Virus record (IMG/VR): IMGVR_UViG_3300044655_001269 | Coordinates: 7,836-71,835 of that record | Source: a virus | Taxonomy: Duplodnaviria; Caudoviricetes | Length of the DNA: 64,000 bases | Reading direction: 5' to 3' (one strand) | In this document: piece after piece, positions 1-64,000 of the stretch | Layout: each line of letters opens with the position of its first letter | Position numbering within the stretch: position 1 is the first letter of the stretch | Notes under the pieces: generated by a model | The model's input: the letters and a program-made list of their open reading frames with translations, nothing else | Databases searched by the model: none | Told to the model about the DNA's origin: nothing | Program-made: the position numbers and the translations under genes

Positions 1-1
1 A

Positions 2-199
2 TTTGACCTTATCAGTCATGTTAGAGGCACAGAGTATCTAGCATTCATTGATGAAACTGTAACTGAATTGGAAATACCTTTGAATGCTGATGACAATGAA
101 CGTGTTGAACAAGCATTGAATGATACTGAATTTAGCCACCCTTACTTATGGGCAGTAATTGCAAAACGTGCATTAGATGAACAATTAACAAACCAATAA
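2..199 (+). CDS. Hypothetical acidic protein, 3' part (truncated by window edge)
   Basis: Open frame from position 2 (FDLISHVRG...QLTNQ) to TAA at 197-199, followed by a small hairpin. Confidence 0.6.
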   Translation, partial: FDLISHVRGTEYLAFIDETVTELEIPLNADDNERVEQALNDTEFSHPYLWAVIAKRALDEQLTNQ

Positions 200-239
200 A
201 ACACTCACTGCCAAGGACGGCAACCCTAAAAGATAATGC

Positions 240-268
240 TTGACAATATTGCAATTATCTTTTAGAAT
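240..268 (+). promoter_or_regulatory. sigma70-like early promoter driving tRNA-Met, straddled by an inverted pair of CTAAAAGATAAT sites
   Basis: TTGACA(240-245)-N17-TAGAAT(263-268); 12-mer at 226-237 (+) and 254-265 (-). Confidence 0.75.
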
Positions 269-276
269 ATACAAAT

Positions 277-352
277 GCCATTATAGCATAACGGTTAATG
301 CCGCGTACTCATAATGCGTAAGATCGGGGTTCGAATCCCTGTAATGGCACCA
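277..352 (+). tRNA. tRNA with CAT anticodon (elongator Met or Ile2), encoded CCA
   Basis: Acceptor GCCATTA/TAATGGC, anticodon arm GCGTA-CTCATAA-TGCGT, TTCGAAT T-loop, 3' ACCA. G1-C72 is paired, so not an initiator. Confidence 0.92.
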
Positions 353-373
353 ACTAACATAAAGGTAAAGACA

Positions 374-514
374 ATGACAGCAAAAAGCAAATTAAAGATA
401 AGACAAGCAAAACGTGAACAATTCGTTGAAGACTACATAAGATACTTTCTATCCACTGGCATTGCGTTGAATAGAACCCAGTCAAAGAAAGTAATCAAAC
501 AGTTTTACTCTTAA
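374..514 (+). CDS. Small basic hypothetical protein (start moved to MTAKSK; the upstream part of the ORF call overlaps the tRNA)
   Basis: AAGG SD upstream of ATG 374. Confidence 0.55.
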   Translation: MTAKSKLKIRQAKREQFVEDYIRYFLSTGIALNRTQSKKVIKQFYS

Positions 515-540
515 GGGAGAAAGAACATGAACCAGATAAT

Positions 541-725
541 TCGTTGTGTTAAGGTAGTACCCGTCAATACAGGAGTAGTGCCTTGTATTGGCAACCCAGA
601 TAGATTAGCAGGAGTAGTGCCTTGCGGATCTATCACCCAAAGGAGGCTAGTATCGGAGTAGTGCCTGATATTAGCACCTGATGTACTCTCACCTCGCCCA
701 GTTCTTGTAGCTGGGCATTTTTTTG
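541..725 (+). ncRNA. Candidate small RNA: three hairpins each with loop AGUAGUG, then an intrinsic terminator
   Basis: Hairpins 565-590, 599-634 and 646-675 have unrelated stems but the same GG-AGTAGTG-CCT apex; terminator GCCCAG..CTGGGC plus T run at 696-724; no ORF. Confidence 0.65.
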
Positions 726-738
726 TCTAGGAGATTAT

Positions 739-1401
739 ATGAAGATAACAGAAAAGAAACAATACTGCTACGATATGTTAAATTCCAAGGTCGAATTGGA
801 TACTAACTGGTTAATACAAGAAGTGTTTAGTAACCATGAAAATTGGGACTTAAAATGCGGAGATGGTGTGTCGCATATATCAATAGCCAAATCACCAAAC
901 CATCCGACTAAATGTTTTTATATCCATCGTGTTGACGGTACGTTTACTGATATAGGAATAGGTGCGGCATTATCACCACCAAAGCCATATCAGAAAATTG
1001 CAATGGCTTGCAGAACCGCAATACTTCCTAGTATAGACCTATTCCGAGAAACCGTTAATTATGGTAAACAACAATGTACAATAACCAATACCGTGTTAAC
1101 ACGGGATAATTCACACATAGACCATCATACACCACAGTTTAACGAGATAGTCAAAGATTGGATAGCTAACGCATCATTTACTTACGATGACCTTGTGTTT
1201 ATTGTCGATAAAGCCATTGATAAAAACGTCGATAACAGTAGTATAACATCATTCACTAATCAAGAATTAGCAAATGATTTTAGAAAGTATCATGATTCCG
1301 TTGCAGTTCTTAGGTGTATAACTGGTAAAGAGAATCTCAGACGCGAGAAAACAACTGCATTAGCTGACCATTTTACTATTCTTAAAAATAGTAAAAGATA
1401 A
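739..1401 (+). CDS. DUF3223/DCL-like domain protein with C-terminal HNH-like motif
   Basis: TKCFYIHRVDGTFTDIG resembles DUF3223; later HIDH...H...N pattern; GGAG SD. Confidence 0.55.
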   Translation: MKITEKKQYCYDMLNSKVELDTNWLIQEVFSNHENWDLKCGDGVSHISIAKSPNHPTKCFYIHRVDGTFTDIGIGAALSPPKPYQKIAMACRTAILPSIDLFRETVNYGKQQCTITNTVLTRDNSHIDHHTPQFNEIVKDWIANASFTYDDLVFIVDKAIDKNVDNSSITSFTNQELANDFRKYHDSVAVLRCITGKENLRREKTTALADHFTILKNSKR

Positions 1402-1469
1402 TAGTTGACAACTGGGTATAGTTCAACTATACTATACCCACCTTAACAAAGCACTACGGAGTAATTAAA

Positions 1470-1883
1470 ATGGCAACAAGAAGCACAATCGCAATGGTAT
1501 TACCAAACGGAACAATTCAATCAATTTACTGCCACTGGGACGGCTACCTAGACGGGGTAGGTCAAACCTTAGCAGAACACTACAACAAAAGAAAAACAAT
1601 CCAACTACTTGCCAATGGTGACGTTAGTTCACTAAAAGATTTCGTAGGACATAAGCATGACTTCAACCGTTCAGTTAAAGTCAAAAGCACCACGTTCTAT
1701 GGACGTGATAGAGGCGAAACTGGCATTGAAAGTCGTAACCATGCCAATGTAGATGAATGGCTTAGATTCCGTGATGGTGGCGAATACTTCTACCTGCTAC
1801 AAGGCAAACAATGGTGGTATTGCAACTGCTATGATGTAACAGAACTAACACCAATAGTTATTGGATTATTAACAAAAGACTAA
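1470..1883 (+). CDS. Conserved phage hypothetical protein (IYCHWDGY family)
   Basis: MATRSTIA...SIYCHWDGY motif common in phage early regions; cassette leader. Confidence 0.8.
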   Translation: MATRSTIAMVLPNGTIQSIYCHWDGYLDGVGQTLAEHYNKRKTIQLLANGDVSSLKDFVGHKHDFNRSVKVKSTTFYGRDRGETGIESRNHANVDEWLRFRDGGEYFYLLQGKQWWYCNCYDVTELTPIVIGLLTKD

Positions 1884-1957
1884 AAGATAATAGTTGACAA
1901 CTGGGTATAGTTCAACTATACTATACCCACCTTAACAAGCACTACGGAGTAAACAAC

Positions 1958-2269
1958 ATGAAAGCATACCTAGACCAACTCGTAATGGTGAACGTATTAG
2001 ACTATAACCGTTCAGAATGGCAAGATGATATATCTTACTACCAAATCAACAAAGGTTTTCAAATCGCAGTAGTTAAAAATGACAAACAACACACAGTTGA
2101 TAAGTTTCAGTTTGATTACGAAACAGACGTTGTAACTGTACAAACAACGTCAGAAGTCGATAATGGCGAATGGGACGGTGAATGGTACTTGGAATTTGAC
2201 GACATAACACCAGACCAACTTATCATTGAACGAGTAACCAGAGTTACCCTAGAAGAACTACAAGGGTAA
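1958..2269 (+). CDS. Hypothetical acidic early protein
   Basis: Cassette promoter, leader and SD. Confidence 0.8.
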   Translation: MKAYLDQLVMVNVLDYNRSEWQDDISYYQINKGFQIAVVKNDKQHTVDKFQFDYETDVVTVQTTSEVDNGEWDGEWYLEFDDITPDQLIIERVTRVTLEELQG

Positions 2270-2354
2270 AGTGGCTAAAAGATAACTCAATCATCTTTTA
2301 GCCACTTTACCCGCTGTGACATAACACACCTATACGTACACGAGAGAGCAACCA

Positions 2355-2564
2355 ATGGAAAACGCACCCGAACTAGCCGCCACTATCATTTTTGCATTGA
2401 TAATGCTATCTATATTCGCAACAGTGCTAACCTTATTCATTAAGGTTGCTTTCTGGTTTGTTATGGTCGGATTGCTTATCTTTGGTACGGTCGGAATCAT
2501 TGGCAGTGGTGGCGCGGGATACCTAGTCATGTTAGCTGTCGGATATTACCTGTTCAAAAGATAA
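2355..2564 (+). CDS. Small membrane protein
   Basis: Almost wholly hydrophobic 69 aa. Confidence 0.65.
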   Translation: MENAPELAATIIFALIMLSIFATVLTLFIKVAFWFVMVGLLIFGTVGIIGSGGAGYLVMLAVGYYLFKR

Positions 2565-2568
2565 CACA

Positions 2569-2700
2569 ATGAAAACAATAATTGCAATACAATCAATCAT
2601 CATAATAACACTTTTAGCCATGTTGACAATGACAGTCGAGTATGATAACATTCTTCTCGAACCTGTTAACTTAAACGGGATAATGATTTACCCAACATAG
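2569..2700 (+). CDS. Small single-TM protein (43 aa, not in ORF track)
   Basis: MKTIIAIQSIIIITLLAML...; fills the gap between neighbours. Confidence 0.45.
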   Translation: MKTIIAIQSIIIITLLAMLTMTVEYDNILLEPVNLNGIMIYPT

Positions 2701-2709
2701 AGGCAACCC

Positions 2710-2898
2710 ATGTGTAGAAGAACCGATGGACTAACCCAGTTTGAAGTCTACTTCGAGAAGTACGATTACAACTTCACTAAACGTACCATTACCCAGTATG
2801 ATTATATTACTATATCAGATGAAGACAATGCAAGAAAGATGGCTCATTATAAACACGGTAGTGCGATTAACATAATCCATGTTAAACCAGCAGACTAA
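2710..2898 (+). CDS. Hypothetical protein
   Basis: GAGG SD; codirectional. Confidence 0.65.
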   Translation: MCRRTDGLTQFEVYFEKYDYNFTKRTITQYDYITISDEDNARKMAHYKHGSAINIIHVKPAD

Positions 2899-2946
2899 AG
2901 ATTATATTATGCGAGCGCGTTAGCGCGAGCTGTAAAAGGAGAAACC

Positions 2947-3192
2947 ATGAACGTACTAGATCGCATGAAAACAGACATCAACTCAGTGATAGGCTTAACA
3001 CTTAGCCTAGACTTAGGAGGTTCAAAGCCTATCATTGGCGAAGTAGTCAATACCAAGCAAAGCGAATGGAATAACCTCATAGACGGTGTAATGACTACGT
3101 GGTACTCGTATTCAGTATCTTTTGGCGACTGTTGTTATTATCCTGTAGATTGTTTAACGAAAGTTGTTGACAATGTAGGCATAAACGATTAA
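2947..3192 (+). CDS. Hypothetical protein
   Basis: AGGAG SD; preceded by a GCGA-stem-GAGC hairpin. Confidence 0.7.
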   Translation: MNVLDRMKTDINSVIGLTLSLDLGGSKPIIGEVVNTKQSEWNNLIDGVMTTWYSYSVSFGDCCYYPVDCLTKVVDNVGIND

Positions 3193-3231
3193 ACTATACC
3201 CACCTTAACAAAGCACTACGGAGATACAAAG

Positions 3232-3426
3232 ATGAGCGCATTAACTACACCAGAACAAATCAACAGATTCCAGTTATTAACCTTGAAATCAGCACTTGGA
3301 TTAGAAATCAAAGGATTGAAAGGTCGTGGAAAATCAGCAAACACAGTAGCTTGCCAGCTACTAGGATTACCAAAAGGCACGAAGAAAACAATTACATACG
3401 CATACTTAGTGCAAGCAATAGGATAA
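3232..3426 (+). CDS. Small basic hypothetical early protein
   Basis: Cassette leader and GGAG SD. Confidence 0.75.
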   Translation: MSALTTPEQINRFQLLTLKSALGLEIKGLKGRGKSANTVACQLLGLPKGTKKTITYAYLVQAIG

Positions 3427-3497
3427 AAAGAGTTGACAACTGGGTACATTGAGAATACAATGTACCCACCTTAACAAAGCACTACAGGACAAACAAA

Positions 3498-3686
3498 ATG
3501 ATTATCTTACTCGTATCACTTTACTTCACACCAGTTGACATGAACAACGATACACCAACTAAGGTGGCGCGTAACTTCACAACCACTGCTGAATGCGAAT
3601 CCTACAAAGCACAAATTACACCAGCATTAAACCACGCATTAGAAGAAGGTTTAATCGGATACGCGGCAACCTGCCAATCAAAATAA
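3498..3686 (+). CDS. Small secreted or membrane protein with Cys pair
   Basis: Hydrophobic N-terminus; cassette leader. Confidence 0.7.
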   Translation: MIILLVSLYFTPVDMNNDTPTKVARNFTTTAECESYKAQITPALNHALEEGLIGYAATCQSK

Positions 3687-3752
3687 TAGTTGACAACTGG
3701 GTACAGAACAACTATACTGTACCCACTTTAACAAAACCAAGAGGCACTACAA

Positions 3753-3911
3753 ATGAAAGAACTATTCCCATATCAATTTAACTTCATCGGTATGTACGGT
3801 ACAGAAGAAACTATCGTTATCAACGCGCAATCATCGACCAAAGCAAACGAGTTATTCGAGCAGTTCTTCCCATACGCAACCGAAGTAGAATTAGTTAAAG
3901 ACTTCGCATAA
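3753..3911 (+). CDS. Hypothetical 52-aa protein (not in ORF track)
   Basis: GAGGCACTAC leader, ATG 3753, MKELFPYQF...KDFA*. Confidence 0.7.
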   Translation: MKELFPYQFNFIGMYGTEETIVINAQSSTKANELFEQFFPYATEVELVKDFA

Positions 3912-3978
3912 AAAAGATTTGACAACTGGGTACATTCGCCTTTATAATGTACCCACCTTAACCAAAAAGAGAAAAACA

Positions 3979-4197
3979 ATGAAAGAAATCATAACATCAA
4001 TCATCTTATCAGTAATCACCTTAGCAAGTGCTTACTTTATCTATAGAGCAGTAGAACCAACAGTAGGCTATCAAGTAGGTTTCTGCAAAACTCTGTATAA
4101 AGGCAATAACGATAAGATAAACCAATGCCTAGACAACTATGACGAAATGCACAACCGTACTGGCATCTATGACGAAAATGGCAAACCAGTACAATAA
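3979..4197 (+). CDS. Membrane-anchored hypothetical protein (start MKEIIT)
   Basis: N-terminal TM segment; cassette promoter. Confidence 0.7.
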   Translation: MKEIITSIILSVITLASAYFIYRAVEPTVGYQVGFCKTLYKGNNDKINQCLDNYDEMHNRTGIYDENGKPVQ

Positions 4198-4264
4198 AAC
4201 AGTTGACAATGAAGTAATTATCTTTTAGAATATAACCACCTTAACAAAGCACTGGAGTATTACA

Positions 4265-4441
4265 ATGAGCATCTATCAAGAAAATGGCTACCAAAACCGC
4301 AAAGACTACTTGAATAACCTAGCAGATGACTTTGGCATCGACCGCGAAACAGTCTTCTTCTACGCAAGTACACTCGGCCCAGATGAAGACTTTGACGGCT
4401 TAGTTACAAACCTTGAAGACTTAATGCTAGAAGACCACTAA
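4265..4441 (+). CDS. Conserved small phage protein (MSIYQENGY...EDFDGLV; not in ORF track)
   Basis: Cassette promoter and GGAG SD; 58 aa. Confidence 0.75.
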   Translation: MSIYQENGYQNRKDYLNNLADDFGIDRETVFFYASTLGPDEDFDGLVTNLEDLMLEDH

Positions 4442-4512
4442 AAAACAATTGACAAATCTCGCGGGTAGGCATATACTACCCGCACCTTAACAAAACCAAG
4501 AGGCACTACCAA

Positions 4513-4671
4513 ATGAATATTGAACAATTAAGAGACGAATTAGTCGATGATGCACTAGATACCTGTTTAGAAGACGTTGGATACTTGAAAAGCATTTTAC
4601 AAAGTTACTTTGCCATCGAAACCGAAGACCGTATCATACAACTACATAACGAAGCATTTGGCGATAGATAA
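4513..4671 (+). CDS. Hypothetical 52-aa acidic protein (not in ORF track)
   Basis: GAGGCACTAC leader, ATG 4513. Confidence 0.7.
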   Translation: MNIEQLRDELVDDALDTCLEDVGYLKSILQSYFAIETEDRIIQLHNEAFGDR

Positions 4672-4737
4672 CTAAAAGATAACTCAATGCAAGGCTTGCG
4701 AGCGCAAAGCGCGAGCCTTGTAATCAAGAGAACGACC

Positions 4738-5349
4738 ATGAGAATAAAAGACTTAACAGAAATGTCAATAGCAGCATACGGTGAATGGGACGCGGATTTA
4801 GCCTATACAGATATTACAATGGGATATATGAAAAACAAATACACCCACGTCGGTACTATCCATGCGGCAGACCAAGACTTTCATATCTACAAATTAAGCA
4901 ACTTCTTTGAATATGTCATCGGTTTCGTAGCAGATACCTACGACATTAACCACGAAGACATAAGAACCAAGTTTAAAGTATCTGCTGAAATGAGCCTTGA
5001 AAAAATGCAAGACTTTGAACATTATAGTAACATACTAAGCGTTAAAGCCGTCAAGGTGGTCAGTAAATTGCGAAGTCGTGGTATCGCACCAGAAATCTAT
5101 AAATTCTTCATTAACGCAGGTTATACGCTAATGGGTGGCGAAGAACAATACTACGGTGCAAGATTACTATGGAAGAAGTTTAGCAACTCACCAATTTACC
5201 AAGTAGACATTGTAGACATTGCAACTAACACCATACTAGAAACCAATGTTAAATTACACCACGGTGAAGAAGACTACGACTTCGACCAAAGAGTTTGGGC
5301 TTATACCCCAGAAAAGAAAGACATTAGATTGATTCTAACTAAAAGATAA
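4738..5349 (+). CDS. GNAT-fold acetyltransferase-like protein with MRIKDLTE leader
   Basis: V..KLRSRGIAPEIY acetyl-CoA motif A; start moved to 4738. Confidence 0.6.
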   Translation: MRIKDLTEMSIAAYGEWDADLAYTDITMGYMKNKYTHVGTIHAADQDFHIYKLSNFFEYVIGFVADTYDINHEDIRTKFKVSAEMSLEKMQDFEHYSNILSVKAVKVVSKLRSRGIAPEIYKFFINAGYTLMGGEEQYYGARLLWKKFSNSPIYQVDIVDIATNTILETNVKLHHGEEDYDFDQRVWAYTPEKKDIRLILTKR

Positions 5350-5414
5350 TACTTGACAGTGCGTTAATTATCTTTTAGAATAGCACCACCTTAACAAAAC
5401 AAGAGGCACTACCC

Positions 5415-5603
5415 ATGAGTAACTACAGTCCAATTACCATTGATATGTACGAAGTCCTAACCCTAGAAGGTAGAATGAGATTACTTGACTATGTAGTAAG
5501 AGATTTAGAACAATACAGCGAAAGTTTAGAATACCAATTAGAACTAGATAACCTACAAGACGATTTAAAACCAGTAGTAAACCAGTTATTAAAACAGTTA
5601 TAA
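5415..5603 (+). CDS. Hypothetical protein
   Basis: Cassette promoter and leader. Confidence 0.7.
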   Translation: MSNYSPITIDMYEVLTLEGRMRLLDYVVRDLEQYSESLEYQLELDNLQDDLKPVVNQLLKQL

Positions 5604-5678
5604 ACAAATAGGTATGTTAGGCTCGCGAGCGCAACGCGCGAGCCTTGTACACCCCTTAAAACACAAATAGGCACTACC

Positions 5679-5807
5679 ATGAACAAACAACCTAAACCAA
5701 AAGAAACAGTCAAAGACCTAGCCAAACAGCTCGGATTCGACAACAAAACAATCCAGCTACTAAGCGCGGCAACCATTGGCAAAACAAATCCAAAATTCAA
5801 AGTGTAG
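5679..5807 (+). CDS. Small basic protein, 42 aa (not in ORF track)
   Basis: AGGCACTACC-ATG leader. Confidence 0.55.
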   Translation: MNKQPKPKETVKDLAKQLGFDNKTIQLLSAATIGKTNPKFKV

Positions 5808-5816
5808 TGCAAATCC

Positions 5817-5937
5817 ACTGGGCATGGAAACCTAACCAACGCCCAGTAACAAGGTGGTCAATGCGGGAGTAGTGACCCTAGTATACCACCACTGAAACAA
5901 CCTAACAGAAGTAGTGCTCTGTTAGGTTTTTCTTTTT
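5817..5937 (+). ncRNA. Second candidate AGUAGUG-loop RNA (two motif hairpins, the last doubling as terminator)
   Basis: Hairpins 5853-5890 (loop AGTAGTG 5868-5874) and 5899-5928 (loop AGTAGTGC 5910-5917) plus T run; CTGGGC/GCCCAG stem as in the first locus. Confidence 0.55.
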
Positions 5938-6016
5938 CTAAAAGATAATGCTTGACAACGAATCAATTTACGATTAAACTATACCCAACTTAACAAGCAC
6001 TACCGGAGCAAAAACC

Positions 6017-6439
6017 ATGAAAGCATACGAAGTAATCGACACAAGCACAATCCCAACTGGCGCGTTATTCATTAGCATCAAAGACAATCAAGTCAATGCA
6101 CACTATGGCGAAACTTGGATTATCGGTGATGACGTGTTCAGTATGTCAAGTTCAACTTATCTAGGCGAATCATTCACACCTGTAACCAAACCAACAGTCA
6201 TCGAATTGCCATTGACACTAAATGAAATAACCGACAAAGCACCACCACTATGGGCAAGCTACCTAACCGTATCTGGTAGCGGTAACGTAACCTACTGGGA
6301 GTACGAACCAACCAAAGAATCTAACACTGATGACTACGATTCTTACTTCTATGATTGCCATGTACTAAACGAATCAGTAGGTAAAACTAAACTACCTTAC
6401 TTCTACCAAAATTGCTACCATATCCACGATTTACTGTAG
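6017..6439 (+). CDS. Hypothetical early protein
   Basis: Cassette promoter, leader and GGAG SD. Confidence 0.8.
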   Translation: MKAYEVIDTSTIPTGALFISIKDNQVNAHYGETWIIGDDVFSMSSSTYLGESFTPVTKPTVIELPLTLNEITDKAPPLWASYLTVSGSGNVTYWEYEPTKESNTDDYDSYFYDCHVLNESVGKTKLPYFYQNCYHIHDLL

Positions 6440-6546
6440 AATTCACATTACCCGCTGTGAGTACACACCACTCACGCGGGTAATTATACATACATACACA
6501 TATAACCCAGCGAGCGCAACGCGCGAGCCATAACAAAAGGATCCTT

Positions 6547-6705
6547 ATGCTACTACCAGTTACCAACGAACAACACGAAACGATCTATATTAACACAAAA
6601 TACATCGTTTCACTTAAACCACTGGAAAACGGCACGGTCATTAACCTAATCACCGAAACCTTAACAGTCCACGAAACCATCGACCATATCAAAATATCAT
6701 GCTAA
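6547..6705 (+). CDS. FlbD-like small protein (not in ORF track)
   Basis: MLLPVTNE..TIYINTKYIVSL....GTVINL....TVHET resembles the FlbD family; AAGGA SD. Confidence 0.5.
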   Translation: MLLPVTNEQHETIYINTKYIVSLKPLENGTVINLITETLTVHETIDHIKISC

Positions 6706-6911
6706 AATATATCTTAATCTTATTGCTCACTGGGTGTACTGCTGGGCCTGTCTATGAGGCAACCTATCCAATCTATGAAACAGACACCACCTACATTCCG
6801 GGCCATCCAGTATACCTCAAAGAGTATAACTACGTCCCACATTATCGCTATGGCGACTATCGCAGAGGATACTACGATAAAAGACGCTACGCAAGACGCC
6901 ACAGATACTGA
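6699..6911 (+). CDS. Putative lipoprotein with Arg/Tyr-rich tail
   Basis: Lipobox LLTG-C. Confidence 0.6.
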   Translation: MLKYILILLLTGCTAGPVYEATYPIYETDTTYIPGHPVYLKEYNYVPHYRYGDYRRGYYDKRRYARRHRY

Positions 6912-7048
6912 GTACCCGCTGTGAGTACCCACGCCTATACGTGCATTATACATATATACGCACGTATAGGCAAAAATAAAGTTGACAATGGGTACATTTG
7001 CCTTTAGAATGTACCCACCTTAACAAAAGCACTACAGGAAACAACGCT

Positions 7049-7252
7049 ATGTCAAACTACATCACAGTTACTAAAAAACCTAACTTCAAAACACAACACC
7101 CAATCGATGCACTTGCGGCAGTCTGCCTACAAGTCTGCGGTGGTGGCTATACAGCAAGCCAAACAGCACAAGCAATGCAATTACAAAGCAAAGTACGCAC
7201 TGCTGGCAAAGCTACCAAAAACGGAATCACTATTGCCTTATCTTTTTCTTGA
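7049..7252 (+). CDS. Hypothetical early protein (start MSNYIT)
   Basis: Cassette leader. Confidence 0.7.
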   Translation: MSNYITVTKKPNFKTQHPIDALAAVCLQVCGGGYTASQTAQAMQLQSKVRTAGKATKNGITIALSFS

Positions 7253-7316
7253 CATTAGGTCAGATATCTTTTAGACTATTGCCAACTTAAACAAAAGCAC
7301 TACAGGAATTAAGACA

Positions 7317-7574
7317 ATGAAAAAAGATTATAAACCATGCAAAATCGTTTCAGATAAAACCACTGGCAACAAATACATTTATCTGATTACTGACAATAAA
7401 TCAATGCCAGACACGCTTGACGGCTTAATCGCATTACCAGATTCATTCAAAGTGACACTATACGTCGAACCCATTCTGAAACAGTTGAAAAAACTAGGTT
7501 ACACAGTAAAAGGCAGTCGTTTCCTGTCACAAAAAACAGGCAACGTGGAAACTGAATTGTTTATCGCAATTTAA
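7317..7574 (+). CDS. Hypothetical early protein
   Basis: Cassette leader. Confidence 0.75.
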   Translation: MKKDYKPCKIVSDKTTGNKYIYLITDNKSMPDTLDGLIALPDSFKVTLYVEPILKQLKKLGYTVKGSRFLSQKTGNVETELFIAI

Positions 7575-7643
7575 ACTTGACAATGGGTATATTATCTTTT
7601 AGACTATAACCTCACTAAACAACAGCACTACAGGAAATTTAAA

Positions 7644-7991
7644 ATGACTACTACAACTTTAGACTTAACTGCAATCCACACACAAGCAACATTAGCCGCT
7701 GAAACTGCGGCACGCGAATACTTTATCAATAAACTAGGTGGTGTTGATAAATTCGCCTGCGGTTTCGCTTGGGTTCGCATTGAACAACGCATTCGTGCCA
7801 ATAGCAAACTAGGTAAACAACTTGAAAGTCTAGGATTCGATAAAGGTTATACTTCAAAATGCTTTGAGTTATGGAATCCTAGCAGACTTCACGTTCAAAA
7901 CGTGGATACACTCGAAGCAGGCGCACAAGCATACGCAAAAGTCCTACGCGATAACGGCATCGAAGCCTATGCTTGCAGTAGACTAGATTAA
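7644..7991 (+). CDS. Conserved phage hypothetical protein (CGFAWV...SRLD family)
   Basis: Recognisable motif; cassette leader. Confidence 0.8.
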   Translation: MTTTTLDLTAIHTQATLAAETAAREYFINKLGGVDKFACGFAWVRIEQRIRANSKLGKQLESLGFDKGYTSKCFELWNPSRLHVQNVDTLEAGAQAYAKVLRDNGIEAYACSRLD

Positions 7992-8064
7992 AAATAAATT
8001 TGACAGTGAGGTTATAATCCATTAGACTATAACCTCACTAAACAAGCACTACAGGAAACAAACA

Positions 8065-8367
8065 ATGAAAGCATTAAAATCATTTACTACAGGTAGAACA
8101 TACGATGCAGCTCAAGTCCTAGAGTTTGCCATTCTAGCATCAATTCCAGATACTAATGGATTTTATGATAACGTCATCGTGTTTAATGACGCATCACGTC
8201 ACATAACAGGCGTTTCACGCATTTTCAATATCGATGCTACCTTAACAGGTAATGACGTATTAGCGGCTTATGATGCTGGTAATTATACAGGTATATCAAC
8301 AGACGAGTTTAATCATTGCTTATCTGACGATAGATACGCATATACAAAAGCAAAGTCAATGATTTAA
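8065..8367 (+). CDS. Hypothetical early protein
   Basis: Cassette leader. Confidence 0.75.
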   Translation: MKALKSFTTGRTYDAAQVLEFAILASIPDTNGFYDNVIVFNDASRHITGVSRIFNIDATLTGNDVLAAYDAGNYTGISTDEFNHCLSDDRYAYTKAKSMI

Positions 8368-8511
8368 TCTTAGATAACTGGCAGGCACACCACCTGCCAG
8401 TTACCCGCTGAAAGCATACACGTCTATACGCGTATATGAATTTAGATGTTGACATTAGGTACATTATCTTTTAGAATATACCCACCTTAACAGCACTACG
8501 GAGTAAACATC

Positions 8512-8805
8512 ATGGCAACATCAAAAACAGTGAAAGCAGTACGCGCATTTGGTGGCTCAAACACTTTTGGCGTAAACGTAGAAGTCGCGCTATCTGCTAC
8601 AGGCGCATGGTTTCAACGTGCCTATGCCTACAATGGTTATGCGAAAGCATGGACAAAATGGCAAGCATTCGAGCCTGTATGGTCTACGACCATTACCAAT
8701 GCCTACAGTGGCGAAGTATCAGAACGTGAAGAGCCTGCCCTGCAATATGGGTGGTCTGTCCTAAGCGAATACAAGGACGTTCCACGCTATCGCCTACCAG
8801 CGTAA
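8512..8805 (+). CDS. Hypothetical early protein
   Basis: Cassette leader. Confidence 0.75.
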   Translation: MATSKTVKAVRAFGGSNTFGVNVEVALSATGAWFQRAYAYNGYAKAWTKWQAFEPVWSTTITNAYSGEVSEREEPALQYGWSVLSEYKDVPRYRLPA

Positions 8806-8893
8806 AAAGATTTGACAAGGTGTGTAATTCGTGTAGAATATGCACCAAGTCAAACGGCTTGCTCTTTTCACTACACTTTATAGGATTCATACC

Positions 8894-9214
8894 ATGAACG
8901 CGAATAATCAAAACTTAACCTACGTTGTAAACTTTGTTGTAGAAGTACCTGCTGATTTATGGGACAATGTAGAATTGTCTTTTAATCTAGGCGATTGGTC
9001 GTTCTATGATGCTGATGCAATCAGTGAAACAGACGGTATCGTAACCGCGTCAATCAAACTCGAATCATCGTCATTTTGGTCGAATGTAGAACGTGCTAAA
9101 GCCGCTTATGACGATGCCAGCGAATCCTTTGCTAATCCTAGCATTGCGTTTGGTGATTACAAGGCAATCGAAACAAAATCAGAATTGTACACAATACGCG
9201 AGTACGGTATCTAA
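8894..9214 (+). CDS. Hypothetical acidic protein (start MNANNQ)
   Basis: TTGACA..TAGAAT promoter, AGGA SD. Confidence 0.7.
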   Translation: MNANNQNLTYVVNFVVEVPADLWDNVELSFNLGDWSFYDADAISETDGIVTASIKLESSSFWSNVERAKAAYDDASESFANPSIAFGDYKAIETKSELYTIREYGI

Positions 9215-9382
9215 GCTCGAACGAGCTGTGACGGGCGTTAAATCAGCATAAAACGCCCGTTACCCGCTGTAATGATATACGCCTATACGCGTATAATGCG
9301 TTATGCAAAAATAAATTTGACATGGTAGCAACAAACCGTTAAACTATACCCACCTTAACAAAAGCACTACAGGATTCAAACC

Positions 9383-10117
9383 ATGTTTAATTATTCATTT
9401 ACAGCGGTATCACAAAATTCAAAAACAGGTAACATTGCAGTTACTAGCACGTCAAGTGATTCATGCCCTACTTCATGCCCTTTCATTAAAACCGTTATCG
9501 TAGACGCGGTTAAAATGCAATTAAACGGGTGTTATGCTGATTATAGCTATACTGGTATAGCATGGCGTAAATTGGATAAAAAAGGCTTAGACTTTAAAGC
9601 CTTGTTATCTAACATTCGTCATATGGATAAAGGCGCAAAATTGCGTATAAATGTTATGGGTGATTTACCGCACGAAAATCAAGTAATTGACACAACAAAA
9701 TTGAATCAATTAGCCGATACCGTAGCCGTTAGAAAACTAAACACAATTCTTTACAGTCATCATGATTTAACCATTGAAAGCAATTTAATTGCTTTTCAAT
9801 CAGCATTTAAACAAGGTTTACACGTCAATGCTTCATGTGAAAGCATTGAACAAGCAAAAACGGCTTTAGATAATGGCATTAACGCGGTTTTAGTTATGCC
9901 ATTGAATAGCCCTAAAGTACAAAAGATTGATGACGTTAAAGTCGTGCAATGCCCTAATGAATATAATGAAAAAATACAGTGCATTAACTGTATGTTATGC
10001 GCAAAGGATAGAACGCAAAACCGCGTCATTATTGGATTTACAGCGCATGGAACGGGCAAAACGAAAGTATCTAAAGCCGTAATTGATGCTAATAGAAAAT
10101 ATCAAACTAAAGCCTAA
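9383..10117 (+). CDS. Gp88-like Cys-rich (radical-SAM-like, Fe-S) protein
   Basis: CPxxCP...GCYA, R....GD, YSH, CP...CxxCxxC...F.AHG motifs. Confidence 0.6.
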   Translation: MFNYSFTAVSQNSKTGNIAVTSTSSDSCPTSCPFIKTVIVDAVKMQLNGCYADYSYTGIAWRKLDKKGLDFKALLSNIRHMDKGAKLRINVMGDLPHENQVIDTTKLNQLADTVAVRKLNTILYSHHDLTIESNLIAFQSAFKQGLHVNASCESIEQAKTALDNGINAVLVMPLNSPKVQKIDDVKVVQCPNEYNEKIQCINCMLCAKDRTQNRVIIGFTAHGTGKTKVSKAVIDANRKYQTKA

Positions 10118-10265
10118 ACCGCGTGAATACTGGTATTCAATGGATTGAATACCAGCTCGCTCAAAATAATTTGACATTGCCGTGAATTGCTGTAGAATAT
10201 GCCACAAGTTAAGCAAAACGCTTAACGGGCAAAATCACTTAATCACTAAAAATAGGTAACTTATC

Positions 10266-10832
10266 ATGAAAGCAATCATCGAAACAGTAAAATCTTTAAT
10301 CGCTAATGGTAGCACGTTTGCTAGCATTGAATACACTACGCAAGTTAAAACTAGTGCTAAATTCAAAGATATTAAAATCATGAAACAGTCTAAAGCCAAT
10401 GTAACGCTATTCGGTACACTCAAAGATTTTGAAGTTTATCAACGTGCCGTGATTAAATCAGCAAACAAAATTGACGGGCAATCAATCAATAATTTTGAAG
10501 TAAGCGATACATATTTTGAACATGATAAAACTTGCTTTTCAATCGTTAATCATAAAACTAATGGCACGGCTTACCTGTACGCTATCTTTAACAATGCCAG
10601 TAAATCAGTCTATACAATAGACGGTATTGAAGTGGATAAAATCACGGTATCACAATACTTAACAAACAGTGAAAAAGATAAACTGTTAGGCGATAATTCA
10701 ATAGTCTACAATAAAACCAATGACGTTATTCATTCTACCATTGTTCGTACTATCAAAATCGAAAACATTACAGCGATTAAAGCAAACAAAATGACGTTAG
10801 AATTGAACGCTAAAACCGCGTTACACGCCTAA
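10266..10832 (+). CDS. Hypothetical protein
   Basis: Own TTGACA/TAGAAT promoter; 188-aa ORF. Confidence 0.75.
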   Translation: MKAIIETVKSLIANGSTFASIEYTTQVKTSAKFKDIKIMKQSKANVTLFGTLKDFEVYQRAVIKSANKIDGQSINNFEVSDTYFEHDKTCFSIVNHKTNGTAYLYAIFNNASKSVYTIDGIEVDKITVSQYLTNSEKDKLLGDNSIVYNKTNDVIHSTIVRTIKIENITAIKANKMTLELNAKTALHA

Positions 10833-11259
10833 ACCGCATAGACTGATAGACTGGTATTACTTATCAGTCTATCACGCCTTAAACGGCAATTATGAACGAT
10901 TTAAGCCTATACATTAAAACGGTATAGGCTACCAGTTAAAACAGATAACCACTAAAGGGTTAAACTCATAGACTTGACATAATGTCAAGTCTTTTTTATT
11001 GTAGAATATACTTGACAAGCACGGCAAAACGTGGTAGCAGGTCGTTCGGGCGAAAAAGGGCTATCACAGCTCGCGCAAAATGTCAAGCACTTTCGACTCG
11101 AAAATAAAAGAAAAAAAGGTTGACAAGGTGCAAAAAGGTGTGGTATAATATACGGGTGTATATACGGAGGCGGGGGTTGGAAAAGGGTACCCCCTATTTC
11201 ATAAGTACCTCCCCTGTATTTTTTACGCGGCTCGATTTTTGAGAAACCGTACCCTTTTT

Positions 11260-11765
11260 CGGGCCTGAACCCTAAAAGATAATTAACCTACTATAGACTC
11301 TACTATAGACTCTACTATAGACCTATCCTAAAAGATAATTAACCCACAATACCCGACCCCTGGCCCTTACAACCCTAGGCTTTACAATAGTTCTACAATA
11401 AATCTACAATAAATCAATTATCTTTTAGAATACAGAACCGCTGAGGCCTGAACCTTCTATACCCAATTGAATCAGACCCTGCCAACTGCTCTTGACAGTG
11501 TCGAGGGTGAACTTTACCATAAACTCTACAATCGACTTCACGGTAAACAATATAGAGTACCCTTAGTGGGTTTTGCATATTGGAGACCGTGGAAACCAAT
11601 GCACTCTACTGTAGAATCGATTCTGAAAAATTCTGGCCGCCCAGAAAATGCAGAGGCTGTACCTTTTACCATAAACTAGATTGGGCACGGCCTGAACCGC
11701 GCAGCATTATCTTTTAGGCCGTTCACGGCCGTGAAAATCAGAACAGCTGAGGCCTGAACCCTGCC
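11260..11765. repeat. Non-coding repeat cluster (possible origin or genome-end region)
   Basis: CTACTATAGAC(T) x3 tandem (11288-11322); GGCCTGAACC x4; four CTAAAAGATAAT sites; strand composition changes across it. Confidence 0.6.
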
Positions 11766-11867
11766 AATTGTCCGCCGGGATTGTGATGAAAAATAGAATT
11801 TTATCGTGTTTTAGGGTAGTAGGAGCGTGTTCATAAATACGACATAATTACAAACGAGAGAATAAGA

Positions 11868-12629
11868 ATGATACATTATCATGGTACCCCAGTTGGAGGT
11901 AGCAGGCAGGATGTTGCTAGGTTTTTAGTAGGACGACATGCGTTGATCCCATTTGGTCGTCAGGACGATGTAGGACCGGTGTTAGAGTTTTGTCAGACGT
12001 TTTGTTTAGACAACGGTGCATTTTCCCATTGGAAGAAGGGATCTGGTAGAATAGATTTTGATGCTTATTTGAATTGGGTACATACGTTGTATCGCCACCC
12101 TGGATTTGATTGGGCATTGATTCCAGATATCATTGATGGGACTGAGGCTGACAACAAAGCCTGGGTATTACAATGGATTAGAACGGGGACAAGGGCAAAG
12201 GGTGTTCCAGTTTGGCATTTGCATGAATCTTTAGAATATCTTGAGTGGTTAGTTGAGAATTTTGAGATTGTTGCATTGGGAAGTTCTGGTGAGTATGCCA
12301 CTCCAAATACTGATAAGTGGTGGGACAGAATGGATGAAGCGATGGCGGTTGCTTGTGATTCTCAAGGTAGGCCTAGGTGTAAACTGCATGGTTTGCGAAT
12401 GTTAAATACGGCAGTGTTTACCAAATTACCGTTATCGTCAGCTGACAGTACAAACGCTGCAGTGAACGCTGGGAGTTTGTCAAGGTTTGGTATGTACAAA
12501 CCAGCGACGTCAGCACAGCGTGCTGCTGTGATAGCCGATAGGATCGAATCGCACAATAGTTCTGCAGTTTGGACAGGAGCGGTTGGCGCGACAGGAAACA
12601 TGTTTGCAAACTTATTCACTATAGTTTGA
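11868..12629 (+). CDS. TGT/DpdA-like TIM-barrel protein (possible DNA base-exchange enzyme)
   Basis: LDNGAFS, PD.I, PVWH, LHGL and SADST motifs; TAAATA upstream. Confidence 0.55.
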   Translation: MIHYHGTPVGGSRQDVARFLVGRHALIPFGRQDDVGPVLEFCQTFCLDNGAFSHWKKGSGRIDFDAYLNWVHTLYRHPGFDWALIPDIIDGTEADNKAWVLQWIRTGTRAKGVPVWHLHESLEYLEWLVENFEIVALGSSGEYATPNTDKWWDRMDEAMAVACDSQGRPRCKLHGLRMLNTAVFTKLPLSSADSTNAAVNAGSLSRFGMYKPATSAQRAAVIADRIESHNSSAVWTGAVGATGNMFANLFTIV

Positions 12630-12857
12630 TTATCGTTATACGGTAGATACGGTTGTAGGAGCATGCTGGATGCTCATCTTTTAGTGTGCGTGGTGAAACA
12701 AGAAGAAAATACGGTGGAATTTAAAAGGGGGACTCGTCCCCCCTGCTGTTGCACAGGACTGCCGTCCTGCGCATATTAGACTGCTTTTTGACCAAATAAT
12801 ATCATGAACCAAACCACTGCTACTATCAGGAAGGTCTTGAATTGTTCGTCTGTCATA

Positions 12858-14051
12858 TTAATGAATGAGAAGATATGAATCGATAACATCTCTGCGATTT
12901 GCTGCTCTGTCACCTGCACCAGCTTGAACAATTACTCGCCATTTGGGTTCTGTACCTTTTGGGATTTTGAGCATTTCATCATAGGAAATAATTGTATCTA
13001 CATCAACGTTGAATCTTTTTGCCAATCTTTGTTTTAGCATATCCCAAGCAGCTGGTGATCTTAGTTGTGTTCTGTGTAGATTATCTTTAACTAATTTACC
13101 TTCATTATCTTTTAGTACTAGATCATCAAAAACATCTTTTGGAATAACCCTAGCGTGTTTGATGTGGTTACCTGCATCAATGTGTTTTTGAACTAATTCA
13201 GTAGATTTGTTAGCTGCACCATCACTGAAGTTGATGATGAAGTTATCAGGTGTATCTGAACTTGTTGCTACATTAGCTGATTTAGTATAAGCATAGAATT
13301 CAATGTTTGGAAATTGTTTTGCTAAATCAACTGCACGTTGGAAGTAATCCATACTGAAGAAGTCACCAGAATCATGCCATCTTACAATAATCTGTAGCTT
13401 CTTGGTAACTCTACCAGTACCAAGTGATGCTAAGTCTCTTGCTATTCTAGCAAAATAGCCATCTGGATCATTAACTAAGAAGTTGAGTGTTTTAGCTGCA
13501 TTCATACTACTAGCTGGGAATTGAACATATCCACCCTTTCTTGCAAAGCAATACTTCTGACAAACACCTGCAGCTGGACATGTATTCACTTCTACGAATT
13601 CATGTGTTTGTTCATCAACTACAATACCACTAAGTGCAGGTAGTGTAATATCATATAACTTTTCTTGACCTTTAATGATACTCGATTTCATCTTAGCATT
13701 TGAACTGATGAGTTGTCTAGGTCTAGTCATGATTTGTTGTGCTAGATCATTAAGATCCCATCTATCATTTGGGTCATCACTTTTAGTAGCAACCAAGTTA
13801 CTCCGATGAATGATTGGTTTCTTTTTATCTGTTAGTGTTTTGTTTCTATTGTGGATTCTATTAAGTCTACCTTGCATTACATCGGTTGGGATGGTTTTAG
13901 TTCTTGCATCACCAATTTTCAATGCTTCATCGACGTCATCTTCCGGTGCATCTGGAATAGCACCATATGATTTTGTAACTGGAAAACCACCCAAGGTTCT
14001 TTCAGTTAATTTGGGTTTTGCGTCTTCTAGTAGCAAATCACTCATTCTCAT
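12858..14051 (-). CDS. Gp88-family radical-SAM-like protein with MRMSDLLLE leader
   Basis: TCPAAGVCQKYCFARKG, RWHDSGDF, FYAYTK. Confidence 0.65.
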   Translation of the reverse strand: MRMSDLLLEDAKPKLTERTLGGFPVTKSYGAIPDAPEDDVDEALKIGDARTKTIPTDVMQGRLNRIHNRNKTLTDKKKPIIHRSNLVATKSDDPNDRWDLNDLAQQIMTRPRQLISSNAKMKSSIIKGQEKLYDITLPALSGIVVDEQTHEFVEVNTCPAAGVCQKYCFARKGGYVQFPASSMNAAKTLNFLVNDPDGYFARIARDLASLGTGRVTKKLQIIVRWHDSGDFFSMDYFQRAVDLAKQFPNIEFYAYTKSANVATSSDTPDNFIINFSDGAANKSTELVQKHIDAGNHIKHARVIPKDVFDDLVLKDNEGKLVKDNLHRTQLRSPAAWDMLKQRLAKRFNVDVDTIISYDEMLKIPKGTEPKWRVIVQAGAGDRAANRRDVIDSYLLIH

Positions 14052-14734
14052 TGTAAATTCTCCAAACTAAGTTCTTTATCTACTAACTCGTGAATCTTTG
14101 TGGTAAGTTCTTCGATCATACCTGTATTTCTTAGTATCTTGAAAACTAAGTTTTCAGTTGACCATTCGCCTGCTCTTTCTAATCCAGCCTTACGCATCTG
14201 TACAACTTTCTCTTTGATAGACTTTAGTTTTTCTAAGTCGTTTTCCATAAGAGCTTCTTCGATTCGTTCTACGATGTTATCTTTTTTGGCATGAACTGCC
14301 GCATCATCAATTGCAGGTTTTTGTTTCATTGGTTCAACTACCCATTCATCTTCTAATATAGAATACACACCGGTTGAGTAATGAACTTCTGCATTACCTT
14401 GAACATAAACTTCGACAGGGATGCCTTTGATTGTAATATTATGTTGATCACCCCAAACAGCTTTCTTGGCATTAAAGAGTTCTCTATCTTGTTCACTCGC
14501 AACGCCACTGATGATAAGATGTAAGTCGATATCAGAATGGGCATTCCAGGTGAAGTTGGCATTAGAGCCAGTGATAGTTAAATCGATGATGTTCAATTTT
14601 ACACCAATGAACTCATAGAAAGCATCGGCAATATCGATTAACTTATCTTTGATAACTGGATGTAAGTTACCGTCTTGGTCCCATAGTTTTGGGTTTAAGT
14701 TTTTGTTTACTGTTACTATTAATGGATCTTTCAT
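14048..14734 (-). CDS. Nucleotidyltransferase (Pol-beta superfamily)
   Basis: TGSNANF...SDIDLH motif and third acidic residue (VEVY). Confidence 0.75.
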   Translation of the reverse strand: MKDPLIVTVNKNLNPKLWDQDGNLHPVIKDKLIDIADAFYEFIGVKLNIIDLTITGSNANFTWNAHSDIDLHLIISGVASEQDRELFNAKKAVWGDQHNITIKGIPVEVYVQGNAEVHYSTGVYSILEDEWVVEPMKQKPAIDDAAVHAKKDNIVERIEEALMENDLEKLKSIKEKVVQMRKAGLERAGEWSTENLVFKILRNTGMIEELTTKIHELVDKELSLENLQ

Positions 14735-14736
14735 CT

Positions 14737-15102
14737 TTAAACACCGTACTTATTCTTCTTTGTTTTTGCCACTGGACTGAACTTGTCCGTATCTGGTCTT
14801 TCTTCACTACGATTTTTCGTAATGCGTTTTATTTTACCTGCATTTGATTGTTTAGCTGCAAAGTTAACCATCTCCAATTCTTCATCAGTATACGTACTGA
14901 TTAATGGATCACCAGCGATATCATTTGTAGCCTTTGTGGGATACTCAGGAGCTCCTGCTAATGCCAATCCCATGCGATAATGCTTGTACGCATCACCACC
15001 ATTGTTATTCGCTGCTGGAGTCGTTACAGCACCTTTGAGACTAGCTTTTGCATTTTTACTCAGTGGTGTGCTTGCTTCACTTAGGATTTCATGGATTCTC
15101 AT
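14737..15102 (-). CDS. Putative internal virion protein (MRIHEILSE leader)
   Basis: Shared N-terminal leader; late operon. Confidence 0.55.
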   Translation of the reverse strand: MRIHEILSEASTPLSKNAKASLKGAVTTPAANNNGGDAYKHYRMGLALAGAPEYPTKATNDIAGDPLISTYTDEELEMVNFAAKQSNAGKIKRITKNRSEERPDTDKFSPVAKTKKNKYGV

Positions 15103-16010
15103 TCTTCTTTTCCTAATACGGTATGTTTTAAATCATAGTCAAATGGTGGGTCGTTATTGGGATCATTATCTTTTAGATTATCGTATAGTACACGATTACT
15201 TAGTAATTCTACCCAAGTGCGTTGGTCAGGTCTATTCAATTCCCAGAAGTTAAACTCCATGTTACTTTGTACTGGACGTACAAACATGGTTTGTTCTTTG
15301 GGAATAATCATAATCTGACTAGTGGTACGCATCTTCTTGTCTTCAGTTGACGTTCTCAATGCGTTCATTTGACCATCATGGGTAAAGTCTTTAGTTAACC
15401 CATTTAAGATTTCTATTGGAGTTTTAGCTGTTAATGTTACGATCTCTGCAATGAGTTTACGGCATTCACTTGAGATTCTGCTTTTAGTTTGTGATTCATT
15501 AACACCACGTTGATAACCAGCATCTGGTAACCAGACACCGTGATTAGTTCTAACCACGGTTTGGTCTTTTGGAATCTCTTTAATGACGTGCCTGAACTTC
15601 TCTGCTTTATAACCACCTTTCTCCCAAGCACCTTCTAAAAGATAACAGGTCTCTTGGTTGAAAATGATAGTAGAACCAGTGAGTTTCAACTCGATAAGTT
15701 CCTTAGCTACGTCGTGTACGTTTGTTAACTCAAGTGCTTTCTTAATCTTAGCACCGTCTTTAGATGGTGTTCTAGTACGGATTTCAATTTCCTTTTCGTC
15801 ATCTAATACCATAAGACTAGCACTCAATACACCAATACCGTGAGAGTTCATCCCTTCACAATATTGCGTGACGTTATCCCAGAAGTAAAGAATCTCAACC
15901 CCTTTAGCAAGTTTCTTTTTGAAAGAAATTTCGGGTATGTAATTACGATCTCGGTTCTTAAAAGCAACCCAGCCGTGAGTTTCAAAATGTTTGGCTATAA
16001 CTATACACAT
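15099..16010 (-). CDS. Ntn-hydrolase (N-terminal Cys; peptidase C45/choloylglycine hydrolase-like)
   Basis: M-C start, KNRD, EGMN..G, RTNH motifs; TAAATA upstream. Confidence 0.65.
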   Translation of the reverse strand: MCIVIAKHFETHGWVAFKNRDRNYIPEISFKKKLAKGVEILYFWDNVTQYCEGMNSHGIGVLSASLMVLDDEKEIEIRTRTPSKDGAKIKKALELTNVHDVAKELIELKLTGSTIIFNQETCYLLEGAWEKGGYKAEKFRHVIKEIPKDQTVVRTNHGVWLPDAGYQRGVNESQTKSRISSECRKLIAEIVTLTAKTPIEILNGLTKDFTHDGQMNALRTSTEDKKMRTTSQIMIIPKEQTMFVRPVQSNMEFNFWELNRPDQRTWVELLSNRVLYDNLKDNDPNNDPPFDYDLKHTVLGKEE

Positions 16011-16028
16011 GAAACTATTTAGCCGAGA

Positions 16029-16265
16029 TTATGCCCACAATAACATATAGGTATTTGCCGTGGTTTTGTTATAAAACTCAGCAACTAACTTAACCTCATT
16101 ACCAACCATCTCTAGTACCATTTGGCAAGTTGATAGTGGTTGCTCTTCCAGCCATTTGATTTGGTCACTACCAACGGCTTTGTGTACATTAGGCCAATCG
16201 ATATCTATATTATCTTTTGGTTCTTCTGTCCACTTAAACAAGGTTTTCTTAAACTCAATATTCAT
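16029..16265 (-). CDS. Hypothetical protein
   Basis: Overlaps the helicase stop codon. Confidence 0.6.
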   Translation of the reverse strand: MNIEFKKTLFKWTEEPKDNIDIDWPNVHKAVGSDQIKWLEEQPLSTCQMVLEMVGNEVKLVAEFYNKTTANTYMLLWA

Positions 16266-17679
16266 CTTCTTCTGTCCCTAGGTTGTTAATAATAGAACGT
16301 AGTTTAGTTGACCCAACTTCAGTTCCTTTGCTGCTGATTACGGTTACTGGAATCGCATTCGCATTTTCCAAACTTGTTTTACGTTTGATGTTGTCGAGTA
16401 ATGACTCCGTAGAACTGGAAATTCGAATACCACTCGCTTCTTGTTCTGCTTCTGGTACATCTGATACCCGTAAACTTTCAATATTGAAATCTAAGTCTAT
16501 CTTTTGACCAACACCACTCGAGTTACGAGTTTTCATGAATTGTAGTTGATACCTACCACGCTCTCTCATTGCTCTCGATGTGAAGATACCGAATACGTTA
16601 TCAGCTGTTTGAATCTTACTGATACCACCGGAGATGTGACTATGATCAAACTCAACTTCTTCAACACTTGTACGATTTAACTGCGATGCGACTAGTGCAA
16701 CTACTTGTTTTTCAACGGCTAAATTTCTAATTTCTTCGGCAACATACTTATCCTTGATGAACAAGTTTTCTGCAGAAATCTTCTTACCGATTGGCATTAA
16801 CAAGTCCATGTAGTCAATTACAACAACGTCTGCGCGTAATCCAGTTTTAACTTCATACTCTTTTAGATAGCTACGAATATCATTAACTGTTTTTCCACTA
16901 GGGATATATTTGATTTGCAATGAACCAGATTTCTTACCAATCATCTTAACTTTCATCTCAACATCATCTAATTGCTTGAATACATCTCTAGTGCCAATAC
17001 CAGTAAGCATTGAATCAATACGCATACCGACTAACGGTTCGCTTAACTCCATGGTAATGTATATAACATTCAACCCTGCCATTGAAAAGTTCAAACTCAA
17101 GTTAGCAAGAAAAATCGATTTTCCACCCCCTGATTGCGCACAGAAGACTTCTAATTCACCTCTATTGAAACCACCATACAGCATCCTATCAAGCGAATCC
17201 CAACCAGTAGACACTTGGCCATTCTTATCTTTTAGTCCCATCAACCGAGTTCTCGGGTCTTCGTAATAATCAATACCCATATCACGTGCTAAACCAATCT
17301 GTACTGCTTCTTTGATAAGTGCTTCTACTGAACCATAATCATGTTGGTCTAAAAGATCAGCTGAAGCAATGATCGCACGTTCCAATGACTTATGTCGTAT
17401 GAATTGTTCGAACTCATCAATTAACCATGCGGTATGACCTTCTTTTAGTTCACTTGGTGGTTTTAAATTAGCACGGCATGAAGTATTAACCATATTGTAA
17501 TCTGGTAACACGGTATAACCTTTTACATATTCTAGGATGAATTCTGCAGCTGGTTGTAGTTTTTTATCAAATAATGAATGGTCAAAAATGCTTTGGCAAC
17601 GTACAAATGTTTCTGCATCAGATAACATTAGTTCTAGGTACATTTTCTGTACATCATAATCATAGTTCTTAATTGCCAT
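16255..17679 (-). CDS. gp41: Replicative DnaB-like helicase (T4 gp41-like)
   Basis: STGW..LD, Walker A QSGGGKS, IDYMDL, ASQLNR, MKTRN. Confidence 0.92.
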   Translation of the reverse strand: MAIKNYDYDVQKMYLELMLSDAETFVRCQSIFDHSLFDKKLQPAAEFILEYVKGYTVLPDYNMVNTSCRANLKPPSELKEGHTAWLIDEFEQFIRHKSLERAIIASADLLDQHDYGSVEALIKEAVQIGLARDMGIDYYEDPRTRLMGLKDKNGQVSTGWDSLDRMLYGGFNRGELEVFCAQSGGGKSIFLANLSLNFSMAGLNVIYITMELSEPLVGMRIDSMLTGIGTRDVFKQLDDVEMKVKMIGKKSGSLQIKYIPSGKTVNDIRSYLKEYEVKTGLRADVVVIDYMDLLMPIGKKISAENLFIKDKYVAEEIRNLAVEKQVVALVASQLNRTSVEEVEFDHSHISGGISKIQTADNVFGIFTSRAMRERGRYQLQFMKTRNSSGVGQKIDLDFNIESLRVSDVPEAEQEASGIRISSSTESLLDNIKRKTSLENANAIPVTVISSKGTEVGSTKLRSIINNLGTEEDEY

Positions 17680-18682
17680 GCAAACTCCGTATTTGTTGTT
17701 CTAAATGTTTCATTTTAATTCGAATTGTTGCTTCGTGTCTTTCAGCTGTTTTAATAACGTCAACTATAACAAACAACTTACCATAACGCAATACTGCATC
17801 TGCACAATCCTTTACATCCGGTTCCCATGTAGGAAATGCAACAGACCAACCGTACTCAATGGCTCGTTTAATAACTGCCAAGCCAGCCATGTCTTGGTCT
17901 GGTATCACGATGACTTCTTTACCTAACCGATTAATCATACGTGCTTGTTGATCTGCAATGTTATTTGTTAGTAACGCGACACCATTGATACTAAGTGCAT
18001 CAAATGGTCCTTCTGTTACCAACACATACCGATTCAATGGATCTTGTGCATCCAAATTGAACACGAAATGAGGGTGTTGTTCAGATAGATACTTAGGTCT
18101 ATTGTTGGTAATACGTCGTGCTGTATACCCAACGATTTTGGTATTATACCAGAATGGTAAGATAAGTCTATCAAAAAATGCAGGATTTGGACTCCAGTAG
18201 AACGTATCGCTCATTGGATCTAGTCCACGAGATAGCACGTATTCCACTACACCTAAAAGATGATTGGATCTACTGTCATCTAAATCTGGAATAGCAATCC
18301 ATTCAGTTAACGGAAGAGAACCTTCTGGTAAGTCTTTTTCAGAAAAGGTAACTAAGCTGTTCTCATCTGGTTCATAGTCGGGCGATTCTGCTTTGAGAGA
18401 TTCAAATACAATTCGTTTGATTTCGGCGTCACTTGCTCCTAGCCAAGCGCACAGGCGTTTCATGTTATCGGATATAGGACGGCCTGGTTGCCACCCTGCA
18501 GTGAATTTGCAATTAAAGCAATTGAACACAATTCCTGGACCTAGCATAACTCCAGCGCGTTTACGAGTATCTCGGTTGTGACCAAGATGCTGGCAGCAAG
18601 GGCAGTTGAAACTCTGCCATTTGCTAGCGCTGGATTTAAGTGGTGGAAGTAGTTCTCTAAAGGTATCTATTACGTAGTTCAT
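17669..18682 (-). CDS. gp61: DNA primase (T4 gp61-like)
   Basis: Zn ribbon CPCC...CFNC, GYTAR, KYL, TOPRIM EGPFDA, PDQD.AG. Confidence 0.9.
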   Translation of the reverse strand: MNYVIDTFRELLPPLKSSASKWQSFNCPCCQHLGHNRDTRKRAGVMLGPGIVFNCFNCKFTAGWQPGRPISDNMKRLCAWLGASDAEIKRIVFESLKAESPDYEPDENSLVTFSEKDLPEGSLPLTEWIAIPDLDDSRSNHLLGVVEYVLSRGLDPMSDTFYWSPNPAFFDRLILPFWYNTKIVGYTARRITNNRPKYLSEQHPHFVFNLDAQDPLNRYVLVTEGPFDALSINGVALLTNNIADQQARMINRLGKEVIVIPDQDMAGLAVIKRAIEYGWSVAFPTWEPDVKDCADAVLRYGKLFVIVDVIKTAERHEATIRIKMKHLEQQIRSLHGN

Positions 18683-18694
18683 GGTTAGATGATA

Positions 18695-19501
18695 CTACAC
18701 GTACAGCACCTTGTCAAGAGTTCCAGTGGTTGGGATATGTTTAATTCTAAACCAAGACCATTTACCTACGATATTTTTGTAGACATCTAAGGTTGGGTCT
18801 ATGTCGGTGATATCAACCCATTTGCAAGGTGTACCGCCTTGTTGTTCAATACTGCCCTGAATGGTTACTGTTCCAGTATAATTGGTGAAATAGAACTGGA
18901 ATGTATGTAGGCTTTGTGGTGTTGATTCACTTGGTTGTGCATCGATAATACTACTAACGAAGAATTTTGGATCTAATGAGCCAGTAGTAATTGGATTATT
19001 ATAGTTGAACTTATCAACAACCAATGCTGGTTTTACTTCGCCAAGCGCATCGCCTGCGATTTCAATCGTGCCTTTAACACCATATTGTGCATCCATATAC
19101 ATCGGTTTCTTGGTCGTGACAACGTATTCGGTACTATCAATCGTTTCACGAAATTCCTGGAATACGGTGTAATTGTAATACCCATTTTCTAGGTCAAGTA
19201 AGTCTGTACGGTTAATGGTAACCGTTACTCTGCCTTTAGCAGCATTTATCGTGTCGCAATCACGTTGAAGAACGACTTTACCCGTTCTTGAAATTAAGTT
19301 AAATACAAGCACCGATTGGGATATATCGGTAGCTTTCTGATCAGCGTTGCGAACTTGTAGATCAATCTTGTTGTCTACACTTTGATATATTTTTAGATTT
19401 CGGTTATACACTCTGCGATACCTCTCTGTTGACCAAGTGCTTGACGAATCTGTGAATACGTCAATTTTGTTTGCTAGTAAATATAATGAATTAGATTGCA
19501 T
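18695..19501 (-). CDS. Conserved beta-rich protein, probably virion-associated
   Basis: TAAATA upstream; beta-strand-rich sequence. Confidence 0.5.
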   Translation of the reverse strand: MQSNSLYLLANKIDVFTDSSSTWSTERYRRVYNRNLKIYQSVDNKIDLQVRNADQKATDISQSVLVFNLISRTGKVVLQRDCDTINAAKGRVTVTINRTDLLDLENGYYNYTVFQEFRETIDSTEYVVTTKKPMYMDAQYGVKGTIEIAGDALGEVKPALVVDKFNYNNPITTGSLDPKFFVSSIIDAQPSESTPQSLHTFQFYFTNYTGTVTIQGSIEQQGGTPCKWVDITDIDPTLDVYKNIVGKWSWFRIKHIPTTGTLDKVLYV

Positions 19502-19524
19502 TTTAAAGGACCTTTAACGTATTT

Positions 19525-19899
19525 ATGATATTAACCGACAACATCCAAGAGAACTTTCCATTCTTAACCGTGATCACGCACGTTAAGAACGAGTACGTTG
19601 GAATTATTATTAACCAAGATAACGTGATCACCAGTATGTATGACTACGGGTCGATACGTACTGATGCAGAAAAGGCGAAGTTTATTGAGCTTGGTGAGGT
19701 ATGGTGGTGGGAGTCGAATAGACAAATCCCTATTAGTATATTCTTGGGTTCGGAAATTGAAGAATTTCAGTATGCCATCAAGAACTTTACTACTAAGGAT
19801 GTTGTCGTGGAATTTGGTCCAGTAACTAAATTATCTGATATCATCACAAAACGAGTAAAAAGAAAGTCTATAACCTTAATAAGAAAACTACCTAAGTAG
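19525..19899 (+). CDS. Conserved jumbo-phage hypothetical protein (WWWESNR motif)
   Basis: Intact ORF. Confidence 0.65.
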   Translation: MILTDNIQENFPFLTVITHVKNEYVGIIINQDNVITSMYDYGSIRTDAEKAKFIELGEVWWWESNRQIPISIFLGSEIEEFQYAIKNFTTKDVVVEFGPVTKLSDIITKRVKRKSITLIRKLPK

Positions 19900-20454
19900 C
19901 TGGTTACATATAAAGTTCATTTGCACAACAATAGCCGTTGCATACGCTATACCATGTGAATGTTTAAAAGCGTAACCAGTTTCAGTACCAGTATCTTTCC
20001 AAACCTCTTGCATAATAGCATTCCAATCTTTACCAACCAAGTATCTTTTAGCCGGTCTAATCAATGCAAGGACAGCTGCCAGCTGTTCTATTGAGGTTGG
20101 TTTCATTGCTCGTAGTAAATCACCATGATCTGCTACGTGATAAAGATTACTGATAAAGATATCGTCTTCAAGTAATTCCCACATGGGTTCTGTATTCATT
20201 AACTCGATGAGTTCTTGTTCCGAAGTAATCCCATTGTAAATCCCAACATTCAAGAAGTCGATTTTAAAGTAATCGGTTGCTTCTTTGTATTGAACACTAC
20301 AAAGATTGGTAGGTGCATCTACTGGTACTTCATGTAGATACACTCCTGAGTTATGCTTAACGAGTTTACCATTATCAAGTCTACTTGCTCTTATGTGTTT
20401 AAAAAGAGCAAGTGCTTTTTCACGGTCTTGAAAATCGATATCAATGTCCATCAT
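19888..20454 (-). CDS. Minimal DnaE (Pol III alpha)-like catalytic-core protein
   Basis: DIDIDF, KHNSGVY, KIDFL, IRP and YAFKHSH..AY motifs of family C polymerases in only 188 aa. Confidence 0.75.
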   Translation of the reverse strand: MMDIDIDFQDREKALALFKHIRASRLDNGKLVKHNSGVYLHEVPVDAPTNLCSVQYKEATDYFKIDFLNVGIYNGITSEQELIELMNTEPMWELLEDDIFISNLYHVADHGDLLRAMKPTSIEQLAAVLALIRPAKRYLVGKDWNAIMQEVWKDTGTETGYAFKHSHGIAYATAIVVQMNFICNQLLR

Positions 20455-21167
20455 CTCAATTTTGCCTCTTTGATAACTTCTTTGATAAAGACAACATCGG
20501 CAGGCAACTCTTTGAATCTTCTCAACCAGAAATTAGGATCAATAACGACACTAATGATATCCAGTTGTTCATCTGTTAACCTGCCAACCATTTCTTTACC
20601 AGCGTTGCAATTAAGAATAACCCATGGTGAAATAAACCCTTCTAATATGTCATGGGTTGCTCGGTTGTTATTAACATACTTGAAGTAATGTTCCCATGGC
20701 GTTTTGTTTAGGTCACCCCATGCCATCATTGTTTTAATAGTACGTTCTAATGCACTATCGGCTGGTTCAATCTTAATCAACTCGGAAACATACTTTTCAT
20801 ACAAGTCATCTCTACACCACTTATCTAACCTAGTACCACTCTTTATAACATAGTCAATGAATCGTTCTGGGTAGATAGGTGATGAGTTAATCATGAAACT
20901 ACCAAACTTAACAAATGCTGTATAGTAAGGACCGTTAGCAAAATCTTCGTAGGTTGGTTTTGCTGAATTTGGCATTGTTAGTTCATAAAAACGTACATAT
21001 GCACTGTATGCAATCTTTACATTCTTGTCATCACGTGCGAAGTGTCTGCGTTTCTTCTCACATACGTGAACTTGAAATGTAGATGCCCTAACGAATCCTT
21101 TGCCACAGAACTCGCAATTAAAATTTAAGGGCACTTGCTTTTTTTCTATCCCATCCAAGACATTCAC
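20451..21167 (-). CDS. C2H2-type Zn-finger protein
   Basis: CEFCGKGF...H.C. Confidence 0.6.
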   Translation of the reverse strand: MNVLDGIEKKQVPLNFNCEFCGKGFVRASTFQVHVCEKKRRHFARDDKNVKIAYSAYVRFYELTMPNSAKPTYEDFANGPYYTAFVKFGSFMINSSPIYPERFIDYVIKSGTRLDKWCRDDLYEKYVSELIKIEPADSALERTIKTMMAWGDLNKTPWEHYFKYVNNNRATHDILEGFISPWVILNCNAGKEMVGRLTDEQLDIISVVIDPNFWLRRFKELPADVVFIKEVIKEAKLR

Positions 21168-21600
21168 AGTATTCTCTAACCTCTTTATCAGTTGTAATGT
21201 TCGCTAACGCGGTGATATCATCCATCTTCATGTTTGGGAAAAGTTCCGCAAGGAACTTTTCCTTCTTGGTAGATGTTTTCTCGACTTTAATCCATTTATG
21301 ATTCTGGATTGTTTCATTGTCATATGAACAAGCACATGCCAATTGCCAAGTCAGTTTAGGATGTTTACCCATTATAGCATAAAGATTCTTATTGTAAATC
21401 TCATTTGTTGCTAAAAGATAATGCTCCACAACTTCCCTATCTTTACTAACAACACTACTTAAGAAGCGATTCATTACAAAAAGAGAAACTGACTTTTGTT
21501 CTTCTTCTGTAAACTCTTCCCATGCTTCTTTTGCGTTAAGATCGGTGGCTGCTAGTACTTCTTTAATATCAACTTTCTTTGCTTTAGTTGCCATGTACAT
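21118..21600 (-). CDS. Clamp-loader small subunit-like (T4 gp62-like)
   Basis: FVMNRFLS...NE..N...KWIK pattern; replication context. Confidence 0.5.
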   Translation of the reverse strand: MYMATKAKKVDIKEVLAATDLNAKEAWEEFTEEEQKSVSLFVMNRFLSSVVSKDREVVEHYLLATNEIYNKNLYAIMGKHPKLTWQLACACSYDNETIQNHKWIKVEKTSTKKEKFLAELFPNMKMDDITALANITTDKEVREYCECLGWDRKKASALKF

Positions 21601-21937
21601 ATCCTACAGATTCGCGTTCAATATCGGTATGATCGAACTCTGCCCAGTATAACTCAAAAGCAACTGTATCTTCAACCGCTTCGAACTGATGATATTCACC
21701 GGGTGCTACTTTAGTATACTGACCTGCAGTTAATACAGTGGTATCCACTAGGTCGTAGTTGTTCTTCCAAACACGGATTATCATCTTACCAGATTCAACA
21801 AAGAACCCATTCCACTTGTATTTGTGCTTATGTTTAGAACAAGTACCACCAGCAATAGCTTGTATACGATGGAATTCAAGTACTCCATTTGCTTCTAGTA
21901 GCTCGGTTTGACCCCATACTTTACCTGCGATTATCAT
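21584..21937 (-). CDS. Cupin-domain protein
   Basis: KVWG, H.H..K...F, PGEYHQF. Confidence 0.75.
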   Translation of the reverse strand: MIIAGKVWGQTELLEANGVLEFHRIQAIAGGTCSKHKHKYKWNGFFVESGKMIIRVWKNNYDLVDTTVLTAGQYTKVAPGEYHQFEAVEDTVAFELYWAEFDHTDIERESVGYVHGN

Positions 21938-22148
21938 TATTAGTTCCTATATCAAAATGTTTACGTGAAATCCAATGTTCGATTGTTATATCTTCGTTGA
22001 ATACCTTTACTTTTCTTCGACCACGATATGCCAATTCTAACCATATATGATCGTCACTTTTGGCACATCGACGTGGAAGCCAAGATAACTTTAACTCCCA
22101 CGTCATCAATTCGAAGAATTGCGTGAATGTATTATATCGATATGCCAT
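21921..22148 (-). CDS. Hypothetical protein
   Basis: Operon-embedded ORF. Confidence 0.55.
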   Translation of the reverse strand: MAYRYNTFTQFFELMTWELKLSWLPRRCAKSDDHIWLELAYRGRRKVKVFNEDITIEHWISRKHFDIGTNNDNRR

Positions 22149-22154
22149 ACAACG

Positions 22155-22661
22155 TCACATGATCTGGTCGATTTTCAAAGATTCGCATTGTTTAGTTACG
22201 TCTTTAATGAAAAAGACGCATCTTGGATTCTCGTCATCACCTAATGGGACTGATAAGTAATGTCCATTTCTCAACTTAGGAAAGAACCATTTGACATCTT
22301 GGAAGATATTTGCAATTTTAATCTCAGAGAATTCAGCACCAAAGCCAGTCATTGGGTTGAAAGTAAATGCTTCAAACTTACGTTGATTCAAGCTAGTCAA
22401 TGGGATTGCTTCTGGATCTAATCCACACTCTTGATCACCCACTAGGATATGCCAATCAAGTGGCATTTGTATAGTGTAGCTATCGATTTTAAGTTGAATA
22501 GCTGGACTATTAAATGATTCCATGAAAATCAATGGATGGAAAAAGAAGTCTGGGTTTTCTGAGTTTGAATTATCTAATACACTATAACGGATATCTTCTT
22601 CAATCACGTCAGGTAAATCATTCAAGTTATAAGACTTATTGTTCAATGTTAAAATTCGCAT
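22155..22661 (-). CDS. Conserved hypothetical protein
   Basis: Operon-embedded ORF downstream of uvsW. Confidence 0.65.
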   Translation of the reverse strand: MRILTLNNKSYNLNDLPDVIEEDIRYSVLDNSNSENPDFFFHPLIFMESFNSPAIQLKIDSYTIQMPLDWHILVGDQECGLDPEAIPLTSLNQRKFEAFTFNPMTGFGAEFSEIKIANIFQDVKWFFPKLRNGHYLSVPLGDDENPRCVFFIKDVTKQCESLKIDQIM

Positions 22662-22722
22662 GTGGGTCCTTGATTAATAATGTTTAATATCCAATTGTAC
22701 AACTTTAGTGGTGATTTGTCAA

Positions 22723-24837
22723 TTACAGATTTACTTTAGTAACGGTGAATGGGTATTGAGCCTCTTTGTAATACCGTTTACGTTCAGTCAAATGTTTTTT
22801 AGCATACTTACACGCACTGGTGATGTCATACACGTCAACATAATCTTTGTCATCTGCTTTACGAATACCACGACCAATAGACTGAATAACACGTGTAAAA
22901 CTCTTACCTGGTTCTACTAAAACTAGGTTAAAGATACGTGGTAAGTTAATACCGGTACTGGCTACACCAAACGTTGCGATAATAACTTTATCATCACTTG
23001 TTTTGATTTCATCGTATTCAGTTTTACGGTTTTTAGACTTAACACTACCATTAATGAATGTGCTGTTGGGGATCAAATCAGTTAACACCTTACCAGTTTC
23101 AATTCTGTTAACAAGAACTAATGTGTTACCAGTAGCCGTCATTTCAACGATTTTACTTGCCATCCAAGTAAGTCTACGTGTATCAGTTACCAAAAAATCA
23201 TACTCCGCTTGGTAGTTTTTAAATGATTGCACATCATTGGTTTGTAGAATATTGATATGCAAGTCAGCAAGAATACCTAGATCCTGTAAATCTTTAGCTG
23301 TAACAGTATTAATAACGGAACCAAGACTCGCAAGAATCCCTTGGAATTCATGTGGTTCTTTTGGTACGGTACCAGTTAATCCCCATCTAATAGGACAGTG
23401 CTTGAAGTTCTGGGTAAGGAGTTTGGTTAGAATTGAAGCGGAGGCTGCGTGACACTCGTCCACGATAACCGCAGTTACCCCATCAATAAACTCAGCAAGT
23501 GATAAAATCGCTTGGTCTGGGTCTTTCTTATCGAGTGCTTCTAAACTTTGCCATGTACAAATGGTGTGGGTTTTGCCAAGTTCTTTTCTATCACCGTAAT
23601 AAACACCAACATCAAGTCCTACGTTTTTGTAATCTTCTTCGGTTTGTAGTACCAAATCTTTACTAGGTACAATAACCATAGAACGACCATAAGGTTCACA
23701 TAACTGACTTAGGGTAGCCGTTGTGATTGTGTTATGTGTTACGATGAAATCATCTGTTACATATAGATGTTCTGGACTATCAATCATAATACACTTAACT
23801 GGTTCATTGGAAACCAATTTGATGTCACTGATTTGTAGTTTTAAATCCGGTACAGGTAGAGTCGCATCAACTGTATACTTACCATCATTATAAGCTAATC
23901 GAGCCAAACCACCAATACTTCTAACAAGTTGCTGGAATCCCTCTGCTTCCGATTTAAATGCAGTCACTAACGGTGTGCCAAGAAGTTTGTTAAGTTGTTC
24001 AATTAGATGCAACCGCATCGATAAATCAACAGGATTCGATGCAGCTTGGTGATCCATTGTAACCATTGGAATGCTTAATGCAGATGTCCCACCAAGTAGA
24101 ACAATAAGACTTTCAGTGGTTACATGACTCCAAGCTGAATTGACAAATACCTTCCAAATATGATCACCACAAGCACGAGTAGTTCTACCATCTTCAAATG
24201 TTAACGCATAAACGTCTTTGTTACCAGGCTCGAATACATCAAGTACTGCAACTGATTCACCAGTCGGTGTTAATACTTGGTCACCTACTTGAATATCACC
24301 TATTGGTCTAAAACCAGTTGGTGTCAATACGTTACAGGTTAATGGTTGACACTTACCCGCACCTGTTGATATGGATTGAAGTGACTGTGGATTTTGCAAG
24401 TACATGTTAACTGCATGTGCTTGGTCCTCACGTAGCATAATAGGTTCACCAGCATATCGATGGCCTTCTGGCCAAACTTTACCTTGGTCTGCCCAATATG
24501 ATTCAGTTATCGGATCGAATTTCAAATCAATTGGTTTTCTTTTATCTTCAATCTCGATTTCATATCCATCATTTTGAATAATAGGTAATATGACATCTAA
24601 ATGGGCTAAGAACCCAGTACCACCGATACTAAAAAATGTTTTAGTACCATCCCAGCGACCAAGTTTATAGGCTGGCATATGACGAGCATAAGGCAATTCA
24701 TATTTCAATTTACTAACTAGTTTACGACGGGTTTCAACCGCTAACCCATCTATTTGGATGTTTACTTCATCCTTAATTATTAATTTACAGTTTGACAAGG
24801 TTCTTACTCCAGTGGTGGATTGTTGGTTTGTATTCAC
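22723..24837 (-). CDS. uvsW: SF2 DNA helicase UvsW, intein-containing
   Basis: WDG, TGAGK/T, DECH, GLTGT, QSIGRGIR. Confidence 0.9.
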   Translation of the reverse strand: MNTNQQSTTGVRTLSNCKLIIKDEVNIQIDGLAVETRRKLVSKLKYELPYARHMPAYKLGRWDGTKTFFSIGGTGFLAHLDVILPIIQNDGYEIEIEDKRKPIDLKFDPITESYWADQGKVWPEGHRYAGEPIMLREDQAHAVNMYLQNPQSLQSISTGAGKCQPLTCNVLTPTGFRPIGDIQVGDQVLTPTGESVAVLDVFEPGNKDVYALTFEDGRTTRACGDHIWKVFVNSAWSHVTTESLIVLLGGTSALSIPMVTMDHQAASNPVDLSMRLHLIEQLNKLLGTPLVTAFKSEAEGFQQLVRSIGGLARLAYNDGKYTVDATLPVPDLKLQISDIKLVSNEPVKCIMIDSPEHLYVTDDFIVTHNTITTATLSQLCEPYGRSMVIVPSKDLVLQTEEDYKNVGLDVGVYYGDRKELGKTHTICTWQSLEALDKKDPDQAILSLAEFIDGVTAVIVDECHAASASILTKLLTQNFKHCPIRWGLTGTVPKEPHEFQGILASLGSVINTVTAKDLQDLGILADLHINILQTNDVQSFKNYQAEYDFLVTDTRRLTWMASKIVEMTATGNTLVLVNRIETGKVLTDLIPNSTFINGSVKSKNRKTEYDEIKTSDDKVIIATFGVASTGINLPRIFNLVLVEPGKSFTRVIQSIGRGIRKADDKDYVDVYDITSACKYAKKHLTERKRYYKEAQYPFTVTKVNL
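23731..24351 (-). mobile_element. Intein in UvsW Walker A (207 aa, degenerate endonuclease)
   Basis: GK|CQPL...VTHN|T. Confidence 0.88.
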
Positions 24838-25912
24838 TTAAATGTATAACGCAAGGATGCGAATCCAGCCATTCTCGGGTTACTACATTTGTTGACGGGT
24901 ATATGTTGTTTGTAACTAGCATCATAACATTTTCTGATTGATCTATCAACCAATTATTTGGTCTGTAGATACTTATTATGATTTTTCCAGCACGTACATT
25001 CTTATTCAACCCATATTCAATGACTATATCATTGAGTGGATTGTTACCTTTTACCGCAGACCCATACTTAACCTCGTCCATTGAAATAGGTGAGCGTTTA
25101 ACTGCTTCGATGAAATCTTGTAACCAATAATAATTGTTGCTTGCTCTATCTAGTACAATACACACTTTACCTTGTATATGGTGGCAAAGTATCAAGAATC
25201 TATCGATATCTGTTAACCAAAAAGCATTTTCAGGTAATGAAGCGATGCGTTCTACTAAGTTTCTTGGTCTACCAGCATACAAATATCCCATGTGTTTCGC
25301 TAAGAATAGGTCTTGAAGTCTATTACCGGTTTTGTGTGAATCAAACCAAGTATCGGTTTCTTCGGTTGAGTTAACCAAATATACTTGCTTATCGATAACC
25401 ACACTATGCGGAGATGCTTGCTTTTCTTCAGCTAGGCAATCTTCGGTTTCAAACGCAATAGTTTCAAATGACGGGTCTATTTCAAAACCATGTCTTAATG
25501 CAAAATCGTATAACTGTATGACATTAATATCAAATAGACTACCGGTGCGATATCGTAACTCGGAATTCCAACTAGTAGATTCATCATCAAATTCAGATTC
25601 GAAGTTGGCTTTGATACTAAACGGAAATTGTATATGTACTCGATTATCTGTAATCCAGACCCGTTTACCGGTATCTATTTGTCTAAAAGATAATTTCCAA
25701 CTAGGGTTGTCAAGTACCGGAGATAAGTCAACTGGTACTTGATGCTTGTGACTAGACATTATGGATAACAAATAACCGGCTTGTTTGTCGGTGAATTGTT
25801 TACCATCTTGACACATTGTTTTAAATTGTTTAGCTGCGGTTGCAACTGATGGATCAAACTTCTCAACTAATCCATAGAATAAGGGGTACACGTCTTCAAT
25901 ATAAGGTATCAT
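24785..25912 (-). CDS. Hypothetical protein
   Basis: 375-aa intact ORF. Confidence 0.7.
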   Translation of the reverse strand: MIPYIEDVYPLFYGLVEKFDPSVATAAKQFKTMCQDGKQFTDKQAGYLLSIMSSHKHQVPVDLSPVLDNPSWKLSFRQIDTGKRVWITDNRVHIQFPFSIKANFESEFDDESTSWNSELRYRTGSLFDINVIQLYDFALRHGFEIDPSFETIAFETEDCLAEEKQASPHSVVIDKQVYLVNSTEETDTWFDSHKTGNRLQDLFLAKHMGYLYAGRPRNLVERIASLPENAFWLTDIDRFLILCHHIQGKVCIVLDRASNNYYWLQDFIEAVKRSPISMDEVKYGSAVKGNNPLNDIVIEYGLNKNVRAGKIIISIYRPNNWLIDQSENVMMLVTNNIYPSTNVVTREWLDSHPCVIHLSEYKPTIHHWSKNLVKL

Positions 25913-26745
25913 ATAAGTAGTCTTTTTAAAGGTAGGCCAGTGGCAATTTCATCTAAAGTCCATTCTGTATGTGTTAATTTTAAAAACCAATCTTCTCTAT
26001 CGGGTAATACTGGGTTGTGTATCGTTTTCATCGGTGAACTTACTGGGTATGCCAGACTAGTACTATCACAAATAACAGGTGTTCCATGAATAGCGGCTTG
26101 TATAGAAGGACCACTATTGTGGTTAACTACACAATGATAATTGTAATCTATATCGTAGCTATCGTAAGTTCCAGTAACTCGGTTTGGACGTTCACAGTGA
26201 ACATCTTTTCTAATTGGTACACATATAATTGACCTAGGATGCGGTCTTACTACTACAGTTCTATCGGTATATTGTCTGATTACTGTAATGGTTTGTTCAA
26301 TCCAATCGTTGGTTGGTATTTGATGTTGCCATTGTAAACTATCTTGATGTTGCAATGCAAGTAGAATTTCAGGTTTTCTGGTTGCATTATCTTTTAGTGC
26401 CAGTCCTAACTTAGCTGGTCTGTTTTCATCCAAATCAGTTTCATGGCCGTAGAACCCTAGCGCATTCATGTGATTCAGCGAAACTTTCCATGTAGTTCCA
26501 CGTATTAGGCTTCCAATTTCTAGTATGACAATTGGTTTATTGGTAACTTTAGCTGATTCATATATTCCAGCATTCGGAGCCATTCTGCCTTTCCATAGAA
26601 CTGACCAGATAACATCAACATCGGAATCTTCGTCTACTACGCTATGGCCTAATACCAGTAATCCTTGTTCAAACGCATCGAATACTGGACCGCTATTCAT
26701 TGCACCGAACTCTCTATATAACCGAAATCGCATTGTAAACCTCAC
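25909..26745 (-). CDS. Capsule-polysaccharide-synthesis (KpsS/KpsC-like) GT-B protein
   Basis: Q...DS, VRPHP, NS...AAIHG.PV motifs. Confidence 0.65.
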   Translation of the reverse strand: MRFTMRFRLYREFGAMNSGPVFDAFEQGLLVLGHSVVDEDSDVDVIWSVLWKGRMAPNAGIYESAKVTNKPIVILEIGSLIRGTTWKVSLNHMNALGFYGHETDLDENRPAKLGLALKDNATRKPEILLALQHQDSLQWQHQIPTNDWIEQTITVIRQYTDRTVVVRPHPRSIICVPIRKDVHCERPNRVTGTYDSYDIDYNYHCVVNHNSGPSIQAAIHGTPVICDSTSLAYPVSSPMKTIHNPVLPDREDWFLKLTHTEWTLDEIATGLPLKRLLI

Positions 26746-26774
26746 TAAATAGTTATTTAACGAATAGAGAAAAT

Positions 26775-27578
26775 ATGAAAGTCACTGTAGTAACAACATT
26801 TAATCAAAAAGGTTTGACCACGTATGCTCAACGAATGATCGATTCATTCAACGAGAACTGGCCTAAAGAGGTCACTTTACAACTATACCCAGAGAATTGC
26901 AAGCCTAATATTGATCATGTTGATAATGCCAGTTTATTCAACTTAGTAAATGTACCAGAGTTAATGGCATTTAAAGACAAGTGGAAAGATATTCCAATGG
27001 CTACTGGCTGGTGTGAAGATTCAACACAGAAGCACCCCGATAAAACACAAAAGGTTGGTTTCAAATGGGATGCAGTTCGCTTCGCTCACAAGGTTTACAG
27101 TATATTTCACTGTGCAAGTCGTTCTAAAGCAGACCTATTGATTTGGATGGATGCTGACACGATTTGTCATAGTCCAATTACGATGGCTGAAATCGAAAGA
27201 TTATGTCCACCTAATAAAGATATTTGTTTCTTAGGTCGTAAAGGAAAGTACACCGAATGCGGTTTATATGCTATGAATTTAAAGAGTGAAAAGGTTCGTA
27301 AATTCTTAGCTAAGTTCCAACGTTATTATGATGATGCTGAGAATGGTATTTTCACATTAGAAGAATGGCATGATAGTTATGTATTCGATGCAGTTAGAAA
27401 GCTATTTGACTTGAATGAATTAGATTGGAGTAGTCATTTGGTTGCTGGTGAAGGTCATCCATTGATTAACAGTGAATGGGGTGCTTACTTAGACCACTTG
27501 AAAGGTGATAGAAAGCAAGCAGCCCGTAGCAAATTATCTGATTTGAAAGTACCAAGAAACGAGGCCTACTGGCAATGA
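26775..27578 (+). CDS. GT-A glycosyltransferase
   Basis: RFAHKV, WMDAD (DxD), WHDS, HLKG. Confidence 0.75.
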   Translation: MKVTVVTTFNQKGLTTYAQRMIDSFNENWPKEVTLQLYPENCKPNIDHVDNASLFNLVNVPELMAFKDKWKDIPMATGWCEDSTQKHPDKTQKVGFKWDAVRFAHKVYSIFHCASRSKADLLIWMDADTICHSPITMAEIERLCPPNKDICFLGRKGKYTECGLYAMNLKSEKVRKFLAKFQRYYDDAENGIFTLEEWHDSYVFDAVRKLFDLNELDWSSHLVAGEGHPLINSEWGAYLDHLKGDRKQAARSKLSDLKVPRNEAYWQ

Positions 27579-28249
27579 ACAACTATATCATCCATCTATC
27601 AAAGATTCCAGCTTCTTTGGAAACAGCTACTAACCTAAAAGATAATTTAGAATCTTTTGGAGCAACAGTTGAACTATTCGAAGGTACTTATGGTAATGAT
27701 GCGGTATTGCAAATGGAACAAGAAGGAAGAACTTTACACCCATTTGGTATTAAAGGCCCGATAGATACAGCTGATGTAGATTCCAAAGCAGTTTCTAAAA
27801 TGAGTTCACCTGGTGTCAAAGGCTGTTTCTTCAGTCATTATAACCTATGGAAGAAGTGCGTTGAGTTGGATGAACCCATTATCATATGGGAAGATGATAT
27901 TGTATTAACCAGAGAGTTTATCCCAGTAGAATGGGATGATGTACTTGTAGTTGCATTGGGACATCCAGCGAAAAGTGAACGGTATATCAATTATCTTTTA
28001 GATCCAACCAGTGAACCTGCAGCTTCTGAGTACAGGAATTCGTCAATGCCCGGTTGCTGTGGATATGCTATCAAACCACATGCTGCTAAGAAACTAATTG
28101 AAACATATGCGAATACATTCCTGCCAGCAGATAACGCGATTAACCAGTATCATGTTAAAATTCAAATACACAATTACATAATGGGTACTGCCCTCACAAA
28201 GAAAGATGGAAAGAAAAGCCTAACACGAACCAATTTTTGGAGCAAATAA
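27575..28249 (+). CDS. Glycosyltransferase family 25-like
   Basis: GCFFSHYNLW...IIIWEDD, GYAI.P.AA.KL, PAD. Confidence 0.8.
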   Translation: MNNYIIHLSKIPASLETATNLKDNLESFGATVELFEGTYGNDAVLQMEQEGRTLHPFGIKGPIDTADVDSKAVSKMSSPGVKGCFFSHYNLWKKCVELDEPIIIWEDDIVLTREFIPVEWDDVLVVALGHPAKSERYINYLLDPTSEPAASEYRNSSMPGCCGYAIKPHAAKKLIETYANTFLPADNAINQYHVKIQIHNYIMGTALTKKDGKKSLTRTNFWSK

Positions 28250-28783
28250 ATGTCACATAAAGAACAGTTACACTTTGTAGCTACCGTTAAAGAGAAATAC
28301 CCATTGAAATTTAGAAATGCAAAAGTACTAGAAGTTGGTAGTTTAGACATCAATGGTTCTGTTAGGCAATTTTTCACAAACTGTACGTACATCGGAATTG
28401 ATGTCGGTGAAGGTGCTGGCGTAGATGTAGTAGCAGAAGGTCAAGATTACAATGGTAAAGTCAATTCGTTTGATACTATTATTTCATGCGAATGTTTTGA
28501 ACACAATCCACATTGGGTTGATACTTTCAAAAACATGATTAGAATGACCAAGAAAGGTGGGTTGATTATTATGACCTGTGCAACCACTGGTCGAAAAGAA
28601 CATGGAACTACACGAACCAGTGCAGCTGATAGCCCATTAACTGTTGGTAAAGGTTGGGATTACTACAAGAATCTAACCGAAGAAGATTTTAGAAATGAAA
28701 TCGACTTTTCCAAGTTTTCTACCTTTGAATTTTCTACAAACCCAAAATCAAAAGACTTGTATTTCTTTGGTATCAAGAAGTGA
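28250..28783 (+). CDS. SAM-dependent methyltransferase
   Basis: VLEVGS, GID, FD.I...ECFEH. Confidence 0.85.
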   Translation: MSHKEQLHFVATVKEKYPLKFRNAKVLEVGSLDINGSVRQFFTNCTYIGIDVGEGAGVDVVAEGQDYNGKVNSFDTIISCECFEHNPHWVDTFKNMIRMTKKGGLIIMTCATTGRKEHGTTRTSAADSPLTVGKGWDYYKNLTEEDFRNEIDFSKFSTFEFSTNPKSKDLYFFGIKK

Positions 28784-29448
28784 TAAGCATACTAACACCA
28801 AGCCGTAGTAGACCTACATTAGCAAAACGTATGATGCAGTCTGCGTTTAACGCACCAGGTTGTATCATCGATATCAAATTCTTTTTGAATTCAGATGACC
28901 CAATGCTGTCTGATTACTTGGAATTCTTAGATGAATCGCAATACATAATTGGACCAAATCAAAGTACTTGTTATAGCTGGAACTTAATGGCTGAACAAGC
29001 AACCTACGACATTTTGTTTTTAGTTGGTGATGATGCACAGTTTGGTTGTGATAATTGGGGTGTTAAAGTGTTAAACGTATTTGACCAATACCCAGATAAA
29101 ATAGCATGTGTTTACCCAAGAGCACCATCAGTTAGTAAGAAAAAGAATCCGCATTTCTGCTTACATAAGAATTGGATTAAAGCCCTTGGTTTCTTCTTAC
29201 CACCACACTTTTACCATTGGTATGTTGATACTTGGATTGCCGAAGTCGCAAGAGGCGTTGGTAGATTTCACTTAATTCCAGACTTTGAAATGCCAATCGA
29301 GAACGTAGGAGATGGCGTTTCTAAAAGTTATCATCATTCATGGATGAAAGAACGGGATGCTTGGATGTGGGGAATAACAGCTAGATACAGACAAGCTGAC
29401 ATTAAAAGACTTCAGGAATTCATTGATGAAGAAAATCGCACAAATTAA
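28780..29448 (+). CDS. GT2-like glycosyltransferase
   Basis: ISIL.PSR.R, GDD, WYVD. Confidence 0.7.
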   Translation: MISILTPSRSRPTLAKRMMQSAFNAPGCIIDIKFFLNSDDPMLSDYLEFLDESQYIIGPNQSTCYSWNLMAEQATYDILFLVGDDAQFGCDNWGVKVLNVFDQYPDKIACVYPRAPSVSKKKNPHFCLHKNWIKALGFFLPPHFYHWYVDTWIAEVARGVGRFHLIPDFEMPIENVGDGVSKSYHHSWMKERDAWMWGITARYRQADIKRLQEFIDEENRTN

Positions 29449-30265
29449 AGCAGGATTCCTAGAAGAACCAATAGTAGATGGTTGGAAACATTACCTAGAC
29501 AAACTGATTATAGTAGACTCTATAGAGGATGCCGATCCAGAAATACCAATGATATTACCAGCAAATCCGATTGGTGATACTCAACGTTGGATGCGTGCCG
29601 GTAATCCATATTTTGCATTAAATCGACCTTATATTGGTTCTTGGTCAGCAGCTAAAAGATTTGCAGCTAGAGTATCAGTTAACTCATTTGCATGCACTAA
29701 ACTTGGTGATATGCCATTTAGTCGTTGGAATACTACAAGATTAGAAAAGCAACCTTGGAAAGTCTCCGAAGTTAAAAACGTATTGATTGCAACTTCAAAC
29801 AAAAGTCAAGGCGCATTCACTAACGTATCTCAACAAGATTGGGCTGAAGATATCAAATCGCAATTAGAAGGTGCTAATGTCAAAATCCGGTATAAATCTG
29901 GTAAGAAGTCATCTCAACATAATGGTGATATCTCAAGAGGTGTTACTGGTTTATTTGGTGATGACGGTGAATTTGAGTGGGCTGATTTAGTAATTAGTTA
30001 CAGTTCTGCTATTACCTGCGAAGCCTTTTGGTTCGGTAAGAAAGCAATAAGTCTAGGAGTATGTCCTACATGGGTTGCATGTGATAATCATTTATCTAAC
30101 TGGAATGTACCAACCAAACCAATTAATAGAGATATTTGGCATGAACATATGGCTTGGGTTCAATTCAATATCGATGAATGGGAATCAGGTACTGCACAAG
30201 AAATGACAGTACACTATCAAGGTTGGCCAACTGAAGTGCCACATACTAACAACAATTTCAAATAA
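29423..30265 (+). CDS. KpsS-like GT-B protein
   Basis: Paralog of neighbours (SS....A...G). Confidence 0.55.
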   Translation: MMKKIAQIKAGFLEEPIVDGWKHYLDKLIIVDSIEDADPEIPMILPANPIGDTQRWMRAGNPYFALNRPYIGSWSAAKRFAARVSVNSFACTKLGDMPFSRWNTTRLEKQPWKVSEVKNVLIATSNKSQGAFTNVSQQDWAEDIKSQLEGANVKIRYKSGKKSSQHNGDISRGVTGLFGDDGEFEWADLVISYSSAITCEAFWFGKKAISLGVCPTWVACDNHLSNWNVPTKPINRDIWHEHMAWVQFNIDEWESGTAQEMTVHYQGWPTEVPHTNNNFK

Positions 30266-31175
30266 AACTTCTCATATGAGCCCAACATTCACCAGACTTT
30301 AACTCATCAAAGTTCCAGTGAAACATCGCTAACCGTTCAACCCATTGCTGCCTATCTGGTAGTAATGGGTTTTCTATATCAGACAAACTCAAGTTTGCTA
30401 CTTCTCTACATTGACTTTTATCTGGGTCGGTAACAAAGATCGGGTATCCCTCAATAGCAGCACCAACTACCGGACTAGAATTGCAATTCACCACTGCCCA
30501 ACAGTTGATTAAATCATCTTTTAGATTTGCATTTCTACTAATAGTCAACCCACGCAACTTATTAGTTGCATTTGTAGAATTAAGCAACTCTTTTGTTGCT
30601 TTATCACCCGGGTGTGGTCTAATAACAATTGGCCTATCTGAATACTTTCTCAATTCGTTTATAGTTGAAATAACCCAATCTTGAACATCTGCACTACCCA
30701 TACTCCAACCACCATTTCGTTGCATGCAAATCAAAATGTGATTACCAGTTGTTCTATTATCTTTTAGACTCAAGTTTAAGTTTTTACTTAACCGCTGCCA
30801 TCTAGTAGGATCTATTTTAGAATCGCAGTAGATTCCTGTATTTGGAAATATACCGTTAAAACTATATCTCAAATAATGCAATGGATTAGTAGTGTCGTTA
30901 TAAAGAAACAAGTTACTATCAACCGCAACCGCATACTTACCAGATTTGATTTGTTCTTCAACTACGGTGTTTCGCAATCTCAAATGTGGTCGTTTTATAT
31001 CATTACTAACCCAACCTTGTATAACTCCAACATCAGTTGGTTGATGAGTTAAATCATTTACATCAATTACCGTATCACCATTACGAGCAACACCAGTAGC
31101 AAAGTGATTTAACAAATCAACCTTCTCTTGGTTTTTTGCATTCGGTACTGACCTATGATAGATTGCTACTTTCAC
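30258..31175 (-). CDS. KpsS-like GT-B protein
   Basis: IRPHP, NSS..V.AAIEG.P. Confidence 0.65.
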   Translation of the reverse strand: MKVAIYHRSVPNAKNQEKVDLLNHFATGVARNGDTVIDVNDLTHQPTDVGVIQGWVSNDIKRPHLRLRNTVVEEQIKSGKYAVAVDSNLFLYNDTTNPLHYLRYSFNGIFPNTGIYCDSKIDPTRWQRLSKNLNLSLKDNRTTGNHILICMQRNGGWSMGSADVQDWVISTINELRKYSDRPIVIRPHPGDKATKELLNSTNATNKLRGLTISRNANLKDDLINCWAVVNCNSSPVVGAAIEGYPIFVTDPDKSQCREVANLSLSDIENPLLPDRQQWVERLAMFHWNFDELKSGECWAHMRSFI

Positions 31176-32158
31176 AATTCACCGATCAGTGGCAATAAAT
31201 GCTGCCAAACTTTAGATTCAATCATCTCAGATTCAGACCATTGACTATTTGCTAATTGATTAACCCATCTCTTTAGTTCAAATGTACCAATCTTCTTAGG
31301 ATTCAGCAAGTCACTAATACGATGACTTGAAATTGGATATCCCATGTTTCCTTCGTCCATTGCAATAACGGGAACTCCTGCCAACACTGAATCAATTGCG
31401 GATCCGCTTGTATACGTAATACAAACTCCAGCACCAGATAACTCCTCCTGTAAACTTCGATCTAATCCATTAGACCAATTTATATTTTGGTAATTCTTGA
31501 ATAACACATCTCCAATTTCACCATAAAACTCAGCACGCCCTTTAGCACTCATTGCTGGATGAAATCGAACTACGATTGGTCTATTGGTTATTTCTCTTAT
31601 AGATGCCAATGTTTCCAATAGCCACTCACTCATCTTTTGGCCTCGTAGACTTGCATCGCCTGGTAATTGCAGCAACACCAAGATATTACCTATCGAATGA
31701 TCTTTCCAACCAGCAAATTCTGGAATATCCAAATACTGTTTCATATCAGCTAACCGAGTTTTATCAATCAAATCACCATAGAATATACCATCATTATTCA
31801 TAAACCCATTAATACCAACTCGATAATATTGATGTTTACTTCCTTCTACAATAGTTCTACCTAACAGCGGAGTTTCAATGTAAATTACTTGATCAGCTTT
31901 CTTCTGAATACTTTGACGTGTAATGTGGTGTTCAGCTGACCTAGGTTTAACCGTACCAAACTGCACAGCAATATCACACGATTCTATTTCATTATCGTAA
32001 CTCAACCGTAAATCAATACCATGCTGTCGCTTCAACATACGCTGTGAAGTAACCTCAAATAACTGAAAATAATACCGTTCAATCCCTTCATAGAATGAAC
32101 GCAACACATTACGTTCGGTATTATTTGCACCAGATGCAATACTAACTAATATCTTCAT
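31172..32158 (-). CDS. KpsS-like GT-B protein
   Basis: LQLPGDASL, VRFHP, TS..AIDSVLAGVP. Confidence 0.65.
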   Translation of the reverse strand: MKILVSIASGANNTERNVLRSFYEGIERYYFQLFEVTSQRMLKRQHGIDLRLSYDNEIESCDIAVQFGTVKPRSAEHHITRQSIQKKADQVIYIETPLLGRTIVEGSKHQYYRVGINGFMNNDGIFYGDLIDKTRLADMKQYLDIPEFAGWKDHSIGNILVLLQLPGDASLRGQKMSEWLLETLASIREITNRPIVVRFHPAMSAKGRAEFYGEIGDVLFKNYQNINWSNGLDRSLQEELSGAGVCITYTSGSAIDSVLAGVPVIAMDEGNMGYPISSHRISDLLNPKKIGTFELKRWVNQLANSQWSESEMIESKVWQHLLPLIGEL

Positions 32159-32937
32159 ATACCTAAAATTCGTAAAGCTGAACCATCTTTTAGTTCAGTG
32201 ACGTGAAATTGACCATAGGCTAAGTGGCAAGCCCATGCGTAACGTTCATCCATAGTTGGATAATAAGGTGTTTCTATTTTGCTTAAATCTTGTAATGAAA
32301 CTGGACTAGCTGCATTGTTCACTAAGGTAAATGTCGGTATTCCATACATAATTGCTTCAGTGGCTGCTACGCTATTAAACGTAACTAATGCAAACGTATC
32401 TGATAACGCTTCTTGTAAAGTATTTGTTATTCTCTCACTGCGTAATTTTGCTCTATCACGAACAATCACTGGTCTATCTGTATGTTGTTTAATAGTAGCA
32501 ACGGTTTCAGCAATCCAAGTATCTTTATCGACACCATAAAACTTACAAGGCTTTTCATCCGGTGCAGCAACTAGTATATTTCTACCAGTATTTCGCCAAT
32601 TAGAAAGTGACAATCCTAGTTTCAACCATCGATCCGCAGGTCTTTCAACTACAGCACCATGTTGCAAATCATTCTTTACAATTCTATGATATAACTTATT
32701 ACCCAATGGATTCTTATTGCACTTACCATTCCCAAAATATCCACTATCTATGTAGTAGAAATCGCGACTATCCGCCCAACAACGTTTGATAAGTTTATGT
32801 TTGAGAATACCTCTGAGTACAAGAGGGTCTGTACTAGCATCGTAATCAAAAACATTATATCCAACCACATCATGATTATGGCTAGTCGCAAGCATACCCA
32901 CGTACTCATCTTGAAGATTCTTACTAAGAAATTGCAT
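32155..32937 (-). CDS. KpsS-like GT-B protein
   Basis: DSGYF, NSVAATEAIMYGIP. Confidence 0.6.
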   Translation of the reverse strand: MQFLSKNLQDEYVGMLATSHNHDVVGYNVFDYDASTDPLVLRGILKHKLIKRCWADSRDFYYIDSGYFGNGKCNKNPLGNKLYHRIVKNDLQHGAVVERPADRWLKLGLSLSNWRNTGRNILVAAPDEKPCKFYGVDKDTWIAETVATIKQHTDRPVIVRDRAKLRSERITNTLQEALSDTFALVTFNSVAATEAIMYGIPTFTLVNNAASPVSLQDLSKIETPYYPTMDERYAWACHLAYGQFHVTELKDGSALRILGI

Positions 32938-33607
32938 TTACTTGAGTCGAGTAGTTTGTTAACATTCTTTCTCTGTGCCATTCGTCTGCCATTGGAGTTA
33001 GTGCAAAATCATGGAAACAAGGAGTTCCAAGTGTATAGTGTAGAAGTTTAGCATCAGGATTAGCACCAAATTCATCAGGTAACCAATTCCATTCAACTGG
33101 CAATTCACCAATCAAATCATCAGTTAACCAAGTAAAACGATGTAAAAATGCACCAGAGGAGGCTTGTATTAAACCAGAGGTTAACTGTCTATTAGCTGGA
33201 TGTGCACAATTCCACAGCACTACACTAGACCAATTCTTACGTGGATAATTTTGATTAACTGAACCCAAGTACTTGGTGGTCATCTTAGTTTCATAATTAT
33301 GATGAACACATTGAACTGCTTTTGTCGGATCTCGCATATCCCAGAGTTTAGTAATATCTTCACGTAGTAACATATCACCATCGATAAAGATTGCCCAACC
33401 TTCATAATTCATTAAACTAGGAACCAAGAATCGACTATAAATGAATTGGTTACTACCATCGTCGTGCGTTTCTGCATAATCTTTTAGATTATCCAAAGCC
33501 AATGGAACTAATGCTACTGGCTTTGAACTATGTCTAATAACACTATTAGCACAAACATGATAAGCTATTGCTTCTCGTGGGTCATACCCAATGAATACTG
33601 TGATCAT
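32924..33607 (-). CDS. GT8-like glycosyltransferase
   Basis: FIGYDPRE, SRFLVP, FIDGDML, RKNWSS, HYT.G.P. Confidence 0.8.
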   Translation of the reverse strand: MITVFIGYDPREAIAYHVCANSVIRHSSKPVALVPLALDNLKDYAETHDDGSNQFIYSRFLVPSLMNYEGWAIFIDGDMLLREDITKLWDMRDPTKAVQCVHHNYETKMTTKYLGSVNQNYPRKNWSSVVLWNCAHPANRQLTSGLIQASSGAFLHRFTWLTDDLIGELPVEWNWLPDEFGANPDAKLLHYTLGTPCFHDFALTPMADEWHRERMLTNYSTQVNAIS

Positions 33608-34341
33608 TTTCTTTCAATATCCTCTTCAACACAACTTTCACCGTATTGTATTTCAATTATTCTTAGTGGTCTATCTGTGATATTACTCAATTGATGCCAA
33701 GTATGCTCAGGTACGTGATATTCATCATGTGTAACTAATGTAGAAATCGAATCAGAACTAGTAACAGTTGCCGTGCCTTCAGCTACCATCCAATACTCAG
33801 ACCGAGATTCATGTCGTTGCATTGATAATGATGACTGGGGATTTACTGTTAATTCTTTAACTTTTATTCCAGGAACATCATGCAATACTCGATAATAACC
33901 CCATACACGATTAGTCTTAGGTGATTTCCACTCAGTTAATATCCATGAACTTGAATTCTTTTTATTAGTACCACCAACACCAAATGCAAATTCTACATTC
34001 CTAACTGACATCTCTGGGATATTACTAGCCGTTCTATCACCACCGTTAGCAAAGATATACCGGTTATCTGGGTATAAAGTTTTGACTCGATTAATAGCAT
34101 CAATCGCATCACCATTCGTATCATCAAATACAATACAATCATCAACCATCTTTAAGTTCTGAATGATAGATACCCGCTCGTCAAGTGGCATGAAAGCCTG
34201 GCCTTTCTTACGAACAAGCCATTCATCACTATTCACACCAACAACAAGTATATCACCCAAAGTCTTAGCAGCCTTCAAGTATTCTATATGACCAGAATGA
34301 ATCGGATCAAATCCACCAGTTACTATTACTATTGTATTCAT
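33604..34341 (-). CDS. Cytidylyltransferase-family nucleotidyltransferase fused to a mannose-6-P isomerase-type cupin
   Basis: GGFDPIHSGH, NGGDR, WG.Y...LSMQRH..RSEYW, EIQYG...EEDIER. Confidence 0.85.
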   Translation of the reverse strand: MNTIVIVTGGFDPIHSGHIEYLKAAKTLGDILVVGVNSDEWLVRKKGQAFMPLDERVSIIQNLKMVDDCIVFDDTNGDAIDAINRVKTLYPDNRYIFANGGDRTASNIPEMSVRNVEFAFGVGGTNKKNSSSWILTEWKSPKTNRVWGYYRVLHDVPGIKVKELTVNPQSSLSMQRHESRSEYWMVAEGTATVTSSDSISTLVTHDEYHVPEHTWHQLSNITDRPLRIIEIQYGESCVEEDIERK

Positions 34342-35021
34342 CGATAATGTGCCGCGTGAACTGCATCAGTATAACCAACATCAATTACAACAGGTTTACC
34401 ATTAAATAAACCCCAGTTGGCTGTTCTTACAAAATCCCATAAACCTACATCAAAATTAACTGCAAGTTCAGTTAATGCCTGTGCATATTCTTCACACAAC
34501 TCAACATCTTCGTCTGTGTACTTAAATCTATCTGATTTCAACTCACGAATAACTTCTTCGTGACTTAAGGTTCCACCTTTCTTACCAGTACTAGCAAATG
34601 CCATAGCAACCAATAAACGTAAAGTACCACATTTCATTAAATTGCACAATTGTTTTTCAGTAGCTTTCTGTGCTTTTTCTGTATGAATCCAAACCGGTTC
34701 ATCATGCTCTTCATCATAATCGATAATTGGGATAGTAATTCCCAAATCTTGCACATAACCATCATCTAGTATTTCTGCTTCTTCTTTGTTCTGTGCCATT
34801 CCTTTTACATTATGCGCAACTTTAAGAACAGTTGGTCTACCTTCGTATTCAATATCAAAAGCAGTTCTCGATGATCCCTTGCCCATCTTTTGGGCACGTG
34901 CGACCGCATATTCAATTCTTTTCTTGTATGATGTTTGTGGCGTGTATACCGATTTATCCCAATCTGGTGGGAGTGGTGCTTCATCGATTGCTGATTCGCC
35001 GATGATGTCTGTTATTCTCAT
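34338..35021 (-). CDS. Protein-kinase-like fold protein with MRITDIIGE leader
   Basis: GKGSSR Gly loop, VLKVA, E helix, D....N, IDVG; TAAATA upstream. Confidence 0.55.
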   Translation of the reverse strand: MRITDIIGESAIDEAPLPPDWDKSVYTPQTSYKKRIEYAVARAQKMGKGSSRTAFDIEYEGRPTVLKVAHNVKGMAQNKEEAEILDDGYVQDLGITIPIIDYDEEHDEPVWIHTEKAQKATEKQLCNLMKCGTLRLLVAMAFASTGKKGGTLSHEEVIRELKSDRFKYTDEDVELCEEYAQALTELAVNFDVGLWDFVRTANWGLFNGKPVVIDVGYTDAVHAAHYR

Positions 35022-35071
35022 GGATTTAACCTCTTAGTTTTCCTATATTTATTGTAATTTTGAGATAACAA

Positions 35072-35094
35072 AAAGCCCACTCGAGAGTGGGCTT
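35072..35094 (-). terminator. Intrinsic terminator after uvsY
   Basis: AAGCCCAC-TCGAGA-GTGGGCTT with A/T run. Confidence 0.7.
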
Positions 35095-35132
35095 CCGTGT
35101 CAATGGTGGATACAAAGTGTATCAATTATCTT

Positions 35133-35591
35133 TTAGATAGACGCATCATCCAATCCAGCAGTTCTTAACTTAACGATATTGGATAACTGCCATTGCTTAA
35201 TATCCAATCCTTTGATAACACCAAGATACTGGTTTCTGAGTAAGGCAACGTCATTGATTAATATCTCAAAATCAACTACGTCTTGTTCTCCATCTACATA
35301 TCTATCACAATCCCTACTACTCAAAGAACGTTGATATGTTTCAAGATACTTTTGGAAATGTTGACTTTTCATCTGCTTCAAACAAATGTTCAAGTATTCC
35401 AATATAGCCTCAATCTCTTGTAACTGGCAAAAACGTGTTTCAACAATCCCTGGCATTGCAGCTGCCGCACGTTCAATACTACCAGAAATCTTAACGTCTA
35501 CCTTGGCAGAACCTAATTCTGACCGATAATGGGCAATTGCGTGTGGAACATTCGTTATATCCCGTGAAACCTTATCATACCAGTTTGTCAT
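35133..35591 (-). CDS. uvsY: Recombination mediator UvsY-like
   Basis: Helical protein with K.WQL.NI...R.AG C-terminus, next to uvsX. Confidence 0.75.
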   Translation of the reverse strand: MTNWYDKVSRDITNVPHAIAHYRSELGSAKVDVKISGSIERAAAAMPGIVETRFCQLQEIEAILEYLNICLKQMKSQHFQKYLETYQRSLSSRDCDRYVDGEQDVVDFEILINDVALLRNQYLGVIKGLDIKQWQLSNIVKLRTAGLDDASI

Positions 35592-35599
35592 TTTTCACC

Positions 35600-35815
35600 T
35601 TATTCGTCGTCGTAATCGTCGTCTTCGTCATCCATAACTGCTTCTAATGCAAAGTCTAAGTATGGGTCTACACCTACTAAACTTTCTAACATCGTTTCTT
35701 TAATCCCGTGGTCTTGTAATACATTTACATACTCAACTGCCGCGTTCTTGCGTTGTCTTTCCGATAAGTGTTCAACTAATACAGTCCAAATGTCAGTGAT
35801 TAATGCTTCTTTCAT
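35600..35815 (-). CDS. Small acidic hypothetical protein
   Basis: AGGAG SD. Confidence 0.65.
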   Translation of the reverse strand: MKEALITDIWTVLVEHLSERQRKNAAVEYVNVLQDHGIKETMLESLVGVDPYLDFALEAVMDDEDDDYDDE

Positions 35816-35906
35816 GGGTTGTTTTCTCCTTAATTAAAAATGTTAACTGACCTTATGTATCATTTTGGAAAACCCGCCTTATAGAAAGACGGGTTTTTGG
35901 GATGAT

Positions 35907-37403
35907 TTAATCTAGTTCCTCTTCACTTTGATCATCATCAAGTTCTGAAGCAACTTCAACTGCTTGTACTTTTTTCTGGAATTCAGAAATAACCAAATCT
36001 AAGATACCGTTCTCATTCTTATTCCATTCTTTACGGAAATACTTATGAATACCACCGTTAGTGTCAATATAAACGTATCGGTTGCCTTCTTTAGTGATCA
36101 GTTTTTTGCCTTCTAACAGGCTAAACATACCACTATACAAACTCATACCTTCTGTATACGGGATTTGAACTTCAATATCAGTGAATGGTTGTGCGTATCG
36201 AGTCTTCATGATTTTACAACCCGCTCGAATACCATGAACGGTTGACGTTTTATTACCGTCTTCATCCTCTTTTAGTTTCAACTTTTTCATTGCAACTACG
36301 ATACTAGAAGCATAAATTGCGCCAGCGCCACCCGATATTTTTGGATCAGGGTTGTATGGGTCTTGAGAGTCATATGTGTGGTTTGTACATACCATACCAA
36401 TGTTATAATTACCAAACATATTAACACAATTGCGAACCAATGCCATCAAAGCCTTTGGCTTACGTCCCATGTCTCCTTTTAAATCACCACTTTCAAACTG
36501 ATTAACATCCACTGGGGTTAATAGCATACCCAATGAATCCACCACAAATAGAACCTTCGGTCTATCAGCTTCATCCATTGATTTTATCTCTTTCATGAAT
36601 TCATTGATAGTTCTAGCAACATCGTCGATCATTGACATACCAAGTCGCATCAATTTATCTGGGCTAGTATCAACACCGAGTGCCTGCAACCAAGCCTCGT
36701 CAAGCGCATTCTCACTGTCAATCAAAACAACGAAGATACCTTGTTCCTGTGCATTTTTAACAATGTTGCCAGAACAAATATAAGACTTACCACTATTATG
36801 ACTCGAGAATCCATCACTCCAGTAACGGTGGTTTTGGTGTAACACCTCGAAATCGTAACACTCAGCATCTGCCAAATATTCTTTACTGGTGATTTCTTCG
36901 GCACCATCAACAGTCATAACTGAATCACCAATGGTTAATTCACCAGCAGTAACCCATTCACCATCTTCTAGTTGATATAAGTGATTAGTTGCAGATTCTG
37001 CACTTCTAGTAGCAGTTGTAATCTTAACAATTGACAATGAACCTTTATCAAACCATTGACCAACTAATTGGTAGTCGTCTGGTGTTGAAATTTTTAATTT
37101 TTCAACAGCTGAATCATGAACCAATTCACGAAGTTTAGAAACAGTTACAGTTTCATTAAACCCAACCTCGTTAATAGTGTATTTGACATCGACCTTAGCC
37201 AATGCAGGTAAACACCCTGATTCCCCGGCGAAGACTGTAACCTTACCTAATGGAATACCTTTATTGAAATCACCACTAATCAAATAGTTAAGTGCATAAT
37301 TACCACAACTAATCCAATCAGTTGGGTCATTGAAACCAACACCAAGACCTTCAATAGACTTGGTTAATGTTTTACGAAATTTACTTACGTCAAATGCTTT
37401 CAT
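35907..37403 (-). CDS. uvsX: RecA-like recombinase UvsX, intein-containing (start MKAFDV)
   Basis: GESG|SGKS P-loop, DSENA, VDSLG; GAGGAGAGG SD. Confidence 0.92.
   Translation of the reverse strand: MKAFDVSKFRKTLTKSIEGLGVGFNDPTDWISCGNYALNYLISGDFNKGIPLGKVTVFAGESGCLPALAKVDVKYTINEVGFNETVTVSKLRELVHDSAVEKLKISTPDDYQLVGQWFDKGSLSIVKITTATRSAESATNHLYQLEDGEWVTAGELTIGDSVMTVDGAEEITSKEYLADAECYDFEVLHQNHRYWSDGFSSHNSGKSYICSGNIVKNAQEQGIFVVLIDSENALDEAWLQALGVDTSPDKLMRLGMSMIDDVARTINEFMKEIKSMDEADRPKVLFVVDSLGMLLTPVDVNQFESGDLKGDMGRKPKALMALVRNCVNMFGNYNIGMVCTNHTYDSQDPYNPDPKISGGAGAIYASSIVVAMKKLKLKEDEDGNKTSTVHGIRAGCKIMKTRYAQPFTDIEVQIPYTEGMSLYSGMFSLLEGKKLITKEGNRYVYIDTNGGIHKYFRKEWNKNENGILDLVISEFQKKVQAVEVASELDDDQSEEELD
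36795..37214 (-). mobile_element. Mini-intein in UvsX P-loop (140 aa)
   Basis: G|CLP...T.NH...CYDFEV...SHN|S. Confidence 0.9.
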
Positions 37404-37467
37404 TACCTCTCCTCTATAAACGAAAAAAGGGTGTGCAGGACCTATCCTACACACCCAATACTACTGA

Positions 37468-38490
37468 TTAAGCCGTTTGACGGTCACGAATCATTTTAAG
37501 AATGTCTTGTGCACGACTTGCGCCTTCACCAGTCGTTTCAGGTGCAACCGCTGGTGCAGCATAAGAAGCCGCAGCAGGAGTTTCCCATGGTAAATCATCA
37601 GCAGATGATAAAGGAGCAGAAACAACTGGGTCAGCAACTAACGCAGCTACTGGAGCAGCCGGTGCAGCAACTACACGAGATTCAGTAGTAGGTGCTTGAA
37701 TGCCATTTGGACGATAGTATTGACCCCATCTTTCAACATCATAGGCTTCACCATCAACCGATGCTTCAAACATTTCTTTGATAACTTTCAACTCAACTTC
37801 ACCAGGACGTTTAGGTAAGAAGTCAGCTAAGTTGAATAACCCATGGTCAGCAATTGCTTGCAATTCTTCTTCATTTAAAGCACGTTCACGACGGCTCCAT
37901 TTAGAAGTTGAGTAATCAGCAAATCCACCTTTTGAGGTTTTGCAAATACGGAAGTCAAGACCACGTAAGTAATCAGTTGGTAATTCATCCAACTCTGGAT
38001 CTAATAAGGCAGATTTAATCAAACCAAAGATTTGTGGACTGATAATGAATCTACGGATTTTGTTTTCAGGTGGGTTGTCTTCTTTCAAGCCATCTTCAAC
38101 AACAAAACCTTGTGCTAAGAATGTACGTTTTTTCCAATACTTACGACCCATTTCTTCCAAAGATTTGTCTTTGAACCAACCACGAACCTCGGTTAAAATT
38201 GGGCAGTATGCTTTTGCATCATACATTTCAATACATGGAACTTGAACAACAACTGGACGTGAATCTGCCTCGCCTTTAATGCCAGCGAAGGGAAGTCTAA
38301 TCATTTGTTTTTCAACCCAGAAGAAATCATTGGTTGTGTCTGCATCCGGTAAGAATCGGATTGTTGTTTCATTGCCGTCAGCAATGTTCCAGTGTGGATA
38401 GATAACGCTTGGTTCGCCATTAGAACCACTGTTAGATTGGTTGTTTTGTGATGCTTGAAGTTTTGCGCGGATTTCAGCTAAAGATGCCAT
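37468..38490 (-). CDS. gp32: Single-stranded DNA-binding protein (T4 gp32-like)
   Basis: IRFLP, CP, DF...K...G.ADY..S.W; acidic/Ala-Pro tail. Confidence 0.88.
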   Translation of the reverse strand: MASLAEIRAKLQASQNNQSNSGSNGEPSVIYPHWNIADGNETTIRFLPDADTTNDFFWVEKQMIRLPFAGIKGEADSRPVVVQVPCIEMYDAKAYCPILTEVRGWFKDKSLEEMGRKYWKKRTFLAQGFVVEDGLKEDNPPENKIRRFIISPQIFGLIKSALLDPELDELPTDYLRGLDFRICKTSKGGFADYSTSKWSRRERALNEEELQAIADHGLFNLADFLPKRPGEVELKVIKEMFEASVDGEAYDVERWGQYYRPNGIQAPTTESRVVAAPAAPVAALVADPVVSAPLSSADDLPWETPAAASYAAPAVAPETTGEGASRAQDILKMIRDRQTA

Positions 38491-38620
38491 TTGTGTATTC
38501 CTATAAAAAGTAAAAGTTTGTACTGCTCTTGTGAATTGTAACGCTGTTGTAAGTATATCTAAATCATAATGCCGTCCTAGGTTGCTTTTGAAAGTTTGGG
38601 CTAAGGGTTTCTTAGCCCAG

Positions 38621-38736
38621 TTTGTTAAGTATATAGTGTTTGTTCGGTGTTGTCAATCTTTATTTCTGTTTAACTTGAGACTTGACGTCATTTGTTAAGT
38701 ATAGTTGTTTTGTTTTAGTATGTCAATCTTTATTTT
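38621..38736 (-). promoter_or_regulatory. Two tandem sigma70-like promoters upstream of gp32
   Basis: Duplicated AAATAAAGATTGACA-N-TATACTTAACAAA on the minus strand. Confidence 0.65.
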
Positions 38737-38881
38737 CCATCATTGAAATATCGTAAGTCTGTAATCTCGCTATTAGGGAACTTTTTTCAAATATGGGTTA
38801 ATTATCTTTTAGTATGCTTATTGTACGACTCAAACCAGTTACCTATTGATTAGCTTTAGGGAACTATTATCTTTTAGTATT

Positions 38882-38956
38882 TGGCTCCATCGGATGGACT
38901 CGAACCACCGGCATGAAAATTAACAGTTTTCCGTTCTACCGCTGAACTACGATGGA
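38882..38956 (-). tRNA. tRNA-Asn(GTT)
   Basis: TCCATCG/CGATGGA acceptor, CTGTTAA loop, TTCGAGT, G-CCA end. Confidence 0.92.
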
Positions 38957-38984
38957 TTAATGTATTGTAAGTCATTGATTTATA

Positions 38985-39060
38985 TGGAGCCGGAGACACG
39001 GATCGAACGCGCGACAAACTACGTACTAAGCAGTTGCTCTACCAACTGAGCTACACCGGC
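38985..39060 (-). tRNA. tRNA-Thr(AGT)
   Basis: GCCGGTG acceptor, ACTGC-TTAGTAC-GTAGT anticodon arm, TTCGATC, CCA end. Confidence 0.8.
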
Positions 39061-39219
39061 ACTTCATATATTGTATTTATCTAAAAGATAATGAAAACCA
39101 CTTTGAGTAAATCATCTTTTAGACTAAGTATTTAGCTAAATGCTAAGAAAAACCGTTCATAAATATGGTTGTGTATGGGGCCATACACAACCGATTAACT
39201 CAACCTATTTAATAATATT

Positions 39220-40221
39220 ATGACTTATAAATGTAAAATTTGCGGTAAAGAATTCGATAACAGTCGTTCACTAGATGCGCATTACCACGTTCATGGTGGT
39301 GTTGATGGTGATAAAGATTCCACCAAATGCTCCTGTATTTATTCCAAGAAAGTTGTACTAGTTTCGTACCTTGAGACCCACATATCAAAACTTTCAAACT
39401 GTATATGCTGCGGTAAGAAAACTAGTACCAGTTTCAACAAATACTGCTCATCTAGTTGCGCGGCCACCGTTAATAACAAATTCCGCACTCCTAGAAACTC
39501 AGTTGGTATTGAAACGAGTTCGTCGTTAAAGGACAATTACTCAACAAATCCGCACGGACCGTATACCCTAGTATCGCAGTGCAAAGTATGCGGTAAATGG
39601 TTTCCTAAGACTGGAAAACGGTTAACTTGTTCTGATACTTGTGCAAAAACAGCTATGGGTGTGAGATTGCCAGAAAGTGATAGTACTGCAAAAAGTAGTA
39701 ATACCACCAAAACTAAAAAATCTTCATATAATCGTCCAACTAAACCACCATATTCTAAGGTGTCGCAATGTAAAGAATGTGGTAAATGGTTTCACAATAC
39801 GACCGAGAGATCCACGTGTTCTACTAAATGCGCTAGAGCGATTATATCAAGAACTGCAACTAATAATCCAAACTTCGGTGGTAATCAAAATAACCACGCG
39901 TATGGTTGGTATGATTCACCATTTGCCGGTCGTGTTTGGTTAGAATCCTCTTACGAGTATCGAGTTGCCAAAGATTTGGATGATCATGGTATTCCGTGGA
40001 TCAGACCACCTTACATGCATTACGTCCTTAATGGATTGAAGAAAAAGTATTTTGCTGACTTTTACTTACCCGATCAAGATATCTACTTAGACCCAAAGAA
40101 TGATTGGATTATACCTAAAGATATCCCGAAAATCAATCAAGCTATGCTGTATAATAATGTTATCATTCATATCTTGACTAAGGATCAACTTTCTTGGGCA
40201 GCTATTCAAGAACTGCTCTAA
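39220..40221 (+). CDS. Free-standing homing-endonuclease-like protein (Zn-ribbon repeats plus PD-(D/E)xK domain)
   Basis: Repeated CxxCGKWF...CSxxC; C-terminal ESSYE...YFADFYLP...YLDPK. Confidence 0.7.
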   Translation: MTYKCKICGKEFDNSRSLDAHYHVHGGVDGDKDSTKCSCIYSKKVVLVSYLETHISKLSNCICCGKKTSTSFNKYCSSSCAATVNNKFRTPRNSVGIETSSSLKDNYSTNPHGPYTLVSQCKVCGKWFPKTGKRLTCSDTCAKTAMGVRLPESDSTAKSSNTTKTKKSSYNRPTKPPYSKVSQCKECGKWFHNTTERSTCSTKCARAIISRTATNNPNFGGNQNNHAYGWYDSPFAGRVWLESSYEYRVAKDLDDHGIPWIRPPYMHYVLNGLKKKYFADFYLPDQDIYLDPKNDWIIPKDIPKINQAMLYNNVIIHILTKDQLSWAAIQELL

Positions 40222-40267
40222 AAGATAAGCATCCAGCATGCACCGGTCTAACCAATCGGTGCATCAA

Positions 40268-40615
40268 TTAATCATCAAATCGATTCTCAACGAAATTAAC
40301 CAACTCACATAGCATGAACGAACCACCACATTCCCAAAACTCTAGGATAGCAGATCGATTTTTAACTAAGAAATCGGCTAACTTACCTTCTACATCTGAA
40401 AATGGGTATTCAATCCGTATATTATTGTCATCAATTAAGTACTGAACTGCACATGAACGACCTGCTATTTTACTTGAGATGTACAACTTACCAGAACCGA
40501 TTTGAAACATGACGAATTCGATCTGTGGTAAATCCCATTCATCTTCGGGTGGATCTAAATTGAATATTTCAGTTAAGGTCATAGTAGCTCTCCAAGTACC
40601 CTCTAATCTTATCAA
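40268..40615 (-). CDS. Hypothetical protein
   Basis: Intact ORF; start uncertain. Confidence 0.5.
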   Translation of the reverse strand: MIRLEGTWRATMTLTEIFNLDPPEDEWDLPQIEFVMFQIGSGKLYISSKIAGRSCAVQYLIDDNNIRIEYPFSDVEGKLADFLVKNRSAILEFWECGGSFMLCELVNFVENRFDD

Positions 40616-40638
40616 CCAAAGGGTACAAAGTCAACCTT

Positions 40639-42357
40639 TTAAATTCCAGCTAACTGTTTAAAGCGAGCGATTTCAGAAGATTCTTCAGGGGCAGCGTGGA
40701 TACCAACACTAGCTTGTTCAGGAGCCATACGTTCAATTAGTTTCTTAACTGCATTAGCTGCTGATTCACCGAACTTCTTACCAACCATGATGGTTACTTT
40801 TTCTGGACCTAATGGGAATTTGTTTTCCATGTGGTCGTAGAAAGATTTAACGTATTCGAATAGTTCATTCATATCTACGTTGCTGTGTCCACGTTCTTCT
40901 TTATCGGAATCACCGCATTCAGAGGCTACGTCTTCTTTCTCAAGTTTTTCAACTTCAGTTTCACCGGTATCTGAATGTTCCGAGTCATGACCATGTTCCC
41001 AATCGATTTGGTCAACTACTTCAGGTGCATGTTGTTGCAAGAAAGATTGAATCAAAGGAATCACGCATTTTTCAGGATCTTCGTTTGCAGATTTAACGAT
41101 TGCTCTATTCAAAGCGGGTTCATCAATAATACCTTTTAGGCTTTCAATGGCATTCAACCCATCGACACCAGCAGGTAAAGGTTCTTTAACTAAGTCTTGT
41201 AGTTCAGCAATAGCAGACTTTTGATTTTCTGGGTCTGTGCTAACAATAGCATCTTCTTCACCTAAGTTCATAGCCCATTGTTCAAATTTAGACATTGGGT
41301 CAATAACCGAGATTTCTTCAGAAACAGGTTCATCTGAAGAAGTCATACTAACAATATCAGAATACTCAATGCCGTTTTCTTGCATCAATCTATAGATAAC
41401 AGGGAACACGGATGCGATATCTTCTTTGAAGTTACGTACAGTGAACTTATCTTTATATTCTTCAACTACAGATTGCGGCATTTCCATTGGTGCGGCAGCT
41501 TTGAAGTTTTCTTTGTATGATTCGTAGTGGTGTTGTTTTGCCAATTTGTGTAAAGTTTCGCGTAAGTGGTCCAATTGGGCAGTACTACGTTCTACCATAT
41601 TATTAGTATCTGAATTCATCAAATCGTTTCTAACAACATAGTTACCAAAACTTTTCAACTGTGCAATTTCTTCACTCATACCAGTAATAGATTTACCAAG
41701 ATCATCATAAGGCAACCCACCATTAGCAACATGGCGTTGCATAGCTCTAGCACCAGCCAAGTGTTTGAATGGGTATTTGAATCTTTCACCATCACTATTC
41801 TCTACGAATAGGGCTGAGATGTTGCGTGAACGAGACCCAGGTGCCATATCATCATTCAAGGTTTTACTGTGCTTGATAATTAATCGTGTATCCATCAACT
41901 TCTGATAGCTTACGTTTTTAGTACCATAAAGGTTACTTTCACTCATTATACTTTCTCCAATTGGTGCTGGTGTTGCAGATTTTGCATTTTGGCTCAAGAA
42001 CGAATAGTCTCTTTGATCTAGGTTGTCTTTGGCAATGTCTCTAGGATCGAAGTTTAACAGCCTGCGTTTTGCAAATATCCTTAACTCCTTTAAAAACCCA
42101 TACCAGTTGTTCTTTTGATTTGTATCCATGGTTTCGGTAATTCCATGTGAGAAATATACCTTCATGGAATTCTGTTCAGCCAAACTAATACTCACATGAC
42201 CAATAGCGGTTTCACCTTCCATATAATCAAAATCGAAGAAACGTGCATCCTCTGGGATAATAGTTATCTCACCAGATTCCGTTCCTAATTTTAGACCAGA
42301 GAATCTGCTTCGTATTTTGTAAAATAAATCTGTTGCAATGTTATTTCGTGTATCCAT
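40639..42357 (-). CDS. Conserved late (probably head-associated) protein
   Basis: GERF..P..HL.GARAM.RHV..GG motif; LAGI C-terminus; TAAATA upstream. Confidence 0.65.
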   Translation of the reverse strand: MDTRNNIATDLFYKIRSRFSGLKLGTESGEITIIPEDARFFDFDYMEGETAIGHVSISLAEQNSMKVYFSHGITETMDTNQKNNWYGFLKELRIFAKRRLLNFDPRDIAKDNLDQRDYSFLSQNAKSATPAPIGESIMSESNLYGTKNVSYQKLMDTRLIIKHSKTLNDDMAPGSRSRNISALFVENSDGERFKYPFKHLAGARAMQRHVANGGLPYDDLGKSITGMSEEIAQLKSFGNYVVRNDLMNSDTNNMVERSTAQLDHLRETLHKLAKQHHYESYKENFKAAAPMEMPQSVVEEYKDKFTVRNFKEDIASVFPVIYRLMQENGIEYSDIVSMTSSDEPVSEEISVIDPMSKFEQWAMNLGEEDAIVSTDPENQKSAIAELQDLVKEPLPAGVDGLNAIESLKGIIDEPALNRAIVKSANEDPEKCVIPLIQSFLQQHAPEVVDQIDWEHGHDSEHSDTGETEVEKLEKEDVASECGDSDKEERGHSNVDMNELFEYVKSFYDHMENKFPLGPEKVTIMVGKKFGESAANAVKKLIERMAPEQASVGIHAAPEESSEIARFKQLAGI

Positions 42358-42371
42358 AATCGGTATTTAGC

Positions 42372-42779
42372 CTATTCTGTGGGACTTTGGTCATTCAGTT
42401 GACTGATGCCTTCTAGTCGTTTTATGTCTTCGTCAGTTAATCCCTCTAATCCAAAGACCTTTCTTGGGTTAATATAAGGTACGATTCGCTGACTGATGAT
42501 ATTTACTTGGATGTTTTCACCCATGATTTCATGATTGATCTTTGAGTTATATGCTACAAACGCATAAGTACCATCACCGTAAAATCCAACTTCCAACTCT
42601 AAGAAATCATTCAACCAAGTAAGTCTTATTTCACCATCAAACTGAACTTCTACAGTTGGTTGTTTAGTACCAGGTAGCAATTGCTGTAGGAATACAATTG
42701 CATCGTCTATGGAATTTTCATTCAACTTGTCGTGTTCTTCGTATTTCAAGTTGTGTATTTCGTCTATTGTTTCTCTCAT
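42372..42779 (-). CDS. Hypothetical protein
   Basis: AAGGA SD. Confidence 0.6.
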   Translation of the reverse strand: MRETIDEIHNLKYEEHDKLNENSIDDAIVFLQQLLPGTKQPTVEVQFDGEIRLTWLNDFLELEVGFYGDGTYAFVAYNSKINHEIMGENIQVNIISQRIVPYINPRKVFGLEGLTDEDIKRLEGISQLNDQSPTE

Positions 42780-42885
42780 TGGTTGTCCTTTTTGTTATAG
42801 CTAAAAGATAATGGTTCATGGTTTATGGTTGGTCTCATGGGGTCAATTATCTTTTAGCTTATGATACGTGGGTTTCGATTATCTT

Positions 42886-44286
42886 TTAGAATCCACTACT
42901 AATAAAGATAGGTAATGGCATCTGATCTTCTGTCAATTTCTCAGACATCTTATCATATATAGATGGATCCCAATCAGATAATACGGTTGCCATTCTTATA
43001 ATAAGAAGAACAGCAGAAATCAAGTCATCATGCTCACCTGATTTAGCACCAAACCCAACACCTCTCGATATGTAAGTTTTCAATTCAGATACCAAAACTT
43101 TAGAGTTAATCGTCATCTTACCAGTTTCTAATAGGTTTTTAAACTGACTACATGCAGTAACTTTTGTTCTATGTGTAGTGTTAAACCCTTTACGGAACTT
43201 TCTGATATGACCTTTCTTGATAGGTTCTGAAAGGAATAACCCACGGAAATTCTCTTCACCGATACTCTCGATAACGATCAAGGCTGCTTCACCTAGTGTA
43301 TTATTCTCCATACTATAATAAGTAGTAGGTGCAAATCCACCTTTTTCAATTCCACGGTCATGTATATATGCTAATATATCTCTTAGATGTCTGATTTGTG
43401 TTTGCACGGGTGTAGTGTTATGTCGCCATTCACCAACTTGATCCATACTTGGCATTTCAAATACTTGCATAGCTGCGTAGTCACCACCAGTACCTAAACT
43501 TGGATCTAGCGATACTAGATAGGTTGCTAGTGGATTTATTTCTTTATACCAACGCATTTGTCCCATTGTTAAAATTGGATCTACGCCCTTTAATTCTGCC
43601 AGTTTTGTTGCATTGATCAAGGTTTCGTCATTAATTAAGAACTCGCACTCGAACTCCCTACGAAATTTTTCTGAATTTATCTTCGCCCGTTCGGTTGTCG
43701 CCCATTTGTCATCTCTATCAGGGTGTTCTCTCCAATGAGCGAAAAATGGATAAAATCCATTAATACCAACTTTCTGTTCGATACCATTATTATCGAATTT
43801 CTTATTGGCATCATGCCAAATCAACGCAAATTGATCCTCGTCACTATTTGGTGTTGAGGTCAAGATACAACGTCCACCAGTAGATAACGTTGGTGATAAC
43901 GCAGTCCAGAATTCTTTTGCTTTTTCGGGCGGACTCACAAAACTGAACTCATCGCAATTTTTTGTTATAAAACAATGATTTACGATAAACCTGTGATTTT
44001 CTTCATGGACTTCTACAATATCATACACATCGGTTAATTGATCAAACTCAATTGATTCAATTTCGACTAATCCATTCACTGTATCAATAGAATCACCAAC
44101 TGATAATTCTTTAACCTTGGTTCTAACCCCGTTAATATAGAAATAATGCAATGCCGTTGCTGAAACGGCATCACCTGTAACTAACGTTATTTTGAATGTT
44201 TCTTTGTTTGGAGTTATTCTTACTCCGTTAAAATCTCTCCAGCCAACTGGAGTAAGTATTTCGTATGCGCTGTTTTCAACAAACAT
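42886..44286 (-). CDS. terL: Terminase large subunit, C-terminal gene, fused to split-intein C fragment
   Basis: After ...ITKN| come CDEF (Walker B), TSTPN, FRREFECEF, the D.S.G.GGDY nuclease and HDD. Confidence 0.9.
   Translation of the reverse strand: MFVENSAYEILTPVGWRDFNGVRITPNKETFKITLVTGDAVSATALHYFYINGVRTKVKELSVGDSIDTVNGLVEIESIEFDQLTDVYDIVEVHEENHRFIVNHCFITKNCDEFSFVSPPEKAKEFWTALSPTLSTGGRCILTSTPNSDEDQFALIWHDANKKFDNNGIEQKVGINGFYPFFAHWREHPDRDDKWATTERAKINSEKFRREFECEFLINDETLINATKLAELKGVDPILTMGQMRWYKEINPLATYLVSLDPSLGTGGDYAAMQVFEMPSMDQVGEWRHNTTPVQTQIRHLRDILAYIHDRGIEKGGFAPTTYYSMENNTLGEAALIVIESIGEENFRGLFLSEPIKKGHIRKFRKGFNTTHRTKVTACSQFKNLLETGKMTINSKVLVSELKTYISRGVGFGAKSGEHDDLISAVLLIIRMATVLSDWDPSIYDKMSEKLTEDQMPLPIFISSGF
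43957..44286 (-). mobile_element. Split intein C fragment (110 aa)
   Basis: Block B T..H, VYDIV block F, terminal KN|C. Confidence 0.85.
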
Positions 44287-45206
44287 AATATTCCTTCTAC
44301 GTCTTCTTTTACTGTGTCTTCCCATACATAATATGTTGGGACTCGATGCATCCTATACAAAGCACGGGCTTTATTGTAATCATATGCGAGAACTTCTTCT
44401 GCCGATTTTTCTCCAAAACAGGGTTTCCAATTATTCCATTTTTCATCATCCCATGCAGGATTTGAATGGTAAGCATTCGACTGGTATTCAATAGCGATGT
44501 TATACTTTTTTATAGTTAAATCGAATGAATATCGATTTTTCGACACTGAATCATTTATTCCAAATTCATGTGTATCGAAATAATGTGGAATCTTGTGATC
44601 GTTTAGATAATCTAAAATTGGTTTTAAACACTTTTTGGATACTTTACTAGCTCTACCGCATCCGCTAACCATAGTAGTATTCAGAGTTTCTCGACGTTTT
44701 AAGTGTGCATTCTCTTCGACTGTCAACCCATTTTCCAAAACTGTAGTCACGCGACCATGTGCTTGCCTTTGATACCCATTTCTACCATTCTCATCTACCG
44801 TACTCAAGTGTGTTGCTTTAGTTTTTTTACCTTTTTTATCATAACCAGTTTCACCATTCTCATCTGGCGTCGCCAAGGTTTCTCTTGCTTTTTGTTGACC
44901 CAATTCATACTTGGTTAATCCTGTTTCTGGATCAATCTCATTAATACCCTTTTTGATATTTTCAGATCTAGCAGTGGTATCACGTTGAAAGTTTGGATAT
45001 TTCTCTTCAAATTCTGCAACTGACATTAACAAATAACTTGTTATATACGTACTTTTCATTTGTCGCATTCTAATGCCGTGTACCGGACACGTGATATAGT
45101 CCACAAACTCAACCTTAGTTGGGTCATCGTACAAATCCGCACACGATCTTCTATTAGTTTTAATACATGATTTTAGTTTAGTAGCAAATGATTTGATTTT
45201 AGCCAT
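44220..45206 (-). CDS. Free-standing homing endonuclease (Vsr/DUF559-like PD-(D/E)xK) between the terL halves
   Basis: HEF...YSFD......IAIEYQ...YH...D..K...VWE; overlaps the IntC start. Confidence 0.75.
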   Translation of the reverse strand: MAKIKSFATKLKSCIKTNRRSCADLYDDPTKVEFVDYITCPVHGIRMRQMKSTYITSYLLMSVAEFEEKYPNFQRDTTARSENIKKGINEIDPETGLTKYELGQQKARETLATPDENGETGYDKKGKKTKATHLSTVDENGRNGYQRQAHGRVTTVLENGLTVEENAHLKRRETLNTTMVSGCGRASKVSKKCLKPILDYLNDHKIPHYFDTHEFGINDSVSKNRYSFDLTIKKYNIAIEYQSNAYHSNPAWDDEKWNNWKPCFGEKSAEEVLAYDYNKARALYRMHRVPTYYVWEDTVKEDVEGILCLLKTAHTKYLLQLAGEILTE

Positions 45207-45335
45207 AGTAGTTCACCTTTTGAAATTAAATAAGTAAATTGAGTGTTACCTCTATTTAACATTTCTAAAAGATAATAGTTGCATCATACATACTGTTTTG
45301 ATAAACTATGTGTACATTAACTCACGCAAATACCT

Positions 45336-45689
45336 ATGAAATTCGAAATAGCACCAAATAGAGCAGTAAAACAATTGAACCTAAGTGATGCAATACTGTA
45401 CTGTTTCTCACTTAACATCGATGGTGTTACTGGTTGGAGATTACCAACCAATTCCGAACTGTCGTTAATCATACCACACCGTGTACCGTGGGATTGGTAT
45501 TGGTTTGATCAAAATAAATTATCATCAGAAGAAGTGTCTAATATCCGTAAAGCGGTATTATGGCCAAGCGAATCTGCAATCTCATTGGTGTACTGTACAT
45601 ACGAAGACGGTTCACTACCAACTGTTAGTTACGAAGCATGGAATGTGGCCGAAGAAAATATGGTAATTCCAGTAAGAGATATCCAATGA
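45336..45689 (+). CDS. DUF1566-like (C-type-lectin fold) protein
   Basis: A..YC..L...G..GWRLPT..EL...YW...PVRD. Confidence 0.7.
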   Translation: MKFEIAPNRAVKQLNLSDAILYCFSLNIDGVTGWRLPTNSELSLIIPHRVPWDWYWFDQNKLSSEEVSNIRKAVLWPSESAISLVYCTYEDGSLPTVSYEAWNVAEENMVIPVRDIQ

Positions 45690-45714
45690 TCTTAATTTTT
45701 CTACGAGACGTAGC

Positions 45715-46005
45715 ATGAAAATTGAAATAGCACCTATATCAACTGAAATAGAAGCCAATTGGGAGGATGCAAGATTGTATTGTTTTTCTCTTAATATTGA
45801 TGGCAGAACTGGATGGCGGTTGCCCGCATTACATGAATTAAGTGAAATATTGAAGATTAACTCGGATTTTAAGAGATCTTGGTATTGGTCTAATACTTGT
45901 TTTGAAAGAGATTATGCGATGTATCAATGCTTTGTTAGTGGTAAACATAGACCATGCCATAAAATTAACATACAGTGTTATACTCGGGCTGTCAGGGATA
46001 TCTAA
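45715..46005 (+). CDS. DUF1566-like protein
   Basis: NWEDARLYC...GWRLP...YWS...RAVRD. Confidence 0.75.
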   Translation: MKIEIAPISTEIEANWEDARLYCFSLNIDGRTGWRLPALHELSEILKINSDFKRSWYWSNTCFERDYAMYQCFVSGKHRPCHKINIQCYTRAVRDI

Positions 46006-46072
46006 AAGATAATAGTTGACACTATCCAAAATCCATGTACAATACCCAGTATACAAACCAACTGGATTAAAC

Positions 46073-46351
46073 ATGACACTAGAATTCTACGAAACCAAAG
46101 TAAGCATGGATTGGGATACTGCCAAATTTTACTGTTTTGCATTAAATGTAGATGGTAGAATTGGTTGGAGATTGCCAACTGAAGCAGAGTTTAGGGAGTT
46201 TAGAGCATTTACAGGAATTCACTGGTATTGGTCGAGTGAAGAGCGTGGTGATCGACATGCTAAAAGTTTATACCCATTTCCAGATCTTGTTGAACATGAC
46301 ACTGATTTGAAAAGTTGTAAATGGAGTGTGCTTGCTGTTCGTGATGCTTAA
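46073..46351 (+). CDS. DUF1566-like protein (start MTLEFY)
   Basis: DWDTAKFYC...GWRLPT...YWSS...AVRD; own TTGACA/TACAAT promoter. Confidence 0.72.
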   Translation: MTLEFYETKVSMDWDTAKFYCFALNVDGRIGWRLPTEAEFREFRAFTGIHWYWSSEERGDRHAKSLYPFPDLVEHDTDLKSCKWSVLAVRDA

Positions 46352-46479
46352 AAGATAATCGAAAAAGCCCTTGACAACCCAATCCAAATAGATTACAATT
46401 AACTATACTAAAGAATTACCCGAGATACCTTGAAAAATAGGTTGACAGTCACAATAATATAGGTTATACTTAATCATAC

Positions 46480-47065
46480 TCAAAAGCAGTTTACCGAGAC
46501 CATCTCAAATCCATACCGACACCACGTCTATTATTCAATTATCTTTTAGAGACCATCTCAAATCATTATCGACGCAAAGTCTACTTACACAAAAGCAATT
46601 ACTCAATTATCTTTTAGGCACCCGCCAAACATGCTCGTCGAATTACTAGATCTAACATAGAAAGACGAGAGAATTGCTAAGAAAGCCGTGCACAGGCGAC
46701 CATTACGTGCCCTTAAACCTTGGACTACTTGATCACAAGGGATGGAAGTTCCGAAGTTAGCAACGGAGATATAACACACTACCCCACCAGATGAGTTATG
46801 GGATATGCCTTCATACAACCCATTTGTGTTATAGCGAAAAGATATACAAAGGCTAAAGATGGACTAAAAAGTCCACGTCGCATGAATGAGGTAGCAGTTG
46901 TTCATGTGGCCACCGTCAGATTAATAAGACTGAGCTCGAGGTACCGGCTGACCGCCTCTGTAACGCTCTACTGCTGCTGTGATGCGATACTTGTACGCAG
47001 AACTTTTCAATTACTTAAAACCCAATTGAGAATGCTTTGAATTAACCCGAGTTTTTCGGGTTAAG
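46480..47065 (+). ncRNA. Candidate ~570-nt structured non-coding RNA
   Basis: TTGACA(46442)-N17-TATACT(46465) promoter; GC-enriched stretch with no credible ORF and several stems; terminal hairpin TTAACCCGA..TCGGGTTAA at 47042-47064. Confidence 0.45.
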
Positions 47066-47568
47066 ATGTTCCGCTCCACATACCGCAGTATTAAAAGCCT
47101 CTATAATGGATCTATTAATGATTCTATCTTAAATCTATAATTGTAGGAGCATATTAGATAATCCTAAAAGATAATGAATCCCTTATATCTTACCTGCTTA
47201 AGCCACGCGCACATACATTTTGAACCTAATAGATAATTTCCTTATAGCTGTTTCCATTCGCGCACATACCTTATAGCTTTTTACCAAATGAACACATACA
47301 TTATAAACTCCATACGAACCCATACATTATAACTCTAAAAGATAATTACCTAATAACTTACATCAATAAGATCATCTATAAGACCATTAATACAATCATC
47401 AATAAGAATATCATAACTAAAAGATAATAGATCAGTAATTCACATCATCTATAAGAACATCATAACTATAAGACAATCATATTTTAGTATTATCTTTAAT
47501 GGATAGTTACGTCTTTTAGTTTCATATTACATTGCGAGCGTAAGCGAGCCATAACTCAAATCAATAGT

Positions 47569-47874
47569 ATGAATATAGAAATAGCAGATCGAAATAAATG
47601 GATAAGTATTGATTGGTTTAATGCCAAGTTTTACTTATTTGGCATGGGTGCTGATTGGCGATTTCCTACAAGAGAGGAAATAGATTATATTCACCAATCA
47701 GCTACGGAACTATTCAGAACAATATCAAATGACCCAGTTAAACATCATATTGTTTGGCTTGGTACTGAACTATCTGATGAAATTGCGTCTGCTTATTGGC
47801 ATCAATACAAATCAATCGAACAAGTAAAAAAGAAATGTCCTTGTGTATTGATACCAGTGAGAACTAAGCAATAA
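47569..47874 (+). CDS. Divergent DUF1566-like protein
   Basis: MNIEIA..DWFNAKFY...WRFPT..E...PVR; converges on the terL-N stop. Confidence 0.65.
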   Translation: MNIEIADRNKWISIDWFNAKFYLFGMGADWRFPTREEIDYIHQSATELFRTISNDPVKHHIVWLGTELSDEIASAYWHQYKSIEQVKKKCPCVLIPVRTKQ

Positions 47875-49483
47875 CCTGTACCGCTGGGTCAAGTCGTTGA
47901 TATAACGCAGCCAGTGTAATATCTTCTTCAACAAGGGTTTCCTTGTGTCTGATACGAACAGTAGTATCGCCATCTAAGCAATAAATCAACGAAAGCGACT
48001 TACCTCGACCTGTATTTTCAGTAGTGGTAGTTGCTTGGATACGAGCACCATTATCAAATTCGATAGTATTCCTGTTATATGAATAAACACCGGCACGGAT
48101 AAAGTCTGGTAAGTTCTCGTAGCCATATCGATATCGGTTCATAATATCTTGAGCACCAGCGTATTTGTGAGCAGCAATCAGTACTTGGGCTTCGGGTACA
48201 AACATGGTATACCAGAGTAAGAATCCACATGCACACGTAGTGTTATGTGTTGGTACTAGAGTTTTACCCACTAGAAATAGATGTTTCTTATCTGCCACTT
48301 GTAAGCATCTAACTGGTACAGATTTTGATTTGGTGATATTTTTAATATACACCCGTTCATTATTTGGGAAGTGAGTACTTAATCGTGCTTTATCCAATTT
48401 TTCAGATAAGGTAAAGAGTTTCAGGTGTTTGGTTGAGAAAGTAAGGAAGTAATTGGTTTTAAACTTACAGACTTCGACTTTCAAATGTGTTTTAACTCCT
48501 AGTGTAGATAGGATAAATCGTACTTGTTCCGTTATCTTTTCGTTGTTATGTTTAAAGGTGCAGTATCCTGTATCTGTTACACTACCGCACACGTCCATAA
48601 TACCTTGAATAAGTTGTAAACGAGTTTCAGAATCATTGATTAACATATCATCTGGAAGGGTATTATCTTTGTTTAGAACCGGTTTTACCATGAACTCTAG
48701 GTTATTAACTGAGTACATACCCAATCGTTTACTATGTCGTCTTAGGGTTAATTCTGACATGGTGAGTCCATGAGATTTGAACATCTCGTTGTATCTGGTA
48801 TATTCATGGGTGTAACATCTTAATTGGTTTACTTCAGGGTCATTACCCATCCAAAGACCAACCAGATATGGATCTAGTTTCATTGGTTTCTTTTCGAATT
48901 CAATGAGTTTGGTATGATCCATACTAATTTTAACATTAGCCGTTTTAAACTTGGTGAATCGTTTAATTAAGTATTCTGTATTTTCGGTGATCAAGTCTTC
49001 GTAGCCTGGATCATACCAAGTCCATAGGTGATGAGCATCGGCAATGATTTTTTCGCCATGTGAAAATTCGATAGTATAGCAAGTACGATTTTTCATGGTT
49101 TCGGTAATGAAAGTTACTTCAGTTGGTGTACCTTTAGGCGTATAGATAGTATCACCGACTTGGATATCACCCATTCGTTTGAATCCAGTTGGTGTTAAAA
49201 TTGGAGTTTCATTGCAGATGGCTTTACCCATCTGACGTGGTAGCATAGCAATTGTATAAGTATTATCATTATATGCTTGAATCAATCTTTCTTGATATTC
49301 GTATGGTTCAAATGGGATAGCACCTCTAGTTGGATGCTGGATTTTCAAGAAGTTTTTGCAGAAGTAAAGTGGACCAGTAACTGGATCCATACATTTCTCT
49401 AAGTGTTGTACTTGTTCAAGTGTGTATTGTTGTTTTTGATGTGCTCTTAAGATTTGAACGCCATCTAGGTTTCTGTTTGCCAT
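47864..49483 (-). CDS. terL: Terminase large subunit, N-terminal gene (cis intein plus split-intein N fragment)
   Basis: Y.YQ, PRQMGK|T Walker A, GRGKSLSLIY| followed by CLDGDT intein block A. Confidence 0.92.
   Translation of the reverse strand: MANRNLDGVQILRAHQKQQYTLEQVQHLEKCMDPVTGPLYFCKNFLKIQHPTRGAIPFEPYEYQERLIQAYNDNTYTIAMLPRQMGKAICNETPILTPTGFKRMGDIQVGDTIYTPKGTPTEVTFITETMKNRTCYTIEFSHGEKIIADAHHLWTWYDPGYEDLITENTEYLIKRFTKFKTANVKISMDHTKLIEFEKKPMKLDPYLVGLWMGNDPEVNQLRCYTHEYTRYNEMFKSHGLTMSELTLRRHSKRLGMYSVNNLEFMVKPVLNKDNTLPDDMLINDSETRLQLIQGIMDVCGSVTDTGYCTFKHNNEKITEQVRFILSTLGVKTHLKVEVCKFKTNYFLTFSTKHLKLFTLSEKLDKARLSTHFPNNERVYIKNITKSKSVPVRCLQVADKKHLFLVGKTLVPTHNTTCACGFLLWYTMFVPEAQVLIAAHKYAGAQDIMNRYRYGYENLPDFIRAGVYSYNRNTIEFDNGARIQATTTTENTGRGKSLSLIYCLDGDTTVRIRHKETLVEEDITLAALYQRLDPAVQVIA
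47867..47980 (-). mobile_element. Split intein N fragment (38 aa)
   Basis: CLDGDTTVRIRHKETLVEEDITLAALYQRL...stop. Confidence 0.85.
48242..49222 (-). mobile_element. Contiguous Ala1 (class 3-type) intein with LAGLIDADG-like remnant in TerL Walker A (327 aa)
   Basis: GK|AICNETPILTPTG...HLW...RCLQV...PTHN|T; GLWMGN and QGIMDVCG endonuclease-like blocks. Confidence 0.85.
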
Positions 49484-49630
49484 CTTTGGTTATTTCCTTA
49501 TGTGGTTTAATTAGTTGTATTTACCCTAAAATATAATTGACTTATTGTTGATTATGTGCTAAAAACCTATAATAGATGTTGCGAGCTCCGCTAGGAGCGA
49601 GCCAATGTAAATACAAGAAAGGAGAAAGCT

Positions 49631-49795
49631 ATGACACAAGCAGAACAACAATTGACGGTTTATAATCAATTCAAGATTGGGTATGAAAAACTACTAAGTG
49701 AACTAGGTGAATGCTACTATACTAAGAAGGCATTGGAAAACTTGAACCGCCAGTATGAAATCTATAACATTTTAAACAGAAAAGGCACCGAGTAG
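49631..49795 (+). CDS. Hypothetical 54-aa protein (not in ORF track)
   Basis: AGGAG SD, GCGA hairpin upstream, terminator hairpin at the 3' end. Confidence 0.6.
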   Translation: MTQAEQQLTVYNQFKIGYEKLLSELGECYYTKKALENLNRQYEIYNILNRKGTE

Positions 49796-49823
49796 GTGCC
49801 TTTCTTTTGGATTAATCTTTAGA

Positions 49824-50528
49824 TTAACGTGCTTTGATTTCAGCCAAACGTTGTTGTAAATCAAGTTTGATTGATTCCTTAAAGTCACGATCCTTCATAG
49901 CCATTGGGTTATCACCTTGCTTGTAACTATGTTTCACCATGTCTTTTTCTTTATCGATGCCATTGCTTTTACCAACTAACTTATCAGTATCAAAGGTTTT
50001 GGTATCTTTGTTTGAAGTATTGGCTGATTGGAAGCCACCATCTAAATCTTCTTCGGTTTCTTCTTCATCACCAAAGAATTTATCTTGAATTTCTGATCCG
50101 ATTTTAGCACCAGTAGAAGCACCTGTTAGAGATTTAGTAGCCATTCCACCGGCAATACCGCCTGCGATAGAACCAGCCATTCCTTCATCTTCGTCATTAT
50201 CTAAATCACCGTCTTCATCACCATCTAAATCTGCTGGTTCAGGCAGCATTTTAAGAGGTTCTGGGTGATTGTTAGAAATTGTTAAGATATTTGGATCTGC
50301 TGCTAAAGTAGGACCTTTGTCATCTTTAGGCATCATATCTGGGTTAACTTTAACCAGTAATCTCATTAGGCTAGAGATATCATCTAAGCCATTTGCATTC
50401 AAGCTAACTGTCATTGTAGGTGGGTTGTGTGGAGTCATATCACCACCGCATTCACCAATTTTAACTTCGCTTTCTGTTAAGGGTTTGCTTAACTCACCCA
50501 TTTTTGCCACTAGGCTATGAAAATCCAT
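49824..50528 (-). CDS. Acidic late protein (head core/scaffold-like)
   Basis: Acidic low-complexity sequence, LTES/GDNP motifs; structural operon. Confidence 0.55.
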   Translation of the reverse strand: MDFHSLVAKMGELSKPLTESEVKIGECGGDMTPHNPPTMTVSLNANGLDDISSLMRLLVKVNPDMMPKDDKGPTLAADPNILTISNNHPEPLKMLPEPADLDGDEDGDLDNDEDEGMAGSIAGGIAGGMATKSLTGASTGAKIGSEIQDKFFGDEEETEEDLDGGFQSANTSNKDTKTFDTDKLVGKSNGIDKEKDMVKHSYKQGDNPMAMKDRDFKESIKLDLQQRLAEIKAR

Positions 50529-50530
50529 GT

Positions 50531-51103
50531 TTAACTCCCTATGGCACTATTAAGGCCAGTCTTATCTATTTTCTGTTTTGCGATCTTGTATTCGACGTTT
50601 TGACCCAATTCTTTCTTACGGTCTTTGGCTTGAGCAGCCAAACCTTTCAAGAAACCTTTGTTATATTCTGGACCGTAGTGGTCTTTTTGATTGATAGCAG
50701 GGGCTTCTTTGTAATGTGGGTCTGATAATAACGCATGACCAGAAGGAACTTGTTCACCCACTGGGATGTAATCAAGTGAAGGGTCTTCTGCGTTATGAAC
50801 TCGAATAGACGATTCATCAACACCGGTTGCTTTTATACGTTGTGCGATTTCAGGTGGAATCACTGGATAATCACAAGTAATAGCAAACACATGAACTTCG
50901 CAATTTGCTTTATTTGGGAAGTCAATAGGTTGCTTTTGAATTGGTGTTGTCGTTGTTTTATCGAAATGTAACACTTTGAATTGTTCTAGTTTAGATTTCA
51001 AGGTACCTTCAAATTCATCAGGTAACGGACCAGCAATCTTAACAACAAAGTTGTAGTCTTTTTTCGATTCTGCGAGATATTGATGTAGTGTTTTCATAAT
51101 CAT
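50531..51103 (-). CDS. Late virion protein with MKTLHQYLAE leader
   Basis: Resembles T4 capsid-targeting N-termini. Confidence 0.55.
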   Translation of the reverse strand: MIMKTLHQYLAESKKDYNFVVKIAGPLPDEFEGTLKSKLEQFKVLHFDKTTTTPIQKQPIDFPNKANCEVHVFAITCDYPVIPPEIAQRIKATGVDESSIRVHNAEDPSLDYIPVGEQVPSGHALLSDPHYKEAPAINQKDHYGPEYNKGFLKGLAAQAKDRKKELGQNVEYKIAKQKIDKTGLNSAIGS

Positions 51104-51105
51104 AT

Positions 51106-51573
51106 TTAGCTTTTACCAGAAAGTTTGGACATCAACTCGTTTCTATCTAGGGTAACATAAGCAGTGCCATCGATCATGTCATCATCTGGTGCTCTGTTTT
51201 CCATTTTAAGTTTCTTGAGTTGCATATCAACTGCTTTTAATTTCTTATCAATCTTAGCTGTGTTAGCTGAGATTGAGTGCCCTAACATACTACTTGCTAC
51301 TTCAAAGATTCTGCTTGCATATCTGACTTCTACGTTCATACCCAAGTCCATTAGGTCATCGTATGCAGCTTCTGCTTTCTTTGCAAGTTTTTCAAGTTCT
51401 CTTTCACCTAAGTTTTCTAACTCACGAATTCTAGGTAATCCCTTAGCCATCTCGGTGATTTCATTATAGCTTTGTTGAATACTAGCAACTTCAGCTTGTG
51501 TTTCTTCGTTTGACTTGATTTTCAGTGGTGCTTTTTCTTCGATATTAAGCAGAGTTTCAAGTTTTTTAGTCAT
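51106..51573 (-). CDS. Terminase small subunit-like
   Basis: Helical, LMDLGMNV...RIFEVA..ML pattern; position upstream of terL. Confidence 0.5.
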   Translation of the reverse strand: MTKKLETLLNIEEKAPLKIKSNEETQAEVASIQQSYNEITEMAKGLPRIRELENLGERELEKLAKKAEAAYDDLMDLGMNVEVRYASRIFEVASSMLGHSISANTAKIDKKLKAVDMQLKKLKMENRAPDDDMIDGTAYVTLDRNELMSKLSGKS

Positions 51574-52016
51574 TACTTCTTTCCTGAATGAAAGATATCA
51601 TTTTCGGTTACAACACGAAACGTGATATTCTTGTTATTACAATAAGCTCTAGCGGCTTCCCATTTAGCTAGGTTTTTAACATACTGTTGTTTGTTGTATT
51701 GACCTTTACCAACCTGTTCAACAAAGGTTTGGTTGGCTGGTTTTACTTCAATCAATTCAGCATGTGTTTTACCATTCTTATCTATGTATACAACGAAAAA
51801 GTCTGGAACATAAACTGTTTGTTTACCGGTAAATGGATTTCTATATGGGATTTTGATACTTTCACTAGCCCAGTTTTGAACACTTTGGTGTTCATCGAGC
51901 ATTTTCATGAATACAAATTCCCAGCTAGAACGAGCTAAAGGAGTAGAAGTCCCAATGTATTTGTCTGGGTTCTTCATCTCAAATTTACCTTGTGCGAACT
52001 TAGGTCCTCTTGCCAT
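51573..52016 (-). CDS. gp4: Head completion nuclease (T4 gp4-like, TnsA fold)
   Basis: NP.KY.G, RSSWE, WASE, Y.PDF, IEVKP, AKW.AA. Confidence 0.88.
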   Translation of the reverse strand: MARGPKFAQGKFEMKNPDKYIGTSTPLARSSWEFVFMKMLDEHQSVQNWASESIKIPYRNPFTGKQTVYVPDFFVVYIDKNGKTHAELIEVKPANQTFVEQVGKGQYNKQQYVKNLAKWEAARAYCNNKNITFRVVTENDIFHSGKK

Positions 52017-52669
52017 TATGCTGCCACATTTCTGGTTATATACTGTGCATTGTATACTTGTTTAAACCCTAGGGTTGAAGTTGGGCTTCTATCACTATTA
52101 AGAATACCACCAACTAAGGTACTTAATTGAAGTGAATGTGAAGTTGATTTAACTTCTAGTGCATATATCTTGTCGGTATACCGTTTAAACAATCCTTTTT
52201 CGCCACCAGTAACAGTGATTACGTCTGTAGTAAAATCCTCACTTGGTTGATCTAGGGTAAACGTAAAGGTGATAACGTCTTCGGTAGCAGTTTGTGAGTT
52301 ATTTGTAACCGAAACTTTACCACGAAATAACCTAGAATCGACTACTGCATTTACATTATCAACCGATAAAGCAACTCGTTTTAAAGTATCTAATATCTTA
52401 AAGATGGGTGTTTGAGTGTTACCTTGAGTAATAACTAAATCGCCATTCGCAGATAGCGTGTAGATATAGCCTTTCTTTGCTTGTGTTAGTAATGCGTTTA
52501 CTACTACAGAAGCAGCATCTTCTGCAAAACCATAGCTTTCGAAAAAACCAATCGCATATTCATATTCATTGGCTGCAAATTCCAATGGGGTTGTACCGTA
52601 GTTATTGAATAGAACTTTGGTATAATTCGCACTATCTGTTGATGTACTGGTTGGTAAATTAGTTGTCAT
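52016..52669 (-). CDS. Hypothetical virion protein
   Basis: Structural operon. Confidence 0.55.
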   Translation of the reverse strand: MTTNLPTSTSTDSANYTKVLFNNYGTTPLEFAANEYEYAIGFFESYGFAEDAASVVVNALLTQAKKGYIYTLSANGDLVITQGNTQTPIFKILDTLKRVALSVDNVNAVVDSRLFRGKVSVTNNSQTATEDVITFTFTLDQPSEDFTTDVITVTGGEKGLFKRYTDKIYALEVKSTSHSLQLSTLVGGILNSDRSPTSTLGFKQVYNAQYITRNVAA

Positions 52670-53748
52670 ATTTGACCACCATTTGGATTGTTTTTGTTTG
52701 CAACATTACGCATACCATAAACCACCCCGGTTGAAATTGGACCTGGTACGTTCATACCTATGTTACCAGCTACTGCAGTACCAACCGCTTGTACACCGGC
52801 CTTCAATATGGTATCACCTATATTCATTTTTTTAACATTCCTTGACATATTATATCCAGTAACCGCAGTTTCGATAGCACCACCAAGTGTAAAGATATTC
52901 CCAGTAGCAACATTATCAAATATCGATTCCATACCAGCAAGTAAACCACCTGGACCACCTAGTGTACTTGTACCACCACCAAGGACTGAAAGTGGTGATG
53001 GGATTAGATCATAATGTAGGGTAGCAAACCCTTTTGGGTTGTCTTGTGTTACAGTACCACCTGTATAAACAACAGATTCGTATTCTAATTGCATTGTACT
53101 TTCTAAATGATCATTAGCAGAATGATCTAATGTACCATGTGCCCAGTACTTGATCCTTGGGTTTATTAGAGTATAACCTAAGAATCTACCACGACTCATT
53201 GAGTAAATTGTAACTGACTTGAAAAATGGTACAGTTATGTTATTATCTAAACCGTATCGGTAATTTTGCATTGGCATAGCATGTGGGTCATACTTGGTCT
53301 CACTATATGCTGGATTTGAAGTTCCAGTATGTCTATCAGCAATGTAATACCCGTAATACTGAGCCCACATTGCATTAGTAATGCCGTCCGCATCATCATG
53401 TAATTTGATTGTTATTGGATCGTAATTATATCCAGTATAAACTACTTTTTTTCTATTATATTGATTTTTAGTAACAGTATCAAATGTTACCTTTGGCATA
53501 TCAGTCGATTTGACTAACATACCAACTTCACTAGCATGTTTGTTTGAAAATGCAGGAGCATCTAACGCGTGTTTATCAATTTCAAACTTAACGTAAAAGG
53601 CAAATCGATGCCTTGGCGCAAGTCTAAATGTATCTGCTACAAATAAATTGGACGCGTGTCTCCAATTGGCACAAATGCCTTTTGGTTGTGTTGCGCCTTG
53701 GACGAATCCGTTGGCAAAATCTGATAAGTATCTAGTAAATATTGACAT
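52666..53748 (-). CDS. Tail-tube-related baseplate/tube initiator protein (gp48/gp54-like)
   Basis: Tube-fold motifs (DMPK..F, YDPITI.LHDD, L.NP.I, ..YE). Confidence 0.6.
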   Translation of the reverse strand: MSIFTRYLSDFANGFVQGATQPKGICANWRHASNLFVADTFRLAPRHRFAFYVKFEIDKHALDAPAFSNKHASEVGMLVKSTDMPKVTFDTVTKNQYNRKKVVYTGYNYDPITIKLHDDADGITNAMWAQYYGYYIADRHTGTSNPAYSETKYDPHAMPMQNYRYGLDNNITVPFFKSVTIYSMSRGRFLGYTLINPRIKYWAHGTLDHSANDHLESTMQLEYESVVYTGGTVTQDNPKGFATLHYDLIPSPLSVLGGGTSTLGGPGGLLAGMESIFDNVATGNIFTLGGAIETAVTGYNMSRNVKKMNIGDTILKAGVQAVGTAVAGNIGMNVPGPISTGVVYGMRNVANKNNPNGGQI

Positions 53749-53826
53749 AACTGTATTTAGCCTATATTATAGGCGCAAAGTTGCGAGGCACGTTAGTGCC
53801 GAGCCATTGCCAATTACCACATAAAG

Positions 53827-53851
53827 GAAAACCCGCATTTGCGGGTTTTCC
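53827..53851. terminator. Intrinsic terminator after the tail tube gene
   Basis: GGAAAACCCGC-ATTT-GCGGGTTTTCC. Confidence 0.7.
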
Positions 53852-53876
53852 AGTAAAGCTAGTAGTAAAACTAAAT

Positions 53877-54539
53877 TTATTCCTGTTGTTCCGATGTGAG
53901 CTCTGTACCAGCACCGGTAGAAGCATTCGAAGAATAACTTCTTCCAACGTGAGCACCGATACCACCATCGACAGAAATGTCGGTAGCACCTTCTTTCCAC
54001 TGTTCCATGTTATCAAAACGAATTTTCATGGTTACTTCAACCGCATCAGATGATTTATATTCTAAACCACCGTAATCTACATTTTGAATAAAGCAACCGT
54101 ATAGAACAGTTGTTTCAAGAATTTGTGCTTCATACGCACCGTTACCGCCATCCAATACTTCGATACGAGTAGTGAATTTGTAGTCGATACCGCTTCGTGC
54201 AGCCGCTTGTTCTTGGAAGTCAAATTGTTTCTGAACTTGTTGACCAACAAGAGCTTGTAAAATACCACCAACATCATCACGTACCACTAATGTTACTGGT
54301 TCAAATGTTGGTTTACCTGATAAGTAAACTTTTGAGTTGTAAACGTCAAGAACAGTTTCTTCAAAAGCGAATGAAGGACGTGTAACGCTAACAACTTGTT
54401 TAGACACTTCTACTGAAGAGTCGATACCGAAACCGAGCATGTTGATTCTGAAACGGTACTTTTGTTTTGGCATCAACAGGGTCGTATTAGACCCTGAGAA
54501 CGGTTTTACCGAAAAATTCTGTAAAGATGAAATTGACAT
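53877..54539 (-). CDS. gp19: Tail tube protein (gp19-like)
   Basis: PKQKYRFR, RP, GK..F..V....RDD, LYGCF; follows the sheath gene. Confidence 0.85.
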   Translation of the reverse strand: MSISSLQNFSVKPFSGSNTTLLMPKQKYRFRINMLGFGIDSSVEVSKQVVSVTRPSFAFEETVLDVYNSKVYLSGKPTFEPVTLVVRDDVGGILQALVGQQVQKQFDFQEQAAARSGIDYKFTTRIEVLDGGNGAYEAQILETTVLYGCFIQNVDYGGLEYKSSDAVEVTMKIRFDNMEQWKEGATDISVDGGIGAHVGRSYSSNASTGAGTELTSEQQE

Positions 54540-57500
54540 TAGATTTCTCCTGTGTTTTTAACACGTAATGGAATATAGATGAACTCAACTGCTTTGATTG
54601 GAACAATAGCAATATCCACCCACAATTCGTTACGGTCGATCCGTGATGGTGTGTTGTTTGAGGTGTCACAAACTACAACGTAGTCGGAAATAGCTCTTAA
54701 ACCAACCAATTCTAATAACAAACTTTCACATGCTTGTTTGATTTCGTCACGGGTAATTCTGTCATTTGGTTCAAAGATATAAGGACGAGCTAAACGATTT
54801 AATTGTGTACGTAAGTAAACAACCAAACGAGATACATTGATTCTATCCAATGCACTTGCGTTTTTCGCACGTGTTTTTTGACCAAAGTTAACATGACCAA
54901 CACCAGTGAAGAATGTAATTGGGTTAACTTGTGCGTTGTAAAGCGTGTCACGTTGACCTTCGTTTAGTGCAACCGTTTGGAATTCACCAGTAGCTGCATC
55001 GATATAACCAACTGAAGAAGCGTTTGTGATACCGCCGCGACGAGTACCAGCTGGGGCAAACCAAGGATAAGAAACGTTATCGCTTAGAGTGATAGTTTTC
55101 AACATCATGTGACTTGAAGGAACTACAACACTTGCACCATCACGGTTAGTTGTATAACCAACTGGGTAGAATACTGATAAGTATTCGTCATAAGTTACCA
55201 TGCCGTCATCACCGTTATTCAACACAGTTTTTTCATTGGTTGCCCAAGAAGTCAACGAAGTTGCATCAGCAGGAAGTCTCAAAGGAACGTCACCAACGAT
55301 AAATGAAGTTAAACCTCTTTCGATGTTTAAGTTAACCAATTCCATCATTACTTCTGGGTAACCAGGACATGCCATCAAGTTGAAGTTTCTACGTTCTGAA
55401 TCACGTAATTCATCACTGTTTTGGATTGCTTTCGATAAGGCTTGAACAACAACACTACGTTGTGCTTTACGACCAAATGTACCAGAACCATCTTCGTGAT
55501 TAACACTTGCTGTAACCCAACGATCTAATGCATATAATTCCATACTTTCACCAGATTGCCAGGTGTGACCTATTGGTGAGTTGTCTTTATCATAGCGTGG
55601 ATTATCACCGCCAATTGTGAAGTAGTTTTTACGGAAACGTTTTACGTTACCACCACTTCTACGCAAGTTCCAAAGTAACATACCTTTTGGGTATAGGGCT
55701 GGATCTGGTGCATCTGGATCTAGGTAGTTGCTTAAAAGTAAGGTTTCAATTGAAGCTGGTGTATTACCAGTAACACCTGAATCACCATAACGAGCATCAG
55801 CAAATAAGATACCTAATTCAGTTTCTTGATCAGTTACATCAACTTTTTCCCATTTTTCAGAAGCAACACCGCCACCTAAGTTACTGTTGTAACGATAGAT
55901 TACTGGGAAGTTTTCAGTATCTGCTGTTGAAATCCACAAATCACCAGTTTTGGTATCGATTGTATATGGATTTGAAGCAGAAACTGCAGGTGCAACTGTT
56001 TTTCTACTTGCATCGTAATAAGGAGCAGTTTCGCTTCTATAACCAACCCAAGTTTTACCGTTGTGAACCATGATATCAACTTCTTGAATTTCGTTGTTGT
56101 ACCATAATTGTTGGTCAGCTGGAGCAGTTAATGGTTCTGTACTAGCAGCTGCAAAGTTTTTAGCCGCTAATGGTTGCCAGTTAGAGGCAACGAAACCAAA
56201 TTGAAGATCGCGTGGTGCATCATAACCAATGCTTACTGGTAATTTATAGAAATTCGCAGTACCCAAACCAGTTTGTAAAATAAATGGTGTGAATAACTTA
56301 GTAATTACAGGAGTTGATGAATAATCAAAGATTCTGATATCACCACCAGTTGCATGTACGAGTTGTAATTTGTTTTCAGCAGTAAATATTGCTTGAACAT
56401 GACTAAATCCAGCACTGTTGATCGCATCAACTAAATCAATCACATCTTGGAATGTGTTAGAGGTTGGTACTGTAATGGTTTTCGCTGCTTTAAATCCTTG
56501 TAGACTTGGTGCTGTTTCAGCAATACTCAATGAAATAGTACCTGAACCAATTGATGTAGCAGATAAAACTGATGAAGTAATCACTGTGCTACCAGATACA
56601 GCACGACGCCATAATCTAAATTCAGCAGTTTGTGGACTAATATCCCAACCTGTGTTTTCAGTAGCATTTACTTGTGTATAAAGCGTGTTAACTGGAATGT
56701 TAATACCACCTAATGTACGATCTAAACCATACAATGCAGTAGCTGCGTTAGTATACATAGGTGCATCGTGTGCTACCCAAGAAGAAGTTGCTGCATTATA
56801 CCGTTTTACACGTAATCTAGCACCTGAATTAACTGCAGAGGTTTTAATCCAAACTGAACCACTTGGACGTCTTCCAGTTGGGTAATCAGAAGCAGATCCA
56901 ACATCAGTTACTTTCCATTCAGGAACGATAGTATGTGGTGATTGTTGAACAGCTGGACCATAATAAGTACCAACTGCGATGTTTAATTGTCCGATTTGTT
57001 GTGTAGTTGCAGTACCAGCAGCAATAACGATTGCGTTACTTAATGAAGAATCACCAAGACTGCTGTCATTAGCACCATCTGTGTACAAATACAATGAACT
57101 ATTTACCACTTGTGCAGTAATACCTTTAATCGCAGCATCATTGATTGCTTTAACCAAATTATCAAGTGAAGTGTCTGGTACTGTTACTTCTACGTCATTA
57201 ATAATAATGGTTTTAGACGCTAATGTACTAATAACTGCGCGTGATGTACCTTTAACAGTTGCAAAACTTGCAGCCCATGCTTGACTACCAACTTTAACCC
57301 AATCACCAGCGGATACAGCAGTACCACCACCTGGATAGCTATTAATACCAGCTACGCCATTACCAGCAGATTTGTACCAAAGAACTGCGTTTTCTTTTCC
57401 TTCATCAAAAGTACCAGAACCATTAACTGTTTCGAATACAAGTGCGTACTCACCAATAGCACCAATCGCTTTAGGTTTACCACCATCAAGGTTGCTTGTG

Positions 57501-58018
57501 TTTGCATCTGTTAAAATACGAGGTGTTTTAACTGTGAATTTTTGACCGCCAGTTACACTAGCAGCACTGCCATTCCATTCATGTACTCCCCAAACCGAAG
57601 TTTTGGTATCAACCCACCAAGAACCGTCAGACGGTAATGCACCTGGTGAAACTGTTTTACCAGCTAATTGGTCTAAGTCAACGTCAGCACGAATAATAAA
57701 CACCGAGTTACTAACTTCTAATAAACTGTAAGCAGCAAGTAAACCATATTCGTTTCTTTCACCGCCATGCACCGCTGCTGATGAAGTCGCTTCGAAATAC
57801 GGAGTACCATAGTAATCTGATAATTCTTTTTGGCTTGTAATTTTGAATACTTTACCGGCAGTCGCAGCTGTTGTATAAGTTGCGGTGTTAGTTGCCGAAG
57901 CATTTGATTTGTTTTGTCCTGTGGCAAGAACGATTAACGACGTAGTACCTGGTGCAGCAGGTGTGTAAAAACTCTCATCGATAACCGTTACTTCTACGCC
58001 GGGTGATTGTAATGCCAT
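54539..58018 (-). CDS. gp18: Contractile tail sheath protein (gp18-like) with large insertion domains
   Basis: SPGVEV..ID, PWFAPAG..RG, SALDRINV.RL, FEPND, NT...IDRN, AVEFIYI. Confidence 0.95.
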   Translation of the reverse strand: MALQSPGVEVTVIDESFYTPAAPGTTSLIVLATGQNKSNASATNTATYTTAATAGKVFKITSQKELSDYYGTPYFEATSSAAVHGGERNEYGLLAAYSLLEVSNSVFIIRADVDLDQLAGKTVSPGALPSDGSWWVDTKTSVWGVHEWNGSAASVTGGQKFTVKTPRILTDANTSNLDGGKPKAIGAIGEYALVFETVNGSGTFDEGKENAVLWYKSAGNGVAGINSYPGGGTAVSAGDWVKVGSQAWAASFATVKGTSRAVISTLASKTIIINDVEVTVPDTSLDNLVKAINDAAIKGITAQVVNSSLYLYTDGANDSSLGDSSLSNAIVIAAGTATTQQIGQLNIAVGTYYGPAVQQSPHTIVPEWKVTDVGSASDYPTGRRPSGSVWIKTSAVNSGARLRVKRYNAATSSWVAHDAPMYTNAATALYGLDRTLGGINIPVNTLYTQVNATENTGWDISPQTAEFRLWRRAVSGSTVITSSVLSATSIGSGTISLSIAETAPSLQGFKAAKTITVPTSNTFQDVIDLVDAINSAGFSHVQAIFTAENKLQLVHATGGDIRIFDYSSTPVITKLFTPFILQTGLGTANFYKLPVSIGYDAPRDLQFGFVASNWQPLAAKNFAAASTEPLTAPADQQLWYNNEIQEVDIMVHNGKTWVGYRSETAPYYDASRKTVAPAVSASNPYTIDTKTGDLWISTADTENFPVIYRYNSNLGGGVASEKWEKVDVTDQETELGILFADARYGDSGVTGNTPASIETLLLSNYLDPDAPDPALYPKGMLLWNLRRSGGNVKRFRKNYFTIGGDNPRYDKDNSPIGHTWQSGESMELYALDRWVTASVNHEDGSGTFGRKAQRSVVVQALSKAIQNSDELRDSERRNFNLMACPGYPEVMMELVNLNIERGLTSFIVGDVPLRLPADATSLTSWATNEKTVLNNGDDGMVTYDEYLSVFYPVGYTTNRDGASVVVPSSHMMLKTITLSDNVSYPWFAPAGTRRGGITNASSVGYIDAATGEFQTVALNEGQRDTLYNAQVNPITFFTGVGHVNFGQKTRAKNASALDRINVSRLVVYLRTQLNRLARPYIFEPNDRITRDEIKQACESLLLELVGLRAISDYVVVCDTSNNTPSRIDRNELWVDIAIVPIKAVEFIYIPLRVKNTGEI

Positions 58019-58167
58019 ACTTTTAATCTCCTAAATGTAGTTTTACTAGGAGTATTTAGCAGGTTTTCAAAAATGGGTATCGAAACAGTTAGTGGTATTT
58101 TAACAGCAAAAGCCAGCAAGATGCTGGCTTTTAGTGGGTTTTTAATGAGGAATAAACTTGAGAATAA

Positions 58168-58818
58168 TCATACTATACGTATCTGACTCTTTTCTTCGAC
58201 AAATTCAGCAACTTTGTCGTATAAATCATCAACAGTACCATCATTATTAATCAGTATATCGTATTTAGTACCTAACCAAGACCATTCACTTGCATGGATT
58301 TTCTTAGTTTGTAAACTATTAATACCAACTATAGAACCTTTTAATGCCAATTCAGCATCAGCATACCATTCAGGTAACTCACCACGCTGTACTCGAATAA
58401 CCCAACCACCTAAATCACGAATAGCCTGAATCTCATTTGGGAATCGGCAATCACTAATCACAATACTTGTATTTGCTTTGTTAATCTTATTCTCAAGACT
58501 AGCAACCCAAATATCATCATGAAAATTCTTTCTAGCCAACTCAGTACCCCAGTGTTGCAACACCCATCGTGGTGTTAGGGTTGGCATCGATAATCTTTTA
58601 GACCAGTAAGAGTCTATTTCTTCACGCCATTCACGGGATTCTTGGGTACGACCTTCTAACTGTTCTCTATCCCATCCAAAGACATTGGCTACCGCATCTT
58701 TGAGTGAACTAGCAAAACTAAGTTGATTAAAGTCGTGAAATTGAGTTAAGTAATGCGCAATGGTATCTTTACCAGAACCAATGTTACCAACAATACCGAT
58801 TACAAGTTTGTTTGTCAT
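58168..58818 (-). CDS. Deoxynucleoside monophosphate kinase (gp1-like)
   Basis: G..GSGKDT, SFA..LKD, TPR..LQ..GTE, DCRFPNE, H.SE. Confidence 0.9.
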   Translation of the reverse strand: MTNKLVIGIVGNIGSGKDTIAHYLTQFHDFNQLSFASSLKDAVANVFGWDREQLEGRTQESREWREEIDSYWSKRLSMPTLTPRWVLQHWGTELARKNFHDDIWVASLENKINKANTSIVISDCRFPNEIQAIRDLGGWVIRVQRGELPEWYADAELALKGSIVGINSLQTKKIHASEWSWLGTKYDILINNDGTVDDLYDKVAEFVEEKSQIRIV

Positions 58819-58977
58819 GTGAATTTCCTAATGTGATATTAGGTTATTATAACTCATTTTGGAAGGGATGTAAAGGTGTTATTAACTGATGGGTAAATTG
58901 CGAGTCGCGATCTGATTAAAAGAAAACCCACCCTAAAGTGGGTTTTCAAAAGTTATGAGATACAAAAAACGAAAAAT

Positions 58978-59534
58978 CTAAACTAGTGACATCCGAACCG
59001 CACGAGTAACGCCACCGGTATACCTCTTGCCCTGGAAGTTGTCATTGGTCTGCCGCCCGTCGTTCATGTACTGACCCCATGAGTAGCCGCCACTGTACTC
59101 AGTAGATGTAAAGTACATAGCCAGAGCGAACGAGTTTGCTGTTGCAAAAGGCTTTGCAGACTTATTTGACCACATGGTCAGCATTTCTACTTTGGCTGGT
59201 AGGTACCAGGTATTATACCCACCAGTGGTTAGATTTTTACAATAATAGGCTGCGGGATGCCCACTTGCTGTTGTATTACCAAAAGCATATAATGTATTAG
59301 TATTGGCGATACCATTGGTTGTACTGATGGTGCCACGTACCGTCCCGGTACTACCAAAGATGGCTTGCCAACCAGTGACTTCAGTTGATTTAGGTGCTAC
59401 ATACATATACGAAGTACCATCACCTGCTAGTCCTAGGTAAAATCCAGATCCAGCAACTGGGGCTTCAGAACCAAGGAGTTTTACCCCCCCCCCGAGACTT
59501 GGGTTCTTCTATGAAATTTTTGTAAACTACTCAT
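58978..59534 (-). pseudogene. DUF1566-like lectin gene (185 aa if intact), frameshifted at a G10 tract; 3' end resembles a DGR variable region
   Basis: ATG 59534 with AGGAG SD and TAAATA; G10 (C10 at 59484-59493) gives TAA, G11 joins the 58978..59406 ORF; WYLP..E, Y.TSTE, RAVR motifs. Confidence 0.7.
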
Positions 59535-59569
59535 TTTACTTCTCCTTTTATAATATATACTTGTATTTA
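59508..59569 (-). repeat. 62-bp perfect inverted repeat, copy 1 (partner 63874-63935)
   Basis: TAAATACAAGTATATATTATAAAAGGAGAAGTAAAATGAGTAGTTTACAAAAATTTCATAGA; a second shared block TCTGAAGCCCCAGTTGCTGGATCTGG follows. Confidence 0.9.
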
Positions 59570-59876
59570 CCTGATAAAAGAGAAGATGGTGGGAATATAG
59601 GGTAAACTAAGAGAAATAATCTCTTAGTTCACGATTCTAAGGAGTTGCCAAAAGACGGTTATCTTTTAGCCTTGCTGGACTATTATTACATTAGTAACTG
59701 TATTTAGTATTATGCGGTGATTATTGTTGTAGCCATTGGCTCGCACCTAGCGGTGCTCGCTATAAATTATATGACTGTAGTGAATTGATAGGTAGATTGC
59801 GAGTCGCGTTATCGACGAGCCTTGTATTCAATGTAGGTTAATTATCTTTTAGATAAAACTTATATAAATCAACAAT

Positions 59877-60641
59877 TTAGCCGATTATCCATGCATATGA
59901 CCCATTACCACCTGTAACAGAAGTAGTCAAATCGACCATCAACTTCTCAATCTCAGCATTTCCTTCTGCTTTCAATTGAGCACCATTAAGTGTACCACCG
60001 CCTTGTGGACCAGCAATAGTTGAAAACTTCTCACGAGCTTGACCTAAAATTATTTTGCAATTGGCAAGTGTATAATCTTTAATCCATTGACCAGCATAGG
60101 TATCGTTAATAATTGCACTATCAGGGCGTGTATTATAAACATGTAGCAGAACTTCTTCCTCACCACGTGGCCGTTGTTCGATAAACAACTTACGAGATTG
60201 TGGATTCCAAGTAAATGCGATATAAGAACCAAACATCTTACCAACTAATTCTTGATATTGTGCAAACAATTCATAGGTTAATAGACCACCCATATTAGTT
60301 GAACTTAACAAGTAAGTATTCGTATAAGCCATATTGAATGGTTCAAATACTGTACCACCAGTACCATTACCAGTACGAGAACCAACTGATCGTCTAAAGA
60401 TTTGACGAACTTGTTGGATTTCTTGTGGTAGGATATAAGTGTTTTGACTTTCTGTTAAGGTCAAGAAAGCATAACTTTCCTCCACGGAATTATCACCGCG
60501 TTGTCTAAATGTAGCAAGTGCTCGATTTAATGCAGTTTCATAATGGATTGGATCCAATTCCACATCCACGAGCCCATCGGCTAGGAATATTCTGCAGTAG
60601 TCGTATACACTTTGTTTTGCTTGATCAATATTAGTATTCAT
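59877..60641 (-). CDS. gp13: Neck protein (gp13-like)
   Basis: VEL...H, W.KDY.LA.CK..LG.AR.KF...GP.GG..LNG. Confidence 0.85.
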   Translation of the reverse strand: MNTNIDQAKQSVYDYCRIFLADGLVDVELDPIHYETALNRALATFRQRGDNSVEESYAFLTLTESQNTYILPQEIQQVRQIFRRSVGSRTGNGTGGTVFEPFNMAYTNTYLLSSTNMGGLLTYELFAQYQELVGKMFGSYIAFTWNPQSRKLFIEQRPRGEEEVLLHVYNTRPDSAIINDTYAGQWIKDYTLANCKIILGQAREKFSTIAGPQGGGTLNGAQLKAEGNAEIEKLMVDLTTSVTGGNGSYAWIIG

Positions 60642-60693
60642 GCTTGTATTTAGGCTAAAAATCACCTAAATATTAGAAAACTAGGAGATTCAA

Positions 60694-61995
60694 GTGCCGA
60701 GACTTTCACTCTACAGGCCGGAAAAAGGCAGTGATTATCGATTTATAGACAAAAACATCTGGGAAATGTTCCAAGTAGGTGGAGTGGACGTGCTTGTCCA
60801 CCGTTATATTGGACCAGGTGATTCAGCTGAAAACACACCAACAACACCCGTATATTCAACCGACGACCCAACCCATATTCAAGATTTACTGTTTTTAGAA
60901 AATAGAGATAGAAAGTATGACCCATCAGTTTATGTGCTAAGAGGTCATTATAATGTACAAGATATCGATTTTAACTTAAGTCAGTTTGGTTTATTCTTAC
61001 AGAATGATACTATATTCATTAGTTTCCATATCAACGATACAGTTGAAAAGTTGGGTAGAAAGATTATATCAGGTGATGTTATTGAGTTACCACATCTAAA
61101 AGATGAGTATGCGTTAAATGATTTACAGTTTGCCCTAAAACGATTCTATGTAGTAGAAGAAGTAAGCCGAGCAAGTCAAGGTTTTTCTGCACTTTGGTAC
61201 CCACATTTATACAGAGCAAAATGCAAACCATTAGTTGATAGTCAAGAATTCAAAGATATCTTAAGTGGATTGGCTGATGAGGACGGTGAAAGTGATTTGA
61301 CTCTAAGAGATATTATGTCAACCTACGAAAAAGAAATGCAAATCACCCATGCGGTGTTAGACCAAGCAGATGCTGATTTACCACTAAGTGGCTATTCTAC
61401 TGAAAACTTCTATGTGATGAGACAAGATCGGTATGGTTTAGTTGAAATTGCGTCAGCTAGTTATGATATGTCAGTTTCTGCGCAAGAACAAGCTACCGAT
61501 GAGCATGGTAATGTTATATTCGATGCCAACGGAGATCCTATCTATGTTGGAACAACAGCTTCAATGGCATTCCAAAGTCCGTCTGGTTATACTGGTACAG
61601 TTTCACCTACTTCACTACAGCCTAATACGTTAAATGGCTACTCTGGTTATCTGGTTGGTGATGGTTTACCACCCAATGGTGCACAGTTCACTGCCGGTAT
61701 TTCATTCCCGATCGCACCTGTTAACGGACAATACTGCTTAAGAACCGATTACCAACCAAAAAGATTATTCCAATTTGATGGTTTAAGATGGATTAAAATT
61801 GAAGATGCAGTTCGTATGAACGTTAATAACTTTGGTTACAGCGATACTGGTGTTGGTGATGAGTTTGAAGGTAAAGCAGTCAGACAAAACCAAAAAGGTA
61901 CGTTTGTTAACAATGATACTGTAGCAACTATTGATGGACATGTAATCAAAGAAAAACAAAGTCTATCTAAAGCATTAAGACCAGAGGCGGATTAA
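60694..61995 (+). CDS. Neck/head-closure protein (gp14-like)
   Basis: LSQFGLF..ND, GDVIELP; position between gp13 and gp15. Confidence 0.65.
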   Translation: MPRLSLYRPEKGSDYRFIDKNIWEMFQVGGVDVLVHRYIGPGDSAENTPTTPVYSTDDPTHIQDLLFLENRDRKYDPSVYVLRGHYNVQDIDFNLSQFGLFLQNDTIFISFHINDTVEKLGRKIISGDVIELPHLKDEYALNDLQFALKRFYVVEEVSRASQGFSALWYPHLYRAKCKPLVDSQEFKDILSGLADEDGESDLTLRDIMSTYEKEMQITHAVLDQADADLPLSGYSTENFYVMRQDRYGLVEIASASYDMSVSAQEQATDEHGNVIFDANGDPIYVGTTASMAFQSPSGYTGTVSPTSLQPNTLNGYSGYLVGDGLPPNGAQFTAGISFPIAPVNGQYCLRTDYQPKRLFQFDGLRWIKIEDAVRMNVNNFGYSDTGVGDEFEGKAVRQNQKGTFVNNDTVATIDGHVIKEKQSLSKALRPEAD

Positions 61996-61997
61996 AA

Positions 61998-63410
61998 ATG
62001 GATTTTGTATATGATGGTCAGATAAGAAGGTATGTTACCCAGTTTATGAGAATCTTCATCGGATTCAAATACAGAACTGGTGGCACTAAATCAGAAGATA
62101 GACACGTACCAGTTATGTACGGTGATATGACGCGCCAAGTGGCTAGTATTATCAAAGACAACTCAGAAAATAAAATGTCAACAGTTCCTCGTTTCGGGTG
62201 CTATATTACCGGATTGGAAATGGATAGGGATAGAACTTCTGATTCTACCTTTGTTAGTAAAATCAATATAAGACAACGAAGTTATACTGGTTCGGGTGCT
62301 ACTGTTGAATATCAAAATACACAAGGTGGTAACTATACAGTAGAACGGTTAATGCCATCGCCTTATACGTTAACAATGAAAACTGATTTATGGACAAGTA
62401 ACACTGACCAAAAACTGCAGTTGATTGAACAAATCTTGATGCTATTCAACCCAACTTTGGAATTACAAACCAACGATAACTTCGTTGATTGGACTAGCTT
62501 ATCCGTTGTTAATATGAAGAATATTACCTTTACTTCACGTCAAATTCCACAAGGTTTAGAATCAGAAATAGATGTTTGTAGTTTAGAGTTTACTATCCCT
62601 ATTTGGATTTCTCCACCTGCCAAAGTTAAGAAAATGGGTATTGTTCAATCCGTTATTGCCAATGTCTTTACTGAAAGTGGTGATTTGGTTAATATTGATC
62701 AACTTATATTTGACCATATTACTGCTAATGTTAGGGAAAGAGTTGATGTTCTTAACTTTAAAGTCGCCCTATTCAAAGCAGTTGATAAAGGACCTAATGT
62801 TTATGAACTAACCTCAGTTGATTCACATGTTAACTGGCATGCTATCGTAGAAGCTGTTGGCAAAAAGACTCCTCTAAGTCAAGTTCATTTCACACAACCT
62901 ACTGGTTATGATATGGTTGGTACATTTGAAATTTATGATATCGACCCAACTATTATCTTAGTTACCTTTGACCAAGATACAGTTCCCTCTAATACTATTA
63001 TTGAGAGTACGGTCAATGGCGTTGCTGCTCGTGGAACTATCGATGCGATTATTGACCCTTATAAGTTCAATCCACTTGAAGTATTTGGCAGTCAAGCAGA
63101 TATCCCAGTTGGTATTCGTTACTTGATACTAGATGACGTCAATTCAAGTATTAACACTGGCACTGCAAACTACGATGGTCCAGATGCTTGGAAAAACTTG
63201 GATGGCAGTGATCCAATTATACACGCTGATTCACTAATAGAATGGAATGGTAGTTCATGGGTTACTGTTTGGTCAGTCAATAGCGGTGGAAATCCATGTA
63301 TTCAAAATCTACGCACCGGTATCAAATATCGTTGGGATGGAACCCAGTGGCTAAAAGCATTCGAAGGCGAATATGCTCATGAATATTGGGGTTTTAAACT
63401 GGATGCTTAA
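61998..63410 (+). CDS. gp15: Tail terminator/sheath stabiliser (gp15-like)
   Basis: YDGQIRRY..QF, VPV.YG, P.PY.L, Q..QLIEQIL.LFNP. Confidence 0.8.
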   Translation: MDFVYDGQIRRYVTQFMRIFIGFKYRTGGTKSEDRHVPVMYGDMTRQVASIIKDNSENKMSTVPRFGCYITGLEMDRDRTSDSTFVSKINIRQRSYTGSGATVEYQNTQGGNYTVERLMPSPYTLTMKTDLWTSNTDQKLQLIEQILMLFNPTLELQTNDNFVDWTSLSVVNMKNITFTSRQIPQGLESEIDVCSLEFTIPIWISPPAKVKKMGIVQSVIANVFTESGDLVNIDQLIFDHITANVRERVDVLNFKVALFKAVDKGPNVYELTSVDSHVNWHAIVEAVGKKTPLSQVHFTQPTGYDMVGTFEIYDIDPTIILVTFDQDTVPSNTIIESTVNGVAARGTIDAIIDPYKFNPLEVFGSQADIPVGIRYLILDDVNSSINTGTANYDGPDAWKNLDGSDPIIHADSLIEWNGSSWVTVWSVNSGGNPCIQNLRTGIKYRWDGTQWLKAFEGEYAHEYWGFKLDA

Positions 63411-63777
63411 TTCTAAACGGGCTGGTTTACTCTACTTGGCAAAAAGTACCGGTAGAGTAATGCTTATTTTAGAGAATTCAAAATGGACTTTACCTACGTT
63501 TGTTCGGTCGCTATCTTTATTGGAAGATTCGAGTGAATTAATGAAGATGTATGCCACTGGTAAGATAGTACCCATTGAACTTTATCTTTCATCCGATAAA
63601 GGTTTTGAATTTGGAACCTATGTTTGTTTGGTTGATTGTGAATTTTTGGTTAATTCTGGAACATTTGCATGGTGTGACCTGGTGTGTTTACCAGGTCACT
63701 TACATACTGGGTTGAAAACCACGCTCGGTAATTCAACGATTAGGGTGAAAATCGAAACTATTTTAGAGATTGGTTAG
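63403..63777 (+). CDS. Degenerate Nudix-like protein
   Basis: AG.L......GR..L...W...EF...FAW...LP..LH.G; Nudix box eroded. Confidence 0.5.
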   Translation: MLNSKRAGLLYLAKSTGRVMLILENSKWTLPTFVRSLSLLEDSSELMKMYATGKIVPIELYLSSDKGFEFGTYVCLVDCEFLVNSGTFAWCDLVCLPGHLHTGLKTTLGNSTIRVKIETILEIG

Positions 63778-63873
63778 GGTTGCGATGTGTCGCTGCACGA
63801 ATGGCAACCAGAATAACAACAATAAGAACAAGCGTGATATGGCTATATAGCACGTAAATGTGTATTTCTCCAA

Positions 63874-63935
63874 TAAATACAAGTATATATTATAAAAGGA
63901 GAAGTAAAATGAGTAGTTTACAAAAATTTCATAGA
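63874..63935 (+). repeat. 62-bp inverted repeat, copy 2
   Basis: Identical to the reverse complement of 59508-59569. Confidence 0.9.
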
Positions 63936-64000
63936 CGTACATTAGTAGCAGTAGCAGCAGGGAAACTAGTCGGATCTGAAGCCCCAGTTGCTGGATCTGG
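63909..64000 (+). CDS. Paralog of the 59534 lectin gene, 5' part (runs off window)
   Basis: MSSLQKFHRRTLVAVAAGKLVGSEAPVAGSG; same promoter and SD. Confidence 0.8.
   Translation, partial: MSSLQKFHRRTLVAVAAGKLVGSEAPVAGS

What the first reader, a model, noticed from the sequence alone, without database searches (positions are those of the whole stretch)
541..725. Multi-hairpin RNA whose loops are antisense to the RBS box of about 15 early genes
Seen: three consecutive hairpins with different stems but the same apex GG-AGTAGTG-CCT (loops 574-580, 613-619, 657-663), then a terminator. GTAGTGC is the exact complement of GCACTAC, which lies immediately before or after the Shine-Dalgarno of 15 early genes (1451, 1939, 3213, 3479, 3744, 4503, 5406, 5671, 5997, 7029, 7297, 7625, 8046, 8493, 9364). 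GTAGTGCCT pairs over 9 nt with the AGGCACTAC variant. The 5' part also carries TGTTAAGGT (547-555), complementary to ACCTTAACA in the same leader. The locus is on the same strand as its targets, so it would act in trans. Inference: a multivalent loop-seed sRNA that co-regulates translation of the whole early (host-takeover) gene set through one shared leader. I know of no described phage system with this design.
Basis: partly seen in the sequence, partly recalled or inferred. Interest (0 to 1): 0.88.

Follow-up and report, generated by a model that had tools for sequence, protein, structure and literature searches.

The report
Phage RNA with three anti-leader loops
An uncultured freshwater giant phage carries a conserved three-hairpin RNA whose identical loop tips are the exact complement of a 7-letter box beside the ribosome-binding site of about 30 of its early genes, so one small RNA may switch that whole gene class at once.

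Summary
Window 553-724 (+) holds a closing helix, three hairpins (H1 563-592, H2 599-634, H3 646-675) and an intrinsic terminator (696-716 plus a T run).

Five sequence variants of the element came from metagenome contigs. Their stems differ by compensatory changes: 14 pairs changed on both sides and 97.3% of cells paired, against 30-42% when partners are slid. The loop heptamer GUAGUGC never changes. Its complement GCACUAC is the commonest 7-mer in the early leaders (26 of 32 promoter cassettes). It occurs 30 times in leaders of the 71.8 kb record. In 101 of 106 distinct contexts in the record plus relatives it lies directly 5' of the SD or between SD and AUG. It is never in a hairpin loop (0 of 133).

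The 44-codon ORF over the hairpins shows no protein-level constraint (1 synonymous to 17 non-synonymous changes). The GGA..CCU apex and the 9-nt pairing are not conserved.

Best reading (about 0.5): a trans-acting, multivalent kissing-loop antisense RNA that represses early-gene translation. Binding, expression and direction of effect are not shown. Loop and leader are both invariant, so their covariation cannot be tested. This is a new variant of a known kind; the closest known is P1/P7 c4 RNA.

The parts
240..268 (+). Early-type sigma-70 promoter (TTGACA-17-TAGAAT) that in this variant heads the transcription unit tRNA-Met, ORF46, hairpin RNA, terminator
   Evidence: 11 of 12 consensus matches. 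Promoter plus tRNA are present only in the window and L138; they are absent in L135, L139 and L142, where the unit must be read from further upstream.
277..352 (+). tRNA-Met (CAU)
   Evidence: ARAGORN; Rfam tRNA 64 bits.
374..514 (+). ORF46, a conserved small basic protein of unknown function, always directly upstream of the hairpin RNA
   Evidence: Synonymous changes far exceed non-synonymous ones (for example 13:4 against L135, 5:0 against L138). Present in all 5 variants. No Pfam or PHROG family. The model is a two-helix hairpin, pLDDT 85, with no PDB match at E<=0.001.
527..661 (+). 44-codon ORF overlapping H1-H3, probably not a functional protein; it may still be translated
   Evidence: Synonymous to non-synonymous 1:17 against L138 and 4:13 against L135, with changes spread over all codon positions. 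RBS and ATG are kept in 4 of 5 variants and missing in L139/L144. The frame is nevertheless kept: loop spacings are 39 nt, then 44, 41 or 38 nt, from the positions.
547..554 (+). 5' box UGUUAAGG, complementary to CCUUAACA at the 5' end of the early leaders
   Evidence: Invariant in 5 of 5 variants that cover it. Duplex -8.2 kcal/mol. Its last bases sit in the closing helix, so the opening cost is 3.9 kcal/mol.
553..690 (+). Closing helix 553-560 with 683-690 that encloses the three hairpins
   Evidence: 7 pairs, 90.5% of cells paired, 1 pair with a change on both sides.
563..592 (+). Hairpin H1 (stem 563-573 with 582-592; loop 574-581 = A+GUAGUGC)
   Evidence: 11 pairs, 6 with changes on both sides, 100% of cells paired. 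Loop opening 0.65 kcal/mol.
599..634 (+). Hairpin H2 (stem 599-612 with 621-634; loop 613-620)
   Evidence: 13 pairs, 4 with changes on both sides, 96.2% paired. Loop opening 0.56 kcal/mol.
646..675 (+). Hairpin H3 (stem 646-656 with 665-675; loop 657-664)
   Evidence: 10 pairs, 3 with changes on both sides, 98.3% paired. Loop opening 0.53 kcal/mol.
696..724 (+). Intrinsic terminator (stem 696-703 with 709-716, T run 718-724)
   Evidence: 8 pairs, 100% paired in 6 sequences.
1451..9370 (+). The 15 GCACUAC boxes of early leaders in the window (1451, 1939, 3213, 3479, 3744, 4503, 5406, 5671, 5997, 7029, 7297, 7625, 8046, 8493, 9364). Type A is box then GGAG/AGGA; type B is (A)GAG, box, 1-3 nt, ATG
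   Evidence: A further 15 lie in G000:C1:407-7786, upstream of the window.
5899..5928 (+). Fourth hairpin with loop A+GUAGUGC, itself an intrinsic terminator (11-bp stem, T-rich tail)
   Evidence: No homologous stretch was present in the loci fetched.

Best explanation
A non-coding RNA of about 140-190 nt forms the 3' part of the early unit ORF46, hairpins, terminator. It may act as that 3' part or after processing. It folds into three hairpins inside a closing helix, and each hairpin displays the heptamer GUAGUGC in an open 8-nt loop. Each loop can form a 7-bp loop-to-linear (kissing-type) helix with the GCACUAC box. That box lies directly 5' of the Shine-Dalgarno (type A leaders) or between Shine-Dalgarno and AUG (type B leaders) of about 30 early mRNAs. 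A helix inside the 30S footprint would block initiation and/or expose the mRNA to decay. As the stable, terminator-capped RNA accumulates, it would shut down translation of the early gene class as a block. This would be an RNA counterpart of the T4 RegA/RegB proteins. Three loops per molecule, plus a terminator-loop copy at 5899-5928, make it multivalent. Shown here: the structure, the strand, the conservation, the complementarity, the accessibility of both partners and the RBS-linked position of the box. Inferred: that the two RNAs meet, that the outcome is repression rather than activation or protection, and the timing.
For: (1) The structure is real. Six sequences (five variants) have 49 pairs with 97.3% of cells paired, against 89.2% in shuffles (0 of 500 reach it) and 30-42% when partners are slid. 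14 pairs change on both sides. The covariation score is 0.384 against 0.210 (0 of 500).
(2) The strand is +. 32 of 294 pair cells are G-U (my tally). The fold z-score is -3.77 on + and -1.15 on -.
(3) GUAGUGC is invariant in every hairpin of every variant, while the flanks and stems change.
(4) In an unbiased scan, GCACTAC is the top leader 7-mer (26 of 32 cassettes). It is the only one of the top 25 whose reverse complement lies in hairpin loops: 4 hairpins, with uninterrupted stems of 11, 5, 11 and 11 bp.
(5) In the record plus 25 relatives' loci, GTAGTGC on the sense strand is in a hairpin loop with an uninterrupted stem of at least 5 bp in 18 of 29 cases. For GCACTAC the figure is 0 of 133.
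(6) The box follows the RBS, not the promoter. 82 type A, 19 type B and 5 other make up 106 distinct contexts. It also occurs at promoter-less internal RBSs behind a GC hairpin.
(7) Both partners are open. Loops cost 0.5-0.65 kcal/mol and the leader box a median of 0.9 kcal/mol. The core duplex is -9.2 kcal/mol.
(8) A second, independent complementarity exists: UGUUAAGG against CCUUAACA at the leader 5' end.
(9) Co-occurrence. Five more distant relatives (G001, G003, G004, G005 and RaK2) have other leaders, no clustered leader-complementary hairpin loops and no element. In addition, the RNA model R1 found nothing in G001-G005 (0 of 5 at E<0.5).
(10) Precedent from papers. c4 RNA of P1/P7 blocks the ant RBS through complementary sequences likely held in loops (PMC12197685, section 7 read). 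T4 inactivates early mRNAs at their SD with the early proteins RegB and RegA (PMC3014915, passages read).
Against: There is no evidence that the RNA exists as a transcript: the two RNA-library runs gave contigs only. Loop and box are both invariant in all 24 true relatives' loci, so no compensatory loop/leader change is seen. The agreement could therefore be a single historical coincidence; my own estimate for a 7-mer against a leader of about 30 nt is about 1e-3 to 1e-2, and it is post hoc. A 7-bp helix is weak by nearest-neighbour rules, netting about -7 to -8 kcal/mol. One gene with three loops faces about 30 strong promoters, so stoichiometry is unfavourable unless the RNA is much more stable or acts catalytically through an RNase. 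It is made from an early-type promoter, at the same time as its supposed targets. The two complementary boxes lie in the wrong order for one continuous duplex. About 10 leaders of the family lack or have mutated the box and are presumably still functional. An RBS-plus-ATG and a maintained frame over the hairpins hint at translation through them.
Confidence: 0.5

Rival explanations
1. The hairpins are binding sites for an RNA-binding protein, either phage-encoded (for instance the conserved neighbour ORF46) or from the host. Three identical loops would recruit or titrate that protein. The complementarity to the leader box is then incidental, or it serves only to compete with that protein.
For: Identical loops on varying stems are the usual look of protein operators. 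ORF46 is a conserved basic two-helix protein that is always adjacent. There is no direct evidence for RNA-RNA pairing.
Against: It does not explain why the loop is the exact complement of the commonest leader 7-mer, nor the second complementary box. ORF46 has no family and no structural match. GGA, the core of CsrA-type sites as I recall it, is not conserved in the loops.
Confidence: 0.2
2. It is a cis-acting 3' element of its own operon. The stacked hairpins and terminator would stabilise the ORF46 mRNA against 3' exonucleases, or tune read-through into the promoter-less gene at 739-1401.
For: It sits at the operon end directly before a strong terminator. In the window the next gene (739-1401) has an RBS but no promoter of its own.
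Against: Stability or attenuation needs stems, not an invariant loop heptamer. In L135, L139, L142 and L138 a promoter follows the terminator, so read-through control is not a conserved feature. This reading ignores the match to the leaders.
Confidence: 0.1
3. The pairing is real but its sign is positive. The loops would protect or activate early mRNAs, for example by masking a nuclease site beside the SD or by tethering mRNAs, rather than repressing them.
For: It rests on the same complementarity evidence as the main reading. In type A leaders the SD itself stays unpaired.
Against: In type B leaders the helix lies between SD and AUG, where bound RNA normally blocks the 30S subunit; this is established knowledge of sRNA action, recalled. 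There is no evidence either way in the sequence.
Confidence: 0.1
4. The region is simply a small protein gene (527-661, 44 aa with a repeated GVVPC motif), or the motif is an orientation-independent dsDNA site for a repressor.
For: RBS and ATG are present in 4 of 5 variants and the frame is preserved. The motif occurs in both orientations.
Against: For the peptide: synonymous to non-synonymous changes are 1:17 and 4:13 with no third-position bias, GVVPC is not conserved, and the start is missing in L139/L144. For the dsDNA site: a DNA site would not need covarying flanking stems or G-U pairs. In addition, the forward copies keep their place relative to the RBS, not the promoter, and they occur at promoter-less RBSs.
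Confidence: 0.05

Closest known systems
c4 antisense RNA of phages P1 and P7 (Rfam RF01695)
   Same: It is phage-encoded and lies on the same strand as its target. It is structured, and short complementary sequences thought to sit in loops pair around the target's ribosome-binding site and block translation (PMC12197685, section 7 read; the family accession appears in a table of PMC2864571, passages read).
   Different: There is no model match: the Rfam scan of 1-12000 at E<=1 gave no c4 hit. As the review describes it, c4 has one target (ant) and serves immunity of temperate phages. Here the same heptamer is shown three to four times and would meet about 30 separate early mRNAs of a lytic-type giant myovirus.
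T4 RegB endoribonuclease and RegA translational repressor
   Same: They are early-expressed factors that inactivate many early mRNAs at or beside the Shine-Dalgarno sequence, giving class-wide shut-off (PMC3014915, passages read).
   Different: They are proteins. Recognition there is by protein-RNA contacts, with GGAG for RegB. Here recognition would be by base pairing to a dedicated 7-nt box next to the SD.
Multi-loop seed sRNAs such as Staphylococcus aureus RNAIII and the Rsa RNAs (recalled, no call)
   Same: Several hairpin loops carry the same short seed, which pairs with the RBS regions of several mRNAs.
   Different: Those are host regulators with C-rich loops aimed at the SD itself. Here the seed targets a phage-specific box, not the SD, and all the targets share one duplicated leader.
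sRNA terminator loops used for pairing (PMC11979758, search listing and abstract only)
   Same: A terminator hairpin loop can take part in target regulation, as the loop of the terminator at 5899-5928 might.
   Different: That case concerns E. coli sRNAs and iron-uptake genes. Nothing there involves a repeated loop motif.
CsrB/RsmZ-type protein sponges (recalled, no call)
   Same: They are strings of hairpins with a repeated loop motif followed by a terminator.
   Different: The GGA seen in the window's loops is not conserved in relatives. The conserved heptamer is not a CsrA-type site.

Membership tests
c4 antisense RNA (RF01695) | Match to the Rfam covariance model | tested here: not met
   cmscan of window 1-12000 at E<=1 lists only a tRNA and four sub-threshold (Plastid-ycf2, microRNA-family) matches.
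c4 antisense RNA (RF01695) | Loop sequences complementary to the RBS region of a target on the same strand | tested here: met
   GUAGUGC loops against the GCACUAC box beside the SD. This shows likeness of working, not homology.
c4 antisense RNA (RF01695) | A single antirepressor (ant) target and an immunity role in a temperate phage | tested here: not met
   The targets would be about 30 early leaders. Among the 10 large ORFs scanned, the window encodes structural and replication genes (large terminase, tail sheath, helicases, UvsX-like recombinase) of a giant myovirus, and no integrase or antirepressor turned up. This rests on partial annotation only.
Trans-acting base-pairing sRNA (Hfq/ProQ type) | Intrinsic terminator with a U tail at the 3' end | tested here: met
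   Stem 696-716 followed by 7 T; conserved in 6 of 6 sequences.
Trans-acting base-pairing sRNA (Hfq/ProQ type) | Conserved, accessible seed complementary to target RBS regions | tested here: met
Trans-acting base-pairing sRNA (Hfq/ProQ type) | Expressed as a discrete RNA; chaperone dependence; effect on its targets | not testable with these tools
   The RNA runs were contigs only and cannot show ends or levels. The host is unknown.
CsrB/RsmZ-type sponge | GGA conserved in the hairpin loops | tested here: not met
   The loops read GGA-GUAGUGC in the window and L142, but GAA-, GGU- or GUA-GUAGUGC in L135, L138 and L139.
Small protein gene (ORF 527-661) | Purifying selection on the protein and a conserved start | tested here: not met
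   Synonymous to non-synonymous 1:17, 4:13 and 0:11, against 13:4 for the neighbouring ORF46. The start is absent in L139/L144.
CRISPR-repeat-like or tandem-repeat element | Whole unit repeated, stems included | tested here: not met
   Only the loop is repeated and the three stems differ. By contrast, the look-alike hits in other collections are plain tandem repeats: the 6 of 9 loci displayed (periods of the other 3) and all 11 screened matches from 108 loci.

The most novel reading that the evidence does not exclude
A lytic giant phage uses one multivalent kissing-loop RNA, instead of a protein, as a class-wide switch. Three or four identical GUAGUGC loops dock onto a dedicated 7-nt address box that the phage has installed beside the ribosome-binding site of every early (host-takeover) gene. 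This would time the shut-off of the whole early class, or hold its mRNAs together. The box-plus-loop pair would be a private, portable post-transcriptional address code that spreads with the duplicated promoter-leader cassette.
Probability: 0.4. Interest if true: 0.88.

Novelty: new variant of a known kind. Interest (0 to 1): 0.78.

Why it matters
Shut-off of a whole temporal class of phage genes is known from proteins such as T4 RegA and RegB. Phage antisense RNAs are known for single targets, such as c4, sar and OOP. An RNA that addresses about 30 mRNAs through a shared, dedicated box would be a new regulatory design for phages.

It would also give a compact, orthogonal loop-and-box pair for synthetic translational control. 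It would show that the duplicated promoter-leader cassettes of giant phages carry post-transcriptional as well as transcriptional information.

The case is unusually testable. Both partners are short, and the natural variants already provide stem-swap controls.

Tried and rejected
Rfam scan of 1-12000 at E<=1: only a tRNA and noise.

blastn of 1-3000 against cultured phages: no match.

Exact two-loop pattern in IMG/VR: 9 loci. The 6 I displayed are plain tandem repeats, and the motif spacing in the other 3 is also periodic; none is a relative.

Of the 108 loci screened, the 11 matches with hairpin-like flanks (9 loci) are all tandem direct repeats.

Terminator pattern in IMG/VR: 0 hits.

Anchor protein 739-1401: no relative in IMG/VR or in metagenome contigs, and only 2 protein homologues without context.

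Leader pattern in IMG/VR: only L013, which starts downstream of the element. A looser promoter-leader pattern gave 38 loci, of which only L013 is a true relative.

RNA model R1 in five large terminase relatives: no hit better than E = 0.57.

Search for analogous systems, meaning leader 7-mers whose complement lies in hairpin loops, in G001, G003, G004, G005 and Klebsiella phage RaK2. Only scattered single hits with 5-7 bp stems turned up, and I take these as background.

RNA evidence: two freshwater metatranscriptome runs held 5-6% of the sampled words. When laid they gave 8 and 18 contig pieces of relatives' early regions, one over 388-531. No listed piece lies over 541-725. Contigs cannot show transcription, ends or strand, so this is no evidence either way.

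ORF46: no Pfam or PHROG family. The two-helix model has no PDB match (best E = 7.9).

RNAcofold was not used for the loop-leader pairing, because it cannot represent pairing inside a closed hairpin loop. I summed duplex and opening energies instead.

The 9-nt pairing was rejected as a conserved feature. Its duplex is -14.1 kcal/mol, but it costs about 5.4 plus 2.4 kcal/mol to open, and it is absent in relatives.

The idea that the box pairs with host 16S rRNA could not be tested, because the host is unknown.

Literature: searches found no paper describing a phage RNA aimed at a leader shared by an early gene class. Only listings, abstracts and the sections named elsewhere in this report were read. 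Supplements were not consulted.

Full report
CONTEXT. The window is bases 7836-71835 of a 71.8 kb IMG/VR virus record, estimated 20% complete. It encodes a large terminase, a 1159-aa tail sheath, helicases and a UvsX-like recombinase. The nearest cultured phages by terminase are the roughly 350 kb RaK2-like giant myoviruses, at 37-38% identity. Many uncultured relatives exist, one of them a 364 kb record rated complete.

The first 17 kb or so of the record is an early-type region. It holds small + strand genes, each with a near-consensus sigma-70 promoter and a short, highly similar leader.

CHECK OF THE OBSERVATION.
- GTAGTGC lies at 575, 614 and 658 on the + strand, and GCACTAC at the 15 listed leader positions.
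- The window has 23 copies on both strands against 5.1 expected, and 0 of 100 shuffles reach 23.
- The + strand RNA 515-730 folds into three hairpins inside a closing helix, followed by a terminator. The energy is -74.1 kcal/mol with z = -3.77. The opposite strand gives z = -1.15.
- The part of the record upstream of the window holds 15 more leaders with the box, so the phage fragment has 30.
- A fourth hairpin with the same loop is the intrinsic terminator at 5899-5928.

RELATIVES. Scans for the loops, the terminator or the neighbouring protein found no relative in IMG/VR. I then scanned metagenome contigs for the leader with the 7-8 box positions left free. This returned 25 loci, 24 of them true relatives. 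Their boxes read GCACTAC in 43 of 44 matched leaders, and the other reads GCACTAT. The 45th match belongs to the one unrelated locus.

Six of these contigs carry the homologous element, in four further sequence variants: L142, L135, L138 (with L156 nearly the same) and L139 (identical to L144).

STRUCTURE. In the six-sequence alignment the stems differ extensively, yet 97.3% of 294 pair cells are standard pairs.
- Column shuffles give 89.2% paired, and 0 of 500 reach the observed value.
- Sliding the 3' partners by 1-3 columns gives 30-42% paired.
- 14 of 49 pairs changed on both sides: 6 in H1, 4 in H2, 3 in H3 and 1 in the closing helix.
- The covariation score is 0.384 against 0.210 (0 of 500).
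- 32 pair cells are G-U (my tally of the table). These would be A-C mismatches on the other strand, so the structured molecule is the + strand RNA.

Inside every hairpin of every variant the heptamer GUAGUGC is unchanged, preceded by one unpaired A or U. The flanking GGA..CCU of the window is replaced by GAA..UCG, GGU..ACC or GGG-U..CCC elsewhere. This removes the idea of a GGA (CsrA-type) or SD-mimic loop, and it removes the 9-nt pairing as a conserved feature.

IS IT A PEPTIDE GENE? ORF 527-661 is open, with an RBS and ATG, in 4 of 5 variants. L139/L144 lack the start. The codon changes are 1 synonymous to 17 non-synonymous against L138, 4:13 against L135 and 0:11 between L138 and L135, and they are spread over all three codon positions. 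The upstream ORF46 (374-514), by contrast, shows 13:4, 9:5, 7:2 and 5:0.

So ORF46 is a real gene and the hairpin ORF is not constrained as a protein. One oddity remains. Loop spacings (39 nt, then 44, 41 or 38 nt, from the positions) and a 3-nt indel after the ATG keep the frame. The UAG inside loop 3 is therefore always the stop. Ribosomes may run through H1 and H2, and this would matter for folding.

THE LEADER BOX. An unbiased count over the 32 promoter cassettes of the record ranks GCACTAC first (26 of 32). Of the 25 commonest leader 7-mers it is the only one whose reverse complement lies in hairpin loops on the same strand.

Over the record plus 25 relatives' loci there are 106 distinct 60-nt contexts of the box.
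- In 82 it lies directly before GGAG/AGGA (type A).
- In 19 it lies between an (A)GAG and the ATG (type B).
- 5 are elsewhere.

It also occurs at internal RBSs that have no promoter and are preceded by a GC-rich hairpin instead. The box therefore travels with the ribosome-binding site in two different arrangements, not with the promoter. This, together with the covarying RNA stems around the opposite-sense copies, argues against an orientation-free duplex-DNA site.

Of 123 distinct promoter cassettes, 33 lack the box. About 10 of these are true family members with point variants or deletions (GCACTAT, GCACCAC, GCACTAA, GCACT-GGAG, or no box at all). On the sense strand, GTAGTGC is in a hairpin loop in 18 of 29 cases when only uninterrupted stems of at least 5 bp are counted. 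For GCACTAC the figure is 0 of 133.

ENERGETICS.
- The loops cost 0.53-0.65 kcal/mol to open.
- The leader boxes cost a median of 0.9 kcal/mol to open.
- The 7-bp helix is worth -9.2 kcal/mol, so the net is about -7 to -8 kcal/mol per contact by nearest-neighbour rules.
- The 9-nt version gains nothing: -14.1 kcal/mol, offset by about 5.4 and 2.4 kcal/mol of opening.
- Kissing contacts can be far more stable than such rules predict (PMC4138328, abstract in a search listing).

A second invariant box, UGUUAAGG at 547-554, complements CCUUAACA at the predicted 5' end of the leaders (-8.2 kcal/mol). However, its last bases are in the closing helix, with an opening cost of 3.9 kcal/mol. The two boxes also lie in the opposite order to that needed for one continuous duplex. 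If both pair with one leader, the geometry must be a bent, two-helix contact, and this is inference.

WHAT IT MOST LIKELY IS. The best reading is a structured non-coding RNA at the end of the ORF46 operon whose loops dock on the box at the RBS of the early mRNAs. A helix there, inside the 30S footprint, should lower initiation. An early-made but stable RNA would then give delayed, class-wide shut-off. T4 does the same with the early proteins RegB, which cuts GGAG in early SDs, and RegA (PMC3014915, passages read).

The closest RNA precedent is c4 of P1/P7. That is a same-strand antisense RNA whose complementary sequences, likely in loops, cover the ant RBS (PMC12197685, section 7 read). The Rfam c4 model does not match here, so this is likeness of working, not membership.

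WHAT IS NOT SHOWN. Expression, processing, pairing and the sign of the effect are all unshown. The two RNA-library runs that hold parts of the region are contigs only and give nothing over 541-725.

The only phylogenetic signal is co-occurrence. More distant relatives (G001, G003, G004, G005 and RaK2) have other leader consensus sequences, often AGGAGCGAAC. They have neither the box nor the element, and no clustered leader-complementary loops.

Stoichiometry, with one gene against about 30 strong promoters, and simultaneous early expression both count against a simple titration model.

RIVALS. These are a protein operator array (possibly for ORF46), a cis 3' stabiliser or read-through device, a positive rather than negative effect of the same pairing, and a peptide gene or DNA site. 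They are weighed in their own sections of this report. The last two failed direct tests.

NOVELTY. Four literature searches and the two sections I read of a 2025 review of phage sRNAs (PMC12197685, sections 2 and 7) show no phage RNA aimed at a leader shared by a whole temporal gene class. Loop-seed antisense regulation is known in itself, so I rate this a new variant of a known kind. Interest is high because the structure and the complementarity are solid and the hypothesis can be tested with short RNAs.

Noticed in passing
window promoters, e.g. 1405-1445, 3433-3470, 4449-4485, 8000-8035; also G000:C1:361-7760: 18 of 32 early promoters carry a perfect inverted repeat of 8-11 bp. The left arm lies in the spacer just after the -35 box. 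The right arm runs from the end of the -10 box to about +1, ending just before CCTTAACA. At least six different arm sequences occur, so the arms covary. Only 1.4% of shuffled segments reach 7 bp. This may be a DNA cruciform, an operator family, or an RNA hairpin in read-through transcripts acting as a processing or stability signal.
   Followed up: partly
window 226-237 and 254-265; 5339-5350 and 5367-5378; other promoters: CTAAAAGATAAT upstream of the -35 box (10 of 32 promoters) is the reverse complement of ATTATCTTTTAG in the spacer (7 of 32). Both occur together in 2 promoters, including the one at 240 that heads the hairpin-RNA unit.
   Followed up: partly
window 5620-5644; G000:C1 about 1261-1285: A GC-rich 25-nt hairpin (10-bp stem) precedes promoter-less type B leaders. 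The same hairpin recurs in relatives L147, L152, L155 and L158.
   Followed up: no
window 226-355 versus L135, L139, L142: The promoter plus tRNA-Met cassette is an indel. It is present in the window and L138 and absent in three other variants of the same locus.
   Followed up: partly
window 739-1401: A DUF3223 (PF11523) gene of 220 aa sits directly behind the terminator, with an RBS but no promoter. In relatives this place holds an early promoter and a different gene.
   Followed up: partly
L139 1040-1130 (= L144 1240-1330): This variant has an extra upstream module. It has two small GC hairpins, a duplicated 5' box and a fourth GTAGTGC preceded by ATG, giving an ATG-TAG start-stop. The module replaces the RBS and ATG of the hairpin ORF.
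   Followed up: partly
L135 (minus strand), ORF46 codon 36: ORF46 carries an in-frame TAG in this variant, which shortens it to 35 aa.
   Followed up: no
L152 5845-5882; window 53775-53805: L152 has another intergenic hairpin with a GTAGTGC loop. A similar hairpin in the window's late region reads TTAGTGC instead.
   Followed up: partly
L130 (G001), L132 (G003), L160-L162 (G004), L163-L164 (G005): More distant giant-phage relatives have their own conserved early leaders ending in an extended AGGAGCGAAC before the ATG. G005 also has a CACTGCA..NN..TGCAGTG hairpin at the leader's 5' end.
   Followed up: partly
L166 (Klebsiella phage RaK2, 225-242 kb): RaK2 early promoters share CAGTACTG directly before TATAAT. 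Several of their leaders start with a conserved GGGGATACA..TGTATCCCC hairpin.
   Followed up: no
window 38882-39060 (-): Two further tRNA genes, Asn (GTT) and Thr (AGT).
   Followed up: no
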